From Actinomycetota bacterium (GTDB taxonomy: Bacteria; Actinomycetota; AC-67): DNA of 64,000 nucleotides. A program made the position numbers and the translations under genes. This document shows, piece by piece, positions 1-64,000 of the stretch. A model generated the notes under the pieces. The model saw only the letters and a list, made by a program, of their open reading frames with translations, was not told the DNA's origin and searched no databases. The stretch spans positions 11,148 through 75,147 of the forward strand of contig DASWIP010000012.1 of NCBI GenBank assembly GCA_036397635.1, read 5' to 3'. Within the stretch, counting starts at the first letter, position 1, and every line of letters begins with the position of its first letter.

Positions 1-1
1 G

Positions 2-2080
2 GGCGTCACCATCGACTTCCACGTCGACTACGCGTACAACGAGTTCCAGACCGGAGGCATCGAAGGTGAGCGCGTCGAGAAGGCGACGGCGATGCTTTTC
101 GTGGGGCTCCCGCCGAACGTCGGCTTGGTCGGCGAGGCGTTCAAGAACCTGTCGAGCACGCAGCTCAAGCGTGTCGGCGGCGATCCGACCAACGGCCCGG
201 TCGTTCGCTACGCGACCACGCGCGACACTTTCGTCGAGCACTGGCTGCCGGCGAGGGAGCACGGCCGCGGTCGCATCGAGACGGTCCCGCCGGGTTTCTA
301 CAAGATCCACATCGTGACCGATCACGCCGTCGAGGCGCGCCAGGCACGCGGCGAGGTCGAGTCGATCGGCATGCAGCTCGCCTCGACCGGCCCCGACGCT
401 GCGACCACACCGGGCGCGAACCTGCTCGTAGCCTCGCGGCCGGCGTGCCCGATCACCGCGAGCGGCGCCGGCTCGGGCTGCGTGTCGCGTGACGGAGAGA
501 TCGACCCATCCACCGGGCTGTGCGTCGCGCGCAACGACCAGGCGAGGATCGCGTACCGCTACTACTGCGGCGAGATCGCCTTCGCGGTGCCCTCGGCGGT
601 CGTGTCGCGCGCCGTGCATCACATCGAGCACGACGCCGATCCCGCGCGCAGCGAATGGTCGGTGTGCGACGTCCCGATGCCGCTGGACGGCTCGCCGCTG
701 GACTTCGCACGCATCGTGGATCGCGCCGACGGCTGCGATGAGGGCGCCTCCGCGTCGTCGTGGACCATCGGCACCAAAGCGCCGAGCTGCCTCGGTCCGG
801 GTGAGCGCGCCGGCTTCCCCAACGGTCATCCGACCGACGTGCACGCCACGTTCCGCAGCCTCGTGCCCGGGGGCGCGCCCGGCTCGAGCTTGCCTGCCGC
901 GGTGCTGACCTACGAGTTCGCGCTCCCCTACCTGAACACCTATACGAGCACCGGCCTCGCCTTCTCGTACTCGGTCGACAACGCGATCGTGGGCGTGCGC
1001 TTCCAGACCGGCAACCGCGCCACCGACGACGCCTCCCACGGGCTGCTCGTGCTGGACGACCCGGACGTGGACGTGACGCCGGCGCTGCAGCGATCGTCCT
1101 CGCGCGGATCGATCTTCGAGACCTGGGAGCTGATGTCGGCGAACGCGTCGGTGGCACAGCTATCGCTGATCATCATCCCAACGGCGTGGACCTCGACGAG
1201 CATGAGCCCGACGGCGCCGATCGCAACCGTGGATCTGTGCGACGTGTCGCTGCGGGTGAGCACCTTCGCCAAGCAGGCATGGGGCCAGCCGGTGATCGAG
1301 CAGGGTCGCCCCACCCAGTTCTTCCCCGTGCTCGACCGCGGCCTCGGCGACCAGATCGACCCTGGGACCAAGCGCGTGCGCGCGATCTGGGATCCGCGCG
1401 AGCAGCGCTTCGCCGACCGCGGCACCGAGCCCGAAGCGCTGCACCTCGCGGTGCAGATCCCGAAGGACACGACGCTGGACCGTTCACAGCCGCATCACGT
1501 CCGCTCGCCTCACGGCAACCCCGCCTACCTGACCGCGGCACGGCGCTGGGGCACCGACGCCCGCAGGCACGAGGGCGTGCTGCCCGCCGGATTCGAGACC
1601 TTCGACCCCGGCTACGGGCTGACCTCGCTGCGCTGCTCGGAGGGGCCGGCCGAGATCGGCGCAGGCAACGACCCCGACACGATCGCGGGATGGCAGACCT
1701 GCCGCGCGTGGAACGAGGCGCGCGAGGGCAACGAGGTCGTCGGCGGGCTGTTCGGCGACATCTGGGCGAACGGCCGGTTCGCAGGGATCCTCGCCGTCGA
1801 TCACGCGACCATCGCGCGCGCGGCGGGCAACGTCGCCTTCGAGATCGCCGATGCCGATGACGGCGGCGCGTTCGAGCAGCGCTGGGCAACCACCGGCGAG
1901 GGGCGGTACACGCGCGCGTTCCCGGTGCCGGACTTCTACGACGACCGCGCCGGCGACCTGTCGCTGTCCCTGCTCGGGGGCGCGGTCAGTGTGCGCAAGA
2001 ACGGTAACGGCCAGTACGTGCTGACCGTCGGCGCCGGGACGCCGGGCGGGACGAGCTACACGATCTCGACCGAGCTGTGA
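2..2080 (+). CDS. Large hypothetical protein, 5'-truncated by the window edge (no recognisable family)
   Basis: The frame is open from nt 2 with no stop before the ATG at 92 and continues to the stop at 2080 (ORF track 92..2080 extended upstream). Several Cys residues; likely secreted. No motif recognised. Confidence 0.5.
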   Translation, partial: GVTIDFHVDYAYNEFQTGGIEGERVEKATAMLFVGLPPNVGLVGEAFKNLSSTQLKRVGGDPTNGPVVRYATTRDTFVEHWLPAREHGRGRIETVPPGFYKIHIVTDHAVEARQARGEVESIGMQLASTGPDAATTPGANLLVASRPACPITASGAGSGCVSRDGEIDPSTGLCVARNDQARIAYRYYCGEIAFAVPSAVVSRAVHHIEHDADPARSEWSVCDVPMPLDGSPLDFARIVDRADGCDEGASASSWTIGTKAPSCLGPGERAGFPNGHPTDVHATFRSLVPGGAPGSSLPAAVLTYEFALPYLNTYTSTGLAFSYSVDNAIVGVRFQTGNRATDDASHGLLVLDDPDVDVTPALQRSSSRGSIFETWELMSANASVAQLSLIIIPTAWTSTSMSPTAPIATVDLCDVSLRVSTFAKQAWGQPVIEQGRPTQFFPVLDRGLGDQIDPGTKRVRAIWDPREQRFADRGTEPEALHLAVQIPKDTTLDRSQPHHVRSPHGNPAYLTAARRWGTDARRHEGVLPAGFETFDPGYGLTSLRCSEGPAEIGAGNDPDTIAGWQTCRAWNEAREGNEVVGGLFGDIWANGRFAGILAVDHATIARAAGNVAFEIADADDGGAFEQRWATTGEGRYTRAFPVPDFYDDRAGDLSLSLLGGAVSVRKNGNGQYVLTVGAGTPGGTSYTISTEL

Positions 2081-2096
2081 CGACTACTATGCGCTC

Positions 2097-2510
2097 GTGG
2101 CGCGCCGGATCGACTTCTCGTCGCTGACGCGCACCGAGCGCATCGCGCTCGGTGCGGGGCTCGGGTTGTTCGTCAACGGGTTCGTTCCGTGGTGGTACCG
2201 CGTGCGAACGATAGAGGGCATCGTCCACTACAACGGCGGCCTGACCGACCTCGGGATCGTCGCCGTGTTCGCCGGCGCCGCCGCGGCGATCCTGGTGGGC
2301 GCGCGCGCGAGCATCTGGCCGGACCCGGCCCCTCAGCGCGACGGAACCGTGTACGCGCTGCTCGGCGCGATCGCTTTGGCGAACCTGATCGCTCAGATGC
2401 TTCGGACCCAGGCCGAATGGATGGGCCTGTACGCCTCGATCGCGCTCGCGGCCCTGCTGCTCGCGGCGGGCATCAAGCGGCGCGCGGAACGCCGCGCCGG
2501 CTGGACCTAA
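2097..2510 (+). CDS. Hypothetical small membrane protein (about 4 hydrophobic segments)
   Basis: 137-aa ORF with a GTG start, immediately downstream of the previous gene. Hydrophobic stretches such as ALGAGLGLFVNGF and IALAALLLAAGI. Confidence 0.45.
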   Translation: MARRIDFSSLTRTERIALGAGLGLFVNGFVPWWYRVRTIEGIVHYNGGLTDLGIVAVFAGAAAAILVGARASIWPDPAPQRDGTVYALLGAIALANLIAQMLRTQAEWMGLYASIALAALLLAAGIKRRAERRAGWT

Positions 2511-2547
2511 CGCAGGATTCGCCGGCACCGGCGGCGAAGACAGCGGC

Positions 2548-3963
2548 ATGGAAGCGACTCCCCGGCGCCGCCATCTCCTGATCACACTCGGCCTCGTCGC
2601 CGTCGTCTCCGGCTTGCTGCCAGCGGCCGCGGGCCCGCAGTGGACGATCAGCGGTCGTGTCACCACGCCGGACGGTCAACCCGTGCAGGACGCCTGCGTC
2701 TGGTTCTACCCCCCCGCCGGAGACCGATTCGGCATCGTCCAGACCGACGCCGATGGTCTCTACCGCTTCAGCGGAACGGGCTCGAGGACCTTACGCGTGC
2801 TGTTCCAGGACTGTCGTCTGAGCTTCGGCGTCAAGCGCTTCGTATCCGAATGGTGGAACGACGCCGCCTCCTTCGCTTCTGCCACCGCCATCCGCACCCC
2901 GCAGCTCGATGAGGATGGCGACGATATCTCCGGCATCGACGCGGTGGTCTCCGCCGGCCACGGGATCGCGGGAACGGTTCGAGCAGCCGATAGCGGCGCT
3001 CCTCTGGCGAACGTCTGCGTCGATGTCGCTCCCATCCCGGTTCCGCCGGTCTACGGCCGGCAGGAGTTCCCGATGGAGGCCAAGACCGACAGCCAGGGCA
3101 GGTATCGGGTTGGCGTCCTCAGCCCTGGGGACTATTCGGTCGCGTTCGAGGACTGCAACGCGAACCCGGTGTACCTCAGCGAGGTCTTCGACGGGATACG
3201 GAACGGCTCGCCGACCCCGGTGACCCTCACGAGCAGCCAGGACACGACCGGCATCGATGCGAGCCTGGATCTCGGCGCGATCATCCGCGGAACCCTCCGT
3301 GACACCGCCGCCCAGCCGATCAGCAGCGCATGCGCGACGGCGTACGACGCTGCCGGACGCGAGGTCGATACCGACCGCACATCGAGCCAGGGCATCTTCG
3401 AGCTGACCCGGCTGGACACAGGCACATACCGCGTCGGCTTCATCGACTGCGCGGGGCAGGGTTACATCGGCGAGTTCTACGACGACGCGGCGACGCTGGC
3501 AGGAGCCACACCGATCGCACTCACCGCCGGTCAGGTCCGGACCGGGGTCACGGCCATCCTGGTGCACTGTTCCGACGTGGACGCCGACGCCGACGGGTTG
3601 AGTCTCTGCGACGAGATCAGGCTCGGCTCCGATCCGTTTGATGCGGACACCGACGGCGACGGATTGTCCGACGGGGTGGAGTACCACACGTACGGCACAA
3701 GCCCCGTCGACGCCGACACCGATCACGATCGGCTGGACGACGGTGACGAAGTCACCACCTACGGAGCCGATCCCCTGCGGGTCGACACCGACGGCGATCA
3801 GTTCAGCGACGGCACCGAGGTACACGGCGGCACCTGTGTCGGCGGTGTCACGGTCCCCGGCGGGTCCGATCCGACCAACGCGCTCTCGACCCCACTCCTG
3901 CCCGGCCCCGAGATCGGTCCCGGCGTCGCACTTCCGAGCGCGCCCCTGGTGCTCTGCCGCTAG
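2548..3963 (+). CDS. Secreted protein with carboxypeptidase-regulatory-like (CarbopepD_reg) beta-sandwich repeats and C-terminal thrombospondin type-3-like Ca-binding Asp repeats
   Basis: N-terminal signal peptide (LLITLGLVAVVSGLLPAAAG). Repeated 'GxVxxxxGxPlxxaxV...DGxYRf' modules. C-terminal run DADADGLSLCDE / DADTDGDGLSDGVE / DADTDHDRLDDGDE / DTDGDQFSDGTE, which matches the DxDxDGxxDxxE pattern. Confidence 0.7.
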   Translation: MEATPRRRHLLITLGLVAVVSGLLPAAAGPQWTISGRVTTPDGQPVQDACVWFYPPAGDRFGIVQTDADGLYRFSGTGSRTLRVLFQDCRLSFGVKRFVSEWWNDAASFASATAIRTPQLDEDGDDISGIDAVVSAGHGIAGTVRAADSGAPLANVCVDVAPIPVPPVYGRQEFPMEAKTDSQGRYRVGVLSPGDYSVAFEDCNANPVYLSEVFDGIRNGSPTPVTLTSSQDTTGIDASLDLGAIIRGTLRDTAAQPISSACATAYDAAGREVDTDRTSSQGIFELTRLDTGTYRVGFIDCAGQGYIGEFYDDAATLAGATPIALTAGQVRTGVTAILVHCSDVDADADGLSLCDEIRLGSDPFDADTDGDGLSDGVEYHTYGTSPVDADTDHDRLDDGDEVTTYGADPLRVDTDGDQFSDGTEVHGGTCVGGVTVPGGSDPTNALSTPLLPGPEIGPGVALPSAPLVLCR

Positions 3964-3967
3964 ACGA

Positions 3968-5557
3968 TCAGGGATAGATCGAAGCGGCGATCCCGTCCTG
4001 TCCGTTGGACGAGCCGCCCGCGGGACTGACACCGCCGGCGCCGCCGGAACCGTGCGTGGGCGGCGGTGAGTCGACGAGCGTCAGCGTCGAGCCCGGATCG
4101 CGGTAGGAGCCGACGCTCGGGCCTCCGGCACCGGCGCCACCGGCACCACCGTTACCGCCCTTGCCGCCTGCGCCGCCGTTGCCCCCGCGCCCGACCGCTT
4201 CGAGGCAGGCGCTGGCGCCGAACCCGCCGCCGCCGCCTGCGCCGCCGATCGTGCCCGGGCTACCATCCCCGCCACGCCCGCCCGCCGACGCTGCGATCGT
4301 GGTGCCCGCAACCGCCTCGACCGTCGAGCTGCGCAGGAACAGGCCGAACGAACCCCCGCCCGCAGGCCCACCGCTGCCGGCGCTGCCGCCCAGACCACCA
4401 GCGCCGCCGCCGCCGCCGCCGTTGCCGGTGCCGTCGATGAGGAACCACGCGGTCTGGCCACCACCGCCGCCGCCACCGCCGCCGCCGGCGCCGTGCGCAC
4501 CAGCAGTCCCCGTCGTGCCGGACCGACCGGTCCAGTGATCCCCCAGAGACTGAGGCGTGGACGCGCCGCCCGCGCCGTGTGTGCCGTCGGGACCCGGGAC
4601 TCCGGACCCGCCGTTGGTGCCGGGCTGACCGGTGGTTCCGGCCGCGCCGCCGAAGCCGCCCGCCCCGCCTCCAGGTCCGGAGCCGGCAGAACCGTTCGTG
4701 CCGCTGGCCGCGTACCGACCGCTCCCCCCGTTGCCGCCCCAGCGGCCGACAGCAGACGCGCCTCCCGGTCCCCCAGGTGCGCTCACATCGTTGTCACAGG
4801 CACCGGGCGCACCGTTGCCGCCCGACGCGGATGGACCCAGGACGACGCCAGGACCCGTGATCCCGTAGTTCCTTCCCGGCCCGGCCTCCACCGCGACGCG
4901 CTCGAGCCGCAGCGACGAGAAGAGCGCGCGCAAGCCGTACGCGTTCGGTGTGGATGCCGTGGGGCTCACTTCTCCTCGGAGGGCGAGCAGCTGCAGCACC
5001 ACCCCGTTGACCCCATCCGCGAGCAGCGCTTGCGGACGCCCGATGATCCGCGTGACGTTGGACGTCGCGCGGCTCCAGCCGGATCCGGCATAACCGCCGT
5101 AGATGCCGACGCCGGTGGCCGGCATCAGACCGGTCCCTTCGTCGTAGTCGCCCGAGGCGACGTACACGTCCTTCTGTTGTGATTGAGCAGCGCTCACCGC
5201 CGCCTGCACAGTTCGCTTCGGCGCGTCGATGGTCCCGGCCGCGCCGTCGTTGCCGGAGGTCGAGACGAAGATCGCGCGCGTGGGATCACCGTCGATGCCG
5301 TCGCAGTTCGCGTCCACGAGCGCCAGGTCGGGATCGTCGTCCGCGCCTGGGTTGATGGCCGGGTCCGCGTCGTTGCAGTCACCCTCGCCGGGCGTGAAGC
5401 CGTCCCCGTCCGAATCGCAGTCCAGGACGCCGCTCAGGCCAGCCTGCGCGAGCACCGCGCACAGCAGGGCCTTCGCATCATCGACAGGGTCGGCGGCTCC
5501 CGGCAGAGCCCCTCCGACCAGCGCGACCACGGCAACCAACAAGACGATCTTTCGCAC
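3968..5557 (-). CDS. Secreted Gly-rich protein with an N-terminal Cys/Asp MopE-like putative metal-binding motif
   Basis: GTG start at 5557 with SD GGAGGGGG. Signal peptide MRKIVLLVAVVALVGGALPGAA. DCDSDGDGF...GDCNDADPAINPGADDD...DANCDGIDGD motif, then long GGxGG/GGNGG tracts including GAGGGGGGGGGGQ. Confidence 0.7.
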   Translation of the reverse strand: MRKIVLLVAVVALVGGALPGAADPVDDAKALLCAVLAQAGLSGVLDCDSDGDGFTPGEGDCNDADPAINPGADDDPDLALVDANCDGIDGDPTRAIFVSTSGNDGAAGTIDAPKRTVQAAVSAAQSQQKDVYVASGDYDEGTGLMPATGVGIYGGYAGSGWSRATSNVTRIIGRPQALLADGVNGVVLQLLALRGEVSPTASTPNAYGLRALFSSLRLERVAVEAGPGRNYGITGPGVVLGPSASGGNGAPGACDNDVSAPGGPGGASAVGRWGGNGGSGRYAASGTNGSAGSGPGGGAGGFGGAAGTTGQPGTNGGSGVPGPDGTHGAGGASTPQSLGDHWTGRSGTTGTAGAHGAGGGGGGGGGGQTAWFLIDGTGNGGGGGGAGGLGGSAGSGGPAGGGSFGLFLRSSTVEAVAGTTIAASAGGRGGDGSPGTIGGAGGGGGFGASACLEAVGRGGNGGAGGKGGNGGAGGAGAGGPSVGSYRDPGSTLTLVDSPPPTHGSGGAGGVSPAGGSSNGQDGIAASIYP

Positions 5558-5816
5558 GACGAACCCCCTCCATCCCTTATGGAGGTCTTCGCCGGGGGCG
5601 ACGCGGTTCCTGCAATCCAGCGCCAGGAGCGAACCCCCTGACTGAAGCCGTTTGTGCCTCGCCCCTTAGTCACCCCTGGCTGACCGGCTCCTCCGGTTCC
5701 TCTCGTTCGGCGCAAGGCTCGTTGACCTTAGCGCCCCGAACCCGATCGCCACTCCCGGCCCGCGGGGGCACCCCTTCGCGCCGGTGCCGCAGAGCGCGCC
5801 GCGCGACAGGACCGTG

Positions 5817-6692
5817 TCAGCCCAGCGACTTCACGGCAAGCTCCGCAGTCTCGGTCGGCGTCGTGCCGACCCGGATCCCGCGCGCCTCCAGCGCCTCACT
5901 CTTCGCCGCCGCCGTGCCCTTCGACCCGCTGACGATCGCCCCCGCGTGGCCCATCCGCTTGCCCTCGGGCGCGGTGAACCCCGCGATGTACGCGGTGACC
6001 GGCTTCGTCACCGACGACGCGATATACGAAGCCGCGCGCTCCTCCTCGTCGCCGCCGATCTCGCCGATCATCACGATCGCCTCAGTCGCGGGATCATCCT
6101 GGAACCGCGCGATGATGTCGATGAAGTTCGAACCGACGATCGGATCGCCGCCGATGCCCACGCAGGTGGTCTGCCCGATCCCGGCGGTGAACATCTCGTA
6201 CATCACCTGATACGTCAACGTACCCGAACGCGACACCAACCCGATCGGCCCCGGCCCGGTGATCTCCCCCGGGATGATGCCCATGTTCGCAAGACCCGGC
6301 GAGATCAGCCCCGGACAGTTCGGCCCGATCAACGTCACGCCGCGCGCGCGCACGAACGGATACACCTCGGCCATGTCACGTGCGGGGATGCCCTCGGTGA
6401 TGCACACCACCAGCGAGCAGCCCGCGTCCACGGACTCGATGATCGCATCGGCAGCGAAGCGCGCCGGCACGAAGATCAGCGACGCGTTGGCACCTTCCGA
6501 CGACACCGCCTCGACGACCGTGTCGAACACAGGCACGCGGTCGTCGATCGCGCGCTGCCCCCCCTTGCCCGGCGTCACGCCGGCGACCACGTTGGAGCCG
6601 TACTCCAGGTTGCGCCGTGAATGGAACGTGCCCTCGGACCCGGTGATCCCCTGCACGACGACGCGCGTGGACCGATCGAGCAGGATGCTCAC
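5817..6692 (-). CDS. sucD: Succinyl-CoA synthetase alpha subunit
   Basis: 291-aa ORF (MSILLDRSTRVVVQGITGSEG...). GTG start overlaps the sucC TGA stop (GTGA); SD AGGAGG. Confidence 0.93.
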   Translation of the reverse strand: MSILLDRSTRVVVQGITGSEGTFHSRRNLEYGSNVVAGVTPGKGGQRAIDDRVPVFDTVVEAVSSEGANASLIFVPARFAADAIIESVDAGCSLVVCITEGIPARDMAEVYPFVRARGVTLIGPNCPGLISPGLANMGIIPGEITGPGPIGLVSRSGTLTYQVMYEMFTAGIGQTTCVGIGGDPIVGSNFIDIIARFQDDPATEAIVMIGEIGGDEEERAASYIASSVTKPVTAYIAGFTAPEGKRMGHAGAIVSGSKGTAAAKSEALEARGIRVGTTPTETAELAVKSLG

Positions 6693-7852
6693 GACGCCTT
6701 CCTCCTCTTCGCCAGCTCGACGGCCTTCTGCGCCGCCTCGTTCATGGTTTCGGCCGGATGCACACCCGCGACGCCCGCAGCGCGCAGGATGTCACGCCCC
6801 TCTGAAGCGTTCGTCCCGTCCAGCCGCACAACGATCGGGACCTTGGCGCCGCCGAGCTGCTCGACCGCTGCCAGGATCCCGCGCGCAACCTCGTCGCATC
6901 GGGTGATCCCGCCGAAGATGTTGACGAGCAGCGCGCGCACCTTCCGCGAGGACAGGATCACCGAGATCCCGTTCGCCATCACCTCAGCGTTCGCGCCCCC
7001 GCCGATGTCCAGGAAGTTCGCCGGTTTGCCGCCGAAATTGGCGACGACGTCCAGCGTCGACATCGTGAGCCCCGCACCGTTGCCGATGATGCCGACGTTG
7101 CCGTCAAGGCCGACGAAGTTGCCGACGCCCTTCTCTTTGGCGAGGCGCTCTTGCTTCGGCAGCGCGCGCAGGTCCACGAGCTTCTCGAACTCGGGGTGCC
7201 GGAACAGCGCGTTCTCATCCAGCGACACCTTCGCGTCAAGCGCGATCGCCTCGCCTTGATCGGTCACGATCAGCGGGTTCACCTCGACCAGCGAAGCGTC
7301 CGACCCGACGAAGCAGGCGTAGAGCTGCTCGACCAACGCGCCCACCGCGCGGTGATGCGCGGAAGGGATCCTGCCCCCGAACAGCATCCGCCGCACATGC
7401 GACCCGCGAAGCCCCACGAGCGGGTCGATGTGGACGCGCGCGAGGTACTCGGGCTCCGAGGCGGCGACCTCCTCGATATCCATGCCGCCCTTCACCGAGC
7501 ACATCCCCAGGTACGCCTTCGCGCCGCGGTCCAGCATGAACGACACGTAGTACTCGGCCGCGATCGCCTTGTCGGCGCGCTCGACCAGCACCTCGCGGAC
7601 CTTGTGACCCTTGATGTCCATGCCCAGGATCTCGCCCGCGCGCGCCTCCGCCTCGGCCGGATCGGGGGCGAGCTTCACCCCGCCGGCCTTCCCGCGCCCG
7701 CCCACGCGCGCCTGCGCCTTGACCACCACGCGCGTGCCGAGCTTCTCGGCCACCTTGCGCGCCGCAGCCGCGCCGCGCGCGGGCTTCCCCTCGGGAACCG
7801 GCACGCCGAACGAGGCGAAGATCTTCTTGCCTTGATGCTCGAGCAGATCCAT
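6689..7852 (-). CDS. sucC: Succinyl-CoA synthetase beta subunit
   Basis: The conserved protein starts at [20 protein letters not shown] (aa 161 of the 6689..8332 track ORF). The ATG at 7852 overlaps the TGA of the upstream B12-domain gene. Confidence 0.92.
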   Translation of the reverse strand: MDLLEHQGKKIFASFGVPVPEGKPARGAAAARKVAEKLGTRVVVKAQARVGGRGKAGGVKLAPDPAEAEARAGEILGMDIKGHKVREVLVERADKAIAAEYYVSFMLDRGAKAYLGMCSVKGGMDIEEVAASEPEYLARVHIDPLVGLRGSHVRRMLFGGRIPSAHHRAVGALVEQLYACFVGSDASLVEVNPLIVTDQGEAIALDAKVSLDENALFRHPEFEKLVDLRALPKQERLAKEKGVGNFVGLDGNVGIIGNGAGLTMSTLDVVANFGGKPANFLDIGGGANAEVMANGISVILSSRKVRALLVNIFGGITRCDEVARGILAAVEQLGGAKVPIVVRLDGTNASEGRDILRAAGVAGVHPAETMNEAAQKAVELAKRRKAS

Positions 7853-8256
7853 CAGGTTTTGCTCCCCAATCGGTCGTTGAGCCACTCGACGATGGCGGTG
7901 GTGGTCGCGCCCGGCGTGAAGATCTCGGCGATGCCGGCTTGTTTCAGCGCGACGATGTCCTCGTTGGGGATGATGCCGCCGCCGAAGACCACCACGTCGC
8001 CGGCGCCTCGCTGCTCGAGCAGCTCGATGATCTTCGGGAACAGCGTCATGTGCGCGCCCGAGTGGATCGAAAGCCCGACCGCGTCGGCGTCTTCCTGGAT
8101 GGTGGTCTCGACGATCTGCTCGGGCGTCTGATGCAGGCCGGTGTAGATGACCTCCATACCGGCGTCGCGCAGCGCGCGCGCGACCACTTTCGCACCACGA
8201 TCGTGACCATCCAGGCCGGGCTTGGCGACGACGACGCGTATCTTGCCCCCGGGCAC
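7852..8256 (-). CDS. Cobalamin (B12)-binding domain protein, methylmalonyl-CoA mutase C-terminal domain/small-subunit type
   Basis: 134-aa [52 protein letters not shown]..., the B12-binding Rossmann-like domain with DxHxxG. GTG start with GGAGG 4 nt upstream. Stop overlaps the sucC start. Confidence 0.85.
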
Positions 8257-8307
8257 GGAACCTCCGTTTGTCGAGTGGGTATCGCCGGGTGATGATAGGG
8301 GCCGCCG

Positions 8308-9789
8308 ATGAGCAGCCGCAAAGCGGACGCATCTCAGCGCGCGCAGTCCGCGCGCGACCGCCTGGAGGCGATCCTTGACCCCGGGTGGCGCTTGCTGTTC
8401 GAGGATGTCGTCTCGGCCGACCCGCTCGGGTTCCCCGGCTACGGCGAGCAGCTCGCGCGCGCGCGCTCGGGCACCGCCGCGAGCGAGGCGGTGCTCGTCG
8501 CGGACGGCGCGGTCGACGGCTGCGACTGCGTGGCGATCGCCTTCGAGTTCGGCTTCCTCGGCGGCTCGATGGGCGCCGCGACCGGCGAGCGGATCGCGCG
8601 AGCGTTCGAGCTTGCCGCGGACGCGCGCATCCCCGTCTTCGCCTTCATCGCCACCGGCGGCGCGCGGATGCAGGAGGGCATGGCATCGCTCGCGCAGATG
8701 CCGGCGACGATCGTGGCGCGCCGGTTGCTCGCGGAGGCCGACCAGCCTTTCGTCGCCTGGCTCGGCAACCCGACCACCGGCGGCGTATACGCGAGCGTCG
8801 CCTCGCTCGCGGACCTGGTGTGGGCCGAGCCGCGCGCGACGATCGGCTTCGCCGGGCCGCGGGTCGCCGAGGCGATGACCGGCGAGCAGCTCCCCGAGGA
8901 TTCCCATACCGCGGAGGCCGCGCTCGCCGCCGGCCTGATCGATGAGATCGTTCCCCTCGAGCAGCTGCGCGCGCGCTGCACCGACGTGGTCCGCCTGCTC
9001 GACGGACGCGCGATGGGACCGCTGCCCGTCGAGCCGGCCGGACCGACCGACGACGCCGAGCGCGACCCGTGGGAACGCGTTGCGCTCGCGCGCGCCGCCG
9101 CACGCCCCACCGGCACCGACTATCTGCCGCCGGTGCTCGTCCTGCGTCGGGGCGGCACGGGCGACGGCGTCCGGTGCGGCGTCGGCAAGCTCGGCTCGAG
9201 CACCGTCGTGGCGATCGCCCAAGACCGGCGCGCCGGCCACACCACCCCGAGCGGCTACCGGCGCGCGCGTCACGCGATCGGCGTCGCATGCCGCCTCGGC
9301 GTTCCGGTCGTCACCTTCGTCGACACGCCCGGCGCGGATCCGTCCGAAGCCTCGGAGCGCGATGGGATCGCGCGCGAGATCGCGCTGACGCTCGACGCGC
9401 TGCTCGCTGCTCCCGTGCCCACCGTCGCGTGCGTCGTCGGCGAGGGGGGGAGCGGCGGTGCGCTCGCGTTCGCAGCGTGCGACCGCGTGCTGATCCAGAC
9501 CAACGCGATCTTCTCGGTGATCGCACCCGAGGGCGCCGCGAGCATCCTGCGCCGCGACGACGTCGATGAGGTCGCACGCGACCTGCGAGTCACCGCGGCC
9601 GACCTGCTCGCGCTCGACCTCGCCGACGCGATCGTGCCCGAACCCGCCGATGGTGCGACCGCCGATCCCGACGCTGCTCGCGCGCTCGTGTGGCGCGCCG
9701 TCGCGCTCGCGCTCGGCGAAGCCGTCACCGAGGGAGCCCCGACGCCGCGGCGCCCGACGCGTTGGCGCGCGCACGGCAGGACGCTGTGA
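8308..9789 (+). CDS. Fused acetyl/propionyl-CoA carboxylase carboxyltransferase, AccD-like (beta) N-half plus AccA-like (alpha) C-half
   Basis: N-half resembles E. coli AccD ([11 protein letters not shown]..., [15 protein letters not shown]..., IGFAGPRV) but lacks the Zn-ribbon. C-half resembles AccA ([11 protein letters not shown]...[17 protein letters not shown]...[12 protein letters not shown]). Confidence 0.85.
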
Positions 9790-9938
9790 GTGCGCCTGCG
9801 CCACGCCGCAAGAAGCGCGTCCGGCCTGCCCGCAAGATCGTGCCGCGGGGCCAGATGGGGATCGGCTGGATCATCGGCCCGTTGGTGCTCGCCGCGATCA
9901 TCGCGATCCTCGGCGTTGTGTTCCTTTTGAACACATAG
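9786..9938 (+). CDS. Small single-pass membrane protein (about 50 aa) translationally coupled to the carboxyltransferase
   Basis: GTG at 9786 overlaps the TGA of the upstream ORF (GTGA). Basic N-terminus ([11 protein letters not shown]) then one TM helix ([23 protein letters not shown]). The start could instead be the ATG at 9853. Confidence 0.45.
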
Positions 9939-10090
9939 CCCTGTTCCCGGCAAAGATCGCGGCACGCTGGGGTAAACTGGGTGCCGTGCGTCGCCGAGGC
10001 TCCCACAGAGATGTTCAATCGACGAGGCACCCCTCCCCCGTGATCCCTCCTTCCCGAACGTTGACATCATCCCTGCAGGAGGTACGGAAG

Positions 10091-11347
10091 GTGACGGAGT
10101 CGACCCCCGCGCGCGGAGCGATCGACCCGCGCGCCGTCGCACGCAACGTGTGGCGCGCGATGCGCCGCCCCGCGACCTACCCCGGCTATCTCAAGGAAGC
10201 GATCTGGGCGAGCGCGAACATCGCGCTGTATCCGGTCGGTTTGCTCTCCGACGCGCTCGAGGTCGCCGACGAGGTTCGCTTCGGTGACCGCTTCTCGTCG
10301 CAGGTTCCGCTCGCATACCTCGATCCGGAAGCGGCATCGACACCGATCGTGCTGCTGCACGGCTACTTCCACAACCGGTCGGCGTTCATGGTCATGCGCC
10401 GGCGCCTGAAGCGCCACGGATTCCGCAACGTCACCACGATGAACTACAACGTGATCGGTCACGACATCCCCGAGCTGGCCGAGCAGCTCTACGCCCACGT
10501 CGAGCAGGTCTGCGAGGCCGCCGGCGCGCACAAGGTGCATCTGATCGGCCATTCGCTCGGTGGGATCGTCGCGCGCTACTACATCCAGGCGATGGCCGGC
10601 TGGGACCGCGTGCACACCTGCATCACGCTGGGATCGCCCCACCAGGGCACCTATGCCGCGTTCATCGGCCGCGGCCGCGCGGCGCGGCAGCTGCGTCCCG
10701 GCTCGATCGTCATCGAGCAGCTCCGCGACACAGCCCGCCCGGTCCTGGTGCGCTTCATCTCGTTCTACTCGAACCTCGACGGCATGGTGCTGCCGCCGGG
10801 GAACGCCAAGATCGCGTCGCCCGAGCTGCACGCGCACAACATCCTGGTCAAAGACCTCGGGCACATGAGCCTGCTGGTCTCCAAGCCGCTGCTTCGCTCG
10901 ATGGCGGAGATCCTGTCGACCATGGATGCGCCGGCGACCGTCGCGGATCTGCCCGACGCGACCGCCGCCTACCCAGGCTCATCGCCCTCGGGGCCCTCCG
11001 GCGCGCCTGTGTCATGGTGGCTCTCCCGGCCCCACGGCTCTTCTCGCTGCTTGCGGATCAGGCGGTCTTCGATCGGCTTGAGCACCAGCAGGGACAACAA
11101 CGCGATCCCGACCGAGACGCCGACGCCGACCCAGAACCCGATCCCGGCCGCGAGCCCGGCTGCCGCGGCCACCCAGAGACCGGCGGCGGTCGTGAGGCCG
11201 CGCACCCGACCCCGGTACCGGATGATCGTGCCCGCACCGAGGAACCCGACCCCGACCACGACCTGCGACGCGACCCGCGTGATATCGGCACGAACGGCCG
11301 CTCCCTGGCCCGAGGATAGAGGGCCCGCCTCGGCCACGATGTCCTGA
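10091..11347 (+). CDS. Alpha/beta-hydrolase, lipase class-2-like (GHSLGG nucleophile elbow) with a long low-complexity C-terminal extension
   Basis: SD AGGAGG (10077-10082) 8 nt before GTG at 10091. Motifs IVLLHGYFHN, HLIGHSLGGIVARYY, ITLGSPHQG. The first in-frame stop is only at 11347; the last 379 nt are antisense to mgtC. Confidence 0.65.
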   Translation: MTESTPARGAIDPRAVARNVWRAMRRPATYPGYLKEAIWASANIALYPVGLLSDALEVADEVRFGDRFSSQVPLAYLDPEAASTPIVLLHGYFHNRSAFMVMRRRLKRHGFRNVTTMNYNVIGHDIPELAEQLYAHVEQVCEAAGAHKVHLIGHSLGGIVARYYIQAMAGWDRVHTCITLGSPHQGTYAAFIGRGRAARQLRPGSIVIEQLRDTARPVLVRFISFYSNLDGMVLPPGNAKIASPELHAHNILVKDLGHMSLLVSKPLLRSMAEILSTMDAPATVADLPDATAAYPGSSPSGPSGAPVSWWLSRPHGSSRCLRIRRSSIGLSTSRDNNAIPTETPTPTQNPIPAASPAAAATQRPAAVVRPRTRPRYRMIVPAPRNPTPTTTCDATRVISARTAAPWPEDRGPASATMS

Positions 11348-11511
11348 AACCCGTAGGCCGAGACCATGGCGAACAACGCCGCCCCGGTTGCGACAAGGAT
11401 GTGCGTCCGCAACCCGGCCGGGCGGTCCCTCAGTTCGCGCTCGAGCCCCAGGATGCCGCCGGCGACCGCGGCCAGCACGAGGCGCAGCGCGACGGTGCCA
11501 TCGTCGATCAC
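10969..11511 (-). CDS. mgtC: MgtC/SapB-family membrane protein
   Basis: GTG start at 11511. ILGLERE, THILVATGAALFAMVS, GVGFLGAGTIIR, TTAAGLWVAAAAGLAAGIGFW are typical MgtC-family segments. Short form with no C-terminal domain. Confidence 0.8.
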   Translation of the reverse strand: MIDDGTVALRLVLAAVAGGILGLERELRDRPAGLRTHILVATGAALFAMVSAYGFQDIVAEAGPLSSGQGAAVRADITRVASQVVVGVGFLGAGTIIRYRGRVRGLTTAAGLWVAAAAGLAAGIGFWVGVGVSVGIALLSLLVLKPIEDRLIRKQREEPWGRESHHDTGAPEGPEGDEPG

Positions 11512-11548
11512 GCGAGCGTCCCACCCTCCGCGGGATGGGCTTCACACC

Positions 11549-12724
11549 TCATGCGTCGGGGAGCCGCAGCCGCCAGCCCGGCATGATCAGGTCGGGCGAG
11601 CGGAACCGCACCCCATCTCCCATCCGTTTGTTGCGGTTGAGGCGCCATATCTCGGTCCAGCGCAGAGGGTCGCCAAGGTGACTCTTCGCGAGCAACCACA
11701 GCGAGTCACCCCGACTGATGACCACGATCGGTGGCAAGGCCGGAACCGCCGGGTCCACCTGTTGCTCGATCGAGGGCTCGGATCCGAGAGCGATCGGGCC
11801 GTCGCCGGTCACAGGCGCGTTGTCCCCCGCTCCCGCAGGCAGGTGGTCCCCCGCGCCCGCGGGCAGCAGCGCCGCGAGCAGCACGACGATGACGGCCGCC
11901 GCCCAGGCGAGGCGCCGGCTGAAGGGGTCTCGCCGCCGTGGCCGCGGGGCGGGGATGATCTCGGTCGTGACGACGACCGGAGGAATCAGGTCAGGCGGTT
12001 CGTCTTCGAGCTGCTCGAGCACCGCCGACACCAGCGGCGCGGTGATCACCAGCGCAGGCGCGACGATGGGAGGCGCCGGCATCGACGCGGACTCGGGGGC
12101 AGGAGGCGCGGACGCTTCGCCGGCCTCGACGGGTGCGAGCAGCGTGCGCACGACAGCCCGAGGCATCCTGGCGGGCATCGTTCGCTGCTCGATGCGCTCA
12201 TCGGCTTCTGACACCAGCCGGGAGCCTGCCGTGCGCAGAGCGCGGCGGACGTCGACGGGCTCGCCCATCGCGCGCACCAGTTGCGCGACCCCGGCCTCGA
12301 CCACCTTCCGTGCTTCCGGTGGTCGGACGCCGAGCACCACGGCGGTGTGCTCGATGCTCTGACCGAGGACGTAGTACAGGGTGAGCGCGGCGCGCTGGCG
12401 GTGACGCAGCGCGGCCAGGGCTGCGAGAACCCGCCACCACCGAGGCCCCTCCGCGGGGACGGTGGCCACGGGCTTGATCGCGGCGGCGTCTGCGCGCGCC
12501 TGCTCGTACGCGAGGCGCAGCGCGGTCTGGACCCCCTCGGGCGCGCGGCCGGCGCGGGTAGCGGCGCGCGCTGCGGTGCGCGCGCGCCCGGCAAGACCGG
12601 CGACCGACGGGTGGGACGGATCGTCGATCCGGCCGAGCAACACGGCCACGAAAGTCTCGACGGGTTCGAAGCTGCGAGCTAGCGGGCTCGCCTCGGGGCG
12701 CACAGAGGCTGCGTCGCCGCGCAT
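11549..12724 (-). CDS. Single-pass membrane protein with a cytoplasmic sigma-70 region-4-like HTH and an extracytoplasmic C-terminal LysM domain
   Basis: ATG at 12724 with SD AAGGAGG. LTLYYVLGQSIEHTAVVLGVRPPEARKVVEAGVAQL resembles sigma70_r4. TM helix LAWAAAVIVVLLAALL. C-terminal VVISRGDSLWLLAKSHLGDPLRWTEIWRLNRN...IMPGWRLRLP resembles LysM. Confidence 0.7.
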   Translation of the reverse strand: MRGDAASVRPEASPLARSFEPVETFVAVLLGRIDDPSHPSVAGLAGRARTAARAATRAGRAPEGVQTALRLAYEQARADAAAIKPVATVPAEGPRWWRVLAALAALRHRQRAALTLYYVLGQSIEHTAVVLGVRPPEARKVVEAGVAQLVRAMGEPVDVRRALRTAGSRLVSEADERIEQRTMPARMPRAVVRTLLAPVEAGEASAPPAPESASMPAPPIVAPALVITAPLVSAVLEQLEDEPPDLIPPVVVTTEIIPAPRPRRRDPFSRRLAWAAAVIVVLLAALLPAGAGDHLPAGAGDNAPVTGDGPIALGSEPSIEQQVDPAVPALPPIVVISRGDSLWLLAKSHLGDPLRWTEIWRLNRNKRMGDGVRFRSPDLIMPGWRLRLPDA

Positions 12725-12889
12725 GGTTCCCTCCTTGGGGATCCGACCGCGGGCAACCGCTTCGCTTCGCTTCTCCCAGACGTGCGCCCCTAGAGCGTTC
12801 TTACGGTAAGCCGGTGCCAGGCGAAGTCAAGCATCCCGGGCGTTCGGGGCGTTCCGGGCGCCGGGCTCAACCGCCCATCGGGCCGGCGT

Positions 12890-15115
12890 TCAGACCTTGC
12901 GCAGCGGCGCGTAGGCGAGCAGGAGACGCTTGGCTCCCTCGTCCTCGAAGTTGACCGTGGCTTCCACGTCGCTGCCGGACCCCGAGACCGCTAGCACGAT
13001 CCCGCGCCCGAAGCGCTCGTGGAAGACCTCCTCACCCACGACCACGCTGAGTGACGGTCCCGGCCCGGCCTTGCCTCGGACGACGGCCTGCTGTCCAGGC
13101 TTGTCGCCGTCACCGTTCGTGGTCATCATGAGCTGCTCGGGGATCTCGCCCAGGAAGCGCGACGGCGGGTTGTAGTTGGTCGAGCCCCACAGGGTCCGGC
13201 ACCAGGCATGGGTCAGGTAGAGCTGCCGTTTCGCCCGGGTGAGGCCGACGTAACACAGGCGGCGTTCCTCTTCGAGCTGCTCGGGGTCGGTCATCGACCG
13301 GATGTGCGGGAAGACCCCCTCCTCGAGCCCGGCCATGAACACCACCGGATACTCGAGGCCCTTCGCGTTGTGCAGGGTCATGAGGGTGACCCGTCCGTCC
13401 TCATCGGTGATCTCGTCGGCCTCCGACACCAGGGAGACCTGCTCGAGGAACCCGCGCGCCCCACCTTCGGGGTTGTCTTCGGCGTAGGCGCGCGCGACCC
13501 CGATCAGCTCGCCGAGGTTCTCGACCCGGCCCTGGGATTCGATCGTTCGCTCGGCCTCCAGCTCGGCCAGGTAGCCCGAGGCTTCCATCGCCTCCGCCAG
13601 AACGTCGGCCGGGTCGGCGGCGCGCTCCGACATCTCGCGGAGTCGGCGCATCAGCGAGCCGAACTCGCCGACCGCGCTGCGCGCTCGCGCGGCCAGCCCG
13701 GTCTCGTCCACCCGGTCCACGGCGTCGGACAGGCTGATCCCCTGCCCGCGCGCGAACCCCTCGAGGTCGGCGACCGTGCGATCCCCGATCCCGCGCTTGG
13801 GCGTGTTGATGACGCGTTTGAGGGAGACCTCATCGGTCGGGTTCACGCTGAGCCGCAGGTAGGCGAGCGCGTCCTTGACCTCCTTGCGGTCGTAGAACTT
13901 CAGCGAGCCGATGATGCGGTAGGGGACCGCGTAGCGGGTGAAGACCTCTTCCAGCGCGCGCGACTGCGCGTTGGTGCGGTAGAAGACCGCGATATCGCCG
14001 TAGGTGAGCTCCTTCTCCTCGCGGAGGCGCTCCGCCTCGCGCGCGACGAACATCGCCTCGTCGGATTCATTCTCGCCCTGGAACCGCAGGATCGGGTCGC
14101 CGGCCCCGGCGTCTGTCCACAGGTTCTTCGGCTTGCGCATCCGATTGCGGGCGATCACTTGGTTGGCCGCCGTCAGGATCGTCTGGGTCGAGCGGTAGTT
14201 CTGCTCGAGCACGATCACGCGCGCGTCGGTGAAGGTTTCCTCGAACCGCAGCACGTTGCGGAAGTCGGCGCCGCGGAACGCGTAGACCGACTGGTCGACG
14301 TCGCCGACCACGCAGATATTCCGATCCCGCCGGGCGAGCAGCTGCGCCAGCTCGAACTGGGCCTGATTGGTGTCCTGGAACTCGTCGATCATCAGGTGCC
14401 GGAACCGGTCCTGATAGGCCGCGAGCACGTCGGGGAACAGCCGGAACAGGTGGACAACGTTGAGGATCAGGTCGTCGAAATCCATCGCGTTCGCGCGGCG
14501 CAGCCGTGCCTGGTATTCGCGGTAGACCTCGGCGATCGTCTTGTCGTAGAAGTTCGACGCGTTCGACGCGTAGGTGTCCTCGTCGAGCATCTCGTCCTTC
14601 GCACGCCCGATCGCCGTTGCCACGCCCCTCGGCGCGAACCGCTTCGTATCCACGTCCAGATCGCGGATGCAGTAGCCGATCAGCCGTTCGGAGTCGGAGG
14701 CGTCGTAGATCGTGAAGCGGTCCGTGTAGCCGAGGCGTTTGGCTTCGCGGCGCAGCAGACGCGCGCAAGCCGAGTGGAACGTCATCACCCACATCGCCCG
14801 TCCGAGCCGCTGTCCGAGCAGCTCTCCCACCCGATCCCGCATCTCGCCTGCCGCCTTGTTCGTGAAGGTGATCGCGAGGATCTGGAACGGGCTCACATCG
14901 CGCTGCTTGATGAGGTACGCGATCCGATGGGTCAGCACGCGCGTCTTGCCGGAGCCGGCGCCGGCGACGATCAGCAGAGGGCCATCGCCGTGCTCGACAG
15001 CCTCGCGCTGCACGGGATTCAATCCTTCGAGCAGCGCCCGGCCGGGCTCCAGGCGCGCGCCAGGGTCAGCGTGTGTGCGCGCGCCAGCATCGGCCGGGAA
15101 GAGAGTGTCGGTCAC
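12890..15115 (-). CDS. pcrA: ATP-dependent DNA helicase PcrA/UvrD
   Basis: 741 aa. Walker A AGAGSGKTRVLTHRIAYL and UvrD family motifs throughout. GTG start. Confidence 0.92.
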   Translation of the reverse strand: MTDTLFPADAGARTHADPGARLEPGRALLEGLNPVQREAVEHGDGPLLIVAGAGSGKTRVLTHRIAYLIKQRDVSPFQILAITFTNKAAGEMRDRVGELLGQRLGRAMWVMTFHSACARLLRREAKRLGYTDRFTIYDASDSERLIGYCIRDLDVDTKRFAPRGVATAIGRAKDEMLDEDTYASNASNFYDKTIAEVYREYQARLRRANAMDFDDLILNVVHLFRLFPDVLAAYQDRFRHLMIDEFQDTNQAQFELAQLLARRDRNICVVGDVDQSVYAFRGADFRNVLRFEETFTDARVIVLEQNYRSTQTILTAANQVIARNRMRKPKNLWTDAGAGDPILRFQGENESDEAMFVAREAERLREEKELTYGDIAVFYRTNAQSRALEEVFTRYAVPYRIIGSLKFYDRKEVKDALAYLRLSVNPTDEVSLKRVINTPKRGIGDRTVADLEGFARGQGISLSDAVDRVDETGLAARARSAVGEFGSLMRRLREMSERAADPADVLAEAMEASGYLAELEAERTIESQGRVENLGELIGVARAYAEDNPEGGARGFLEQVSLVSEADEITDEDGRVTLMTLHNAKGLEYPVVFMAGLEEGVFPHIRSMTDPEQLEEERRLCYVGLTRAKRQLYLTHAWCRTLWGSTNYNPPSRFLGEIPEQLMMTTNGDGDKPGQQAVVRGKAGPGPSLSVVVGEEVFHERFGRGIVLAVSGSGSDVEATVNFEDEGAKRLLLAYAPLRKV

Positions 15116-15148
15116 CCGGCCATTATGGCCGAGGCCCGTGACCCTCGC

Positions 15149-15550
15149 TCAGTCGCGTACCGGTTGGAGGCCGTAGCGTTCCATGCCCGCGACGAAAGTC
15201 ATGATCTTGGTCACCCCGAGCGCGCGCATGAGCGTGATGCTCGTGGCATCCACGTACGACAAGGGATCCTTGACGCCCGTGCCGAGGATCCCGAACGCCT
15301 CCGCTTGCATCGCCTGCGTGACCGGAAGGATCTTGAGCTGGTGTGATGAGCTGATCACGCCGAGCAGCCAGCGCGCAGCCATCGCGCCAACGCGAGGAGC
15401 CAAGAAGTCCCAGAGCCGGCCAAACACCAGGTGCGTGCTGACCCACAGCTCGTTCCCGACCCCGAACGCGAGCAGCTCCACCGCCTCATCGTGGTAGGGA
15501 TCTCGCTCGTTGACCAACGCGATCAGGTACGAGGAGTCGATGAAAATCAC
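15149..15550 (-). CDS. vapC: PIN-domain ribonuclease toxin VapC
   Basis: MIFIDSSYLIAL...D...D PIN signature. GTG start overlaps the vapB TGA stop (GTGA). Confidence 0.85.
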   Translation of the reverse strand: MIFIDSSYLIALVNERDPYHDEAVELLAFGVGNELWVSTHLVFGRLWDFLAPRVGAMAARWLLGVISSSHQLKILPVTQAMQAEAFGILGTGVKDPLSYVDATSITLMRALGVTKIMTFVAGMERYGLQPVRD

Positions 15551-15756
15551 GGAAGCGATGGGTAGAACGAGGCGAGATCGACCGGATCAGTGGGCTCGAA
15601 CGCGACCGAGCCGCAGACCGCATCGATGGGATCTTCATGGGATGGAAGCGGCTCGGGGAGGTGCGAGCGCAACACCCACCGGATCAACGCCGACTTGGTG
15701 AGGTTCTCACGCTGCGCCCACCGGGCTAACGCGAAATCGAGATCCGTGTCGATCAT
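15547..15756 (-). CDS. vapB: Ribbon-helix-helix (CopG/VapB-type) antitoxin
   Basis: MIDTDLDFALARWAQRENLTKSALIRWVL is an RHH fold, with a C-terminal tail for toxin binding. ATG at 15756 (GTG at 15759 also possible). The 126-aa track ORF is over-extended. Confidence 0.75.
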   Translation of the reverse strand: MIDTDLDFALARWAQRENLTKSALIRWVLRSHLPEPLPSHEDPIDAVCGSVAFEPTDPVDLASFYPSLP

Positions 15757-15892
15757 CACGTGGATCCGCCGCGCGCGCCGTGGCCGGCGTTCGCGTCCTA
15801 TCTGACGCATGATCTTGAACAGTGGTGAGTCCGGCGAGATGCCATCGCGCACAACCATTCGTTCCCTCCCCGAGGAAGTGTTCGTGTCGGGA

Positions 15893-15932
15893 AGTGTGTG
15901 CGTGTGCGGCTCGAGCGGCACACGCACACACT
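15893..15932. repeat. Palindromic element copy A: AGTGTGTGCGTGTGC-GGCTCGAGCG-GCACACGCACACACT (15-10-15)
   Basis: Read directly from the sequence: perfect 15-bp inverted arms with a 10-bp spacer. 115 bp 3' of the guaA stop and 137 bp 5' of the vapB start. A second copy is at 24607-24644. Confidence 0.9.
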
Positions 15933-16046
15933 CTTGGAACGAGGATGAGGCCCAGGAGGACGCAGTTCAAGTCCCAGCGACCGGATCGCGGCGAACTGCT
16001 CGATCATGCGTGCGTGCGCGCGAACAAACGCGACGGGTTCGGCCGG

Positions 16047-17591
<1,545 letters not shown>

Positions 17592-17627
17592 GGGCGAAGG
17601 ATACCAGGGGCCGTCCGCCCCTCGGCC

Positions 17628-19460
17628 TCACGCGCCGCTCGCCTGGCCCCCATCACCGAAGGATCTGGGCATGAGCGACCGTCCCGGCTCGGCTGCGGCG
17701 CCCTGCGGCGCAGCGGGAAGGGCCACCGAGAAAGTGCTCCCCTCGGCGGGCGCGCTGTCGAGGGTGATGGTTCCCCCCATCGCGTCCACGAGTTTCTTGA
17801 CGATGAACAGCCCGAGCCCGGCGCCGCCCGTTTCCATCCGCATCGGATCCTCGAGCCGCGTGAACTTCTCGAAGATGGTGCCGTGCTCCTTCTCGGGGAT
17901 ACCACGCCCCTCGTCGCGGACCCGGATGAGGATGCTCGGACCTTCCCGCTCGATCGAGACGTGGACGGGACTGCCCTCCTCGGAGAACTTGACGGCGTTC
18001 GAGACTAGGTGTGCGATGATCTGCTCGATCCGCAGCGGGTCTCCCATCGCGACCGTTCCGTCCGACGCGTCGAGATGGAATTCGCGAAGCGGGTTCGACG
18101 AATCGAAGGGCCGGATGGCCTTGCGCGCGACGTTCGCCATGTCAACCGCCTGGCGACCAACCTCGGGGAGACGCCGCTCGCTCGAATCCCCGATGCGCGA
18201 CGCGAGCAAGAGGTCCTCGACCAGCCTGGCCATGTGGTCGCTGCGGTCGACGATCGACTGAAGCGCCTCACGCCGCCGCTCCAGCGGGATCTCGTCCATC
18301 CGCCGCAGCAGCAGCGTCGCGTACCCTTTTATGGGCGTCAGTGGCGTCCGCAGCTCGTGTGACACGGTGGAAACGAAATCGTCCTTCAGCCGCTCGACCT
18401 CCCGCTGACGCGTGATATCGGCCGCGACGAGCACGTCGAAGGACAAGCGCCCCCGATCGTCGAAGCCCGGCCCGTGCTGCACTCGCAACCATCGAGCCGT
18501 GCCATCCGGGGCGATGACCTGCAGCTCGAGGGGATCGGTCGTCGCCGAGACGTCCAGGGACACCGCGCGCCCGTAGACGTCCTGGCCGCGGAGCAGGAAC
18601 GGCAGCGCCTTGCCCTTGGCTTCCAGCGCGCTGATCCCCGTGATCCGCTCCATCGACGGGCTCCACAACAGCACCGTGCCATCCCCGGATGCGAGCACGA
18701 TCCCCTCGCTGGAATGCTCGAGGATGCGGCTCAGCTTGGTGGTCTCCTCCTCCATCAGGCGCGAGAACTCTTTCTGCTTGACCCAACCCCGGAACGACAG
18801 GTGCAAAGCGATCGCCGGCGCAAGCACCGCGGGGAGTAGCAACGGCCTGGTCAGCCACAAAGTCACGGCCACCATGCCGACCGCGGCGTTTCCCAGGCCC
18901 ATCGCGATCGAGATCGGCGCCTCGCGCCCGAAGACGCGCGCCATCCGCTGATCGGTAGTGGCGGCGATGATCGCGGAGATGGTCAGCAAGTTGCTGAGCG
19001 TGAAGACCACCATGCCGGCGGCGATAGATACCAAGCCGGCCGTCGTCGAGAAGTCATTCTCTCCGACCGCGTGGTACAGCGCGATCGCGGGCACCACCCC
19101 GAGCGCGTACTGCCCGAGGTTGAACGCGAACTTGACCAGCGGTCGTCGCTGGATCAGCAGCGCGAGGGCGAGACCCCCGACGGACACCAGGGCCGCGTAT
19201 GCGGGCGGCAGCAAGACGATGTCGGCGACGACGGCGAGCTCGAACAGCGTGAGCAGCTCACCGGATTCGCCGTGGGTCACTCGGATCGCGACGAGCTCGG
19301 CGACTGTGGTGATACCGAGCAGGATCAGCGCCGTGCGAAGAACGTCTGCGTCAGCGGTTGGCGGGAAGACCAGGGAGACGGCAGCCAACGCAACGGCCCC
19401 CCCAACGGTGATCACACCGATCAGGAGGGGCGTGCGGTCGTTCCATCTCCCCCGGCCCAT
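17628..19460 (-). CDS. Polytopic membrane sensor histidine kinase (multi-TM N-domain, PAS, HisKA, HATPase_c)
   Basis: About 6 hydrophobic helices in the first 230 aa. PAS-like region. H-box FVSTVSHELRTPLTPIKGY. G-box GGAGLGLFIVKKLVDAMGG. ATG at 19460, 6 nt after the subtilase double stop. Confidence 0.88.
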   Translation of the reverse strand: MGRGRWNDRTPLLIGVITVGGAVALAAVSLVFPPTADADVLRTALILLGITTVAELVAIRVTHGESGELLTLFELAVVADIVLLPPAYAALVSVGGLALALLIQRRPLVKFAFNLGQYALGVVPAIALYHAVGENDFSTTAGLVSIAAGMVVFTLSNLLTISAIIAATTDQRMARVFGREAPISIAMGLGNAAVGMVAVTLWLTRPLLLPAVLAPAIALHLSFRGWVKQKEFSRLMEEETTKLSRILEHSSEGIVLASGDGTVLLWSPSMERITGISALEAKGKALPFLLRGQDVYGRAVSLDVSATTDPLELQVIAPDGTARWLRVQHGPGFDDRGRLSFDVLVAADITRQREVERLKDDFVSTVSHELRTPLTPIKGYATLLLRRMDEIPLERRREALQSIVDRSDHMARLVEDLLLASRIGDSSERRLPEVGRQAVDMANVARKAIRPFDSSNPLREFHLDASDGTVAMGDPLRIEQIIAHLVSNAVKFSEEGSPVHVSIEREGPSILIRVRDEGRGIPEKEHGTIFEKFTRLEDPMRMETGGAGLGLFIVKKLVDAMGGTITLDSAPAEGSTFSVALPAAPQGAAAEPGRSLMPRSFGDGGQASGA

Positions 19461-19466
19461 CGCTCA

Positions 19467-21365
19467 TCAACCCCAGCCGGCGTCGGCCCATTGCCGGCCC
19501 AGCCACTGGCGAGCCGACCACTGACGAGCCGACCACTGACGAGCCGTCCATTCGTCCGCGCTCCACTGACGAGCCGACCACTGACGAGCCGACCACTGAC
19601 GAGCCGACCACTGACGAGCCGACCATTGACGAGCCGACCACTGACGAGCCGACCACTGGCGAGCCGACCACTGACGCGCGGTCCACTCATCGTCGCTCCA
19701 CTGACGAGCCGACCACTGGCGAGCGGCCCACTCGTCGTCGCTCCACTGGCGAGCCGACCACTGACGCGCCGTCCATTGGCGGGCAGCCCACTGACGCGCG
19801 GTCCACTGGCGTGCCGCCCAGCGCTCGTCGCTCCACTGGCGAGCCGACCATTGGCGAGCAGCCCACTGACGAGCCGCCCACTGGCGCGCGGCCCACTGGC
19901 GCGCGGCCCACTGGCGCGCGCCCCAGACATCTTCGGTCCACTGGCGAGCGGCCCACTGACGCGCAGCCCACTGGCGGGCGTTCCATTCGTCGGCGTCCCA
20001 GCGACGCGCGTCCCAGCCCTGGCCGTTGCCCTGGCCGTTACCCTGACCGTTCCCAGGGCCGCGTCCCGGGAACATGTCGTCGTCACCCAGGTCGGGAGCA
20101 TCGGGAAGCTCGGGCAGATCTCCATCGAACCCAGCGGCCGCGGCGGCCTCGACGACGCCGGCGCCCATCGAGGCAGCGTCACCGTCCGCGATCCCGGTCG
20201 CCGTCGCCATCAGCAGGGCCTTGACCTCGTCGGGGTTCAGCTCCGGTCTGGCCGACAGCAGCAGGGCCGCCGCGCCGGCCGTGACGGCCGCCGACATCGA
20301 GGTACCCGATCCCTTGAAGTATGCGTCCTCGACGCGCGCCGACGCGTTCTCGGCGTCCACGGTCGAGCCGGGAGCGCGCAGCGAGACCAAGTGCTCGCCC
20401 GGTGCCGCGAGGTCGGGCTTCGGGTCGCCCCAACGGGTGGGGCCACGACCCGAGAACTCCGAAACCAGGTCGTCGTCCACCTCGGGCGTGCCCATGTCGT
20501 CGACCGAGCCGGCGGTCAGCAGCATCGGGTCCTCGCCCGGCGAAGTGATGGTCACTTCGTCGGGTCCGTCGTTGCCCGCAGGCACGACCACGACGACCCC
20601 ATGCGACCACACCGTGCGCAATGCCCAGGACAGCGGATCCAGGTCCGGCGGTAGCGGCGACTGCGAATCGATCGCGAGAAGCATCACGCGGACGTCGTAG
20701 AGCTCCGCGGCCATGTCGACGAGCTGCACCCCTGCGAGCACCTGCCCCAAGCTGGTCGAGCCGTCTGCGCCGGCCACCTTGATCGAGACAAGCTCGGCGC
20801 CGGGAGCGACGCCGACGTATCGCCCGTCGGACGCGGCGCCCGTACCCGCGATCAGACCGGCTTGGAAGGTCCCGTGCCCATAAGTATCCGTCGCGTCGTC
20901 TTCACGCGTCACGTTCGCCGAGGCCACCACGCGCCCGGCGAGGTCGGGAACGTCGGCGACTCCGGTGTCGACCAGCGCGACCCTGACGCCTTCACCTGTG
21001 ATCCCGCCGGCCCACAGGGCCGTCGCGCCGACCTCATGCGGGTACGCGGTGACAAGCGAGCCGCCGTAGGACTCGGACAGCAGCCCCATCGGACGGTCGG
21101 GGACGACGTAAGCGATGCGCGAGAGCTGCTCGAGACGGTTTTCGGGAACGCGCGCATCCACACCGCCGACGATCGGCAGCGAGCGCTCGACCGATCCGCC
21201 GACGCGCTCTGTCATCTCGGCGGCCGAACCGGCGTCGGCCCCGATGACGATCACGTCGACGAGGCGCCCGACGGCCTCAACCGCGGGAGCTGTCGTCAGC
21301 GCGAGCAGGAAGGCGACGACAACCGCAGTAACCGTCCTGGCCTTGCCGTCTCGATGCAGTGTCAT
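19467..21365 (-). CDS. Secreted subtilisin-like (S8) serine protease with a C-terminal tail of 37 tandem pentapeptide units ([S/A/T]ARQW)
   Basis: Signal peptide MTLHRDGKARTVTAVVVAFLLALTTAPAVEA. Catalytic D (VALVDTGV), H (YGHGTFQAG) and S (GSGTSMSAAVTAGAAALL). A GQGNGQGNGQG linker is followed by the W-repeats, which run to the stop. Confidence 0.88.
   Translation of the reverse strand: MTLHRDGKARTVTAVVVAFLLALTTAPAVEAVGRLVDVIVIGADAGSAAEMTERVGGSVERSLPIVGGVDARVPENRLEQLSRIAYVVPDRPMGLLSESYGGSLVTAYPHEVGATALWAGGITGEGVRVALVDTGVADVPDLAGRVVASANVTREDDATDTYGHGTFQAGLIAGTGAASDGRYVGVAPGAELVSIKVAGADGSTSLGQVLAGVQLVDMAAELYDVRVMLLAIDSQSPLPPDLDPLSWALRTVWSHGVVVVVPAGNDGPDEVTITSPGEDPMLLTAGSVDDMGTPEVDDDLVSEFSGRGPTRWGDPKPDLAAPGEHLVSLRAPGSTVDAENASARVEDAYFKGSGTSMSAAVTAGAAALLLSARPELNPDEVKALLMATATGIADGDAASMGAGVVEAAAAAGFDGDLPELPDAPDLGDDDMFPGRGPGNGQGNGQGNGQGWDARRWDADEWNARQWAARQWAARQWTEDVWGARQWAARQWAARQWAARQWAARQWSARQWSDERWAARQWTARQWAARQWTARQWSARQWSDDEWAARQWSARQWSDDEWTARQWSARQWSARQWSARQWSARQWSARQWSARQWSARQWSADEWTARQWSARQWSARQWLGRQWADAGWG
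19470..20075. repeat. Coding tandem repeat: about 37 copies of a 15-bp unit (CCACTGRCGAGCCGR on the plus strand), then a short GNGQ (9-12-bp) repeat
   Basis: Seen directly: many consecutive near-identical 15-mers from 19470 to 20024, and ccctggccgttgccctggccgttaccctgaccgtt at 20025-20075. Confidence 0.95.
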
Positions 21366-21367
21366 GT

Positions 21368-21748
21368 TCACGCCGGAACCCCCGCAAGCAGGTTGCCAAC
21401 CACGGCCAGCAGATCCTCGGTATCGAATGGCTTGTTCATGTAGTAGTCGCAGCCTCCGCTCCAGCCCTTCCACGTCGACGACGGATCGTCAAGCGCAGTC
21501 AGCATGAGAACTGGGATGTAGCGCGTCCGCTCGTCGTTCCGCATCGTCTTCAGGACCTCGAAGCCGTCCATGCGTGGCATCATCACGTCCAGGATCACCA
21601 GCTCGGGCGTCATCCGTTCGAGCGCAGCGATCAGGGCCCTGCCGTCGGACAGGCTCAGCACCTCGTACCCTTCCAATTCGAGGGTGTCGTGGATCAGGGT
21701 TCGGGTCGGGGCGTTGTCGTCGACTACGAAGATACGGGGCCTGGACAC
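21368..21748 (-). CDS. Stand-alone response-regulator receiver (CheY-like, no output domain)
   Basis: GTG start with SD AAGGGAG. IFVVDDNAPTRTLI...LILDVMMPRMDGFEVL...KPF receiver motifs. The stop lies 2 nt before the subtilase ATG. Confidence 0.88.
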   Translation of the reverse strand: MSRPRIFVVDDNAPTRTLIHDTLELEGYEVLSLSDGRALIAALERMTPELVILDVMMPRMDGFEVLKTMRNDERTRYIPVLMLTALDDPSSTWKGWSGGCDYYMNKPFDTEDLLAVVGNLLAGVPA

Positions 21749-21896
21749 TGGTTCTCCCTTCGATCCTCACGAAGTAGCGCGGTGCAACGCCGGCCTCAGC
21801 GCTCCCAGTGGATATCGACGGAGACGGGACGAACCTGGATGGAAAGTGGTGCTATTTGTGCAACCCGGAAGGACTAGAAGCTCCGATCCGCGCAGG

Positions 21897-22805
21897 TCAA
21901 GTCGTCCGGAGCAGTTCCAGATCGTCACGATCGAAACGATCGAAATCGTCGGGAGGGCCGCCGCTGAGGAGCGAGGCGACCGATATGTCCTCGACCGCCC
22001 AATACATCACGGAGTCTCGGTACCGCGAATGGTGCGGGTTCTGAGGATCCTCGTGGTCGGAACGGCTCTGGTAGCCGATGTTCAACAACGCGAGCAGGTG
22101 TCCCGCCTCGTGGACCACCACCGCCCGCTCGATGGCGCCGGGTTGGACCAACGTGCTCGCGGCGCTGCGGATCCGGTCGATGAAGATCGCCGCGGCGGAA
22201 GCCCGGTACGCAACCCCAAGCGCCCCCTCCTCGTCGGCGAGCTCGCCGTTGAGGTAGAGCAGATACATCGTCGCGGTCGCCCCCGATGACCGATGGTCGC
22301 GGTGCTCACGCTCGAGGGCCTCGATGTCCTCGAACGAGTAGCGCGAGCGCGTGGGGGAGATCTCGTCGCTGCGCACCACGCTGACGCCGTCCGGTTTGCG
22401 CGCTTCGCGCCTCAAGACCTGGGCGAGGTGGTCGAGCGCGGCGGGGCTGGGCGCGCGCCCGGCAACGTAGTCGACCTCGACGATCAGCCGGGTCGCCGGG
22501 GAAGCCTTCAGGTACGCCCGAGCCATCGCGCCGACCCCGCCCGCATCCACATAGGCGGGCGCGTTGGGTCCCGAGGGCACGACGGTCGTCGTGGGCGTCG
22601 AGGGACCATCCCCGGGGCGGGACGCACGGGCGCCGGGCGAGCTGCTCGAACCGGGACCTCCGGGTGCGGTGGCGGGAACCTCGTCACCTGGGAGCAAGCT
22701 CTCGTCGCCGGTGTTGCCGGGCGGCGCGGCCGGCGAGCACGACACGAAGACGAACGCAGCGGCGATCGCCGCGAGGAGGATCGATCGGGCCGGGGGGTTT
22801 CTCAC
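21897..22805 (-). CDS. Putative zinc metallopeptidase lipoprotein (HExxH)
   Basis: GTG start at 22805 overlaps the guaB3-like TGA (GTGA). Signal/lipobox-like LLAAIAAAFVFVSC. VVVHEAGHLLAL is an HExxH motif. The upstream part of the track ORF is a spurious extension. Confidence 0.6.
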   Translation of the reverse strand: MRNPPARSILLAAIAAAFVFVSCSPAAPPGNTGDESLLPGDEVPATAPGGPGSSSSPGARASRPGDGPSTPTTTVVPSGPNAPAYVDAGGVGAMARAYLKASPATRLIVEVDYVAGRAPSPAALDHLAQVLRREARKPDGVSVVRSDEISPTRSRYSFEDIEALEREHRDHRSSGATATMYLLYLNGELADEEGALGVAYRASAAAIFIDRIRSAASTLVQPGAIERAVVVHEAGHLLALLNIGYQSRSDHEDPQNPHHSRYRDSVMYWAVEDISVASLLSGGPPDDFDRFDRDDLELLRTT

Positions 22806-23962
22806 CCCATGCCGACGCCCTGCGCGCGCTGGTAGCTCTTGCCCTCGGACAGGAACGAGGGCGAGACAGTCACCTCGACGCGCTGGAACTCGCGCAGGGT
22901 CTGATAGCCGCAGGTCGCCATTGACTCCCGCAGGGCACCGAACAGGTTCATGGTGCCGTCTGTGCGATCGGTCGGACCGAGCAGGATCTCTTTGAGCGTC
23001 CCGACCACCTGGGTCTTGACCCGAGTGCCCCGCGGCAGATCCGGGTGAGGGGTCGCCATCCCCCAGTGGTAGCCGCGACCGGGCGCCTCGAACGCGCGCG
23101 TGAGCGGAGAGCCGATCATCACGGCATCGGCACCGCAGGCGATCGCCTTGGCCACATCGCCACCGGTGCGCATCCCCCCGTCGGCGATGACGTGCACGTA
23201 GCGGCCGGTCTCCTGCAGATGGCGCATACGCGCTCCGGCCGCATCCGCGATCGCGGTCGCCTGCGGCACCCCGATGCCGAGCACGCCGCGGCTGGTGCAC
23301 GCCGCGCCGGGACCGACGCCGACGAGCACGCCGACCGCGCCGGTGCGCATCAGGTGCAGGGCGGTCTCGTACGAGGCGCAGCCGCCGACGATCACGGGGA
23401 TTTCGTAAGTGGCGATGAACTCTTTCAGGTTCAGGGGTTGGGTCAGGGTCGAGACGTGCTCGGCCGAGACGACGGTACCCTGGATCACCAGGATGTCCAG
23501 CTCGGCCTCCAGCGCGACCTTGTGGAAGGTCGGGACCCGCTGGGGGGTCAGCGAGGCGGCGGCGGTGACACCCGCCTCCTTGATCTGACGGATGCGCTCG
23601 CCGATCAGCTCTTCCTTGATCGGCGCGGCGTAGAACTCCTGCATCCGCTTAGTCGCCTCGCCGTCCGTCAACGTGGCGATCTCCTCGTAGAGCGGCTCGG
23701 GGTCCTCGTAGCGACCCCACAAGCCCTCGAGGTTCAACACCGCCAGCCCGCCGAGCTTGCCTATCTCGATCGCCGACCTGGGGGAAACGACCGCGTCCAT
23801 CGCCGACGCGAGGAGCGGGATCTCGAACCGAAACGCGTCGATCTCCCACGAGATGTCGACATCATCGCGATCGCGCGTCCGGCGGGAGGGCACGATGGAT
23901 ATCTCATCGAACCCGTACGCCCGACGACCTGCTTTGCCGATCCCGATCTCTACTTCCGCCAT
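22802..23962 (-). CDS. IMP dehydrogenase-family protein without CBS insert (GuaB3-like)
   Basis: 386 aa. TIM-barrel IMPDH-like, with ...GVGPGAACTSRGVLGIGVPQATAI...ADGGMRTGGDVAKAIACGADAVMIG. SD AGGAGG before the ATG at 23962. Confidence 0.85.
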   Translation of the reverse strand: MAEVEIGIGKAGRRAYGFDEISIVPSRRTRDRDDVDISWEIDAFRFEIPLLASAMDAVVSPRSAIEIGKLGGLAVLNLEGLWGRYEDPEPLYEEIATLTDGEATKRMQEFYAAPIKEELIGERIRQIKEAGVTAAASLTPQRVPTFHKVALEAELDILVIQGTVVSAEHVSTLTQPLNLKEFIATYEIPVIVGGCASYETALHLMRTGAVGVLVGVGPGAACTSRGVLGIGVPQATAIADAAGARMRHLQETGRYVHVIADGGMRTGGDVAKAIACGADAVMIGSPLTRAFEAPGRGYHWGMATPHPDLPRGTRVKTQVVGTLKEILLGPTDRTDGTMNLFGALRESMATCGYQTLREFQRVEVTVSPSFLSEGKSYQRAQGVGMG

Positions 23963-24044
23963 CCCCGTCCTCCTGGGCCGTCCCTTTCATCAAGGGTAGC
24001 CGACGGGTCCGACCGATGCCGCCGGCGTTGTGTGGAAAAGCATC

Positions 24045-24066
24045 AGGGGCGGCGCCCGCCGCCCCT
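24045..24066 (-). terminator. Intrinsic terminator of groES: GC-rich hairpin (AGGGGCGGCG-CC-CGCCGCCCCT) followed on the transcribed strand by GCTTTTCC
   Basis: Perfect 10-bp inverted repeat 21 nt after the groES TAG. The U-tract is aaaag at 24036-24040 on the plus strand. Confidence 0.7.
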
Positions 24067-24086
24067 GGAAGCCTTACCGTGCCGCG

Positions 24087-24386
24087 CTACTTGATGATCG
24101 CGAGCACGTCCCGCGCGGTCAGGATCAGGTAGTCCTCGCCACCGACCTTGACCTCGGTGCCGCCGTACTTGGAGTAGATGACGCGGTCACCCTTCTTGAC
24201 GTCCGTGGGGACGCGCGTGCCGTCCTCGAACCGGCCCGGCCCGACGGCCACGACCTCGCCCTCCTGGGGCTTCTCCTTCGCCGTGTCGGGGATGATGATT
24301 CCGCTGGGGGTCTTCTGCGTCTCTTCCTCCAGCGGCTTGACGACGATACGGTCCTCGAGCGGCTCGAGGCTGAACCCCTTCGCCAT
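24087..24386 (-). CDS. groES: Co-chaperonin GroES
   Basis: 99 aa [52 protein letters not shown]... Confidence 0.97.
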
Positions 24387-24444
24387 CTGCCAATCCCTCC
24401 CTGAAGTTGGTAGGCAGCAGGCTCTTGGCCTGCATGATCTCTGG

Positions 24445-24471
24445 TTAGCACTCGGACGACCCGAGTGCTAA
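24445..24471. promoter_or_regulatory. CIRCE operator (HrcA binding site): TTAGCACTC-N9-GAGTGCTAA
   Basis: Exact consensus TTAGCACTCGGACGACCCGAGTGCTAA, 59-85 nt upstream of the groES start. Confidence 0.93.
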
Positions 24472-24606
24472 GCGGCAATATAGGCCGGCCCTCGCCGGGT
24501 CGTCAAGCCGAGGTGCCCCGGGTGCAGCCGCAGCCAACCGCGCGTGGAGGTGCCTGCGATCGTCGCGTTCCGCACGATCCGCCCGCCCTTGGGACAGCTG
24601 TCCAGA

Positions 24607-24644
24607 GTCGTGTGCGTGTGCAACCGGAGGTGCACACGCACACG
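24607..24644. repeat. Palindromic element copy B: TCGTGTGCGTGTGC-AACCGGAGGT-GCACACGCACACGA (14-10-14), flanked by the 12-bp palindrome GGACAGCTGTCC at 24591-24602
   Basis: Read directly. Shares the core GTGTGCGTGTGC-N10-GCACACGCACAC with copy A. Lies between the tsaD stop (24739) and CIRCE/groES. Confidence 0.9.
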
Positions 24645-24738
24645 ATCGGCCACACCGATGTGCCCGCCACGGCGACGGGATGGACTCGATCGCGCCCCCC
24701 GGGACCCCAGCCCAGACCCAGGCTCCCGACGCCCGGGA

Positions 24739-25740
24739 TCAGCCGAGTGACCGGCTCGGATCCGCCCCGACATCCAGAGGGGTCCGCTCCCCCCGCTCGA
24801 GGCGCCGGATCCCGGCCGCCGCGATCATCGCGCCGTTGTCCGTGCACAGCGCCGGCTCCGGGATGACGACGCGGAGACCGCGCTGATCGCCCGCCTCGTG
24901 CATCAGCGCGCGCAGCCGCGAGTTCGCGGCGACTCCGCCGCCGACCACGACCTGCTCGATGCCGGTCTGCTCGACCGCGCGCAGGATCTTGGCGACCTGA
25001 ACGTCCAAGATCGCCTCCTGCACCGACGCGGCGAGGTCGGAGACGTCGAACGCCTCACCGAGAGCCTCGCGCTCGCGGATCCAGCGGATCACCGCGGTCT
25101 TCAGGCCCGAGAACGAGAAGTCCAGGTTCGGCTCGGCCAGCATCGCGCGGGGGAATCGATACGCGGCGGGATCGCCGTCGCGCGCGAGCAGGTCGATCGC
25201 CGGCCCGCCGGGGAACCCGAGTCCGATGAAGCGCGCGATCTTGTCGAAGGCTTCGCCGGCCGCGTCGTCGATGGTCTGGCCGATGATCTCGAACCGGCCG
25301 TGCTCGGGCATCACCGCGAGCATGGTGTGCCCGCCGGAGACGATCAGCGCCAGCACCGGCGGCTCGAGCGATCGATCGGCCAGGAACGCGGACTCGATAT
25401 GGCCTTCCAGGTGGTTCACCCCGATCATGGGGATGCTCAGCGTCGCCGCCGTCGCCTTCGCTGCCGCGAGCCCCACCAGCAAGCACCCGACCAGGCCCGG
25501 CCCGATCGTGACCGCGACCGCCTCGAGGTCCTTGCGGGTCACCTTCGCTTCCTCGAGCGCGTGCTCGATCGCCGGCGTGATCGTCATCACGTGCGCGCGC
25601 GAGGCCAGCTCGGGCACGACCCCGCCGAAACGCGCGTGTACGTCGATCTGGGAGCTGATGATGCTCGATCGAACGGTCTGATCGTCGAGCACCGCCACGC
25701 CGGTCTCATCGCAAGACGTTTCGATCCCCAGGACGAGCAT
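24739..25740 (-). CDS. tsaD: tRNA N6-adenosine threonylcarbamoyltransferase
   Basis: MLVLGIETSCDETGVAVLDD..., Kae1/TsaD family. ATG at 25740 overlaps the rimI TGA (ATGA). The track ORF has a 24-aa spurious extension. Confidence 0.93.
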   Translation of the reverse strand: MLVLGIETSCDETGVAVLDDQTVRSSIISSQIDVHARFGGVVPELASRAHVMTITPAIEHALEEAKVTRKDLEAVAVTIGPGLVGCLLVGLAAAKATAATLSIPMIGVNHLEGHIESAFLADRSLEPPVLALIVSGGHTMLAVMPEHGRFEIIGQTIDDAAGEAFDKIARFIGLGFPGGPAIDLLARDGDPAAYRFPRAMLAEPNLDFSFSGLKTAVIRWIREREALGEAFDVSDLAASVQEAILDVQVAKILRAVEQTGIEQVVVGGGVAANSRLRALMHEAGDQRGLRVVIPEPALCTDNGAMIAAAGIRRLERGERTPLDVGADPSRSLG

Positions 25741-26273
25741 CAGCCGCCCACCGTGGAGCGGACCTTCGCCAGGCGGGCGTCCATCTCGGTGGTGCGGCAG
25801 TCCTCGATCCACATCACCAGCGCGTCCTCGCCGGTCTCGGCGTAGTAGTTCTTGCGTATCCCGACGGGGCGGAACCCGAACAACGCGTACAGCCGCTGCG
25901 CCGCCCAGTTCGCCACCCGCACCTCCAGCGCGATCGTCCGGGCGCCGCGCGCGCGCGCCTCCTCGACCAGGTTGAGCATCAAACGGCTTCCGACCCCACC
26001 GTGCTGATACGCAGGATCGACCGCGATGGTAGTGATGTGTCCCTCGTCGTCGTGCACCATCAAGCCGCCGTACCCGATCACGTCCTTGTCGTGCTGAACG
26101 ACGACGTAATGCCGCGACTTACGCTGCCCGATCTCGGAGAAGAACAGCGCCGCGCTCCACGGCCGCGGATAGACCTCCCGCTCGATCGCGAGTACTTCGC
26201 GGACGTGCCGCCGCCGCATCGGCACGATCTCGATCGCCAGCGGGACCTGCGGGGGATCGCTCGGCGCCCTCAT
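25740..26273 (-). CDS. rimI: Ribosomal-protein-alanine N-acetyltransferase (GNAT)
   Basis: GNAT motif IAVDPAYQHGGVGSRLM. ATG at 26273 overlaps the tsaB TGA. Confidence 0.85.
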   Translation of the reverse strand: MRAPSDPPQVPLAIEIVPMRRRHVREVLAIEREVYPRPWSAALFFSEIGQRKSRHYVVVQHDKDVIGYGGLMVHDDEGHITTIAVDPAYQHGGVGSRLMLNLVEEARARGARTIALEVRVANWAAQRLYALFGFRPVGIRKNYYAETGEDALVMWIEDCRTTEMDARLAKVRSTVGG

Positions 26274-27019
26274 CCCGCCTCCCGCGCGCGCTTGGGGATC
26301 TTCACGCGGTTGGGCCGCTCGATCATGACACCCCGCTGCTCCCACTTGATCTCTGCGTCGGAGCGGCGCACGTACAGCGGCTCGAGCTGCTCGGGCGAGA
26401 CGAAATCCTCCCGTTCGATCCGTGGGATCGCCAGCTCGACCAGCACCTCGGCCGACGGGTGCTGCCGCACCGGCGACGCGAACTCTATCTCCTCGACGCC
26501 GCTGAATACCTCCTGGTACGCGGGCGCGCCGTCGCCGACGAGCAGCGCGTGCTCACGCCGCGCCACGACTTCGGCCACCACGTCCTCCGGCGCCATCGAC
26601 GTGTAGTCGCTCTCGCGCTCGACCCCGCCGTGCACAGCGCGGTAGAAGGCCGCGAACACCTCGCCGCGCTTGGCGTCGATGCAGGGCACGATCAGCTTGG
26701 GGGAGTAGCACACACCGAAAGCCAGCAGGTCCAGGCTCGCAACACCGATCAGCGGGATGGTCAGCGTCTGCGCGATCGTCTTCGCGGTCGCGATGCCGAC
26801 GCGCATGCCGGTGAACAGGCCGGGCCCGACGTCCACGGCGACGGCACCGAGGTGCTCGAGCTGCACGCCGGTCTCTTCGCATAGCGCCGTGATCGCCGGC
26901 ATCAAGAACTCGACGTGGCCGCGTCCCTGCGCCGTGGATCGGCCGGCGATGGTCCCTTCTCTCGCGCCCAGGGCGACCGAGGACATCCGCGTGGCCGTCT
27001 CGATGCCAAGCACGATCAC
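26270..27019 (-). CDS. tsaB: tRNA threonylcarbamoyladenosine biosynthesis protein TsaB
   Basis: [19 protein letters not shown]..., inactive Kae1 paralog. ATG overlaps the tsaE stop. Confidence 0.9.
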   Translation of the reverse strand: MIVLGIETATRMSSVALGAREGTIAGRSTAQGRGHVEFLMPAITALCEETGVQLEHLGAVAVDVGPGLFTGMRVGIATAKTIAQTLTIPLIGVASLDLLAFGVCYSPKLIVPCIDAKRGEVFAAFYRAVHGGVERESDYTSMAPEDVVAEVVARREHALLVGDGAPAYQEVFSGVEEIEFASPVRQHPSAEVLVELAIPRIEREDFVSPEQLEPLYVRRSDAEIKWEQRGVMIERPNRVKIPKRAREAG

Positions 27020-27498
27020 CGGCCGGCCTCCTCGAGCACGTCGATGGCATCCAGCCGGTCCGCCCAGCCGTCGAGGCCGCGCAGCACGATCGAGCGCCGC
27101 TCGTCCGCCGCGACCGTGATCTCGACCTCAAGCCGCTCGGGCGGCAACGCGACGTCCACCGCGTCGCCCCACTCGATGAACAGAACGTAGTCGGGCGAGA
27201 ACACCTCCTCGTAGCCGAGGTCGATCAGCTCTTGGATCGAGTTCAAGCGGTACACGTCGACGTGGAGCACGTCCAGGTCGCCCGCGTACTTGCGCGCCAG
27301 CACGAACGAGGGGCTGGTCACGCGCGCGGTCACGCCGAGCGCCGCGGCGGCGCCCTGCACGAACGCCGTCTTGCCCGCGCCCAGGTCGCCCGATAGCGCG
27401 ACCACGTCGCCGGGCCGCAGCGCGCGCGCGACCAGGGCCGCGATCGCCCGGGTCTGCTCGGCGCCGGCCGAGGTCAGGTGCAGCTCTCGTGCGGGCAT
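27016..27498 (-). CDS. tsaE: tRNA threonylcarbamoyladenosine biosynthesis ATPase TsaE
   Basis: Walker A GDLGAGKT; YjeE family. Confidence 0.9.
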
Positions 27499-27552
27499 GC
27501 CGTCACTCTAGAACGCGCAGCGCGCCCCAGCACAGCCGCGGGCCAGACCGAG

Positions 27553-28161
27553 TCAGAACAGGCCGAGCTGCTCGGCATCGGGGTCGGGCGGCGATCCCCT
27601 GACCTCTTCGAGCAGCTTCGCGAGCAGCCGGAAGTCGTCCTCCATCTGGCTCATCGCCGCCGACTGCCGCCCACCGTGCAGGATCGCGGCCGGATGGAAC
27701 GTCGGGATCAGAACCCGTCCCCGATAGCTGAAGCGTTGCCCGCGCACGCGTGAGATGCCAACCTGCTTGCCCAGCAAGAACCGGGTCGCGAAGTTGCCGA
27801 GCGAGCAGATCACCTTCGGGTCCACGAGGTCGATCTGCTCGAGCAGCCACGGCGTGCACGCCTCGATCTCGTCGGGCTGCGGGTCCCGGTTCCCCGGGGG
27901 GCGGCATTTGAGCACGTTGCACACGTAGACCTGCTCGCGGGCCAGGCCGATGCTTTCCAGCAGCCCGTTGAGCAGCCCCCCGGCCGCGCCCACGAACGGG
28001 AGGCCTTGCCGGTCCTCGTGGAATCCCGGCGCCTCGCCGATGAACATCAGGTCGGCATTCGGATGACCCGATGCGTACACGACCTGCGTGCGCCCCTGCG
28101 CGAGCGCGCACCGCGTGCACGTCGCAGCCTCGCGCGCTGCCTCGTCGAGCGTGCGCGTCAT
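27553..28161 (-). CDS. Uracil-DNA glycosylase, family 4
   Basis: GEAPG..., CxxC ...TCTRCAL and HPAAIL motifs. ATG at 28161 with SD GGGAG. The track ORF has a 26-aa upstream extension. Confidence 0.85.
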
Positions 28162-28171
28162 CTCTCCCCCC

Positions 28172-29089
28172 TCACCGGGTGCCTCTCGCAGGCACCCCGT
28201 CGGCATCGGTCGCTGCTCGCACCCCGCGCCGCACCGCATCCGCGAGCGCGTCGGCGGCGAGCCGCCCTACCAGCTCAACCGGGGAAGGAAGCGTTCGCGT
28301 CGAGACCGCGAACACGGCGTCACCGTCGAACATCGTATGCACTGGGACGATCGCGCGCGCAAGGCCGGTCCCGGCCATGTGCGCGAGCCGGTACAGCTCT
28401 TCCTTGGTCAGGTCGGCGTTGGTCGCCACGCAGGCGGTGGTGGTCGAGGTGACGTTCTGATCGGGCCGGCCGAACAGCGCCGGGTCGTAGACCGGCTCGG
28501 CGCGCGCCCCGGCGATGATCGTCCCATCGGCGTCGATCACGTCGCCGACGGCGTTGCACACGGCGAGCGCCCCCACCACGACCTCACCGAAGCCGCGCGA
28601 GGCACTGCCGAGGCCGCCGCGGCTCATGTGCTCGAACCCGGCGGACTTGCCGCAGGTGGCGCCCATGGCGGCGCCGACGCTTCCCTCGCGCCGCTCGTCG
28701 TTCGAGGCGGCTTCGCACGCAGCCTCGCCCTGCTCGGGCCCCGGCCGCACCGACGGGTCTCCGATCAGGAAGTCGTAGATCGAGGCGGCCGGCACGATCG
28801 GCACCGGGCCGAACGGTGTCGGCCAGCCGATGCCCTGCTGCTCGAGCCAGCGCATCACCCCGTAGGCTGCCGACAACCCGAACGCCGACCCGCCGGTGAG
28901 CGCGATCGCGTGCACCTCTTGCACGCGCGTGCCCGGCCGCAGCACGTCGGTCTCGTGCGTCGCCGGCGCCCCGCCCAGGATCGCGACCGAGCCGCGCGCG
29001 CCCGGCGGCAGCAGCACCACCGTGCAGCCGGTCAGCGCGACCGGATCGTCCCAGTGACCGACGCGGACGCCGGGCACGTCGACGATCAC
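28172..29089 (-). CDS. P1-family (DmpA/S58) aminopeptidase
   Basis: 305 aa, with VGHWDDPVALTGCTVVLLP, ALTGGSAFGL and ATNADL resembling the DmpA/OAT superfamily. Confidence 0.8.
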   Translation of the reverse strand: MIVDVPGVRVGHWDDPVALTGCTVVLLPPGARGSVAILGGAPATHETDVLRPGTRVQEVHAIALTGGSAFGLSAAYGVMRWLEQQGIGWPTPFGPVPIVPAASIYDFLIGDPSVRPGPEQGEAACEAASNDERREGSVGAAMGATCGKSAGFEHMSRGGLGSASRGFGEVVVGALAVCNAVGDVIDADGTIIAGARAEPVYDPALFGRPDQNVTSTTTACVATNADLTKEELYRLAHMAGTGLARAIVPVHTMFDGDAVFAVSTRTLPSPVELVGRLAADALADAVRRGVRAATDADGVPARGTR

Positions 29090-30123
29090 GACGGGATGAC
29101 CCGGCTGATGAATCGGCGCAGATGATCGGTGACCTGCTCATGCTGCTCGAGCATCGGCATGTGCCCGGCGCCGGGCAGCACGACCAGGTTCCCGTCGGGC
29201 AGCACACGCGCGATGCGCTGCGCGGCATGCGGCGGTGTGAGCCGGTCGTGCATCCCGACCATCACCAGCACCGGCACTTCCAGCGACGCCACGACCTCGG
29301 TGACATCCAGCGCGGCCATGGCCGGAATCAGGTTCAGCCAGGTCTCGGTCGGCGTCTCGGCGAGCAGCTCGTGCACGAAGTCCACCTGTCGCGGTGACGG
29401 GCGCGGCGCGAACCCCATCACGCGCGTCCCCAGGTACTGCAGGTCCGGCGCGCGGTGGCGGAGCCGATCCACGTGATCGCCGCGTCCGGCGAGCGCGCGC
29501 ATCGCCGCTTCCTGCAGACCCTGCATCGTCGCCTCGATGCGACGGGCGAAGCCGGGCAGCATCCCGCCCATCACGTCGGCCGAGGTGGTGTCGATCAGCA
29601 CCAACCCGCGCACACGCTTGGCCATCTCGTCCGGGAACAGCTGCGCGTAACGCAGCAGAGTCATCCCACCCATCGAGTGACCGACCAGCACGACATGCTC
29701 GTCGCGCGCGCATCCACGCACGACCACGTCGAGATCGCGCGCGAGCGCGTCGAGGCTCCACCCGTCTTCGGGCGGCATCCCGCTGCGCCCGTGGCCGCGC
29801 TGGTCGTACAGCACCATGCGCGCGTGTGCCGACAGGTCCTTCATCTGGTGGTGCCACGACGTCAGCGCGAGCGAGAACCCGTGGACCATGAGCACGGTCG
29901 GGCCGGTGCCGATCTCCTCGACGTGCAGCTTGGTCCCGTCGAACGAGGCGAGCGGTCCGAGCGGCTTGCCGGCCAGCAGGCCGTAGGGCTCGTCGCCGAA
30001 CGCGTCGGCGCGCGCGCGATCGCGCTTGACCCACGCCTTCTCGGCCGCGACTGTCGCCGCAACCGCCGCGCCGACGCCCAGCGCGACCCCGCCGGCGACC
30101 CAACCGCGACGACGCTTAGCCAT
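29086..30123 (-). CDS. Alpha/beta-fold hydrolase
   Basis: HGFSLA...GHSMGG nucleophile elbow. N-terminal hydrophobic segment. Confidence 0.8.
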   Translation of the reverse strand: MAKRRRGWVAGGVALGVGAAVAATVAAEKAWVKRDRARADAFGDEPYGLLAGKPLGPLASFDGTKLHVEEIGTGPTVLMVHGFSLALTSWHHQMKDLSAHARMVLYDQRGHGRSGMPPEDGWSLDALARDLDVVVRGCARDEHVVLVGHSMGGMTLLRYAQLFPDEMAKRVRGLVLIDTTSADVMGGMLPGFARRIEATMQGLQEAAMRALAGRGDHVDRLRHRAPDLQYLGTRVMGFAPRPSPRQVDFVHELLAETPTETWLNLIPAMAALDVTEVVASLEVPVLVMVGMHDRLTPPHAAQRIARVLPDGNLVVLPGAGHMPMLEQHEQVTDHLRRFISRVIPS

Positions 30124-31240
30124 CCAGGTACACCCGTGGCAGCCTGGGCGACATGCGCGTCACGATCTCGTAGTTGATGGTGTTCAGCGCGGCGGCGTGC
30201 TCGTCGGCAGTGACGCGCTCGGACTCTTGTGCGCCGATCAGCACGGCCTCGTCTCCGACGGCGCAGCCGTCGTCTCCCAGGTCCACCATGAACGAGTCCA
30301 TGCACACGGTCCCGACGGCAGGATAGCGGCGGCCGCCGATCAGCACCGGCGCGCGGTTCGACAGGCCGCGCGCCCACCCGTCGGCGTAGCCCAGCGGGAT
30401 CGAGGCGATCGTGGCGTCGCGCGTGGCGCGCCATGTGTGACCGTAGGACACCGCCTCGCCGGCGCTCACGCGCGTGACCCGCGCGACGCGCGCGCGCAGT
30501 GTCATCGCCGGATCAAGGTCCACGATGCCGTCGCACTTGGGACCGGGCGAGAGCCCGTACATCGCGATCCCGAGCCTCACGGCGTCGTAGTGGGCGTCCG
30601 GCCGCGTGATCGAGGCAGCCGAGTTCGCAACGTGGCGGAACGCGGGCTCGATCCCGAGCACCGCCAGCCGCTCGCAAGTCTCGTTGAACCGCTGCAACTG
30701 GGTGTCGATGAAAGCGTTGGTCGGATCGTCGGCGAACGCGAAGTGAGTGAAGATCGCCTCGATCTCGACCCGACCCTCCTTCGCGATCGCGGCCGCGAGC
30801 TCCTCGGCGTGACGCCACAGGACGCCCAGCCGGTTCAGGCCGGTGTCGATCTTCAGGTGGACCCGAACGGTGCGCCCCGCGCGCTCGGCGGCTTCCCCGA
30901 TCGAAACGAGTCCCTGCTCGGTGAACACCACCGGCGTGAGATCGTTCGCCAGCGCCTCGTCCAGCCGGTTCGCCGGCGCCTCGTGCAGCAGCAGCACCGG
31001 AGCGTCGATACCGGCTTCCCGCAGCCGTATCCCCTCCTCGACCAGGATCACTCCCAGCCACGTCGCACCCGCTTGCAGCGCCGCGCGCGCGACGGGGACG
31101 GCGCCGTGCCCGTAGCCGTCGGCCTTGACCACGGCCATGATCTGCGTCCCCCTGCTCAGGCGTTCACCGACGCGCGAGACGTTGCGTCGGATCGCGCCGA
31201 GGTCGACCTCGATCCACGCGGGACGAGGCGCGTCAGGCAC
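30116..31240 (-). CDS. alr: Alanine racemase
   Basis: VVKADGYGHG PLP-lysine motif; 374 aa. GTG start. Confidence 0.93.
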   Translation of the reverse strand: MPDAPRPAWIEVDLGAIRRNVSRVGERLSRGTQIMAVVKADGYGHGAVPVARAALQAGATWLGVILVEEGIRLREAGIDAPVLLLHEAPANRLDEALANDLTPVVFTEQGLVSIGEAAERAGRTVRVHLKIDTGLNRLGVLWRHAEELAAAIAKEGRVEIEAIFTHFAFADDPTNAFIDTQLQRFNETCERLAVLGIEPAFRHVANSAASITRPDAHYDAVRLGIAMYGLSPGPKCDGIVDLDPAMTLRARVARVTRVSAGEAVSYGHTWRATRDATIASIPLGYADGWARGLSNRAPVLIGGRRYPAVGTVCMDSFMVDLGDDGCAVGDEAVLIGAQESERVTADEHAAALNTINYEIVTRMSPRLPRVYLDG

Positions 31241-32750
31241 CGGTCATCACCTCTCGCACCGTCGGGCCGATCTCGTAGAGCAGCGTCGAGGCGTTCGCCG
31301 GATGCGGCCACGCACGCGCCGAGATCCGGTCGCCGGCGCGGCCGTGCACCCACACGCCGGCTGCCACCAGCGCCCCGTCGACGCGCTCGCGCCGTTGCGC
31401 GGCAAGCGACCCCAGCAGACCGGTCAACACGTCGCCGGTCCCACCCTGCGCCAGCGCTTCCGATCCGGTCATGTTGACGAGCAGCTCGCCGTCCGGCGAC
31501 GCGATGACGGTTCCCTGGCCCTTGAAGACCACGATCGCGTTTAGACGCTCGGCGGCGGCGCGCGCGGTCCCCAGTCGGTCGGCTTCCAGCTCGCCTGCGG
31601 ACCGGTCGAGCAGCCGCGACAGCTCGCCGGCGTGCGGCGTCACGATGGTCGTCCCGCGCCGTGACGCAAGCTCGTCGACGGCACCGGCGTAGGCGTTCAA
31701 CCCGTCGGCGTCGGCCACCACCGGCAGATCCGTCTCCGCGAGCAGCGCGCGCACGGCCTCGACGGTCGCGGGATGCGTCGTCAGCCCCGGCCCGAGCGCG
31801 ATCGCGTGGAACTCTCCCAGCCGAGGCCGCAGCAGATCCAGCGCCTTCGGGTCCAGGGTGCCTTCGGCGCTCTCCGGCGCGGGGATCGTGGTCATCTCGG
31901 GGATGCGCGCGAGCACCACCCGGCACACATCCTCCGGCGCGAGCAGCGTCGTCAGCCCAGCACCGGCGTGGATCGCTGCGCCGCAGACCAAACCGGCCGC
32001 ACCCGGCATCGCGCGCGAGCCGGCGACGACCAGCAATGTGCCGACGCGACGCTTGTTCGTGCCGAGCGCGCGCACCGGAAGCTGCTCGCGAACATCGGCG
32101 GCGGCGAGTGCGCGCGCGGTCGCCTCGAGGCCCGGCGGCAGACCGATGTCGGCGACCTCGACGTGGCCGGCGTACGCGGCGCCGGGCATGAACAGCAGAC
32201 CCGGCTTCTGGCCTCCGAAGGTCACCGTCGCATCGGCTTCGACCGCGAGACCCGGGATCGCGCCGGTGTCGGCGTCGATGCCGCTGGGCACATCCACCGC
32301 CAGGATCGGCGCGTCCGAGTCGTTCAAAGCCTGGATCGCCGCGGCGGCCGGACCCTCGGGCGCGCGCGTCAGCCCGACCCCGAAGATGGCGTCGATCACC
32401 AGATCGGCGTCGCGCAGCGCGCGCGCCAGATCCGCGGCGGGTCGAACAGGCCCGCGGAAGCGCGCGCGCTGCTCGCCCGGCAAGCCCGAGAGGTCGTCCC
32501 ATAACAGCACCGCGGTCGCATGCGCGCCCCAGCGGTGCAGGACGCGTGCCGCCACCAGCCCGTCGCCGCCGTTGTTGCCCTTGCCACAGACGACGACGAC
32601 TCGACGGCCGTAGCACCCGCCGAGCAGCGCGCGCGCAGCGCGCGCGACCGCGAACCCGGCGTTCTCCATGAGCTGCTCGACCGGAACACCGCGCGCCTCC
32701 GCCTGGGCGTCTTGACGCTTCACGTCCGTTGCCAGCAGGACGTCGAGCAT
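31233..32750 (-). CDS. nnr: Bifunctional NAD(P)H-hydrate epimerase/ADP-dependent dehydratase (YjeF N- and C-domains)
   Basis: VVVVCGKGNNGGDGLVAARVL (N-domain) and GTGDVLTGLLGSL (C-domain). Confidence 0.9.
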   Translation of the reverse strand: MLDVLLATDVKRQDAQAEARGVPVEQLMENAGFAVARAARALLGGCYGRRVVVVCGKGNNGGDGLVAARVLHRWGAHATAVLLWDDLSGLPGEQRARFRGPVRPAADLARALRDADLVIDAIFGVGLTRAPEGPAAAAIQALNDSDAPILAVDVPSGIDADTGAIPGLAVEADATVTFGGQKPGLLFMPGAAYAGHVEVADIGLPPGLEATARALAAADVREQLPVRALGTNKRRVGTLLVVAGSRAMPGAAGLVCGAAIHAGAGLTTLLAPEDVCRVVLARIPEMTTIPAPESAEGTLDPKALDLLRPRLGEFHAIALGPGLTTHPATVEAVRALLAETDLPVVADADGLNAYAGAVDELASRRGTTIVTPHAGELSRLLDRSAGELEADRLGTARAAAERLNAIVVFKGQGTVIASPDGELLVNMTGSEALAQGGTGDVLTGLLGSLAAQRRERVDGALVAAGVWVHGRAGDRISARAWPHPANASTLLYEIGPTVREVMTGA

Positions 32751-34580
32751 CTACTCGACCGTGACGCTCTTGGCGAGGTTGCGCGGCTGGTCCACGTCGC
32801 AGCCCCGCAAGGTCGCCACCTCGTAGGCGAGCAGCTGCAGCGGCACCGTGACCAGCGCCGCGGAGAGCAGCTCCTCGGTCTTGGGCACCTCGAGCACGCG
32901 GTCGGCGTGCCGCGCGACCTCGTCCCGATCGCCCTCCGAGCAGATCGCGATCACGAACGCGCCGCGCGCCTTGACCTCCTGGATATTCGAGATCGTCTTC
33001 GGATACACGTGCCCCCGGGTCGCGACCACGACCACCGGCACGCCTGCCTCGAGGAGCGCGATCGGCCCGTGCTTCATCTCCCCCGACGCGAAGCCCTCCG
33101 CGTGAAGGTACGAGATCTCCTTGAGCTTCAACGCCCCTTCCAGCGCGACCGGGTAGCCGACCTGCCGCCCCATGAACAGCACGGTCGGCTTGTCGACGAT
33201 CTCGCGCGCGATCGCCTGCACGTCCTCACGCAACGTCAGGGTCTGCTCGAGCAGCTCGGGCAGTCGGTGCAGCTCGCGGACGATGCGCGAGATCTCTGCC
33301 GGCCACATCGTGCCGCGCACCTGCGCCAGGTACAGCGCGAGCAGCTTCATCCCAACGAGTTGCGTCGCGAAGGTCTTGGTCGCCGCGACCCCGACCTCGG
33401 GCTCAGCGTGCGTGTACAGGACGCCGTCGGCTTCCCGCGCGATGCTCGAGCCAACCACGTTGCACACCGCGATCAGCTTGGCGTGCTGCCGCTTGGCGAA
33501 CCGCACCGCCTCGAGCGTGTCGATGCTCTCTCCGGATTGCGAGATGCCGATCACCAGCGTCGCGCGGTCCAGCACCGGATCCCGGTACCGGAACTCGCTG
33601 GCGACGTCGATCTCCACCGGCACGCGCGTCCAGTGCTCGATCGCGTACTTCGCGATCAGGCCTGCGTGATAGCTCGTCCCGCACGCCACCACGAAGACCT
33701 TGTCGACCTGGCGAAGCTCCTGCTCGTCCATCCTCAGCTCGTCGAGCATCAGGTGGCCGTCGGATGTCGAGCGTCCGCGCAGGGTGTTGGACACGGCCGC
33801 GGGCTGCTCGTAGATCTCCTTGAGCATGTAGGTGTCGAAACCGGCCTTCTCGGCGGCGGCGACGTCCCAGTCCACGTGGATCGCCGTTCCCTCGGCAGGC
33901 TCGCCGGAGAGGGTGGTGATCTGGAAGCCGTCGCGGCGGATCTCGACCACCTGGTCGTCGAGCACGTGCACCATGTCCCGCGTGTGCGGCAGCAACGCGG
34001 TCGGATCCGATGCGAGGAACGTCGCCTCGTCGTTGCGTCCCACGATCAACGGGCTGGTCCGCTTCGCCGCCACGATCACCCCCGGCGAGTCGGCCGCGAC
34101 CACCGCGATAGAGAATGCGCCCTCGACCTTGGCCAGGGCAGCGCGCACGGCGCCGGTGAGGTCGCCCTCGTAGTGCGACTCGATCAGGTGCGCGAGCGTC
34201 TCGGTGTCCGTCTCACTCGCGAAGATGTGTCCCTCGATCTCCAGCGCACCCCGCAGCTCGAGGTAGTTCTCGACGATGCCGTTGTGGATCACCGCGATCG
34301 TGCCGCGGCAATCCGAGTGGGGATGCGCGTTCGCATCGGTCGGGCCACCGTGGGTCGCCCACCGCGTGTGCCCGATGCCGCTCGAGCCGGGCAGGTCGAG
34401 CGCGCCCACCTCTTTCTCGAGCACCTCGAGCTTCCCCGCCTTGCGCGCGATGCTGATGGTCCCGCCGTCGACCACCGCGACGCCGGCGGAATCGTAGCCC
34501 CGGTATTCGAGACGGCGAAGCCCATCGATCAGGATCTGGAGAGCAGGTTGGTCGCCGACGACGCCGATGATGCCGCACAT
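32751..34580 (-). CDS. glmS: Glutamine--fructose-6-phosphate aminotransferase
   Basis: MCGIIGVVG N-terminal nucleophile; two SIS domains; 609 aa. Confidence 0.96.
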   Translation of the reverse strand: MCGIIGVVGDQPALQILIDGLRRLEYRGYDSAGVAVVDGGTISIARKAGKLEVLEKEVGALDLPGSSGIGHTRWATHGGPTDANAHPHSDCRGTIAVIHNGIVENYLELRGALEIEGHIFASETDTETLAHLIESHYEGDLTGAVRAALAKVEGAFSIAVVAADSPGVIVAAKRTSPLIVGRNDEATFLASDPTALLPHTRDMVHVLDDQVVEIRRDGFQITTLSGEPAEGTAIHVDWDVAAAEKAGFDTYMLKEIYEQPAAVSNTLRGRSTSDGHLMLDELRMDEQELRQVDKVFVVACGTSYHAGLIAKYAIEHWTRVPVEIDVASEFRYRDPVLDRATLVIGISQSGESIDTLEAVRFAKRQHAKLIAVCNVVGSSIAREADGVLYTHAEPEVGVAATKTFATQLVGMKLLALYLAQVRGTMWPAEISRIVRELHRLPELLEQTLTLREDVQAIAREIVDKPTVLFMGRQVGYPVALEGALKLKEISYLHAEGFASGEMKHGPIALLEAGVPVVVVATRGHVYPKTISNIQEVKARGAFVIAICSEGDRDEVARHADRVLEVPKTEELLSAALVTVPLQLLAYEVATLRGCDVDQPRNLAKSVTVE

Positions 34581-34636
34581 GTCGCCAGTCTATCCGCCGA
34601 GCCCGGGACACAGGCCCGAGCGGGCATCAGCACTGC

Positions 34637-35950
34637 TCAGGCGAGCGTGCGCTCGATGACGCCGGCCACACGCTCGGCCGCCGCGCGCGCGAGATCCGCC
34701 GAGGTCGCCTCGACCATCACGCGGACGACCGGCTCGGTCCCCGACGCGCGCACTAGCACCCGGCCATCCTCGTCCAATTCGCCGGCGACCAGACGAACCT
34801 CGTCCCAGATCGGCTGCGCCTCGGGCAGACCGTCGCGGTCCTTGACCCGGACGTTGAGCAGCACCTGCGGGAACCGGGGGACCGCCTTCGCGAGGTCGTG
34901 GAGTCCCCGGCCGCTCCGCACGATCACGTCGAGCAGCCGCAGCGCGGTCAGGATGCCGTCGCCGGTCGTGTGGCGATCGAGGAACATGATATGGCCGGAC
35001 TGCTCGCCGCCCATGACGATCCCCTGCTCGAGCATCGCGGCGAGAACATTGCGGTCGCCGACCTTGGTCTCAACCACGCGGATGTGCTCGCGTTCCATGG
35101 CCCGCCGGAACCCAAGGTTGGCCATCACGGTCGTAACGACCGCATCGGCCGGCAGACGGCCGCGTGCGCGTGCGTCGATCGCGCAGATGCCCAAGATCTG
35201 ATCGCCGTCCACCAGCTCACCGTGCTCATCGACGGCGATGAATCGGTCGGCGTCGCCGTCGTGGGCGATGCCGAGGTGGGCGCCGTGCTCGCGGACCATG
35301 CGCTGCAGGTGCTCGGGATGCGTCGAACCGCACCCATCGTTGATGTTGGTGCCGTCGGGATCGGCGAACAGCACCGAGACGTCTGCCCCTGCGCGGCGGT
35401 AGACCTCGGGCGCAACCAGCGACGCCGCGCCGTTGGCGCAGTCCACGACCACGCGCAGCCCCGCGAGCGAGGGCTCCCCCTCCAGCAGGAAGTCCTCGTA
35501 GCGCTCGTCGGCATCCTCAAGCTCTGCCACCTCGCCGTCGGCGATCTTGACCGGCGCCAGCTCTTCCTCGATCTGGTCCTCGATCGCATCCGCGAGCTTC
35601 ATGCCGTCGTGGCCGAAGAACTTGATGCCGTTGTCGCGCGCAGGGTTGTGCGACGCGCTGATAACCGCGCCCGCCGCCGCGCCGGTGACGCGGACCAGAT
35701 GCGCGACCCCAGCCGACGGCATCACGCCGACCGAGAGCGCCTCGGCACCGGCCACCGCGATCCCGGCTGCGAGCGCGCGCTCGAGCGCAGGCCCAGAGGC
35801 GCGCGTATCGCGTCCGATCAGGATGCGGGGCGAGTCATGCTCGGCGCCGAGCACGCGCGCAGCCGCCGCGCCGAGAGAGCGCGCGAGATCGTCGGTGAGT
35901 GTCTCGCCGTAGGTGCCGCGGACGCCGTCGGTGCCGAAGAGACGGCCCAT
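34637..35950 (-). CDS. glmM: Phosphoglucosamine mutase
   Basis: MGRLFGTDGVRG...SASHNPARDNGIKFF active-site Ser motif. Confidence 0.95.
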   Translation of the reverse strand: MGRLFGTDGVRGTYGETLTDDLARSLGAAAARVLGAEHDSPRILIGRDTRASGPALERALAAGIAVAGAEALSVGVMPSAGVAHLVRVTGAAAGAVISASHNPARDNGIKFFGHDGMKLADAIEDQIEEELAPVKIADGEVAELEDADERYEDFLLEGEPSLAGLRVVVDCANGAASLVAPEVYRRAGADVSVLFADPDGTNINDGCGSTHPEHLQRMVREHGAHLGIAHDGDADRFIAVDEHGELVDGDQILGICAIDARARGRLPADAVVTTVMANLGFRRAMEREHIRVVETKVGDRNVLAAMLEQGIVMGGEQSGHIMFLDRHTTGDGILTALRLLDVIVRSGRGLHDLAKAVPRFPQVLLNVRVKDRDGLPEAQPIWDEVRLVAGELDEDGRVLVRASGTEPVVRVMVEATSADLARAAAERVAGVIERTLA

Positions 35951-35958
35951 GCGCCCGA

Positions 35959-36360
35959 TCAGCGCTTGGAGTACTGCGGCGCCTTACGGGCCTTCTTGAG
36001 CCCGTACTTGCGGCGCTCCTTGACGCGCGCGTCCCGCGTCAGCAGACCCTTGCGCTTCAGCTCTCCACGAAGGGTTGGATCGATCTCGCAGAGCGCGCGC
36101 GCGATGCCGTGACGCAGCGCACCCGCCTGACCGGTCATCCCCCCGCCGTCGATGATCGCTGCGATGTCATAGCGGTCCATGGTGTTGGTCGCGCGCAACG
36201 GTTCGGTCACGACCATGCGCAACACCGGCCGCGGGAAATAGTCCTCGAGGGAACGCTCGCCGTTGATGAAGAACCGGCCGCTGCCGGGGGCGACGCGGAC
36301 GCGCGCGACCGCTTCCTTGCGTCGCCCGGTCGCGCGGGCCATCTCCTGGATCGTGGGCAC
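35959..36360 (-). CDS. rpsI: 30S ribosomal protein S9
   Basis: ...[12 protein letters not shown]...[12 protein letters not shown]. The start is either GTG at 36360 (GGAGG 10 nt upstream) or ATG at 36342. The track ORF is over-extended to 36759. Confidence 0.88.
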
Positions 36361-36803
36361 TAGCGTTGCACCTCCGGCGGAGCGTAGGGCTCGGGCTTCT
36401 GGGCGTCGTGCGGGTGCTCGGCACCGGCGTAGACGTGGAGCTTGTCGGCCATCTGGCGGCCGAGTCTGTTCTTCGGCAGCATCCCCTTGACGGCCAGCTC
36501 GATCGCGCGCTCGGGGCGCGTCTGCATTAGCCGCTCGTAGCTGACCTCCTTGAGGCCACCGGGATGCCCCGAGTGCCGCCGCGCGAACTTCTGCTGCAGC
36601 TTGCGTCCGGTCAGCCGGGTTTTCGCCGCGTTGATGACGACCACGTGATCCCCGGTGTCGATGTGGGGGGCGAACATCGGCTTGTGCTTTCCCCGGAGCA
36701 GACGGGCGACGTCGGCGGCCAGACGACCGAGGACACGGCCGTCTGCATCCAGCACCCACCAGCGGCGCTGCACGTCAGAAGGTTTCGGAGAGTAGGTCTT
36801 CAT
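36360..36803 (-). CDS. rplM: 50S ribosomal protein L13
   Basis: [29 protein letters not shown]... Confidence 0.95.
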
Positions 36804-36839
36804 GAGAATGAAAAGTCGCAGGTCAGCGGCCAGGAAAGG

Positions 36840-37187
36840 CTACCGGTCGAAGGGTTCGGGGTCAACACGCTCGTCCTTCCGAACCGCCCTGCGCCTCGGA
36901 ACCAGCCCCCTGGATTCCAGGGCCACCCCCGCCCGGAAGGAGGCCGCGCTGGCCGCGATCGCCAGGAACAGCTGCACCCAACCCGGCTCGATCAGGTCCC
37001 CGAGCAACCACCAGACCAACATCCCGCCCGCGATCACGTAGCCCACGGTCACGCCGACGAGGATCCGGCGAACCGCACCCGGCGGGGGCGGGCCATGCTC
37101 GCGTCGCAAGCGCGTCGAGCGAACGCCCCAGCGACCCATCAGCGCGAGGGCGACAAGGGCGACCAGGATCCCCAGGAACCGTTCCAC
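36840..37187 (-). CDS. Hypothetical small membrane protein
   Basis: 115-aa ORF with a GTG start and 2-3 hydrophobic segments, 9 nt downstream of truA. Coding status uncertain. Confidence 0.35.
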   Translation of the reverse strand: MERFLGILVALVALALMGRWGVRSTRLRREHGPPPPGAVRRILVGVTVGYVIAGGMLVWWLLGDLIEPGWVQLFLAIAASAASFRAGVALESRGLVPRRRAVRKDERVDPEPFDR

Positions 37188-37196
37188 GATCCGAGC

Positions 37197-37967
37197 CTAT
37201 CGGGTACGCCGACCCGTGGCGGACGCGAACGGGTCTGGGCGGTAGACCACTCGCATCAGGTGCAATCCGCGCGCCGGCGCGACCGGGCCCGCGGCGGCTC
37301 GATCGCGGGCCCCGAGCGCGGCGACCACGTCCTGCGGCGCGCGCTTCCCCCTGCCCACCTCGAGCAGCATCCCCACCATCGAGCGCACCTGCTGATGGCA
37401 GAACGCGTCGGCGACCACCTCGAAGCGGAGGTCGTCTCCCGTGCGGGTGACCCCCACCCGCCGCACGCGCCTGACGAGCGAGCCGTCCCCCCGGCGGCAG
37501 AACGACGAGAAGTCGTGCTCGCCGACGAAAGCGCGCCCCGCGGCGCGCATCGTGGTCAGGGTCAGCCGGGCAGGCTCCCACACCTCGAAACGATCACGGA
37601 AGGGGTCGGGCGCATCGCTCTGGTAAACGCGGTAATCGTACTCGCGCCGCATGGCCGAGAAGCGCGCGTCGAAGCCATCGGGAGCCTCGGCCGCCGCGCG
37701 GATCGCGATCTCGGGGCCGAGCCATCGGTTCAGCCGCGCGCGCACCCACGCTGGATCCGTCCCATCGGGCGCATCGAACGACACCACCTGCCCCGCCGCA
37801 TGCACACCCGCATCCGTCCGTCCCGCGCCGGTGATCCCGATCGGCGCGCGCAGGATCGTCGTCAGTCGCTCCTCCAGCTCCCCCTGCACCGTCCGCACGG
37901 TCGGCCGCTGGCGGGCGAACCCGGAGAAGCCCGTGCCGTCATAAGCGAGCAGCAGCGCGACCTTCAT
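37197..37967 (-). CDS. truA: tRNA pseudouridine(38-40) synthase
   Basis: MKVALLLAYDGTGFSGF...GRTDAGVHA motif. An alternative start 7 codons upstream at 37988. Confidence 0.9.
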   Translation of the reverse strand: MKVALLLAYDGTGFSGFARQRPTVRTVQGELEERLTTILRAPIGITGAGRTDAGVHAAGQVVSFDAPDGTDPAWVRARLNRWLGPEIAIRAAAEAPDGFDARFSAMRREYDYRVYQSDAPDPFRDRFEVWEPARLTLTTMRAAGRAFVGEHDFSSFCRRGDGSLVRRVRRVGVTRTGDDLRFEVVADAFCHQQVRSMVGMLLEVGRGKRAPQDVVAALGARDRAAAGPVAPARGLHLMRVVYRPDPFASATGRRTR

Positions 37968-38166
37968 CCAGACGCTAAGCCTCCGCACCCAAGCGCTCGA
38001 GGGTCATGCGAAGATGGTATCCGTTGGCCATCGCCGGAAGACTCGTTGTCCATGAACCGCTCGAACAACTCCGTGTCGTCCTTGAGCTGGGCGATCCGGG
38101 ATGGCTGGAGCCCCGGCTCCCGCGGCAGCGCCGCTCCGAGTTCGCGACCGGGCCGACCCGAGGGGT

Positions 38167-38553
38167 CTACTCTTCCGACTTTTCCGACGCACCCTCGCCC
38201 TGCTCCACCAGTTCGATGATCGCCATCGGCGCCGAGTCTCCCTTGCGGAAGCCGGCCTTGACGATCCTGGTGTAGCCGCCGGGCCGCGCGGCGAACCGGG
38301 GCCCGATCTCGGCGAAGAGCTTGTGCACGACACCCTTGTCGGTGATCGTGCGCAGGACCTGCCTGCGCGCGGCGAGGTCTCCGCGCTTCGCGTGGGTGAT
38401 CAAGTGCTCTGCGAGCGGGCGCACGGCGCGCGCGCGCGCCACGGTTGTCTTGACGCTGCCCTGGCGGAACAGCGACGCGGCGATCCCGGCGAGCATCAAG
38501 CGCTGATGCTTCGGCCCGGATCCGAGCCGGGGTCCCTTCTTCGGCGTCGGCAT
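38167..38553 (-). CDS. rplQ: 50S ribosomal protein L17
   Basis: [28 protein letters not shown]... Confidence 0.95.
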
Positions 38554-38555
38554 CG

Positions 38556-39485
38556 CTACTCGCCCCTCAGGCCGAGCCCCATCTCGGCCAGCTTCTGCTT
38601 GACCTCGTCGATGGACTTCTGGCCGAAGTTGCGGATGTCGAGCAGGTCCTGCTCGGTGCGCTGCACCAGATCGCCCACGGTCTGGATGCCCTCCCGCTTG
38701 AGGCAGTTGTATGAGCGGACCGAGAAGTCCATCTCCTCGATCGGCAGCGCCATGTCCGACGCGTGCGCGAGATCCTCCGGCGCCGGCCCGAGCGTCAGCG
38801 CCTGCGCCTCGGAAAGCTCCGCGACCAGGCCGAGCAGCTCGACCAGCGTGCGCCCTGCGGCCGCCATGGCCTCCTTGGGCGTGATGGCGCCGTCGGTCTC
38901 GACGTCCAGGACCAGCTTGTCGAAGTCGGTCTGCTGCTCGACGCGCGTGTGCTCAACCAGATAGGTGCACCGCCGCACCGGCGAGTAGATCGAGTCGATG
39001 GGGATCACGCCGATCGTGTCCGAGCGCTTGTTCTTCTCCCCGGTCACGTAACCGCGACCGCGCTCGACCACCAGCTCCATATCCAGCCGGCCCTTGCCGT
39101 TCAACGTCGCGATCCGCAGGTCGGGGTTGAGCACCTCGATCCCGCTCGGGATCTCGATGTCGCCGGCGAGCACGTCGTGCGGGCCCTGCGCGCGCAAGAA
39201 GACGCTGACGGGATCGTCGTGCTCGGAGCGCAGAACGACTTCCTTGATGTTCAGGATGATGTCTGTGACATCCTCCTTGATCCCCGGGATCGTCGAGAAC
39301 TCGTGCTGGATCCCTTCGATCCGGATCTGCGTCACCGCCGCACCGGGGATCGACGACAGCAGAGTTCGGCGAAGCGAGTTGCCCAGCGTGTAGCCGAACC
39401 CCTTCTCGAGCGGCTCGATCGTGAACTTCCACCGCGTATCGGTCAGGGGTTCCTCGACGATCTGCGGCCTGTGAACGATAAGCAA
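38556..39485 (-). CDS. rpoA: DNA-directed RNA polymerase subunit alpha
   Basis: [14 protein letters not shown]...[22 protein letters not shown] start with SD GGGAGGAG 4 nt upstream. The track GTG at 39509 would sit before the SD. Confidence 0.9.
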
Positions 39486-39529
39486 GGTTCTCCTCCCTTG
39501 GCCCCGCACGGAGCGGAACCACGTTTCCG

Positions 39530-40156
39530 TTACTTCGAGTAGAGCTCCACGATCAGCTGCTCGGCGACCGGCACATCGATCGAGGTGCGATCCGGGAGCT
39601 GCCGGACGGTCGCCTTGAGCCCGTCACGGTCCACCTCGAGCCAGTCGGCGGGCGACCGGGTCTCGTTGACTGCGAGCGCGTGGATGACCGGCTGCATGCT
39701 GCGGCTCTTCTGCGTGATCGAGATCACGTCGCCCGGCCGGATCTGCATCGACGGGATGCTTGCCCGGCGTCCGTTGCGCTCCACATGGCCGTGGCGCACC
39801 ATCTGGCGAGCCTGGTCCCGCGACAGCGCGAACCCGGTCCGGTACAGCACGTTGTCCAGGCGCGTTTCCAGAAGCCGGAGCAGGTTCTCGCCGGTGATGC
39901 CCTTGAGGCGCGTCGCCTCCTCGTAGTAGTTGCGGAACTGGCGCTCGAGCACGCCGTAGATCCGGCGGGCCTTCTGCTTCTCGCGTAGCTGCATCAGGTA
40001 CTCGGACTCCTTGGTCCGGTTCCTGCCGTGCTGACCCGGCGGGAAGGGACGCTTCTCGACGGGGCACTTCGGCGATTCGCACTTGGGGCCCTTCAGATAG
40101 AGCTTCATCTTCTCGCGCCTGCAGAGCTTGCAGTCGGGACCGGTGTACCGAGCCAT
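39530..40156 (-). CDS. rpsD: 30S ribosomal protein S4
   Basis: [23 protein letters not shown]... ATG at 40156 overlaps the rpsK stop. Confidence 0.93.
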
Positions 40157-40542
40157 CACACCCTCCTGCGGCGCGGCGGCCGGCACCCGTTATGGGGAAC
40201 CGGGGTGACGTCTTGGATACCGGCGACCTCGAGCCCGGCGGCGGCGAGGGAGCGGATCGCGGTCTCACGGCCCGAGCCGGGACCCTTCACGAACACGTCC
40301 ACGCGCTTGACGCCATGCTCCATCGCGCGGCGCGCAGCGGCTTCCGCTGCCAGCTGAGCGGCGAACGGCGTCGACTTACGCGAGCCCTTGAAGCCCACGT
40401 TGCCGCTGGACGCCCACGAGATCGTGTGGCCCTGCGGGTCGGTGATGGTCACGATCGTGTTGTTGAAACTGGACTTGATGTGGGCGTGCGCATGCGGGAT
40501 GTTCTTCTTCTCCTTGCGCTTCGCCTTCTTGGGCTTCGCCAA
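40156..40542 (-). CDS. rpsK: 30S ribosomal protein S11
   Basis: ...[30 protein letters not shown]... Confidence 0.95.
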
Positions 40543-40557
40543 CCGCTTCTCCCTCTC

Positions 40558-40941
40558 TTACTTCTTGGCGCGGACCTTCTTCGAACCCGCGACCGTCTTC
40601 TTCGGGCCCTTCCGGGTGCGCGCGTTCGTGTGGGTCCGCTGGCCGTGCACCGGCAGGCCACGACGGTGACGGACCCCCTGATAGCAGTTGATCTCGATCT
40701 TGCGTTTGATGTTCTGGGCGATGTCTCGCCGAAGGTCACCCTCGATCTTGTGGTTGGCCTCCAGATACTCGCGCAGGCGCACGGCCTCGTCGTCGGCCAG
40801 GTCGCGCACGCGGATCGCGGGATCGATCTGCGTGGCCGAAAGCGCCTGGCCCGCGATGGTCGTGCCGACCCCGAAGATATAGGTCAGCGCTGTATCGATC
40901 CGCTTGTCGCGGGGAAGGTCGACGCCTGCGATACGAGCCAT
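40558..40941 (-). CDS. rpsM: 30S ribosomal protein S13
   Basis: [26 protein letters not shown]... Confidence 0.95.
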
Positions 40942-40951
40942 CGTGAGCCTC

Positions 40952-41065
40952 CTAGCCCTGCCGCTGCTTGTGGCGGGGGTTCGAGCAGATGATCATGATC
41001 CGGCCGCCTCGCCGGATCACCTTGCACTTCTCGCACATCTTGCGCACGCTGGGGCGCACCTTCAT
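40952..41065 (-). CDS. rpmJ: 50S ribosomal protein L36
   Basis: [37 protein letters not shown] (37 aa) within the longer track ORF. Confidence 0.93.
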
Positions 41066-41185
41066 ACGATCGTTCCTCCGCTGGATCGACGGCTCGCCGG
41101 CGCCCATCCGGGCAGCACGGGGGGCACTCCCGCCTCGGAGCCGAACGGGCATCGTAGCAGCGTAGAGGCCATATGCCAACCTGCC

Positions 41186-41965
41186 CTAAGCACCGGAGCC
41201 GTTGAGGGCCGTCAGGACCTCGGGTCCCTCGGGGGTGACGGCGATCGTGTGCTCGAAATGAGCCGACAGGCTGCCGTCGGCGGTCACCACGGTCCATTCG
41301 TCCGCGAGCAGCTTCGTCTCGAACGACCCGATGTTGACCATGGGTTCGATCGCGAGGACCAAACCCTCCTCCAGCGGGAGACCCTTGCCCTGTTTGCCGT
41401 GGTTCGGGACGGGCGGATCCTCGTGGAGAGACCGGCCGATCCCGTGGCCGACGTACTCGCGAACCACGCTGAACCCGGCACCCTCGGCGATGGTCTGGAC
41501 CGCCGAGCCGACATCCCCGATCCGGTTCCCGATCCGAACCTCGCCGATCCCGGCCCAGAGCGCCCGTTCGGTCGCCTCGATCAGCTTGGCGACCGTCGGG
41601 TCGGGGTCGCCCACCGGCACCGTGATCGCCGAGTCGCCATGGAACCCCTCCACGATGGCGCCGCAGTCGATCTTGACCACGTCCCCCTGCTCGATCCGCC
41701 GGCCGCCTGGGATACCGTGGACGATCTCATCGTTCAAGGAAGTGCAGATGGTTCCGGGGAACGGTGGCCGGCTCCCCCCGCCCCCGTAGCCCTTGAAGGA
41801 TGGTATGGCCCCCCGCTTGCGGATCTCACGTTCGGCGACGGCGTCGAGCTCGCCGGTGGTCATGCCGGGACGGAGCTGCTCGCGGATGATGGCGAGGGTC
41901 TCGGCAACCACCCGGCCGGCCCTGCGCATCTTCGCGAGGTCGTCTGGACCTTTGCGGATGATCAC
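41186..41965 (-). CDS. map: Methionine aminopeptidase type I
   Basis: 259 aa, with metal ligands in FHGDSAIT...HGIGRSLHE... Confidence 0.94.
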   Translation of the reverse strand: MIIRKGPDDLAKMRRAGRVVAETLAIIREQLRPGMTTGELDAVAEREIRKRGAIPSFKGYGGGGSRPPFPGTICTSLNDEIVHGIPGGRRIEQGDVVKIDCGAIVEGFHGDSAITVPVGDPDPTVAKLIEATERALWAGIGEVRIGNRIGDVGSAVQTIAEGAGFSVVREYVGHGIGRSLHEDPPVPNHGKQGKGLPLEEGLVLAIEPMVNIGSFETKLLADEWTVVTADGSLSAHFEHTIAVTPEGPEVLTALNGSGA

Positions 41966-42618
41966 GAGACCCCGGCGCCCTCGAGAGCCTCGGCGATGCG
42001 ATCGGAGACCTCGTCGACCTCGCCGACCCCGTCGATGGTGCGGATGAGCTCGCGATCACCGTAGAACTCGATCAGTGGAGCGGTCTGGCGATGGAACACG
42101 TCGAGCCGCTCCTGCACGACGTCCGGCTTGTCGTCCTCTCGCTGCACAAGCTCTGCGTCGTCGTCGTCGCAGATCCCATCGTTGGCGGGGGGGTTCGAGA
42201 CCGTGTGATAGACGCGCTTGCAGACCGGACACGAGCGCCGGCCCGAGATCCGCTCGATGATCTCCTGGTCCGGCACTCTTATGGAGACGACGGCATCGAT
42301 GTCGTGCCCGACCTCGGCCAGCATCACGTCCAGCGCCTCGGCCTGGACCCGGTTGCGCGGGAACCCGTCGAGGAGGAACCCTTTCTGGGCATCGGGCTGG
42401 GAAAGGCGATCGCGCAGCATCTGCAGCACGACGCCGTCGGGAACAAGCTTGCCGGCGTCCATGTATCGCTTCGCTTCCCTGCCCAGGTCGGTTTCCTGCG
42501 CGACGATCTGGCGGAGCAGATCGCCGGTCGCGATGTGGGGCACCTCGAAGCGCTCGGCGACGCGGGTGGCCTGGGTCCCCTTCCCCGCCCCCGGTGGTCC
42601 CAACAAGATCAGACGCAT
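41962..42618 (-). CDS. adk: Adenylate kinase
   Basis: MRLILLGPPGAGKGTQ... with a Zn lid CPVCKRVYH... Confidence 0.96.
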   Translation of the reverse strand: MRLILLGPPGAGKGTQATRVAERFEVPHIATGDLLRQIVAQETDLGREAKRYMDAGKLVPDGVVLQMLRDRLSQPDAQKGFLLDGFPRNRVQAEALDVMLAEVGHDIDAVVSIRVPDQEIIERISGRRSCPVCKRVYHTVSNPPANDGICDDDDAELVQREDDKPDVVQERLDVFHRQTAPLIEFYGDRELIRTIDGVGEVDEVSDRIAEALEGAGVS

Positions 42619-42621
42619 CGG

Positions 42622-43908
42622 CTACTTCAGGAACCCTTCGTAGTGGCGCATCATCAGCTGCGACTCGATCTGCTTCATTGTCTCGAGCCCCACGCCCACG
42701 ACGATCAGCACGGCGGCGCCGGCGAACGGGAAGCTCTGGATGTCCCACGCACCCTGGGCGATGAAAGGCAGAACAGCGATCGTCGCGATGAAGAGCGCGC
42801 CCGGCAGCGTGATCCTGGTCAGGATGTAGCTCAGGTGCTCGGCTGTCGGACGCCCCGGCCTGATGCCCGGGATGAAGCCGCCGTACTTCTTCATGTTGTC
42901 CGCCACGTCGGCCGGGTTGAACGTGATCGCCGTGTAGAAGTAGGTGAAGAACACGACCAGGATGGCGTACGTGCCGATGTACCAGACGCTGCTGCCCCGG
43001 GCGAAGTTGCGGTCCACGAAGTCCCGGAACCACTGGTTCTGAACGATCGTGGATGCCAGCACCGGCAGGTAGAGCAGCGACGAGGCGAAGATGATCGGGA
43101 TCACGCCGGCCTGGTTGACCTTCATCGGGATGTAGGTCGAGGACCCGCCGTATGTTCGCCGGCCCACGACGCGTTTCGCATACTGCACCGGGATGCGCCG
43201 TTGGCCTTGTTCAACCAGGACCACCGCCACCACGATCAGCAGGCCGAGCATGAGGAAGGCTGTGCCCTTCCCCGCGCCGGCGGTCTGCCACAGAGCCGTG
43301 GACTCGGCCGGGAGCGAGGAGATGATCGAAGCGAAGATCAAGATGGACATCCCGTTCCCGATCCCCCGTTGGGTGATCAGCTCGCCGAGCCACATGATCA
43401 ATGCCGTCCCCGCCGTGAGCGTCAGCACGACCAGGAACGTCTTACCGACCCCGAGGTCCGGGAAGAGGTCACTGATGCCTTGGAACAGGTTGCCGCTGTT
43501 CGCCGTCACCAGGATCCCCAGCGACTGCAGCAAGGCCAGCACGACCGTCATGTAGCGGGTGTACTGCGTGATCTTCTTCCGTCCGACCTCGCCTTCCTTC
43601 TGCAGCGCTTCCAGCCGGGGGATGACCACGGTAAGCAGCTGCATGATGATCGACGATGTGATGTAGGGCATGATCCCGAGCGCGAACACCGCGAAGCGCG
43701 TAAGACCACCGCCCGAGAACAGGTTGATCAAGCTGAGGACGCCGCCGCCTTGCTCTGCCTGTTGCTTCAGCTGCTCGATCGCCGCGAAGTCCACGCCGGG
43801 CAAGGGCATGTGAGACCCGAGCCGGTACACCCCGATGATGAACAGCGTGAACAGGATCTTGTTCCGCAGATCGGGAACCCTGAAGGCGTTCCGGAAGGCG
43901 CTGAGCAC
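42622..43908 (-). CDS. secY: Preprotein translocase subunit SecY
   Basis: 428 aa, 10 TM helices; RIPVQYAKR and GVIPIIFASSLL motifs. Confidence 0.96.
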   Translation of the reverse strand: MLSAFRNAFRVPDLRNKILFTLFIIGVYRLGSHMPLPGVDFAAIEQLKQQAEQGGGVLSLINLFSGGGLTRFAVFALGIMPYITSSIIMQLLTVVIPRLEALQKEGEVGRKKITQYTRYMTVVLALLQSLGILVTANSGNLFQGISDLFPDLGVGKTFLVVLTLTAGTALIMWLGELITQRGIGNGMSILIFASIISSLPAESTALWQTAGAGKGTAFLMLGLLIVVAVVLVEQGQRRIPVQYAKRVVGRRTYGGSSTYIPMKVNQAGVIPIIFASSLLYLPVLASTIVQNQWFRDFVDRNFARGSSVWYIGTYAILVVFFTYFYTAITFNPADVADNMKKYGGFIPGIRPGRPTAEHLSYILTRITLPGALFIATIAVLPFIAQGAWDIQSFPFAGAAVLIVVGVGLETMKQIESQLMMRHYEGFLK

Positions 43909-43922
43909 TCCGACTTCCCCTC

Positions 43923-44360
43923 CTAGATGACCTCGACGTTTCCGCCTGCAGCGGTGATCTTCGCCTTCGCCGATTCAGAGAAGGCATGCGCCTTCACAGT
44001 CAGCGCGACGGTGACATCCCCTCGCCCCAGTATCTTGACCGGTTTCTTGATCTTGCGCACGAGTCCTGCCTCGCGCATAGCCGCGGGATCCACCGTTGCG
44101 CCCGCATCGAAGCGATTGAGGGCCTCGACGTTGACCGGGGTGAACTCCTTCCCCTTCCGGCTCGTGAAGCCGCCCAGCTTGGGCAGGCGACGTTGGAGCG
44201 GCATGGAGCCGCCCTCGAACCAGATCGGAACCTTGTTGCGCGCGCCGGTGCCCTTGGTGCCACGTCCGGCGGTCTTGCCCTTGCCGGCGGCCTCACCACG
44301 GCCCTTGCGGGTCTTGCTTCGATGCGCGCCGGGAGCCGGGCGAAGGTGATGCAGCTTCAC
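43923..44360 (-). CDS. rplO: 50S ribosomal protein L15
   Basis: MKLHHLRPAPGAHRSKTRKGRG... GTG start overlaps the rpmD TGA. Confidence 0.94.
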   Translation of the reverse strand: MKLHHLRPAPGAHRSKTRKGRGEAAGKGKTAGRGTKGTGARNKVPIWFEGGSMPLQRRLPKLGGFTSRKGKEFTPVNVEALNRFDAGATVDPAAMREAGLVRKIKKPVKILGRGDVTVALTVKAHAFSESAKAKITAAGGNVEVI

Positions 44361-44542
44361 GAGTGAACCTCCTCGACCTTGATCAGGTGGGCCACCGAGC
44401 GCACGGCGCCGCGGACGGCGGGCGAGTCCTGGCGAACGACCGATCCGCCTATCTTGCGCAGGCCCAGGGTCCGGACGGTCTCACGCTGCCGCTCGGTGCT
44501 GCCGATCAAGCCGCGCACGAGTGTGATCTTGAGCGATGCCAT
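44357..44542 (-). CDS. rpmD: 50S ribosomal protein L30
   Basis: [32 protein letters not shown]... (61 aa). Confidence 0.92.
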   Translation of the reverse strand: MASLKITLVRGLIGSTERQRETVRTLGLRKIGGSVVRQDSPAVRGAVRSVAHLIKVEEVHS

Positions 44543-45099
44543 CAGGACGTCTGTCCCCGGATCGTCTCGATCATGCGACGCGGAGCCACATCCTCGAGCG
44601 GCAGGCCGCGGGTGTTCGAGATCTCCTCCGGTAAACGTAAGGACTTCAGTCCCGAGATCACCGCGTGGACGATGTTGATCGGGTTCCCGCTGCCCAGCGA
44701 CTTCGAGAGTGCATCGCTCACGCCGGCGCATTCGAGTACGGCGCGCACCGCACCGCCTGCGATGATCCCGGTACCGGGCGCGGCCGGCTTCAGCATCACC
44801 CGTCCCGCACCGTGGTGTGCGAGCACCTCGTGCGGGATGGTATGGCCGACCATCGGGACGCGGAACATCGACCGGCGGGCGATGTCGACCCCCTTCTGGA
44901 TGGCCGTGGGGACCTCCTTCGCCTTGCCGTAACCGATGCCCACTCGACCATTGCGATCGCCGACCACGACGAGCGCCGTGAACGAGAAGCGCCGACCACC
45001 CTTGACGACCTTCGCCACGCGGTTGATCGCGACGACACGCTCCTCGAACTGTGGCGCGCCCGGCTCCTGCTCCGGGCCCGACCTGCGACGCTCTACCAT
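44542..45099 (-). CDS. rpsE: 30S ribosomal protein S5
   Basis: ...[31 protein letters not shown]... Confidence 0.95.
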
Positions 45100-45113
45100 C
45101 CCATTCAGCTCCT

Positions 45114-45467
45114 CTAGAACTCGAGTCCCGCGCTACGCGCGCCTTCGGCGACCTCGCGAACGCGTCCGTGGAACAGGTACCCGCCCCGGTCGAAGGCCAC
45201 AGAGGCGATGCCGGCCTGCTTCGCGCGCTGAGCGACCCGCTCGCCGACCCGCTTGGCGGCCTCGGCCTTGGTGCCGCCGGCGGCGCCCTGGTCCAGCGTG
45301 GACGCGGCCGCCATCGTGCGCCCAGTCACATCGTCGATCACCTGCGCATAGATATGACGGTTCGACCTGAACACCGCCAGCCTGGGACGACTCTCGGTCC
45401 CGACGACCTTCTTGCGTACACGCGCCTGACGACGCTTCCGCGCGACCACTTTGGTTGCAGTCTTCAC
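45114..45467 (-). CDS. rplR: 50S ribosomal protein L18
   Basis: ...[20 protein letters not shown]... GTG start overlaps the rplF TGA. Confidence 0.94.
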
Positions 45468-46000
45468 TTCGCCGCCTTCCCTGCTTTCCGACGGACGTAC
45501 TCGCCCTCGTAGCGGATGCCTTTACCCTTGTAGGGCTCCGGGGGCCGCACCGAGCGGATGTTCGCAGCGATCTGTCCGACGTGCTGCTTGTCGGACCCGC
45601 TCACGACGATCTTGGTCGGGGTCTCCACGGTGAACGTGATCCCCTCCGGCGCCTCGATGAGGACGGGGTGGCTGTAGCCCACGAGCAGCTCGATGTCCTT
45701 GCCCTTCAGCGAGGCGCGGTAGCCGACCCCTTGGATCTCAAGACCTCGCGAGAACCCGGTCGTGACGCCCTCCACCATGTTGGCGACCAGGCTGCGGGTT
45801 AGACCGTGCAGCGACCGGTGTTCGCGAACATCCGAAGGCCGGGACACGGTCAGGATCCCCTCGGCGAGCTCGAGCTTCATGTCCGGATGCACGCCCGTTT
45901 CGAGGCTGCCCTTCGGACCCTTCACCCGAACGTTCGCACCGTCGATCGAGATCTCGACCCCTGCCGGGATCGTGATCGGTGACTTGCCGATTCGACTCAT
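45464..46000 (-). CDS. rplF: 50S ribosomal protein L6
   Basis: [21 protein letters not shown]... Confidence 0.95.
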
Positions 46001-46006
46001 GTCAGA

Positions 46007-46405
46007 TCACCACACATAGCAGAGCACTTCCCCGCCCGTCCGCTGCTTGGCGGCTTGCCTGTCGGTCATGACGCCCGCTGAAGTCGAGATGATCGCTATC
46101 CCGAGTCCTCCCAGCACGCGCGGAAGCGCGTCTCGCTGCGCGTAGACGCGGAGACCGGGCTTGGAGATGCGCTTGATCCCCGAGATTGTCGTCTCGCGAT
46201 TGGGACCGTATTTCATGGTGATGGTCAGTTGCGGACCCTTCTCGCCGGCGGTCACTTCGAAATCCGAGATGTACCCCTCGCGCTTGAGGATGTCGGAGAT
46301 CGCGACCTTCAGCTTCGACGACGGCATGACCACCATGTCGTGCGTGGCGGTCTGCGCGTTGCGCAGCCGCGTCAGCATGTCAGCGATCGGATCGGTCATC
46401 GTCAT
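46007..46405 (-). CDS. rpsH: 30S ribosomal protein S8
   Basis: [20 protein letters not shown]... Confidence 0.95.
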
Positions 46406-46411
46406 CGCGTA

Positions 46412-46597
46412 TCACCAACTCGCTTTCGTGATCCCGGGCAGCTCCCCAGAATGGGCAAGTTGCCGGAGGCACAGACGGCATAGACCGAACTTCCGGTAGT
46501 ACGCGCGCGGCCGGCCGCAGCGGCGGCATCGGTTGTAGGCGCGCGCCGAGAACTTCGGCACCCGCTGCTGTTTCTCTCTCAGGGCTTTCTTCGCCAT
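46412..46597 (-). CDS. rpsN: 30S ribosomal protein S14 type Z (zinc-binding, 61 aa)
   Basis: [43 protein letters not shown]... Confidence 0.93.
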
Positions 46598-46601
46598 GCG
46601 A

Positions 46602-47180
46602 TCACATCTCCCGGAACGGGAACCCGAGCGCGCGCAGCAGCGCACGGCCGTGCTCGTCGTTCTCTGCGGTTGTTGCCACCGTGATGTCCATGCCCCGGAC
46701 CAACTGGACCTTGTCGTAGTCGACCTCTGGGAAGATCAGCTGCTCAGTCACGCCGAATGTGTAGTTCCCCCGCCCGTCCAGGCGGGTGGGTAGGCCGCGG
46801 AAGTCGCGGACGCGAGGCAGCGCGAGCGTCAGCAACCGGTCCAGGAACTCCCACATCCGATCGCCGCGCATGGTGACTTTCGCCCCGATGGCCTGGCCCT
46901 CGCGCAGCTTGAAGCCGGCGATGGATCTGCGCGCGCGGGTCACCAACGGCTTCTGACCCGTGATCGTGGTCAGATCAGCCGTCGCACCCTCCACCACCTT
47001 CGCGTCCTTCAGGGCCTCACCAAGTCCCATGTTGATGACTACCTTCGTGACGCGCGGGACCTGCATCACGTTCACCAGGCCGAGCTGCTCTTTCAGCGCC
47101 GGCACGATCTCGGACCGGTAGCGCAGCTTCAACCTCGGCGGCGGCGCGCCGTTGCGGGTGGCGGTCGCAGCGTCGGCCAT
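46602..47180 (-). CDS. rplE: 50S ribosomal protein L5
   Basis: ...[36 protein letters not shown]... ATG overlaps the rplX stop. Confidence 0.94.
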
Positions 47181-47509
47181 CACAGCCTCCCTCCACAGCG
47201 GCGACAGATGCGTTCCTTCTGTCCATTGTCGTCGTACTCGTGGCCCACGCGCGTCGGGCGTCCGCACGAATCGCAGACCACGGCGACGCTGGAGATGTGG
47301 ACCGGCATCTCCTTGGTGATGATGCCGCCCTGAACGCCTCCGCGGCCGCCGACCTGGCGCATGCGCTCGTGGCGCTTCACCTGGTTAACGCCCTCGACCA
47401 TGACCCGGTCCGACTTCGGGTACACGTTGACGACGCGGCCGCGCTTGCCGCGATCCTTGCCGCTGAGCATCTCAACGGTATCGCCCTTCCGTATCTTCAA
47501 GGCGCGCAT
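47180..47509 (-). CDS. rplX: 50S ribosomal protein L24
   Basis: [27 protein letters not shown]... Confidence 0.95.
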
Positions 47510-47512
47510 CTG

Positions 47513-47881
47513 TTACAGCACCTCCGGGGCCAGTGAGATGATCTTCATGAACTTCTTATCGCGGAGCTCTCGCGCCACCGGGCCGAAGATACGGGTCCCG
47601 CGAGGCTGGAGCTGCTCGTTGATCAGAACCGCAGCGTTCTCGTCGAAGCGGATGTACGTGCCGTCCGGGCGCCGGCGTTCCTTCTTGGTGCGCACGATCA
47701 CCGCGCGAACCACGTCGCCCTTCTTGACCGGCGCGCCCGGCAAGGCAGCCTTGACGGAGGCGACGATGATGTCGCCGATGCCCGCATAGCGACGCCCCGA
47801 TCCCCCGAGCACCCGGATACACAGGATCTCGCGCGCGCCGGTGTTATCGGCGACCTTGAGCCTCGACTCTTGCTGGATCAC
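47513..47881 (-). CDS. rplN: 50S ribosomal protein L14
   Basis: (M)[27 protein letters not shown]... GTG start (SD GGAGAAGG) overlaps the rpsQ TGA. Confidence 0.94.
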
Positions 47882-48138
47882 CTGGCCTTCTCCAGGATCT
47901 CGCTGACACGCCAGCGCTTGGACTTGGACAACGGCCGGGTCTCGGTGATCCGGACGCGGTCGCCGACACCACAAACGTTGTCGGTATCGTGAGCCTTGTA
48001 GTTCCGAGAGCGCCGCTGAGTTTTGCCGTACAGCGGGTGCTGGAACGTGTCCAGGACCGATACGACGACGGTCTTGTCCATCTTGTCGCTAACGACCACG
48101 CCGATGCGGGTCTTCCTGAACGTCTCCCGATCCATCAC
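47878..48138 (-). CDS. rpsQ: 30S ribosomal protein S17
   Basis: ...[21 protein letters not shown]... Confidence 0.94.
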
Positions 48139-48356
48139 GCCTCCTCTGCCGTCGCGCCTTCGAGGACGGCGAGCTCGCGCTGCCGCATCACCGTCATGAT
48201 GCGCGCGACGTCCTTGCGCACCTGCTTGATCCGCATCGGGTTGTCGAGCTGGCCGGTCACGAGCTGGAACCGGAGGTTGAACAGCTCTTCCTTGGTCTCC
48301 GCGAGCTTCCGCGCCAACTCATCGTCGGCCATGCCCCGCAGCTCCTCAGCTTTCAT
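48135..48356 (-). CDS. rpmC: 50S ribosomal protein L29
   Basis: [31 protein letters not shown]... Confidence 0.93.
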
Positions 48357-48371
48357 CTCCGCCCCCTCTCA

Positions 48372-48785
48372 TCACTCGGTCTCGCGCTTGACGAAGCGCG
48401 TCTTCAACGGCAGCTTGTGCGCGGCGAGGCGCATCGCCTCTCGCGCGGTCCCCTCGTCCACCCCGGCGAGCTCGAACATCACACGCCCGGGCTTCACGAC
48501 CGCGACCCAACCCTCGGGGTTGCCCTTGCCCGATCCCATCCGGGTCTCGGCCGGCTTCTTGGTGTAAGGCTTGTCGGGGAAGATGTTGATCCAGACCTTG
48601 CCGCCTCGCTTGATGTGACGGGTCATCGCAACACGAGCAGCTTCGATCTGACGGGCGGTGACCCACGACGGCTCCATCGCCTGCAAGCCGAAGTCGCCGA
48701 ACGAAACGTCGGTGCCGCCCTTCGCGAGCCCGCGCATCCTTCCGCGGTGCTGCTTGCGGTGCTTGACTTTCTTCGGCGACAGCAT
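48372..48785 (-). CDS. rplP: 50S ribosomal protein L16
   Basis: [24 protein letters not shown]... Confidence 0.95.
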
Positions 48786-49955
48786 CTAGCCCTCCGAACC
48801 CTTCTCGTCGCTCTCCTCGGGGGCAGCGGGCGTCTCCTCTGCGGCCGGCTTCTTGGGTGCGGCCGGCTTCTTGGCGGCCGGCTTCTTCGGTGCGACCGGC
48901 TTCTTGGCGGCCGGAGCTTCGGGTGCTGCCGCTCCTTCCGGTAGGGCCGGCGCCTCTGCCGCCTGCGGTTCCGGCGCTGCCTGCGCTTCCGGCGCTGGCT
49001 GCGCCTCCGGCCGCTCCTCAACTGGCGGAGCGGCCTCAACTGCTGGCGGCGCGGCCTCAACCGCTGGCGGCGCGGCCTCAGCCGCGGTCGATGCGGGCCC
49101 AGCCGGCGGAGCGGTCGCGGTGCGCGCGCGCGGCTTGGCGGGCGTGCGCCCCGTAGCTGGTCCGCGCGTGCTCTTCGCGCCGCCGCCACGCCTGGCCGGC
49201 CGGCCACGCTTGTCGTCGGCGCCCTCGCGCTCTCGACGCGGGATGATCGGCGGCACGATCTCGCCGGTCGCCGCAGCGCGCGCGCGCGCCTTCGCCAGCT
49301 CGGCTTCCTTCTCTTGGCGTGTCGGCATGACATCGCCGCGGTAGATCCAGACCTTCACGCCGATGCGACCGAACTGCGTCTTGGCCTCACGGAAGCCGTA
49401 ATCGATGTCCGCCCGCAACGTGTGGAGCGGGACGCGACCCTCGCGATAGAACTCGCTCCGGCTCATCTCGGCGCCGCCCAGCCGGCCGCCGACCTGGACC
49501 TTGATGCCCTTCGCGCCGGCGCGAAGGGCGGTCTGCACACCGCGGCGCATCGCCCGGCGGAACGAGACGCGGCCGGCGAGCTGCTCGGCGATGCCCTGAG
49601 CGACCAGGGCGGCCTCTAGCTCAGCATCCTTGATCTCGATCACGTTGAGCTGGATGTTCTCCTTGCCGGTCATCTTCTTGAGGTCGTCTCGGATCCGGTC
49701 GACCTCGGCACCGCGTCGCCCGATCACGATGCCGGGGCGCGCGGTGTGGATGTCGACCTGCAGGCGGTCGCCCTTGCGCTCGATGTCGACGTGCGAGATA
49801 CCGGCGTGCGCGAGACTTCCTTCGATGTACTTGCGAACCTTCAGATCCTCCTGGAGCCAGTCCTGGTACGTCTTGTCCGCGAACCAACGCGAGCGCCACC
49901 CGAAGTTCGGATTCGCACCGAGACGGAAGCCGTACGGATTGATCTTGTTTCCCAC
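48786..49955 (-). CDS. rpsC: 30S ribosomal protein S3 with an about 165-aa Ala/Pro/Lys/Glu-rich C-terminal extension
   Basis: N-terminal 220 aa are canonical S3 ([13 protein letters not shown]..., KH domain). The tail carries [18 protein letters not shown] and [22 protein letters not shown] repeats. Confidence 0.92.
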
Positions 49956-49958
49956 GGC

Positions 49959-50309
49959 TTACTCCCTCTCCTCGACCACGACGGTGATGTGTGTGGTCCG
50001 CTTGCGGATGCGGTACGCGCGGCCCTGCGCGCGCGGCCGCCAGCGCTGCAGCGTGGGCCCTTCGTCGGCCCAGCAGCGCGCGACGAACAGCGACTCGCGA
50101 TCCGAGTTCAACCCGTGCTCGGCATTGGCGACCGCGGCCTCGAGCACCTTGACCACGTCCTCCGCCGCGCCCCGGCGCGAGAACTGCAGCACCCGGCGCG
50201 CCTCGTCGACGTGGAGGCCCCTGATCTGGTTCAGCACGAACCGCGCCTTGTTCGGCGACAGGCGCGCGTACTTCACGCTCGCTCGTGCTTCCTTCGTCGC
50301 GTTCGCCAT
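49959..50309 (-). CDS. rplV: 50S ribosomal protein L22
   Basis: MANATKEARASVKYARLSPNKARFVLNQIRG... Confidence 0.94.
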   Translation of the reverse strand: MANATKEARASVKYARLSPNKARFVLNQIRGLHVDEARRVLQFSRRGAAEDVVKVLEAAVANAEHGLNSDRESLFVARCWADEGPTLQRWRPRAQGRAYRIRKRTTHITVVVEERE

Positions 50310-50311
50310 CG

Positions 50312-50599
50312 TTATCGCACCGTCGTCGCTTTCTCGGCCCTGCCGCCCGCGTGCCCTCGGAACGTCCGCGTGATAGCGAACTCACCGAGCTTGTGCCCCA
50401 CCATCGACTCAGAGACGAAGACGGGGACGTGCTTGCGCCCGTCGTGCACCGCGATCGTCAGCCCCACCATGTCGGGGGTGATCGTCGAGCGCCGCGACCA
50501 GGTCTTGATGACCTTGCGATCCCCGGTGGCCCTCGCGCGCTCCACCTTCTTCTGGAGGTGGTCGTCCACGAAGGGACCCTTCTTCAGACTCCGCGTCAT
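50312..50599 (-). CDS. rpsS: 30S ribosomal protein S19
   Basis: [19 protein letters not shown]... Confidence 0.95.
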
Positions 50600-50602
50600 C
50601 GA

Positions 50603-51433
50603 CTAGCCTCTCTTCTTCGACTTCCGCCGGCGCACGATGAGCCGGTCGGACGACTTCTTCTTCCGCGTGCGGCCCTCGGGCTTGCCCCACGGACTGACCG
50701 GGTGCCGGCCACCGGAGGCCTTGCCCTCGCCGCCACCCAGCGGGTGATCGACCGGGTTCATGGCGACGCCTCGCGTCTGCGGCCGGCGGCCCTTGTATCG
50801 CGTGCGGCCGGCCTTGCCCCAGTTGATCAGCTCCCATTCGGCGTTGCCGACCTCGCCGACCGTCGCGCGACACCGAGCCTCGACCAGGCGAACCTCGCCC
50901 GACGGCATGCGCAGGTGGGCCATCTTGCCCTCCTTCGCGAGCAGCTGAACGCTGGTCCCCGCCGAGCGCGCGATCTTCGCGCCGCCTCCGGGGCGCAACT
51001 CGACACCGTGCACGACCGTCCCGACCGGGATGTTCTTCAGCGGAAGCGCATTCCCGGGCTTGATATCGACGCCTTCACCCGAGACGACCGAGTCACCCAC
51101 CGCGAGCTTGTCCGGCGCCAGGATGTACCGCTTCTCGCCGTCGGCGTAATGCAGAAGGGCGATGCGGCAGTTACGGTTCGGGTCATACTCGATCGAGAAC
51201 ACCTTCGCCGGGACCCCGTCCTTGTTTCGCCGGAAGTCCACGAGTCGGTAGCGACGCTTGTTGCCACCTCCGCGATGACGCGAGGTGATCCTCCCGTACG
51301 TGTTTCGCCCGCCGGTGCTCTTGATGCTCTTGGTGAGGCGCTTCTCGGGTGTGCGGCGCGTGACCTCCGAGTAGTCGGCCTGGCTCGCGCCACGCCGGCC
51401 CGGCGTCGTTGGTTTGTAGCGTCTGATTCCCAT
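50603..51433 (-). CDS. rplB: 50S ribosomal protein L2
   Basis: [25 protein letters not shown]... The track ORF has a 40-aa spurious extension. Confidence 0.94.
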
Positions 51434-51435
51434 GG

Positions 51436-51723
51436 TTATCCCGCCTGGAAGATCTCGATGGACTCGCCCTCGGCGAGCGTCACGATGGCTCGCTTCTGGG
51501 CCGCACGCTCGCCCCACGTGTAACGGGTGCGCTTGCGCTTCCCATGCCGCCACAGCGTGTTCACGCGCACGACCTTCACCTCGAAGATCGACTCGACCGC
51601 AGCCTTGATCTCGGGCTTGCTCGCATCGGGATGGACGACGAAGGTGTAGACCCCCGCGTCGAGCGAGCTGTAGCTCTTCTCCGACACGACCGGGGCGAGG
51701 ATCACATCACGAGGATCCTTCAT
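51436..51723 (-). CDS. rplW: 50S ribosomal protein L23
   Basis: [19 protein letters not shown]... Confidence 0.93.
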
Positions 51724-52394
51724 GCGCTCTCACCACCCTTGGCAGACGCTTTGACGCCCGGCATCGCGCTCGCGCGCTCCTGCAGCTTTTCGATCGCGGC
51801 TTTCGTGAACAGGATCCAGTCCCGCGCGAGGATGTCGTACACGTTGATCTGATCGACCGTCAGGAGATGCACGCGCGGCAGATTGCGGAAGGATCGGTCG
51901 ACGCTCTGGTCCAGCTGCTCGACGACCAGGAGGACCTTGCCTTCCCCCAGACCGATCTCGTTGAGCAGCGCGACCGCCTCCTTCGTCTTCGGTGTCTCGA
52001 AGGAGATCGAGTCGATCACCGCCACCTTGTCGTCGCGCGCCCGGTCGGTCAGCGCCGAACGAAGGGCGAGCGCTCGCACCTTCCGGTTGACCTTCTTGTC
52101 GTGGCTGCGGGGGATCGGGCCGAACACGATGCCGCCGCCGGTGTAGTGCGGCGCGCGGATCGAACCCTGGCGCGCGCGACCGGTGCCCTTCTGCCGGTAC
52201 GGTTTCCGGCCGCCGCCGCGCACCTCGCCGCGGGTCTTGGTCTTGTGCGTCCCGCGGCGCCGTGCCGCCATCTGCGCGACCACGACCTGATGCATGACCG
52301 GGACGTTGACCTGAGCGTCAAAGAGCACGGGATCCAGGGGCACCTCACCGATGACCATGCCCGCCTGGGAGCGGAGAGGGACGTTCTCGCTCAC
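51720..52394 (-). CDS. rplD: 50S ribosomal protein L4
   Basis: 224 aa; ...[28 protein letters not shown]... Confidence 0.94.
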
Positions 52395-53050
52395 GTCGTC
52401 GCCCCCTTCTTCACCGCGTTGCGGATCATCACGAGCCCGCCGTTCGGGCCGGGAACGCCTCCACGGATCATCAGGAGGTTCCGCTCGAGATCGGACGACA
52501 CGACCTGCTGGGACAGGACCGTGACGCGTTCACTACCCATCCGGCCCGGCCCCTTGGTCCCCGGCCACACGCGCCCGGGCGTGGTCCCGGCTCCGATCGA
52601 CCCGGTCGAGCGGTGCTTGCGTTCAGTACCGTGCGAATCGCGGAGGCCCGAGAAGTTGTGGCGCTTCATCGCCCCGGCGAACCCCTTGCCTTTCGACACC
52701 CCTCGCACGTCCACGTGGTCCCCGGGGGAGAACAGCTCTACGGTGATCGACGATCCGACCTCGAAGTCGCCGGCGTCGTCGGTGCGTATCTCGACCAGAT
52801 GGCGGCTAGGCCGGACGCCGGCCTTGTCGAAGTGACCCTTCCGCGGCTTGCTCAGCCGCTTCTCGGGGATCTCCCCGAAGCCGAGCTGGACCGCGGCGTA
52901 GCCGTCACGTTCGGGCGTGCGTATCTGGGTGACCACGCACGGTCCCGCCTCGATCAAGGTAACCGGCACGGCACGTCCCTCATCATCGAAGATCTGGGTC
53001 ATCCCCAGCTTCGTTCCGAGCAGAGCCTTCACATTCGGCATCGTCTGCAC
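52391..53050 (-). CDS. rplC: 50S ribosomal protein L3
   Basis: 219 aa; ...[33 protein letters not shown]... Confidence 0.94.
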
Positions 53051-53362
53051 CTATAGCTTGATCTCGATATCCACGCCGGCCGGCAGGTCGAGCCGCATCA
53101 GCGAATCCACGGTCTTGGGCGTGGGATCGAGGATGTCGATCAACCGCTTGTGCGTGCGCATCTCGAAATGCTCACGCGAGTCCTTGTCCTTGTGAGGCGA
53201 GCGGATGACGCAATAGACGGTGCGCTCCGTCGGCAGCGGGACAGGGCCGGCGACCTTCGCCCCCGTACGGGTCGCCGTGTCCACGATCTTGCGCGCGGAC
53301 TGGTCGATGACCTCGTGGTCGTAGGCCTTGAGCCTGATCCGGATCTTCTGTTGCGTCGCCAC
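53051..53362 (-). CDS. rpsJ: 30S ribosomal protein S10
   Basis: (M)[29 protein letters not shown]... GTG start with SD GAGGGG. Confidence 0.93.
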
Positions 53363-53375
53363 TCGGTTCCCCTCG

Positions 53376-54563
<1,188 letters not shown>

Positions 54564-54601
54564 CGTCTTCCTCCCCTCGAGAGTGAACCCCTCTCGGACC
54601 G

Positions 54602-56749
54602 TTACTCTCCTCGAACCTTTGCGATGATCTCGCGCTGGATGCTCTCCGGCACGCGGTCGTACGAGTGGAACTGCATCGTTGACGTCGCCCGGCCCTGGGT
54701 CTTGGACCGCAGATCCGTGACGTAGCCGAACATCTCTGCCAGCGGGACGCGCGCGCGGATCACCTGCAGGTTGCCGCGCGGCTCCATCCGATCGATCTTG
54801 CCGCGACGCGACGTGATGTCGCCGATGACATCGCCCATGTTCTCTTCCGGCGTCACCACCTCGAGCTCCATCACCGGCTCGAGCAGCGCGGCACCCGCCT
54901 TGCGGGCCGCTTCCTTCACCGCCATCGAACCGGCGATCCGGAAAGCCATCTCCGAGGAGTCCACGTCGTGGTACTTGCCGTCCACCAGCGTGACGCGCAC
55001 GTCGACCATGGGATACCCGGCGAGGACGCCCGACTCCAGCGCCTCCTGCACTCCTTCGTCGACGGCGGGGATGTACTCCTGCGGGATGGTGCCACCTCGG
55101 ATCTTGCTCACGAACTCGAAGCCACCGCCGGGACCGGTCGGCTCGAGGTCGAGCACGACCACCGCGAACTGGCCCTTGCCTCCGGTCTGACGGACGAACC
55201 GTAACTCGTGATCCGAGACCGGCTTGGTGATGGTCTCGCGGTATGCGACCTGAGGCTTGCCGACATTGGCGTCCACTTTGAACTCGCGGCGGAGCCGGTC
55301 GACCAGCACGTCCAGGTGCAGCTCGCCCATCCCCGAGATGACCGTCTGGGCGGTCTCCTCTTCTGTGCGTACCTGGAACGTCGGATCCTCTTCGGCGAGA
55401 GCCGCAAGCGACTTGGACAGCTTCTCCTGGTCGGCCTTGGTCTTCGGCTCGATCGCGATCGAGATGACCGGTACCGGGAACGTCATCGCCTCGAGCACGA
55501 TCGGGTCGGCCGGGCCGCACAGCGTGTCCCCGGTCGTGGTGTGCTTCAGCCCCACCGCGGCAACGATGTCGCCCGCATAGGCGGCTTCCTTGTCCTCGCG
55601 GTGGTTGGCGTGCATCTGCAGGATCCGACCGATGCGCTCTTTACGTTCCTTCGTCGCGTTGAAAACGTGACTGCCGGCCTTGACCATCCCGGAGTACACG
55701 CGGAAGTAGGTCACTTTGCCCACGTAGGGGTCGGCCGCGATCTTGAACGCCAGCGCGCTGAACGGCTGATCGTCGGCGGGCGCGCGCTGAGCCTGCTCGC
55801 CGCCGGGCAGCTTGCCGACGACCGGCATGACGTCAAGCGGTGAGGGCAAGTACTGCACGATCGCGTCGAGCAGCGGTTGCACCCCCTTGTTCTTGAACGC
55901 AGAGCCGCAGAGCACCGGCGTCGCCTTGCCCGACAGCGTCGCGGCGCGCACCGCCTGCCGCAGGTGCTCGGGTGTGGGGTGGGCGCCGCCGACGTAGGCT
56001 TCCATGACCTCTTCGTCGTAGTCGGCGAGTGCCTCGAATAGCTCGTGCCGCCAGTGGTCGACCAGCTCGGCCATGTCCTCGGGGAGCGGCTCGTCGATCC
56101 ACTCCTCGCCCTTGCCACCCTCCGTCCAAACGTGGGCGACCATGGCGATCAGGTCGACGACCCCGCGGAATCCGTCCTCGGCGCCGATCGGCAGCTGGAG
56201 AGGCAAGGGATGCGAATCGAGCCGGTCGCGGATCATGTCCATGGTTCGGTAGAAGTCGGCGCCGATCCGGTCCATCTTGTTCACGAAGCAGATGCGCGGC
56301 ACGCGGTAGCGATCGGCCTGACGCCAGACCGTCTCGGTCTGTGGCTCGACCCCAGCAACGGCATCGAAGACGGCCACGGCGCCGTCGAGCACGCGCAGGC
56401 TCCGTTCCACCTCCACGGTAAAGTCCACGTGGCCGGGCGTATCGATGATGTTGATCCAGTGGTCTTTCCAGTGGCACGTGGTCGCGGCAGATGTGATGGT
56501 GATGCCGCGCTCCTGCTCCTGGACCATCCAGTCCATCACCGCGGTCCCCTCGTGCACCTCGCCGACCTTGTAGGTCTTGCCGGTGTAGTAGAGGATCCGC
56601 TCGGTGGTGGTCGTCTTGCCCGCGTCGATGTGGGCCATGATCCCGATGTTGCGCGTGCGAGCAAGCGGATACTCGCGGATCACGAGTTCCTTCTCCTTGC
56701 CCGTCTTCGTAGCAACAGTCTCTGACATCTTCTCTGCCGGGGAAGCCAT
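54602..56749 (-). CDS. fusA: Elongation factor G
   Basis: [25 protein letters not shown]... (about 700 aa), with an about 20-aa N-terminal extension. A start at the ATG at 56728 is also possible. Confidence 0.95.
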
Positions 56750-56756
56750 CGTCTCC

Positions 56757-57227
56757 TTACCAACGGTAGTGTGCGAACGCCTTGTTCGATTCCGCCATCT
56801 TGTGCAGGTCTTCCTTGCGCTTCACGCTGGCACCGGTGTTGTTCAGGGCATCGACCAATTCCGCAGCCAGCCGATCGCTCATCGACTTCTCACGCCGGGA
56901 CCGCGAGTTCTGCACCAACCAACGTAGGGCGAGCGTGACCGCACGCCGCGACGGAACTTCGACCGGGACCTGGTACGTCGCACCGCCGACGCGACGCGAG
57001 CGAACCTCGAGCTGCGGCCGGATGTTGTCGATCGCCTTCTTCAGCCCAGTCACCTGGTCGCTGCCCGTCCGATCCTTGACCACGTCAAGGGCGCTGTAGA
57101 CGATCCGCTCGGCCGTCCCCCGCTTCCCGCGCGCGAGCACCTTGTTGATGAGCTGAGTTATGAGCACGCTGCCGTACACGGGATCAGGCATGATCTCGCG
57201 CTTCGGGATCGGTCCCTTCCTCGGCAT
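56757..57227 (-). CDS. rpsG: 30S ribosomal protein S7
   Basis: [20 protein letters not shown]... Confidence 0.95.
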
Positions 57228-57288
57228 GCTCTCTCGTTCTCCTCAGCACAAGCGGGCCCCAGCCGATCGGCCGAGACCCGCGGGTCTC

Positions 57289-57660
57289 CTACTGGTCTTT
57301 CTTGGCTCCGTATTTGGAGCGAGCCTGCTTCCGGTCTCGCACGCCGGCCGTGTCCAGCGCAGCGCGCACGACCTTGTACCGAACGCCGGGCAGATCCTTC
57401 ACCCGGCCGCCCCTGACCAGCACGATCGAATGCTCCTGCAGGTTGTGGCCGACGCCTGGGATGTAGGCGTTCACCTCCGACCCGCCGGTGAGCCGAACGC
57501 GCGCGACCTTCCGCAGCGCGGAGTTCGGTTTCTTGGGCGTCATGGTGAACACGCGGGTGCAGACGCCGCGGCGCTGGGGTGAACCCTTGAGCGCAGGCGT
57601 CTTCGTCTTGGACCGCTTGGTCTTGCGGCCATGACGCACCAGCTGTTGGATCGTCGGCAC
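57289..57660 (-). CDS. rpsL: 30S ribosomal protein S12
   Basis: (M)[36 protein letters not shown]... GTG start with SD AAGGAG. Confidence 0.95.
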
Positions 57661-57806
57661 TTCGGTTCTCCTTAGGGGACGTCCCAGGTCCGTCCGATGG
57701 GCGCACTGAGCCCGCGAAAAGGGATGGTTGGCTCATCGCGGACACGTCCAGACCACGCCCTGATCCAGACGCGAGGGCCTAGGCTACCTGGGGAAACACA
57801 GGAGTG

Positions 57807-58622
57807 TCAACGCGGTTCGCGAGCCCCGGCGGAACCGGCGGGTGGGGTCTCGACGCGCGAGCGGACGGCGCGCTCCAGCGCATCCCGCAGCTCTCGTCGT
57901 CCGACCCCGAGTTCATCGAGGATCCCCGCTCCCCAGCCCTCACCGTTTCGGAGCACACCGAGTAGCACATGATGAGGCTCGATGTAGTTGTGTCCGAGCC
58001 CAACGGCTTCCCGCATGGCCAGCTCGAGGACGTGTTTCGCCCGGGGACTGAACGGGATCGGCGGACCTGCCGGCACAGGATGTGTCCCGGCACCGAGGGC
58101 TTGTTCGACCTTGCGCCGCACCCCGGCTGAGGTCAACCCCAGCTCCAGCAGGGTCTGCGTGGAGAGCCAACGGGGCTCAGTGAGCGTCCCGAGAAGCAGA
58201 TGCTCTGTTCCGACCTGTGGATGACCAAGCTCGTGCGCGAGCTCACGAGCGCGGACCACGGCCCGCCGAGCGTCGACGGTGAAGCGCTCGATCCCGGGCT
58301 TCTCCAGGCCAAGCGTGAACTCCGCTACCCTGAGGAGCTGCTCGAGCATCCCATGACGCTTCGAGCCGGCGACGACCTGCAGCCGGCCACCCACATACCG
58401 TTGCTGAGCTGCCTGTTTGGACACGCCGAGCACCTTGCCCACCTCGGCCCAGGAGTGCCCGGCGGCGCGCGCAGCCTGAACGAAATGGTCCACCAGCAGA
58501 TCAGCCAGCGCCGTGAGCCCGGCCCCGCGATCCACCGCCGCGGCGAGTTGGTTCAACGGGCCGCTTTCATCGGCCTCGCGGATGCGGGCGATCAGCTGAT
58601 CCAACGACGGGTCCGCCGCCAT
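57807..58622 (-). CDS. HTH plus tandem Clp_N (Clp R-domain) repeat protein without an AAA+ module (ClpC2-like stand-alone ClpC N-domain homolog)
   Basis: N-terminal HTH-like SWAEVGKVLGVSKQAAQQRY. Two Clp_N repeats: FTVDARRAVVRARELAHELGHPQVGTEHLLLGTL and FSPRAKHVLELAMREAVGLGHNYIEPHHVLLGVL. ATG at 58622. Confidence 0.75.
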   Translation of the reverse strand: MAADPSLDQLIARIREADESGPLNQLAAAVDRGAGLTALADLLVDHFVQAARAAGHSWAEVGKVLGVSKQAAQQRYVGGRLQVVAGSKRHGMLEQLLRVAEFTLGLEKPGIERFTVDARRAVVRARELAHELGHPQVGTEHLLLGTLTEPRWLSTQTLLELGLTSAGVRRKVEQALGAGTHPVPAGPPIPFSPRAKHVLELAMREAVGLGHNYIEPHHVLLGVLRNGEGWGAGILDELGVGRRELRDALERAVRSRVETPPAGSAGAREPR

Positions 58623-58634
58623 GCGTCAATCATG

Positions 58635-58660
58635 CCTTGACGTACCAGGGTACGTCAAGG
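58635..58660. promoter_or_regulatory. Perfect 12-2-12 palindrome CCTTGACGTACC-AG-GGTACGTCAAGG, 13-38 nt upstream of the ClpC2-like start codon (candidate operator)
   Basis: Read directly. Each arm contains TTGAC. A TTGACA hexamer is also at 58666-58671. Confidence 0.6.
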
Positions 58661-58748
58661 ATATCTTGACAGTGGCGACACGCCCTGCGCGCCGGAGATG
58701 GCGATGGCCCCGGGAGGCGCCCCGGGGCCATCGCAAGTGATGGTTCGG

Positions 58749-62669
<3,921 letters not shown>

Positions 62670-62672
62670 TCG

Positions 62673-64000
62673 TTATCCCTCCACGTCCACGCTCGAGGGT
62701 TCGCGGCGGCTCAGGTCGATCCCGAGCTCTTCCGCTGCGCGGAAGATGTCCTCGTCGGAGTCGCGCATCTCGATCTCTTTGCCTTCCGCCGACAGGACGT
62801 CGACGTTCAAGCACAGCGACTGCATCTCCTTGATCAAGACCTTGAAGGATTCGGGGATCCCCGGCTCGGGGATGTTCTCTCCCTTGACGATGGCCTCGTA
62901 GACCTTCACCCGACCCATCACGTCGTCGCTCTTGATCGTCAGTAGCTCCTGGAGGGCGTAGGCGGCGCCATAGGCTTCCAGCGCCCACACCTCCATCTCG
63001 CCGAACCGCTGACCGCCGAACTGCGCCTTCCCCCCCAGCGGTTGCTGGGTGATCATCGAGTACGGGCCGGTGGAGCGGGCGTGGATCTTGTCGTCCACCA
63101 GGTGAGCCAGCTTCAGGATGTAGATGTGGCCGACGGTGACCGGCACCTCGAACGGCTCGCCCGAACGGCCGTCGTAAAGTCGCGCCTTCCCATCCGGACC
63201 CACCAGCCGCACGCCGTCACGGTTCGGGCGGGCGTGCAGGAGGAGATCGGCGATCTCGGTGTCCTTCGCGCCGTCGAAGACCGGCGTCGCGAAGTTGATC
63301 GGCCCCTCGACGTCCCTGTGCGCTTCGGTCCAGCCATGGCCGCGCATCCAGTCGGGTTCCTCGGGGAAGCTCCACCCGACGTGGGCGCACCAGCCAAGAT
63401 GGGCCTCGAGCACCTGCCCGAGGTTCATACGGCTCGGCACGCCGAGCGGGTTGAGGATGATGTCCACCGGAGTCCCATCCTCGAGGAAGGGCATGTCCTC
63501 CTCGGGCAGGATCTTGGCGATCACTCCCTTGTTCCCATGCCGACCGGCGAGCTTGTCGCCTTCGGAGATCTTGCGCTTCTGAGCGCAGTGGACGCGGACC
63601 AGCTCGTTGACGCCGGGCGGCAACTCGTCGCCGAGCTCGCGCGAGAACTTGCGGACGGCGATGACCGTCCCCGACTCCCCGTGGGGAACCTTCAGAGACG
63701 TGTCGCGGACCTCGCGAGCCTTCTCGCCGAAGATCGCGCGCAGGAGCCGCTCCTCGGGGGTCAGCTCGGTCTCACCCTTCGGCGTGACCTTGCCGACCAG
63801 CACGTCGCCGGGCTTGACCTCGGCGCCGATCCGGATGATGCCCTCTTCATCGAGGTCCTTGAGCACCTCGTCGGCGACGTTGGGTATGTCCCGGGTGACC
63901 TCCTCGGGTCCCAGCTTGGTGTCGCGCGCGTCCACTTCGTACTCCTCGATGTGGATCGAGGTGAGCGTGTCTTGCTTGACCAGCCTCTCGGACAGGATGA
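62673..64000 (-). CDS. rpoB: DNA-directed RNA polymerase subunit beta (C-terminal part; the gene continues beyond the window)
   Basis: The C-terminal about 440 aa of rpoB (...[33 protein letters not shown]...), ending TAA at 62673. The frame is open to the window edge. Confidence 0.95.

Follow-up and report, generated by a model that had tools for sequence, protein, structure and literature searches.

We propose that a secreted S8 subtilase and the membrane sensor domain encoded by the next gene probably form an undescribed signal-input module, whatever the output that this sensor controls. The pair is not described in any of the database families or papers that we found. Of 69 informative actinobacterial loci, 68 have, directly 3′ of the Trp-tailed S8 gene and on the same strand, a gene that starts with a MASE9-like membrane domain of about 210 residues. 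A profile of this membrane domain matched the partner gene in the 68 loci, with E values between 1e-27 and 1e-64, and no other ORF of the flanks was matched. The two genes are separated by short gaps or overlap (−39 to +56 nt, database gene calls), and the pair occurs in no fewer than five unrelated genomic neighbourhoods, across classes of Actinomycetota. Such an adjacency is far beyond chance.

The cytoplasmic part of the partner varies: it is a histidine kinase (HK) in 29 cases, HK-REC in 5, GGDEF-EAL in 26 and SpoIIE/PP2C (SpoIIE-HATPase_c_2) in 3. The output is swapped while the input domain stays constant, and the conserved unit is therefore the protease plus the membrane sensor domain. 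Sequence comparison thus indicates that protease and sensor are coupled at the level of signal input. The original prediction placed the protease between the two halves of a two-component pair; this is true at the locus under study, but the conserved core is the protease with the MASE9-like domain, and GGDEF-EAL and SpoIIE/PP2C also serve as outputs. Its proposal that the three genes are functionally linked is supported by gene order: the succession of response regulator (RR), S8 and HK is found in L001 and L007, the closest relatives, as well as in distant Micromonosporaceae known from culture, namely Actinoplanes (L023, L036, L047), Pseudosporangium (L032) and Couchioplanes (L087). The diversity of outputs speaks against its alternative, control of the protease by the kinase.

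The S8 tree groups by output class of the partner, with an HK-REC clade nested among GGDEF-EAL partners, and S8 and sensor distance matrices correlate (Mantel r 0.50, p 0.001). Complementarity between the charge of the tail and that of the sensor outer loops was weak (rho −0.28, p 0.025, not phylogenetically corrected). Single MAGs (L010/L017 and L008/L073) can contain two pairs that differ in tail and in output, suggesting that such paralogous pairs are insulated from each other.

The locus at the origin of this analysis lies in the window, i.e. the whole stretch of 64,000 nucleotides that was analysed. As originally predicted, it consists of three minus-strand genes, in the order RR, S8 subtilase and HK, with gaps of 2 nt (AC) and 6 nt (TGAGCG). 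The regulator gene (21368..21748) has a GTG start with an AAGGGAG ribosome-binding site 5′ of it, and codes for 126 aa. The gene for the subtilase pre-pro-enzyme and its Trp-periodic tail (19467..21365) has an ATG start and codes for 632 aa, and that of the sensor kinase (17628..19460) for 610 aa. Pfam profiles agreed with the predicted identities, finding Response_reg in the first product, Peptidase_S8 in the second, and PAS, HisKA and HATPase_c in the third. A longer S8 gene starting at a GTG at 21473 was rejected, because homologues begin at the Met equivalent to the ATG; it would also overlap the regulator gene. We infer co-transcription of the three genes from two features, their spacing and the absence of terminator-like sites. 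The 148-nt intergenic region 5′ of the regulator gene (21749..21896, minus strand) is the likely site of the promoter or operator of the cassette. It contains a block common to the window, L001 and L007, which reads ...CTTCTAGT...A(T/A)TAGCAC..TCC(A/G)TCCAG...CGATA in their alignment; neither a sigma-70 consensus nor an Rfam match was found in these 148 nt. The surrounding stretch is made of co-directional housekeeping genes, all on the minus strand (rimI-tsaD-groES-guaB3 ... guaA-pcrA).

The S8 protein is, as first proposed, a subtilase with a signal peptide. This predicted Sec peptide (aa 1-31, 21273..21365, minus strand, with APAVEA before the cleavage site and VG after it) was read by eye from a K/R n-region, a hydrophobic core and an A-x-A-like site, and aa 8-24 form a helix in the AF2 model. 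A subtilisin-type N-terminal propeptide and the catalytic domain are modelled with a pLDDT of 80-95. The catalytic domain (aa 124-393, 20187..20996, minus strand, Pfam coordinates) scores 139.1 bits with Peptidase_S8 (PF00082), far above the cut-off of 21.8, which places the protein in the S8 family. The Asp-His-Ser triad is in subtilisin order, and D133, H164, the oxyanion N265 and S356 were invariant in 13 of 13, then in 86 of 86 aligned sequences. Homologues number more than 2000. The initial impression that no family could be named was right: the best NCBIfam model, mycosin (TIGR03921), reaches 157.1 bits for an equivalog cut-off of 278.75. Mycosin identity was rejected on this score, and also on the lack of a C-terminal transmembrane anchor, the tail having no hydrophobic segment. 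No ESX/type VII secretion Pfam family was found among the gene calls of seven loci. Among solved structures, that of Tk-SP comes nearest (3AFG; 30-36% identity; phmmer E 5e-51, Foldseek E 9e-30).

The predicted 185-aa tail of 37 pentapeptides is real. The C-terminal tail (aa 447-632, 19470..20027, minus strand; TRF and unit table) is made, over aa 447-631, of 37 units ending in Trp, which recurs at exactly every fifth residue with no indel, and it closes with a final Gly. The most frequent units are SARQW (12 copies), AARQW (9) and TARQW (4), together with acidic variants such as SDDEW, and the DNA is a tandem repeat of period 15 with 27-32 copies (TRF). Disorder is predicted for the tail: AF2 gives a pLDDT of about 25 and no fold, and aa 421-632 have no strands. 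A right-handed quadrilateral beta-helix was rejected on the same grounds, and with Trp central, Arg would face inward in such a fold. A pentapeptide-repeat protein (A(D/N)LXX beta-helix) was rejected as well, no Pentapeptide family being matched in the Pfam scan; the sole match in the tail was the low-complexity HC2, under its cut-off. A period-5 Trp tail is present in 236 of 240 homologues. Only the Trp and the five-residue period are conserved, the other positions being lineage-specific. Within each protein, units are homogeneous, and they are kept at the protein level despite synonymous codon changes; the unit sequence is under selection. Relatives from Chloroflexota have Trp-repeat tails of period 6-7 and no adjacent sensor, and the tail therefore has some role independent of the sensor.

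In the kinase, HATPase_c scores 103.2 bits, HisKA 65.6, PAS 33.5 and MASE9 21.3. It has the residues of a HisKA-type kinase, with the phospho-acceptor H368 in SHELRTP and the NAVKF, DEGRGI and GGAGLGL motifs. Its MASE9-like membrane sensor domain (aa 1-228, 18777..19460, minus strand) has eight predicted helices, instead of the six first counted; two are short (70-83 and 86-103) and surround P84-P85 (mean pLDDT 72). Residues E74, R105, R106, K110, F113, N114, G195, P206 and P215 are conserved in the family, and among them E74 and N114 are polar residues of the membrane core. With outer loops of only about 8-15 residues, the domain can extend no more than a short way out of the membrane. MASE9 has been described as having eight membrane segments, of which two are short and make a hairpin inside the membrane; its outer loops are short, polar residues lie in the membrane core, ligand binding is proposed to take place within the membrane, and the outputs are HD-GYP and GGDEF-EAL (Galperin and Chou, bioRxiv 10.1101/2021.11.05.467447). 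The eight helices, the minimal outer loops and the intramembrane E74 and N114 fit this description, as do the short hairpin pair and the several outputs. Partners from relatives scored 24.1, 27.3, 22.5 and 28.8 bits with MASE9 (PF20972), so that, with the window kinase counted in, two of the five scores exceed the gathering cut-off of 24.3 and that of the window kinase does not.

The regulator was rightly called receiver-only, with no DNA-binding output: Response_reg (91 bits, residues 6-117 of 126) is its sole Pfam domain. The acidic pocket D10/D11, the phospho-acceptor D54, T84 and K106 are present, as in single-domain (CheY-like) response regulators. Adjacent orthologues beside S8 and HK in relatives (38-64% identity) stop 0-25 aa past the receiver domain. 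Such a regulator adjoins or is fused in about 60% of kinase-type pairs (about 20 of 34 loci), and its position varies: 5′ of S8, 3′ of the kinase, or fused to the kinase. It is an optional, movable third component. The 64-kb window shows no downstream target on which the regulator could act.

Communication between protease and sensor might possibly involve docking of the tail, pentapeptides derived from it, or release of a ligand from another substrate. We tentatively prefer the reading, possible while short of probable, that the S8 protein is a dedicated extracytoplasmic partner, or co-sensor, of the MASE9-like domain of the adjacent kinase. Its observed base is the gene structure, the domains, the conservation of the pair, the interchangeable outputs, the intact active site and the selection on tail units. 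The protease would be exported via Sec and matured by removal of its N-terminal propeptide, and the unstructured tail would hold it at the outer face of the membrane and contact the sensor domain. A change of state of the active protease or of the tail, such as substrate load, tail occupancy or tail trimming, would alter this contact and thereby switch autophosphorylation of H368. The phosphate would then pass to D54 of the regulator, which, being devoid of output domain, may act through contact with another protein, or serve as a relay or as a phosphate sink.

It is rather unlikely that the protease makes the ligand from another substrate, either an envelope or environmental protein or wall peptides, with the tail anchoring it to wall or membrane near a sensor that reads the product. 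Adjacency and output swapping speak for this scheme as they do for the co-sensor, and the invariant active site, the sensorless Chloroflexota tails (in keeping with a general anchoring role) and a weak, non-significant fold resemblance of the membrane domain to ECF S-components, which bind small ligands inside the membrane, are in line with it. However, it leaves unexplained the unit differences between paralogous pairs and the peptide-level selection, and no conserved candidate substrate gene adjoins the pair in the gene calls of seven loci.

We regard as doubtful that the tail is a pheromone array, in which a polyprotein made of signalling pentapeptides would be joined to the enzyme that processes it. 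The protease would cut its tail after each Trp, releasing some 37 near-identical x-A-R-Q-W peptides, read as an autocrine or quorum signal by the intramembrane MASE9-like receptor. At P1, subtilisins prefer residues that are aromatic or large and hydrophobic, and in Bacillus the Phr pentapeptides are excised by subtilisin, Epr and Vpr, all of them S8 enzymes. The predicted disorder would make the tail accessible, the active site is intact in all 86 sequences, the strict period has no indels, units are homogeneous and lineage-specific, and paralogous pairs of one genome carry different units, as pherotypes do. Tail disorder and unit selection are compatible with a shed ligand without being specific to it: homogeneous units are equally expected from a repetitive structure or from concerted evolution. 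Against it also stand the Chloroflexota tails without sensor, the absence of a linked peptide importer or exporter in the gene calls, and the cost of spending one protein molecule per signal burst. If true, paralogous protease-receptor pairs would be insulated peptide channels into kinase, c-di-GMP or PP2C outputs, and a new type of bacterial peptide signalling would be widespread in Actinomycetota.

A link at the output level, with a two-component system sensing envelope stress and merely regulating the neighbouring protease gene, is very unlikely. Protease genes beside envelope-stress two-component systems, as in MprAB-PepD or CssRS-HtrA, are a known pattern, and the operon-like spacing fits, but the regulator lacks a DNA-binding domain, half of the loci have a partner that signals through GGDEF-EAL or PP2C rather than transcription, a nearby regulator is absent from many kinase-type loci, and the input domain is conserved while the output is not. 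Lastly, the absence of any functional link, the genes being adjacent through descent or chance within a co-directional housekeeping stretch, where co-orientation admittedly says little, has hardly any probability left, being effectively refuted by the recurrence of the pair in 68 of 69 loci, at least five neighbourhoods and several classes.

Several known systems resemble parts of this module. Mycosins (MycP) are also envelope-associated S8 subtilases of actinobacteria, but the window S8 has a subtilisin-type propeptide, its nearest solved relative is Tk-SP, and it has neither a C-terminal anchor nor nearby ESX genes. Tk-SP, from Thermococcus kodakarensis, carries a folded C-terminal domain where the window S8 has its Trp pentapeptide tail, and we know of no sensor partner for it; propeptide and catalytic domain are in common (PDB 3AFG, 9UES). 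MprAB-PepD and CssRS-HtrA/HtrB likewise associate a two-component system with the gene of a secreted serine protease. Their proteases are of the HtrA type (S1C with PDZ), and their DNA-binding regulators control the protease gene, whereas here the protease is S8, the regulator consists of a receiver alone, and c-di-GMP or PP2C modules can take the place of the kinase; the locus is thus not of this envelope-stress type. In the Bacillus Phr-Rap-Spo0F pathway, exported precursors are cut by S8 proteases into pentapeptides whose final target is a receiver-only regulator, which makes it the nearest analogue of the shed-peptide idea of the original prediction. However, Phr precursors are encoded by separate small one-peptide genes, and the peptides are imported by Opp and act on cytoplasmic Rap proteins, whereas in the present case the protease itself carries the repeats and no Opp- or TPR/Rap-type gene was found in the gene calls around seven loci, so that the locus does not belong to Phr/RRNPP-type signalling.

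The sensor shares with MASE9 its eight helices, short hairpin, short outer loops, charged or polar membrane residues and promiscuous outputs, but the window protein is under the cut-off, its relatives straddle it (22.5-28.8 bits), and the consulted parts of the MASE9 description (bioRxiv 10.1101/2021.11.05.467447) do not mention a protease partner. The closest match for the probable working of the module is found in intramembrane-sensing kinases that depend on an accessory protein. In LiaF-LiaS, BceAB-BceS, YycHI-WalK and LpqB-MtrB, the sensor is nearly devoid of extracytoplasmic domain, and a dedicated partner, extracytoplasmic or in the membrane and encoded by an adjacent gene, is thought to deliver the signal. 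DbfQ-DbfS belongs to the same class, with a sensor and an adjacent extracytoplasmic or membrane partner (bioRxiv 10.1101/2025.03.24.645060). The S8 protein has no sequence relationship to LiaF, BceAB, YycHI, LpqB or DbfQ. Unlike them, the partner is here a subtilase with an apparently intact active site and a Trp-periodic tail, and, together with the input domain, it serves not just kinases but GGDEF-EAL and PP2C outputs as well.

The protease gene and the gene downstream of it form the conserved core of this system. Around six S8 homologues with 43-71% identity to the window's, a multi-TM PAS histidine kinase was found directly downstream in all six, in differing neighbourhoods. We added 80 further loci from a scan of species-representative genomes. 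Word-indexed protein searching, with the membrane domain of the kinase as query, gave 3 fragments only; in its place, a local profile was built iteratively from the first 235 residues of the window kinase and run on the fetched loci. The profile matched the same-strand ORF directly after S8 in 68 of 86 loci (E 1e-27 to 1e-64) and, across all flanks, no further ORF except at one Chloroflexia locus. The 18 unmatched loci comprise 11 whose sequence runs out no more than 260 nt past the S8 stop, 6 from Chloroflexota and 1 actinobacterial. The gene order put forward in the original prediction is thus conserved for S8 and its adjacent sensor gene, the pair being present in 68/69 informative actinobacterial loci, from lineages that include Acidimicrobiia, Frankiales, Mycobacteriales, Streptosporangiaceae, Kineosporiaceae and Micromonosporaceae.

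The output attached to the sensor varies: HisKA-HATPase (29 loci), PAS/GAF-GGDEF-EAL (26), kinase-receiver hybrid (5) and PAS-SpoIIE-HATPase_c_2 (3), with 5 more partners truncated by contig ends. A tree of the S8 catalytic domain groups by partner class, and the hybrid-kinase clade is nested among proteins with GGDEF-EAL partners, which indicates that outputs were exchanged while the pair was kept. Distance matrices of S8 and of the membrane domain are correlated (Mantel r 0.50, p 0.001). Two MAGs carry two pairs each, with differing tails and outputs: GSNWS with a kinase (locus L010) and GASWR with a kinase-receiver hybrid (L017) in one, ARQWA with a kinase (L008) and GQSWY with SpoIIE (L073) in the other.

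In the window, re-examination returned the same three genes in the same layout as originally predicted, all on the minus strand: the receiver-only regulator (21748..21368, 126 aa, GTG start with AAGGGAG 8 nt ahead, TGA stop), the S8 subtilase (21365..19467, 632 aa, ATG start, 2 nt after the regulator TGA) and the kinase (19460..17628, 610 aa, ATG start, 6 nt after S8). A longer reading of S8 from GTG 21473 was dropped, because the first Met of homologues corresponds to ATG 21365. Pfam gives Response_reg only for the regulator, in which the canonical residues D10/D11, D54, T84 and K106 are present, Peptidase_S8 for the protease (139 bits), and PAS, HisKA and HATPase_c for the kinase, whose H368 sits in SHELRTP, plus a sub-threshold MASE9 (21.3 vs 24.3 bits). 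No further kinase, receiver or second module was found in the 64-kb window, and no Rfam match between 15000 and 25000.

The cassette lies within a long minus-strand gene run of a genome of ~68% G+C, in the order rimI, tsaD, groES, guaB3, lipoprotein-like gene, cassette, guaA, PIN toxin pair, pcrA. A promoter and terminator scan found none within or directly flanking it. The spacer ahead of the regulator gene is 148 nt long and holds a relatively A+T-rich block (…CTTCTAGT…TAGCAC…TCCrTCCAG…CGATA…) conserved between the window (21790-21880, minus strand) and two relatives, L001 (7450-7560) and L007 (5440-5540). No match to the sigma-70 consensus was seen in this block, which may be a candidate promoter or operator of the cassette; such a spacer would fit a separate cassette promoter, without proving one. 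The lipoprotein-like gene between guaB3 and the cassette (21897-22805, minus strand, 302 aa) has a GTG start overlapping the guaB3 stop, a signal/lipobox ...AFVFVSC and a zinc-protease-like HEAGH motif at aa 232, with no match in Pfam or NCBIfam; its place is conserved in L001, L003 and L007, and it is not found beside S8-sensor pairs elsewhere. Between guaA and pcrA, a VapC-like PIN-domain gene and a small upstream partner ORF (15149-15927, minus strand) are a toxin-antitoxin pair inserted into the housekeeping stretch.

Next to kinase-type pairs, receiver-only regulators that share 38-64% identity with that of the window are variously placed: upstream of S8 (L001, L007, L011, L023, L032, L036, L047, L054, L085, L087), divergently upstream (L015, L017) or directly after the kinase (L006, L024, L039, L056, L059). 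L014, L017, L022, L028 and L040 have a less similar receiver (29-32% identity) fused to the C-terminal end of their kinase, and about 14 kinase-type loci lack a regulator in the vicinity. The third part is thus common but has no fixed place. The complete trio of Micromonosporaceae belongs to a wider signalling island, whose REC-HDOD and REC-HD-GYP proteins are candidate partners of the receiver-only regulator. The island of Actinoplanes and Couchioplanes (L023, 2944-9905; L087, 1235-15585) contains PAS kinases, REC-HDOD proteins and one REC-HD-GYP, and this gene content hints that the receiver-only regulator may feed c-di-GMP turnover there.

AlphaFold2 (AF2) models two parts of S8 at pLDDT 80-95, a propeptide-like alpha/beta unit at the N-terminus and the catalytic domain. 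Among solved structures, Tk-SP from Thermococcus in its pro-form (3AFG) comes nearest, at 30-36% identity, and databases name the homologues only 'S8 family peptidase' or 'AprX'. The best NCBIfam model, mycosin, scores 157 bits vs a cut-off of 278.75; with no C-terminal anchor, no ESX context and a differing architecture, this identity was rejected. D133, H164, N265 and S356 are invariant in 86/86 aligned family members, so that proteolysis, judging from the sequences, is part of S8 function.

The tail spans residues 447-631 and consists of 37 five-residue units with Trp last in each and zero indels, mainly SARQW (x12), AARQW (x9) and TARQW (x4), interspersed with acidic units (SDDEW, SADEW, TEDVW). 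Seven different 15-mers encode the nine AARQW units, and the peptide has therefore been kept through synonymous divergence rather than by recent slippage alone. In the tail (19470-20027, minus strand), GCT encodes 17/30 of the Ala residues in second place in the unit, and CGT 15/29 Arg; such heavy use looks unusual for a genome of 68% G+C, and avoidance of repeat instability and translation tuning are both possibilities. Long ORFs over the repeat (19071-20654, plus; 19421-20182, 19351-19686 and 19687-19986, minus), reading PLTSRPLTSR... or RLVSGRLVSG..., were set aside as by-products of the 15-nt periodicity.

AF2 on full S8 gave no secondary structure or fold in the tail (pLDDT about 25), and Pentapeptide Pfam models did not match it; a pentapeptide-repeat beta-helix is rejected for now on that model. 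An HC2 histone-like match, below its cut-off, is a low-complexity artefact, and neither Pfam nor NCBIfam holds a model for this tail. The period-5 Trp tail was present in 236 of 240 S8 homologues sampled from >2000 database hits, with a median of 16 and a maximum of 41 in-phase Trp pairs; across the 240, 4383 Trp-Trp spacings measure 5 and 333 measure 10. Conservation is confined to the Trp, the period and, three positions ahead of the Trp, a small residue; the remaining positions are lineage-specific between proteins and uniform inside each protein. Units read ARQWS, ARSWV, ARAWA or GRLWN with kinase partners, and GSAWN, GAAWN, GAGWN, SAAWN, GSSWY, GNSWY or GSQWA with other partners. In L056 (6800-7620) and L057 (7000-7641) the tails read RAPLG.../ATGRP..., a frameshifted translation of the Trp repeat, probably through assembly error or a real frameshift.

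Six Chloroflexota relatives also have Trp repeats, and none has a sensor adjoining S8. Four are from Anaerolineae, with period 6-7 (L068, L071, L077 and L086; DGRFWS/DGGFWS, GSYGLWS, SFDSWAD, AIGSWSG); L069 (SVSWN) and L084 (degenerate xxSWx) retain period 5. L069 encodes a protein with two membrane-domain copies ~2 kb upstream of S8 (889-3969).

For the sensor, the AF2 model has eight predicted helices (mean pLDDT 72, on an input of four sequences only), where the original prediction had counted six; a short helix pair (70-83 and 86-103) flanks P84-P85. Outer loops in the window protein are about 8 residues long, and family conservation is highest at E74, which lies inside a helix, at cytoplasmic R105/R106/K110 and at F113/N114. 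For charge complementarity between tail and outer loops, the correlation is weak (rho -0.28, p 0.025, by a statistic that ignores shared ancestry). MASE9 is described as eight segments, two of them short and in a hairpin, with a polar membrane core, multiple outputs and a proposed ligand-binding site within the membrane; the defining paper names just one characterised protein, which is poorly expressed (bioRxiv 10.1101/2021.11.05.467447). The window sensor matches that description in helices, hairpin, polar core and outputs, and family scores against Pfam MASE9 fall on both sides of the cut-off, hence our term MASE9-like. Foldseek with the sensor model (aa 1-240) found nothing significant in the PDB; the best, non-significant neighbours were ECF-transporter S-components (RibU 5KC0/3P5N, TM 0.42-0.58, E 0.6-2), a likeness that may point to a small-ligand pocket inside the membrane.

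As protease and input domain stay constant while outputs are swapped, their functional link is most simply placed at signal input, where the sensor membrane domain would read the protease, its tail or its product. We tentatively prefer S8 as a co-sensor docked on the membrane domain via its tail. The Trp-repeat tails of Chloroflexota, which occur with no adjacent sensor, point to anchoring as a more general role. This favours such docking, or else release of the ligand from another substrate with the tail only as anchor, a reading we hold to be unlikely. A tail that carries specificity is suggested by the selection acting on entire units and by the differing units of paralogous pairs. This again favours docking, or the pheromone proposed in the original prediction, i.e. 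release of tail pentapeptides as the sensor ligand, which appears quite unlikely. The constancy of protease and input domain under swapped outputs disfavours a two-component system that does no more than control expression of the protease gene, and it effectively excludes a neighbourhood by chance.

Bacterial signalling proteins commonly carry MASE-type membrane sensor domains, whose signals are, to our knowledge, mostly unknown. One MASE9-like subfamily is now tied to a dedicated, adjoining extracellular protease predicted to be catalytically intact, a concrete and testable handle on what the sensor reads. The same input pair leads to phosphotransfer, c-di-GMP and PP2C partner switching, and with three output types is thus an example from nature of modular rewiring; the period-5 Trp tail is a protein feature so far without annotation. 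Culturable carriers (Actinoplanes, Couchioplanes, Micromonospora, Dactylosporangium, Nocardioides eburneus) make genetics feasible. Were the pentapeptides a pheromone, the S8-sensor system would be categorically new. A search of incompletely covered literature for the S8-sensor pair or the Trp tail returned nothing relevant. Functionally, the pair resembles kinases of the intramembrane-sensing type that require an accessory partner, namely LiaFS, BceAB-S, YycHI-WalK, LpqB-MtrB and DbfQ-DbfS, although it belongs to none of these families.

Follow-up and report, generated by a model that had tools for sequence, protein, structure and literature searches.

What is encoded by the 271-aa gene that stands on the minus strand between rpoC and rpsL in the 64,000-nt stretch of Actinomycetota DNA analysed here (the window), and which DNA at its start would its product bind? 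The preliminary description had assigned the gene to this position, had read its product as a ClpC2-like protein with an N-terminal helix-turn-helix (HTH) and two Clp_N repeats and without an AAA+ ATPase, and had regarded a perfect palindrome before the start codon as the site of autorepression. The position was confirmed by the ORF map and by Pfam families on an identical locus (L001), from which the identities of rpoC and rpsL were taken. The biology of the locus is for the most part known, apart from some unusual variant features, since the gene belongs to the ClpC2 family and the palindrome is the junction of the two known 19-bp operators of that family. The probability that the locus represents a ClpC2-family ligand-responsive autorepressor is put at about 0.85. 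The features of the locus are listed in Table 1.

Table 1. Features of the rpoC-rpsL region (positions in the window)
Feature	Position	Strand	Basis or remark
fusA	54602..56749		after rpsG
rpsG	56757..57227		after rpsL
rpsL (S12)	57289..57660	minus	ORF; Pfam on L001
Conserved rpsL 5' leader	57661..57774	minus	
Predicted rpsL promoter: -35 TTGACA 57805-57810, 18-nt spacer, -10 TAGCCT 57781-57786	57781..57810	minus	invariant block in four loci
clpC2-like CDS	57807..58622	minus	ORF, ATG start, 271 aa
C-terminal ClpC1-NTD-like domain, residues 108-258, two Clp_N repeats, eight helices	57849..58301	minus	phmmer, Foldseek
Pro216 codon, position of the ClpC2 phosphoarginine-site Thr (Mtb ClpC2 T197 = ClpC1 T105)	57975..57977	minus	alignment
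Trp152 codon, loop alpha2-alpha3, clade-specific	58167..58169	minus	alignment; loop from AF2 model
Ile111 codon, position of ClpC1 F2 / ClpC2 F96 (cyclomarin contact)	58290..58292	minus	alignment to ClpC1 NTD
Putative HTH, residues 57-76, SWAEVGKVLGVSKQAAQQRY	58395..58454	minus	conservation, AF2 helices, co-variation
Operator O2 CGTCAAG-GCATG-ATTGACG, downstream ClpC2-type dyad, over -10	58624..58642	minus	motif match, published layout
-10 hexamer CATGAT of the clpC2-like promoter	58629..58634	minus	promoter scan
Perfect 12-2-12 palindrome	58635..58660	.	O1 right half-site + 10-bp spacer + O2 left half-site
Inter-operator spacer, 10 bp, TACCCTGGTA	58643-58652	.	between O1 right and O2 left half-sites
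Operator O1 TGTCAAG-ATATC-CTTGACG, upstream ClpC2-type dyad, right half = -35	58653..58671	minus	motif match, alignments
-35 hexamer TTGACG of the clpC2-like promoter	58653..58658	minus	promoter scan
GC-rich hairpin after rpoC, 14-bp perfect stem, 6-nt loop, no U tract	58701..58734	minus	presumed rpoC terminator
rpoC (RNA polymerase beta'), upstream neighbour	58749..62669	minus	1306-aa ORF; Pfam RNA_pol_Rpb1_1-5 on L001

Domain Composition and Family Assignment

Two stretches of the protein match the Pfam Clp_N model (E = 1.7e-22, 79.7 bits, the cut-off being 20.7 bits), and no AAA+ domain was found in it by the Pfam search, which agrees with the double Clp_N composition supposed earlier. NCBIfam models of Clp ATPases match through their N-domains only, with 14-49 bits against cut-offs of 885-1900. 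An identity as the AAA+ unfoldase ClpC/ClpC1 was ruled out, as the AAA+ modules and the middle domain are missing and the ORF ends at 271 aa; having no AAA+ modules, the protein cannot unfold or deliver substrates. Both the Clp_N profile search and the alignment to the ClpC1 NTD and ClpC2, proposed in the preliminary description, gave significant matches, and the ClpC2-like reading holds: the N-domain is of the ClpC2 type, the C-domain resembles the ClpC1 NTD, and an ATPase is lacking. The gene falls within the known actinobacterial ClpC2 family, of which it is a divergent representative. As predicted from the sequence, its product consists of an N-terminal module combining helical dimerisation and an HTH, a flexible linker and a ClpC1-N-domain-like module; the AF2 model has an overall pLDDT of 86.9.

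Mycobacterial ClpC2 (Rv2667) is a published autorepressor, a cyclomarin/rufomycin sponge and a phosphoarginine (pArg) sensor (PMC10030653, PMC13345244), and reference proteins and structures are available from M. tuberculosis, M. smegmatis and Streptomyces thermoviolaceus (PDB 8ADA, 8AD9, 8B9O, 9P2P). The window protein shares with ClpC2 the two-domain architecture, and differs from it in that its linker is longer and contains an additional helix (91-103).

Predicted Operators at the Start of the Gene

The ClpC2 operator has been defined experimentally as CGTCAAC-n5-GTTGACG, located 1-2 nt upstream of the ORF; ClpC2 promoters carry a second operator copy upstream, the pair overlaps the -35 and -10 elements, and the transcripts are leaderless (PMC10030653). 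In the 64-kb window, the exact pattern GTCAA-N7-TTGAC occurs at two sites, both of them at the clpC2-like promoter. These dyads, O1 and O2, are offset by 29 bp, and O2, which agrees with the published consensus at 12 of the 14 specified positions, ends 1 nt before the ATG. O1 aligns without gaps with five related loci (L005, L008, L010, L011 and L172), and an O1-type element is present in 76 family promoters. The 75 other dual-operator loci show the same layout, the offset being 28 or 29 bp and the gap 1-3 nt, and the two-operator arrangement, the 29-bp offset and the 1-nt gap match the published ones (PMC10030653, PMC13345244). A search for further regulon members in the window yielded only two operator-like sites with one mismatch, which is the chance level.

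The promoter scan found TTGACG-18-CATGAT, matching at 9 of 12 positions (one site against 0.1 expected), with 6 nt between the -10 and the A of the ATG. In the same -10 register, relatives have TAGAGT, TAGCCT or CATACT and canonical family members TATGGT; the right half of O2 (ATTGACG) and the -10 (CATGAT) are imperfect, a point against the autorepressor reading. Given that O2 ends 1 nt before the ATG and that the -10 is 6 nt away, the transcription start site (TSS) would fall at the start codon and the mRNA is probably leaderless. The DNA at the gene start, which matches the ClpC2 operator in sequence, number, spacing and position, is for that reason very probably the predicted repressor-binding region of the gene itself. 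The idea of an autorepression-type site thus survives in the form of two predicted ClpC2-type operators.

The palindrome itself is real. Its arms, CCTTGACGTACC and GGTACGTCAAGG (58635-58646 and 58649-58660), are 100% complementary and 2 nt apart, it is unique in the 64-kb window, and none of 100 shuffles matched it. It is separated from the ATG (58622) by 12 nt (58623-58634), the 13 nt reported earlier being a counting difference. It had been said to overlap a Shine-Dalgarno (SD) sequence or a promoter; it does overlap the -35 and the promoter spacer, but an SD is absent and the geometry is leaderless.

The preliminary description took the palindrome for the operator unit, that is, a 26-bp dyad bound by an HTH dimer, and its perfection, its uniqueness in the window and its location over the -35 and spacer would suit this role. 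However, 8 of the 12 arm positions are two conserved operator half-sites with their flanks, and the other 4 come from the symmetry of the spacer; these inner 4+4 bp are conserved in none of six related rpsL-linked loci, whereas the flanking 19-bp dyads are conserved. The half-site centres would be about 17 bp apart, compared with 12 bp in the defined operator (PMC10030653). Full spacer symmetry is found in 2 of the 76 family promoters. Dual-operator promoters become roughly geometrically rarer as contiguous palindromic pairs are added in the spacer (38, 23, 10, 3 and 2 promoters with 0, 1, 2, 3 and 4 extra pairs), which is consistent with a chance tail over the 76 promoters. A single-dyad operator is accordingly very improbable, and the aligned promoters argue that the palindrome is not a functional operator unit and straddles two 19-bp operators.

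A hairpin in RNA or DNA with a transcriptional role, namely a second rpoC terminator or an attenuator, would remove the need for a protein site altogether. The palindrome lies 40 nt downstream of the GC-rich hairpin presumed to be the rpoC terminator, on the same strand, and in Actinomycetota hairpins without U tracts can terminate transcription. The rpoC hairpin is also found after rpoC in L005, and L172 has an analogous one. The palindrome, however, is AT-richer than this conserved hairpin, and its 2-nt loop is sterically impossible, so that the real stem would be shorter than the arms. The relatives have no stem complementarity beyond the operator half-sites, and the terminator scan was negative at the palindrome. 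Such a role is hardly credible, and the pair of predicted operators is kept as the explanation of the palindrome.

N-Terminal Domain

Similarity to the ClpC2 N-domain 8ADA extends over residues 6-67 (E = 4e-8), that to RelI 9SDC over residues 7-76 (E = 7e-6). The salt bridge of the Mtb ClpC2 dimer, D46-R57, has its aligned counterpart in D41 and R52, R52 being invariant among 117 family sequences. The N-terminal HTH of the preliminary description was supported in part: a ClpC2/RelI-type N-domain is present and the AF2 model has a helix (58-65), a turn and a helix (69-76), but the Pfam HTH matches at residues 48-77 are sub-threshold only (E 0.009-0.07). Conservation within the family is highest in the putative HTH (residues 57-76), which has the segment GVSKQAAQ(Q/K)R in common with ClpC2: W58, G62, G66 and Q70 are invariant and K69, Q73 and R75 near-invariant in the 117 sequences.

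Residue 74 in the second HTH helix co-varies with operator base 6. In the 108 loci with Lys74, 426 of 432 half-sites have C as their last base, and in the 33 loci with Gln74, the window among them, 92 of 132 half-sites carry G or T at base 6; the window has the half-site GTCAAG/T with Gln74, unlike the GTCAAC with Lys of ClpC2. This link across the family points to the N-terminal HTH as the predicted sequence reader, with the reservation that few independent evolutionary events may be behind the association. It bears on the DNA contact attributed by Taylor et al. to the C-domain arginines R185 and R189, of which the window protein keeps the first only (R204; the second is G208), a point that counts against the autorepressor reading. 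The sole crystal structure of the ClpC2 N-domain stops short of the second HTH helix.

RelI (Rv2664; 9SDC; PMC13284704) also shares the HTH-like segment ...W..IG..LG(V/I)(S/T)(K/R)QAA.QR, but it is an 85-aa antitoxin without Clp_N, paired with the RelS toxin, and is not known to bind DNA. A RelI-type antitoxin was ruled out for the window, where the neighbours are rpoC and rpsL, a RelS (RelE-superfamily) toxin gene is missing and a Clp_N domain is present. When the isolated N-domain was the Foldseek query (single-sequence model, pLDDT 76), no hit reached significance (best E = 2.8); HTH DNA binders dominate the list, which is suggestive only, and Fis chains are at the top. Small dimeric HTH proteins of the Fis type likewise have long N-terminal dimerisation helices followed by a C-terminal HTH; Fis has no sequence relationship to the window protein, and the likeness is a structural analogy, not membership.

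C-Terminal Domain and Ligand Residues

The C-domain matches the Mtb ClpC1 NTD (phmmer, E = 7e-33) and the ClpC2 CTD 8AD9 (E = 2e-20). According to Foldseek, it superimposes on the ClpC1 NTD with a TM(target) of 0.95, an rmsd of 1.4 A and 44-47% identity, compared with 32-38% identity and an rmsd of 3.4-3.9 A for the solved mycobacterial ClpC2 CTDs. The domain is closer to the ClpC1 NTD than to the mycobacterial ClpC2 CTD, which counts against a plain ClpC2 reading. Compared with the ClpC1 NTD (Mtb 3WDB/3WDC) and the B. subtilis ClpC NTD with pArg (5HBN), the window protein retains the residues that form the second pArg pocket of ClpC-type domains, namely the first-repeat G-T-E-H and the S/T where helix 5 begins; it differs from the ClpC1 NTD in the second repeat, in Ile at the F2 position and in the added HTH and dimerisation domain.

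The second repeat reads E215-P216-H217-H218 and the canonical G-T-E-H is absent. The phosphoarginine-site residue is Pro in 6/6 clade members and Thr in 70/70 canonical homologs, as well as in 68/71 canonical homologs of a second control set, taken from the metagenome-contig matches listed. T115 is retained; nevertheless, the conserved ClpC2 pocket (T100/T197 plus the second-repeat G-T-E-H) is not found. Trp152, conserved in 6/6 clade members where 70 canonical homologs have G/A/S, falls in the loop alpha2-alpha3, which lines the pArg pocket (PMC13345244). The canonical phosphoarginine pocket thus appears to be remodelled in the clade by Thr to Pro216, Glu to His217 and the nearby Trp152.

The cyclomarin/rufomycin contacts ClpC1 F2, F80 and E89 (ClpC2 F96, F172 and E181) correspond to I111, F191 and E200, so that two of three, the F80- and E89-equivalents, are kept in common with ClpC2. 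The F2-equivalent is I/L/M in 6/6 clade members and F/Y in 68/70 canonical homologs. The Glu at the E89 position, found in 65/70 canonical homologs, occurs among the six clade members in the window protein only. The suggestion that the protein serves as a decoy for ClpC1-targeting cyclic peptides is therefore weaker here than for canonical ClpC2, given Ile111, Pro216 and an E89-equivalent that the window protein alone keeps in the clade.

With the pocket remodelled and the cyclomarin Phe replaced by Ile111, the inducing ligand is probably recognised otherwise than in mycobacterial ClpC2, and since the pArg-site Thr and an aromatic F2-equivalent are missing, ligand-triggered release may differ or be absent. 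The best candidate for a sensing site would be the pseudo-symmetric pocket formed around the G-T-E-H of the first repeat; this pocket is conserved here, and in canonical ClpC2 it is degenerate. The locus is a natural counter-example to the proposal of Actinomycetota-wide pArg sensing via the T100/T197 pocket, and Pro216, Trp152 and Ile111 are natural mutants for probing sensing by the C-domain. These variant features leave the basic picture unchanged: the locus belongs to the described system.

Relation to the str Operon

The stop codon TGA (57807-57809) of the clpC2-like gene is inside the -35 of the predicted rpsL promoter, a further difference from ClpC2 along with the location between rpoC and rpsL, and no terminator is predicted between the gene and rpsL; hence derepressed transcription should continue into the str operon. 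The conserved C-terminal '-EPR' tail was rejected as a protein motif: the final codons and the stop codon coincide with the conserved rpsL -35 (CCG CGT TGA CA), which explains the tail, and L172, whose ORF stops 37 nt earlier, does not have it. An Rfam search at a permissive threshold gave nothing credible at 52000-64000.

The rpoC-clpC2-rpsL arrangement is found only in a small group of uncultured Actinomycetota, where the position directly upstream of rpsL is kept in 7/7 loci with enough flank, from two sub-clades that are 38% identical; among the matches listed, 0/160 canonical loci are near rpsL. This conservation, together with the embedded stop codon and the lack of a predicted terminator, would fit a gene that mainly controls the str operon. 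The repressor bound at O1/O2 would be a roadblock or gate for rpoBC read-through, and on induction the strong leaderless promoter would drive extra rpsL-rpsG-fusA-tuf, coupling a ClpC1-related stress signal to the supply of translation factors. On the other hand, rpsL has its own conserved promoter, which is the same in the close relatives L173 and L174 that lack the insert; the absence of the gene there implies that the coupling is dispensable. Moreover, the operators are at the gene's own promoter only, and the linkage may simply go back to a single ancient insertion at an intergenic position that tolerates it. Control of the str operon as the main function is improbable beside autorepression, and the fixed position before rpsL makes transcriptional coupling to that operon a testable possibility.

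Proposed Mechanism

The DNA binding, TSS and ligand response predicted for the protein follow experimentally characterised mycobacterial and Streptomyces orthologs. By this analogy, dimers formed through the NTD would occupy O1 and O2 and block RNA polymerase, and higher oligomers would probably bridge the two operators. A ligand of the C-domain would break the oligomer, the DNA would be released and the leaderless mRNA would be made. The accumulated ClpC2-like protein would then buffer ligands or substrates of the ClpC1 receptor domain, and, as a clade-specific step, transcription would run on into the str operon.

A more far-reaching version is unlikely, if a little less so than str-operon control as the main function. 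It holds that this uncultured Actinomycetota lineage carries a re-tuned ClpC2 that has abandoned the canonical pArg pocket (Thr to Pro, Trp) and the aromatic cyclomarin contact, has kept the pseudo-symmetric pocket and senses via the 'other' site or a different ligand; it would also be hard-wired before the str operon by the stop codon in the rpsL -35 and the missing terminator, so that derepression feeds rpsL-rpsG-fusA-tuf. If this were true, a ClpC1-type stress or antibiotic signal would be linked to the expression of translation factors. ClpC2 is actively studied on two counts, as the cause of potency loss among antibiotics that target ClpC1 (cyclomarins, rufomycins, BacPROTACs) and as a possible sensor of phosphoarginine.

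Relatives and Evolution

The clpC2-like gene evolves much faster than its neighbours, with 38-56% identity to relatives as against 80-96%. Its whole-gene dN/dS of 0.18-0.36 indicates that it is under purifying selection and functional. Its GC3 is 0.75, compared with 0.83-0.89 in the neighbours. Lower GC3 is usual in weakly expressed genes, and no claim of horizontal acquisition is made from this value.

The fast divergence, the loss of the gene in related lineages, the replaced canonical ligand residues and the low GC3 might also be expected of a decaying or neofunctionalised remnant, which would autoregulate but sense no ClpC1-type ligand, or would be a constitutive competitor or adaptor at ClpC1. 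Against this, the dN/dS is low, the clade substitutions Pro216, Trp152 and Met203 are themselves each conserved (6/6), the first-repeat G-T-E-H is kept in 5/6 clade members, and the C-domain is modelled with a pLDDT >90. We regard a remnant as unlikely, to about the same degree as the re-tuned sensor, and retain the ligand-responsive autorepressor.

A scan of genome contigs with the single protein found no relative, and a rescan with an alignment found canonical homologs only (<=45% identity), which places the window lineage outside the GTDB species representatives reached. Among the matches listed from metagenome contigs, there were likewise only canonical homologs and no new clade members. 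A profile search with six clade members revealed no further ones, the scores dropping from >400 to <=222 bits; P0121 and P0122 were rejected as clade members, since they owe their 287-299 bits only to a triple set of Clp_N domains and have no HTH. The placement by EF-G, which offers no finer resolution, gave 80-85% for 'Actinomycetota bacterium' MAGs and about 75% for Acidimicrobiia.

Classification and Protein Architecture

Judging by its sequence, the clpC2-like gene is filed as a divergent variant of the ClpC2 family, not as a standard ortholog. The locus shares the domain architecture, operators and promoter of ClpC2 and appears to work like it at the DNA level, but the conserved phosphoarginine (pArg) pocket of ClpC2 is not retained in the protein and the cyclomarin contacts are retained only in part. 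The interest is modest, because the system, its operator and leaderless autoregulation have already been published; the new points are the re-tuned sensor pocket, the co-variation of helix-turn-helix (HTH) and operator, and the fixed position before the str operon.

The 271-aa protein contains two Clp_N repeats (Pfam, E = 1.7e-22), and the same search found no ATPase domain; the NCBIfam Clp ATPase models gave an N-domain-only match, and the identity of a Clp ATPase is ruled out. In a search against solved structures, residues 111-247 matched the N-terminal domain (NTD) of M. tuberculosis ClpC1 (E = 7e-33) and 8AD9, the C-terminal domain of ClpC2 (E = 2e-20). Further towards the N-terminus, residues 6-67 correspond to 8ADA, the ClpC2/Rv2667 N-terminal domain (E = 4e-8), and residues 7-76 match antitoxin RelI (E = 7e-6); a RelI-type antitoxin is excluded by the absence of a toxin gene and the presence of the Clp_N domain. 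The preliminary description, which reported a double Clp_N protein without an AAA+ module, is borne out by the profile search; its comparison with ClpC2 was essentially right, and its account of the gene, the palindrome and the position between rpoC and rpsL was correct in every material respect.

The AlphaFold2 model, built on a 117-sequence alignment (mean pLDDT 86.9), comprises N-domain helices at residues 7-17, 22-53, 58-65 and 69-76, then a disordered linker, a low-confidence helix 91-103 and an eight-helix C-domain, which superimposes on the ClpC1 NTD with a TM of 0.95 and rmsd of 1.4 Å (44-47% identity). Residues D41-R52 align to the D46-R57 salt bridge, the dimerisation contact of ClpC2 (PMC10030653).

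Predicted Promoter and Operators

All genes of this part of the window are located on the minus strand; the identities of rpsL, rpsG and fusA were taken from Pfam families on a retrieved locus identical to the window (L001).

Coordinates of features in the window
Feature	Position	Strand	Description
rpoC	58749..62669	minus	upstream neighbour of the clpC2-like gene
Hairpin 3' of rpoC	58701-58734		perfect 14-bp GC-rich stem, without U tract
O1, putative operator	58671..58653	coding (minus)	TGTCAAG-ATATC-CTTGACG
O1-O2 spacer		coding	10 nt, TACCCTGGTA
Inverted repeat	58635-58660		CCTTGACGTACC-AG-GGTACGTCAAGG, perfect 12-2-12
O2, putative operator	58642..58624	coding (minus)	CGTCAAG-GCATG-ATTGACG
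clpC2-like ORF	ATG at 58622, TGA at 57807-57809	minus	271 aa
Gln74 codon	58401-58403		
rpsL 5' leader	57661-57774	minus	strongly conserved
rpsL	57289..57660	minus	followed by rpsG, fusA
Operator-like site	15258-15274		GACAAGGGATCCTTGAC, one mismatch
Operator-like site	47739-47755		GGCAAGGCAGCCTTGAC, one mismatch
Intergenic palindrome	15893-15932		contains GTGTGCGTGTGC
Intergenic palindrome	24608-24645		contains GTGTGCGTGTGC

The published ClpC2 operator is CGTCAAC-n5-GTTGACG. One copy terminates 1-2 nt 5' of the ORF, and in most species a second lies upstream, so that the pair covers the -35 and -10 of a leaderless mRNA promoter; ClpC2 occupies both, represses its own gene and is released by cyclomarin A, rufomycin and phosphoarginine (PMC10030653; PMC13345244). 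In the window, a single C separates O2 from the ATG. A consensus promoter scan, independent of the operator search, returned TTGACG-18-CATGAT, with the -35 being the right half of O1 and the -10 lying within the centre of O2. The 6 nt from the -10 to the A of the ATG correspond to leaderless-transcript geometry, and no Shine-Dalgarno sequence is present before the ATG.

The 12-2-12 palindrome, 12 nt from the ATG, is unique within the window, and none of 100 shuffles reproduced such a repeat. Given the operator positions, it runs from O1 across the spacer into O2, taking in only the right half of the former and the left half of the latter. The earlier proposal of an operator at the gene start therefore stands as regards operator-type dyads, but not as regards the 12-2-12 unit, which spans halves of both. 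All five rpsL-linked relatives (L005, L008, L010, L011, L172) keep the order of the two dyads, with 9-10 nt between them and O2 stopping 1-2 nt before the start codon. The upstream regions of L005 and L008 align with the window without gaps, and the spacers of the five are unrelated and non-palindromic (GACCCCCGAA, GGACCGCGAT, CATCACCGAA, CGAGCCGGTG, GTCATAGAC). Among 76 dual-operator family promoters, the dyad offset is 28 bp in 46 and 29 bp in 30, and the operator lies 1-3 nt from the start codon. Zero, one, two, three and four contiguous extra complementary spacer pairs were found in 38, 23, 10, 3 and 2 of them, a roughly geometric decay with the window and one Nocardia in its tail. The 'perfection' of the palindrome is best read as chance symmetry atop the inverted repeat inherent in every dual-operator ClpC2 promoter.

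The predicted sigma-70-type -35 and -10 are overlapped by two dyads before a probably leaderless gene of ClpC2 architecture, and both the layout and the dimer interface residues are conserved across the family. By analogy with characterised orthologs, dimers or higher oligomers would sit cooperatively on O1 and O2 and keep RNA polymerase out; a C-domain ligand would break up the oligomer, causing derepression, and the accumulated protein would compete with the ClpC1 receptor domain for ligands or substrates.

Beyond this promoter, the exact GTCAA-N7-TTGAC does not recur in the 64-kb window, and the two one-mismatch sites are close to what chance would yield (roughly 0.8). All six Kitasatospora loci (L034, L040, L058, L061, L064, L087) have CGACAAC in place of CGTCAAC as the left half of the downstream operator, a predicted genus-specific weakened half-site. 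Two loci possess a third exact site about 1 kb upstream of clpC2 (L071 1785-1801, L072 1965-1981), which may mark an additional regulon member.

N-Terminal Domain and Its Possible Reading of the Operator

The HTH label relies on Pfam HTH matches over residues 48-77, all sub-threshold, on the helix-turn-helix geometry of modelled residues 58-76, on a paper in which the homologous RelI/ClpC2 region is called an HTH (PMC13284704), and on SW..(V/I)G..LGV(S/T)KQAAQ.R being the most conserved stretch across the entire family. The isolated N-domain found no significant match in a fold search; nearly all chains listed were HTH DNA binders.

In 142 dual-operator loci (L005-L176 range), the sixth half-site base varies with the residue at the position of Gln74 of the window protein, which lies in the second helix of the HTH-like segment. 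With Lys (108 loci) this base is C in 426/432 half-sites (GTCAAC); with Gln (33 loci) it is G in 54, T in 38 and C in 40 of 132; the single His locus has T in 4/4. The window belongs to the Gln group and has three GTCAAG half-sites and one GTCAAT. The association is strong but may reflect few independent events, and is supportive rather than proof; it suggests that residue 74 may determine operator specificity. It matters because 8ADA, the sole ClpC2 N-domain crystal structure, stops at residue 72 (…GKSMGV), short of the SKQAAQ(K/Q)R helix (window residues 68-76), leaving the putative recognition helix unseen in ClpC2 itself, and because the arginines to which DNA contact had earlier been attributed lie in the C-domain (PMC10030653). 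One of these two arginines is retained in the window protein (R204); the other is G208.

Ligand Pocket

The nearest relatives (P0002-P0006) are 45-58% identical to the window protein and complete its six-member clade; when 5.8 billion clusters were searched with a profile, the clade gained no member. For key positions, the comparison set was 70 canonical homologs taken from species genomes; for those of the second repeat it also included 71 metagenome homologs among the matches listed.

Pocket positions in canonical homologs and in the window clade
Position	Canonical	Clade
Second-repeat G-T-E-H (ClpC1 G104-H107; carries ClpC2 T197 of the pArg pocket)	invariant 70/70; metagenomes, among the matches listed: G 69/71, T 68/71, E 69/71, H 71/71	Pro for Thr 6/6 (window E215-P216-H217-H218)
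Loop alpha2-alpha3	G/A/S	Trp152 6/6
F2-equivalent (cyclomarin contact)	F/Y 68/70	I/L/M 6/6
E89-equivalent	E 65/70	E in window protein only
First-repeat G-T-E-H	degenerate (Thr 27/70)	kept 5/6
Position 192 (ClpC1 T81)	D 26, T 17, S 13 of 70, rest mixed	S or T 6/6

The alpha2-alpha3 loop likewise lines the second-repeat (T197) pocket (PMC13345244). By this comparison, the clade keeps the second pArg site of ClpC1, in the pseudo-symmetric pocket, and has rebuilt the pocket that ClpC2 normally keeps. Sensing may proceed via the other site, involve a new ligand or have been lost. The idea of a decoy for cyclic peptides holds as to ClpC2 family identity; its decoy detail needs correcting, given the partly kept cyclomarin contacts. 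Two metagenome proteins of 474-479 aa (P0121, P0122) possess three tandem ClpC-N-domain-like modules with neither an HTH nor an AAA+ module.

Genomic Position and Evolution

The rpsL gene lies directly downstream in all window-clade loci with enough flank (window, L005, L008, L010) and also next to the divergent homologs P0103 (L172) and P0074 (L175), which share 38% identity with the window protein, the host EF-G being 85% identical. Among the matches listed, rpsL, rpsG and rpoC are absent from the retrieved flanks, up to 2.5-3 kb long, of all 160 canonical loci. In two more relatives (EF-G 84% and 81% identical) rpoC is followed directly by rpsL. The rpsL promoter, GCGTTGACAC-N-TAGCCT, is kept both with and without the insert. 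The window-clade ORF enters it, with the last codons and stop, CCG CGT TGA, inside the -35, and this overlap accounts for the conserved '-EPR' C-terminus. The stretch from the clpC2-like gene to rpsL contains no predicted terminator, so transcription would probably continue into the str operon.

The gene is fast-evolving: among the compared loci the whole protein is 38-56% identical (N-domain 49-68%, C-domain 40-60%), and RpsL, RpsG, EF-G and RpoC are 78-96% identical. With dN/dS of 0.18-0.36 (0.30 at dS 0.20 in the unsaturated pair L005/L008), it is still under purifying selection.

The rpsL leader, with equivalents in L005, L010 and L172-L175, has no Rfam match and a predicted GGGCG...CGCCC stem around a CCGCGAU...AUCGCGG hairpin, with two compensatory pairs among seven seq­uences. 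The rpoC 3' hairpin keeps its position among relatives (L005 417-450, L172 5147-5177) and, with its long GC stem, is a candidate 'I-shaped' terminator. In one relative, a PIN-domain and HTH_17 pair (VapBC-like toxin-antitoxin) lies directly 5' of the clpC2-like gene (L008 721-1361, L009 583-1223).

The 12-mer GTGTGCGTGTGC is common to the two intergenic palindromes: the arms of one measure 20 nt, are 95% complementary and have no spacer, and those of the other are perfect, 15 nt long and 8 nt apart. It is present 4 times against 0.6 expected and may represent a common operator or terminator element that has nothing to do with clpC2.
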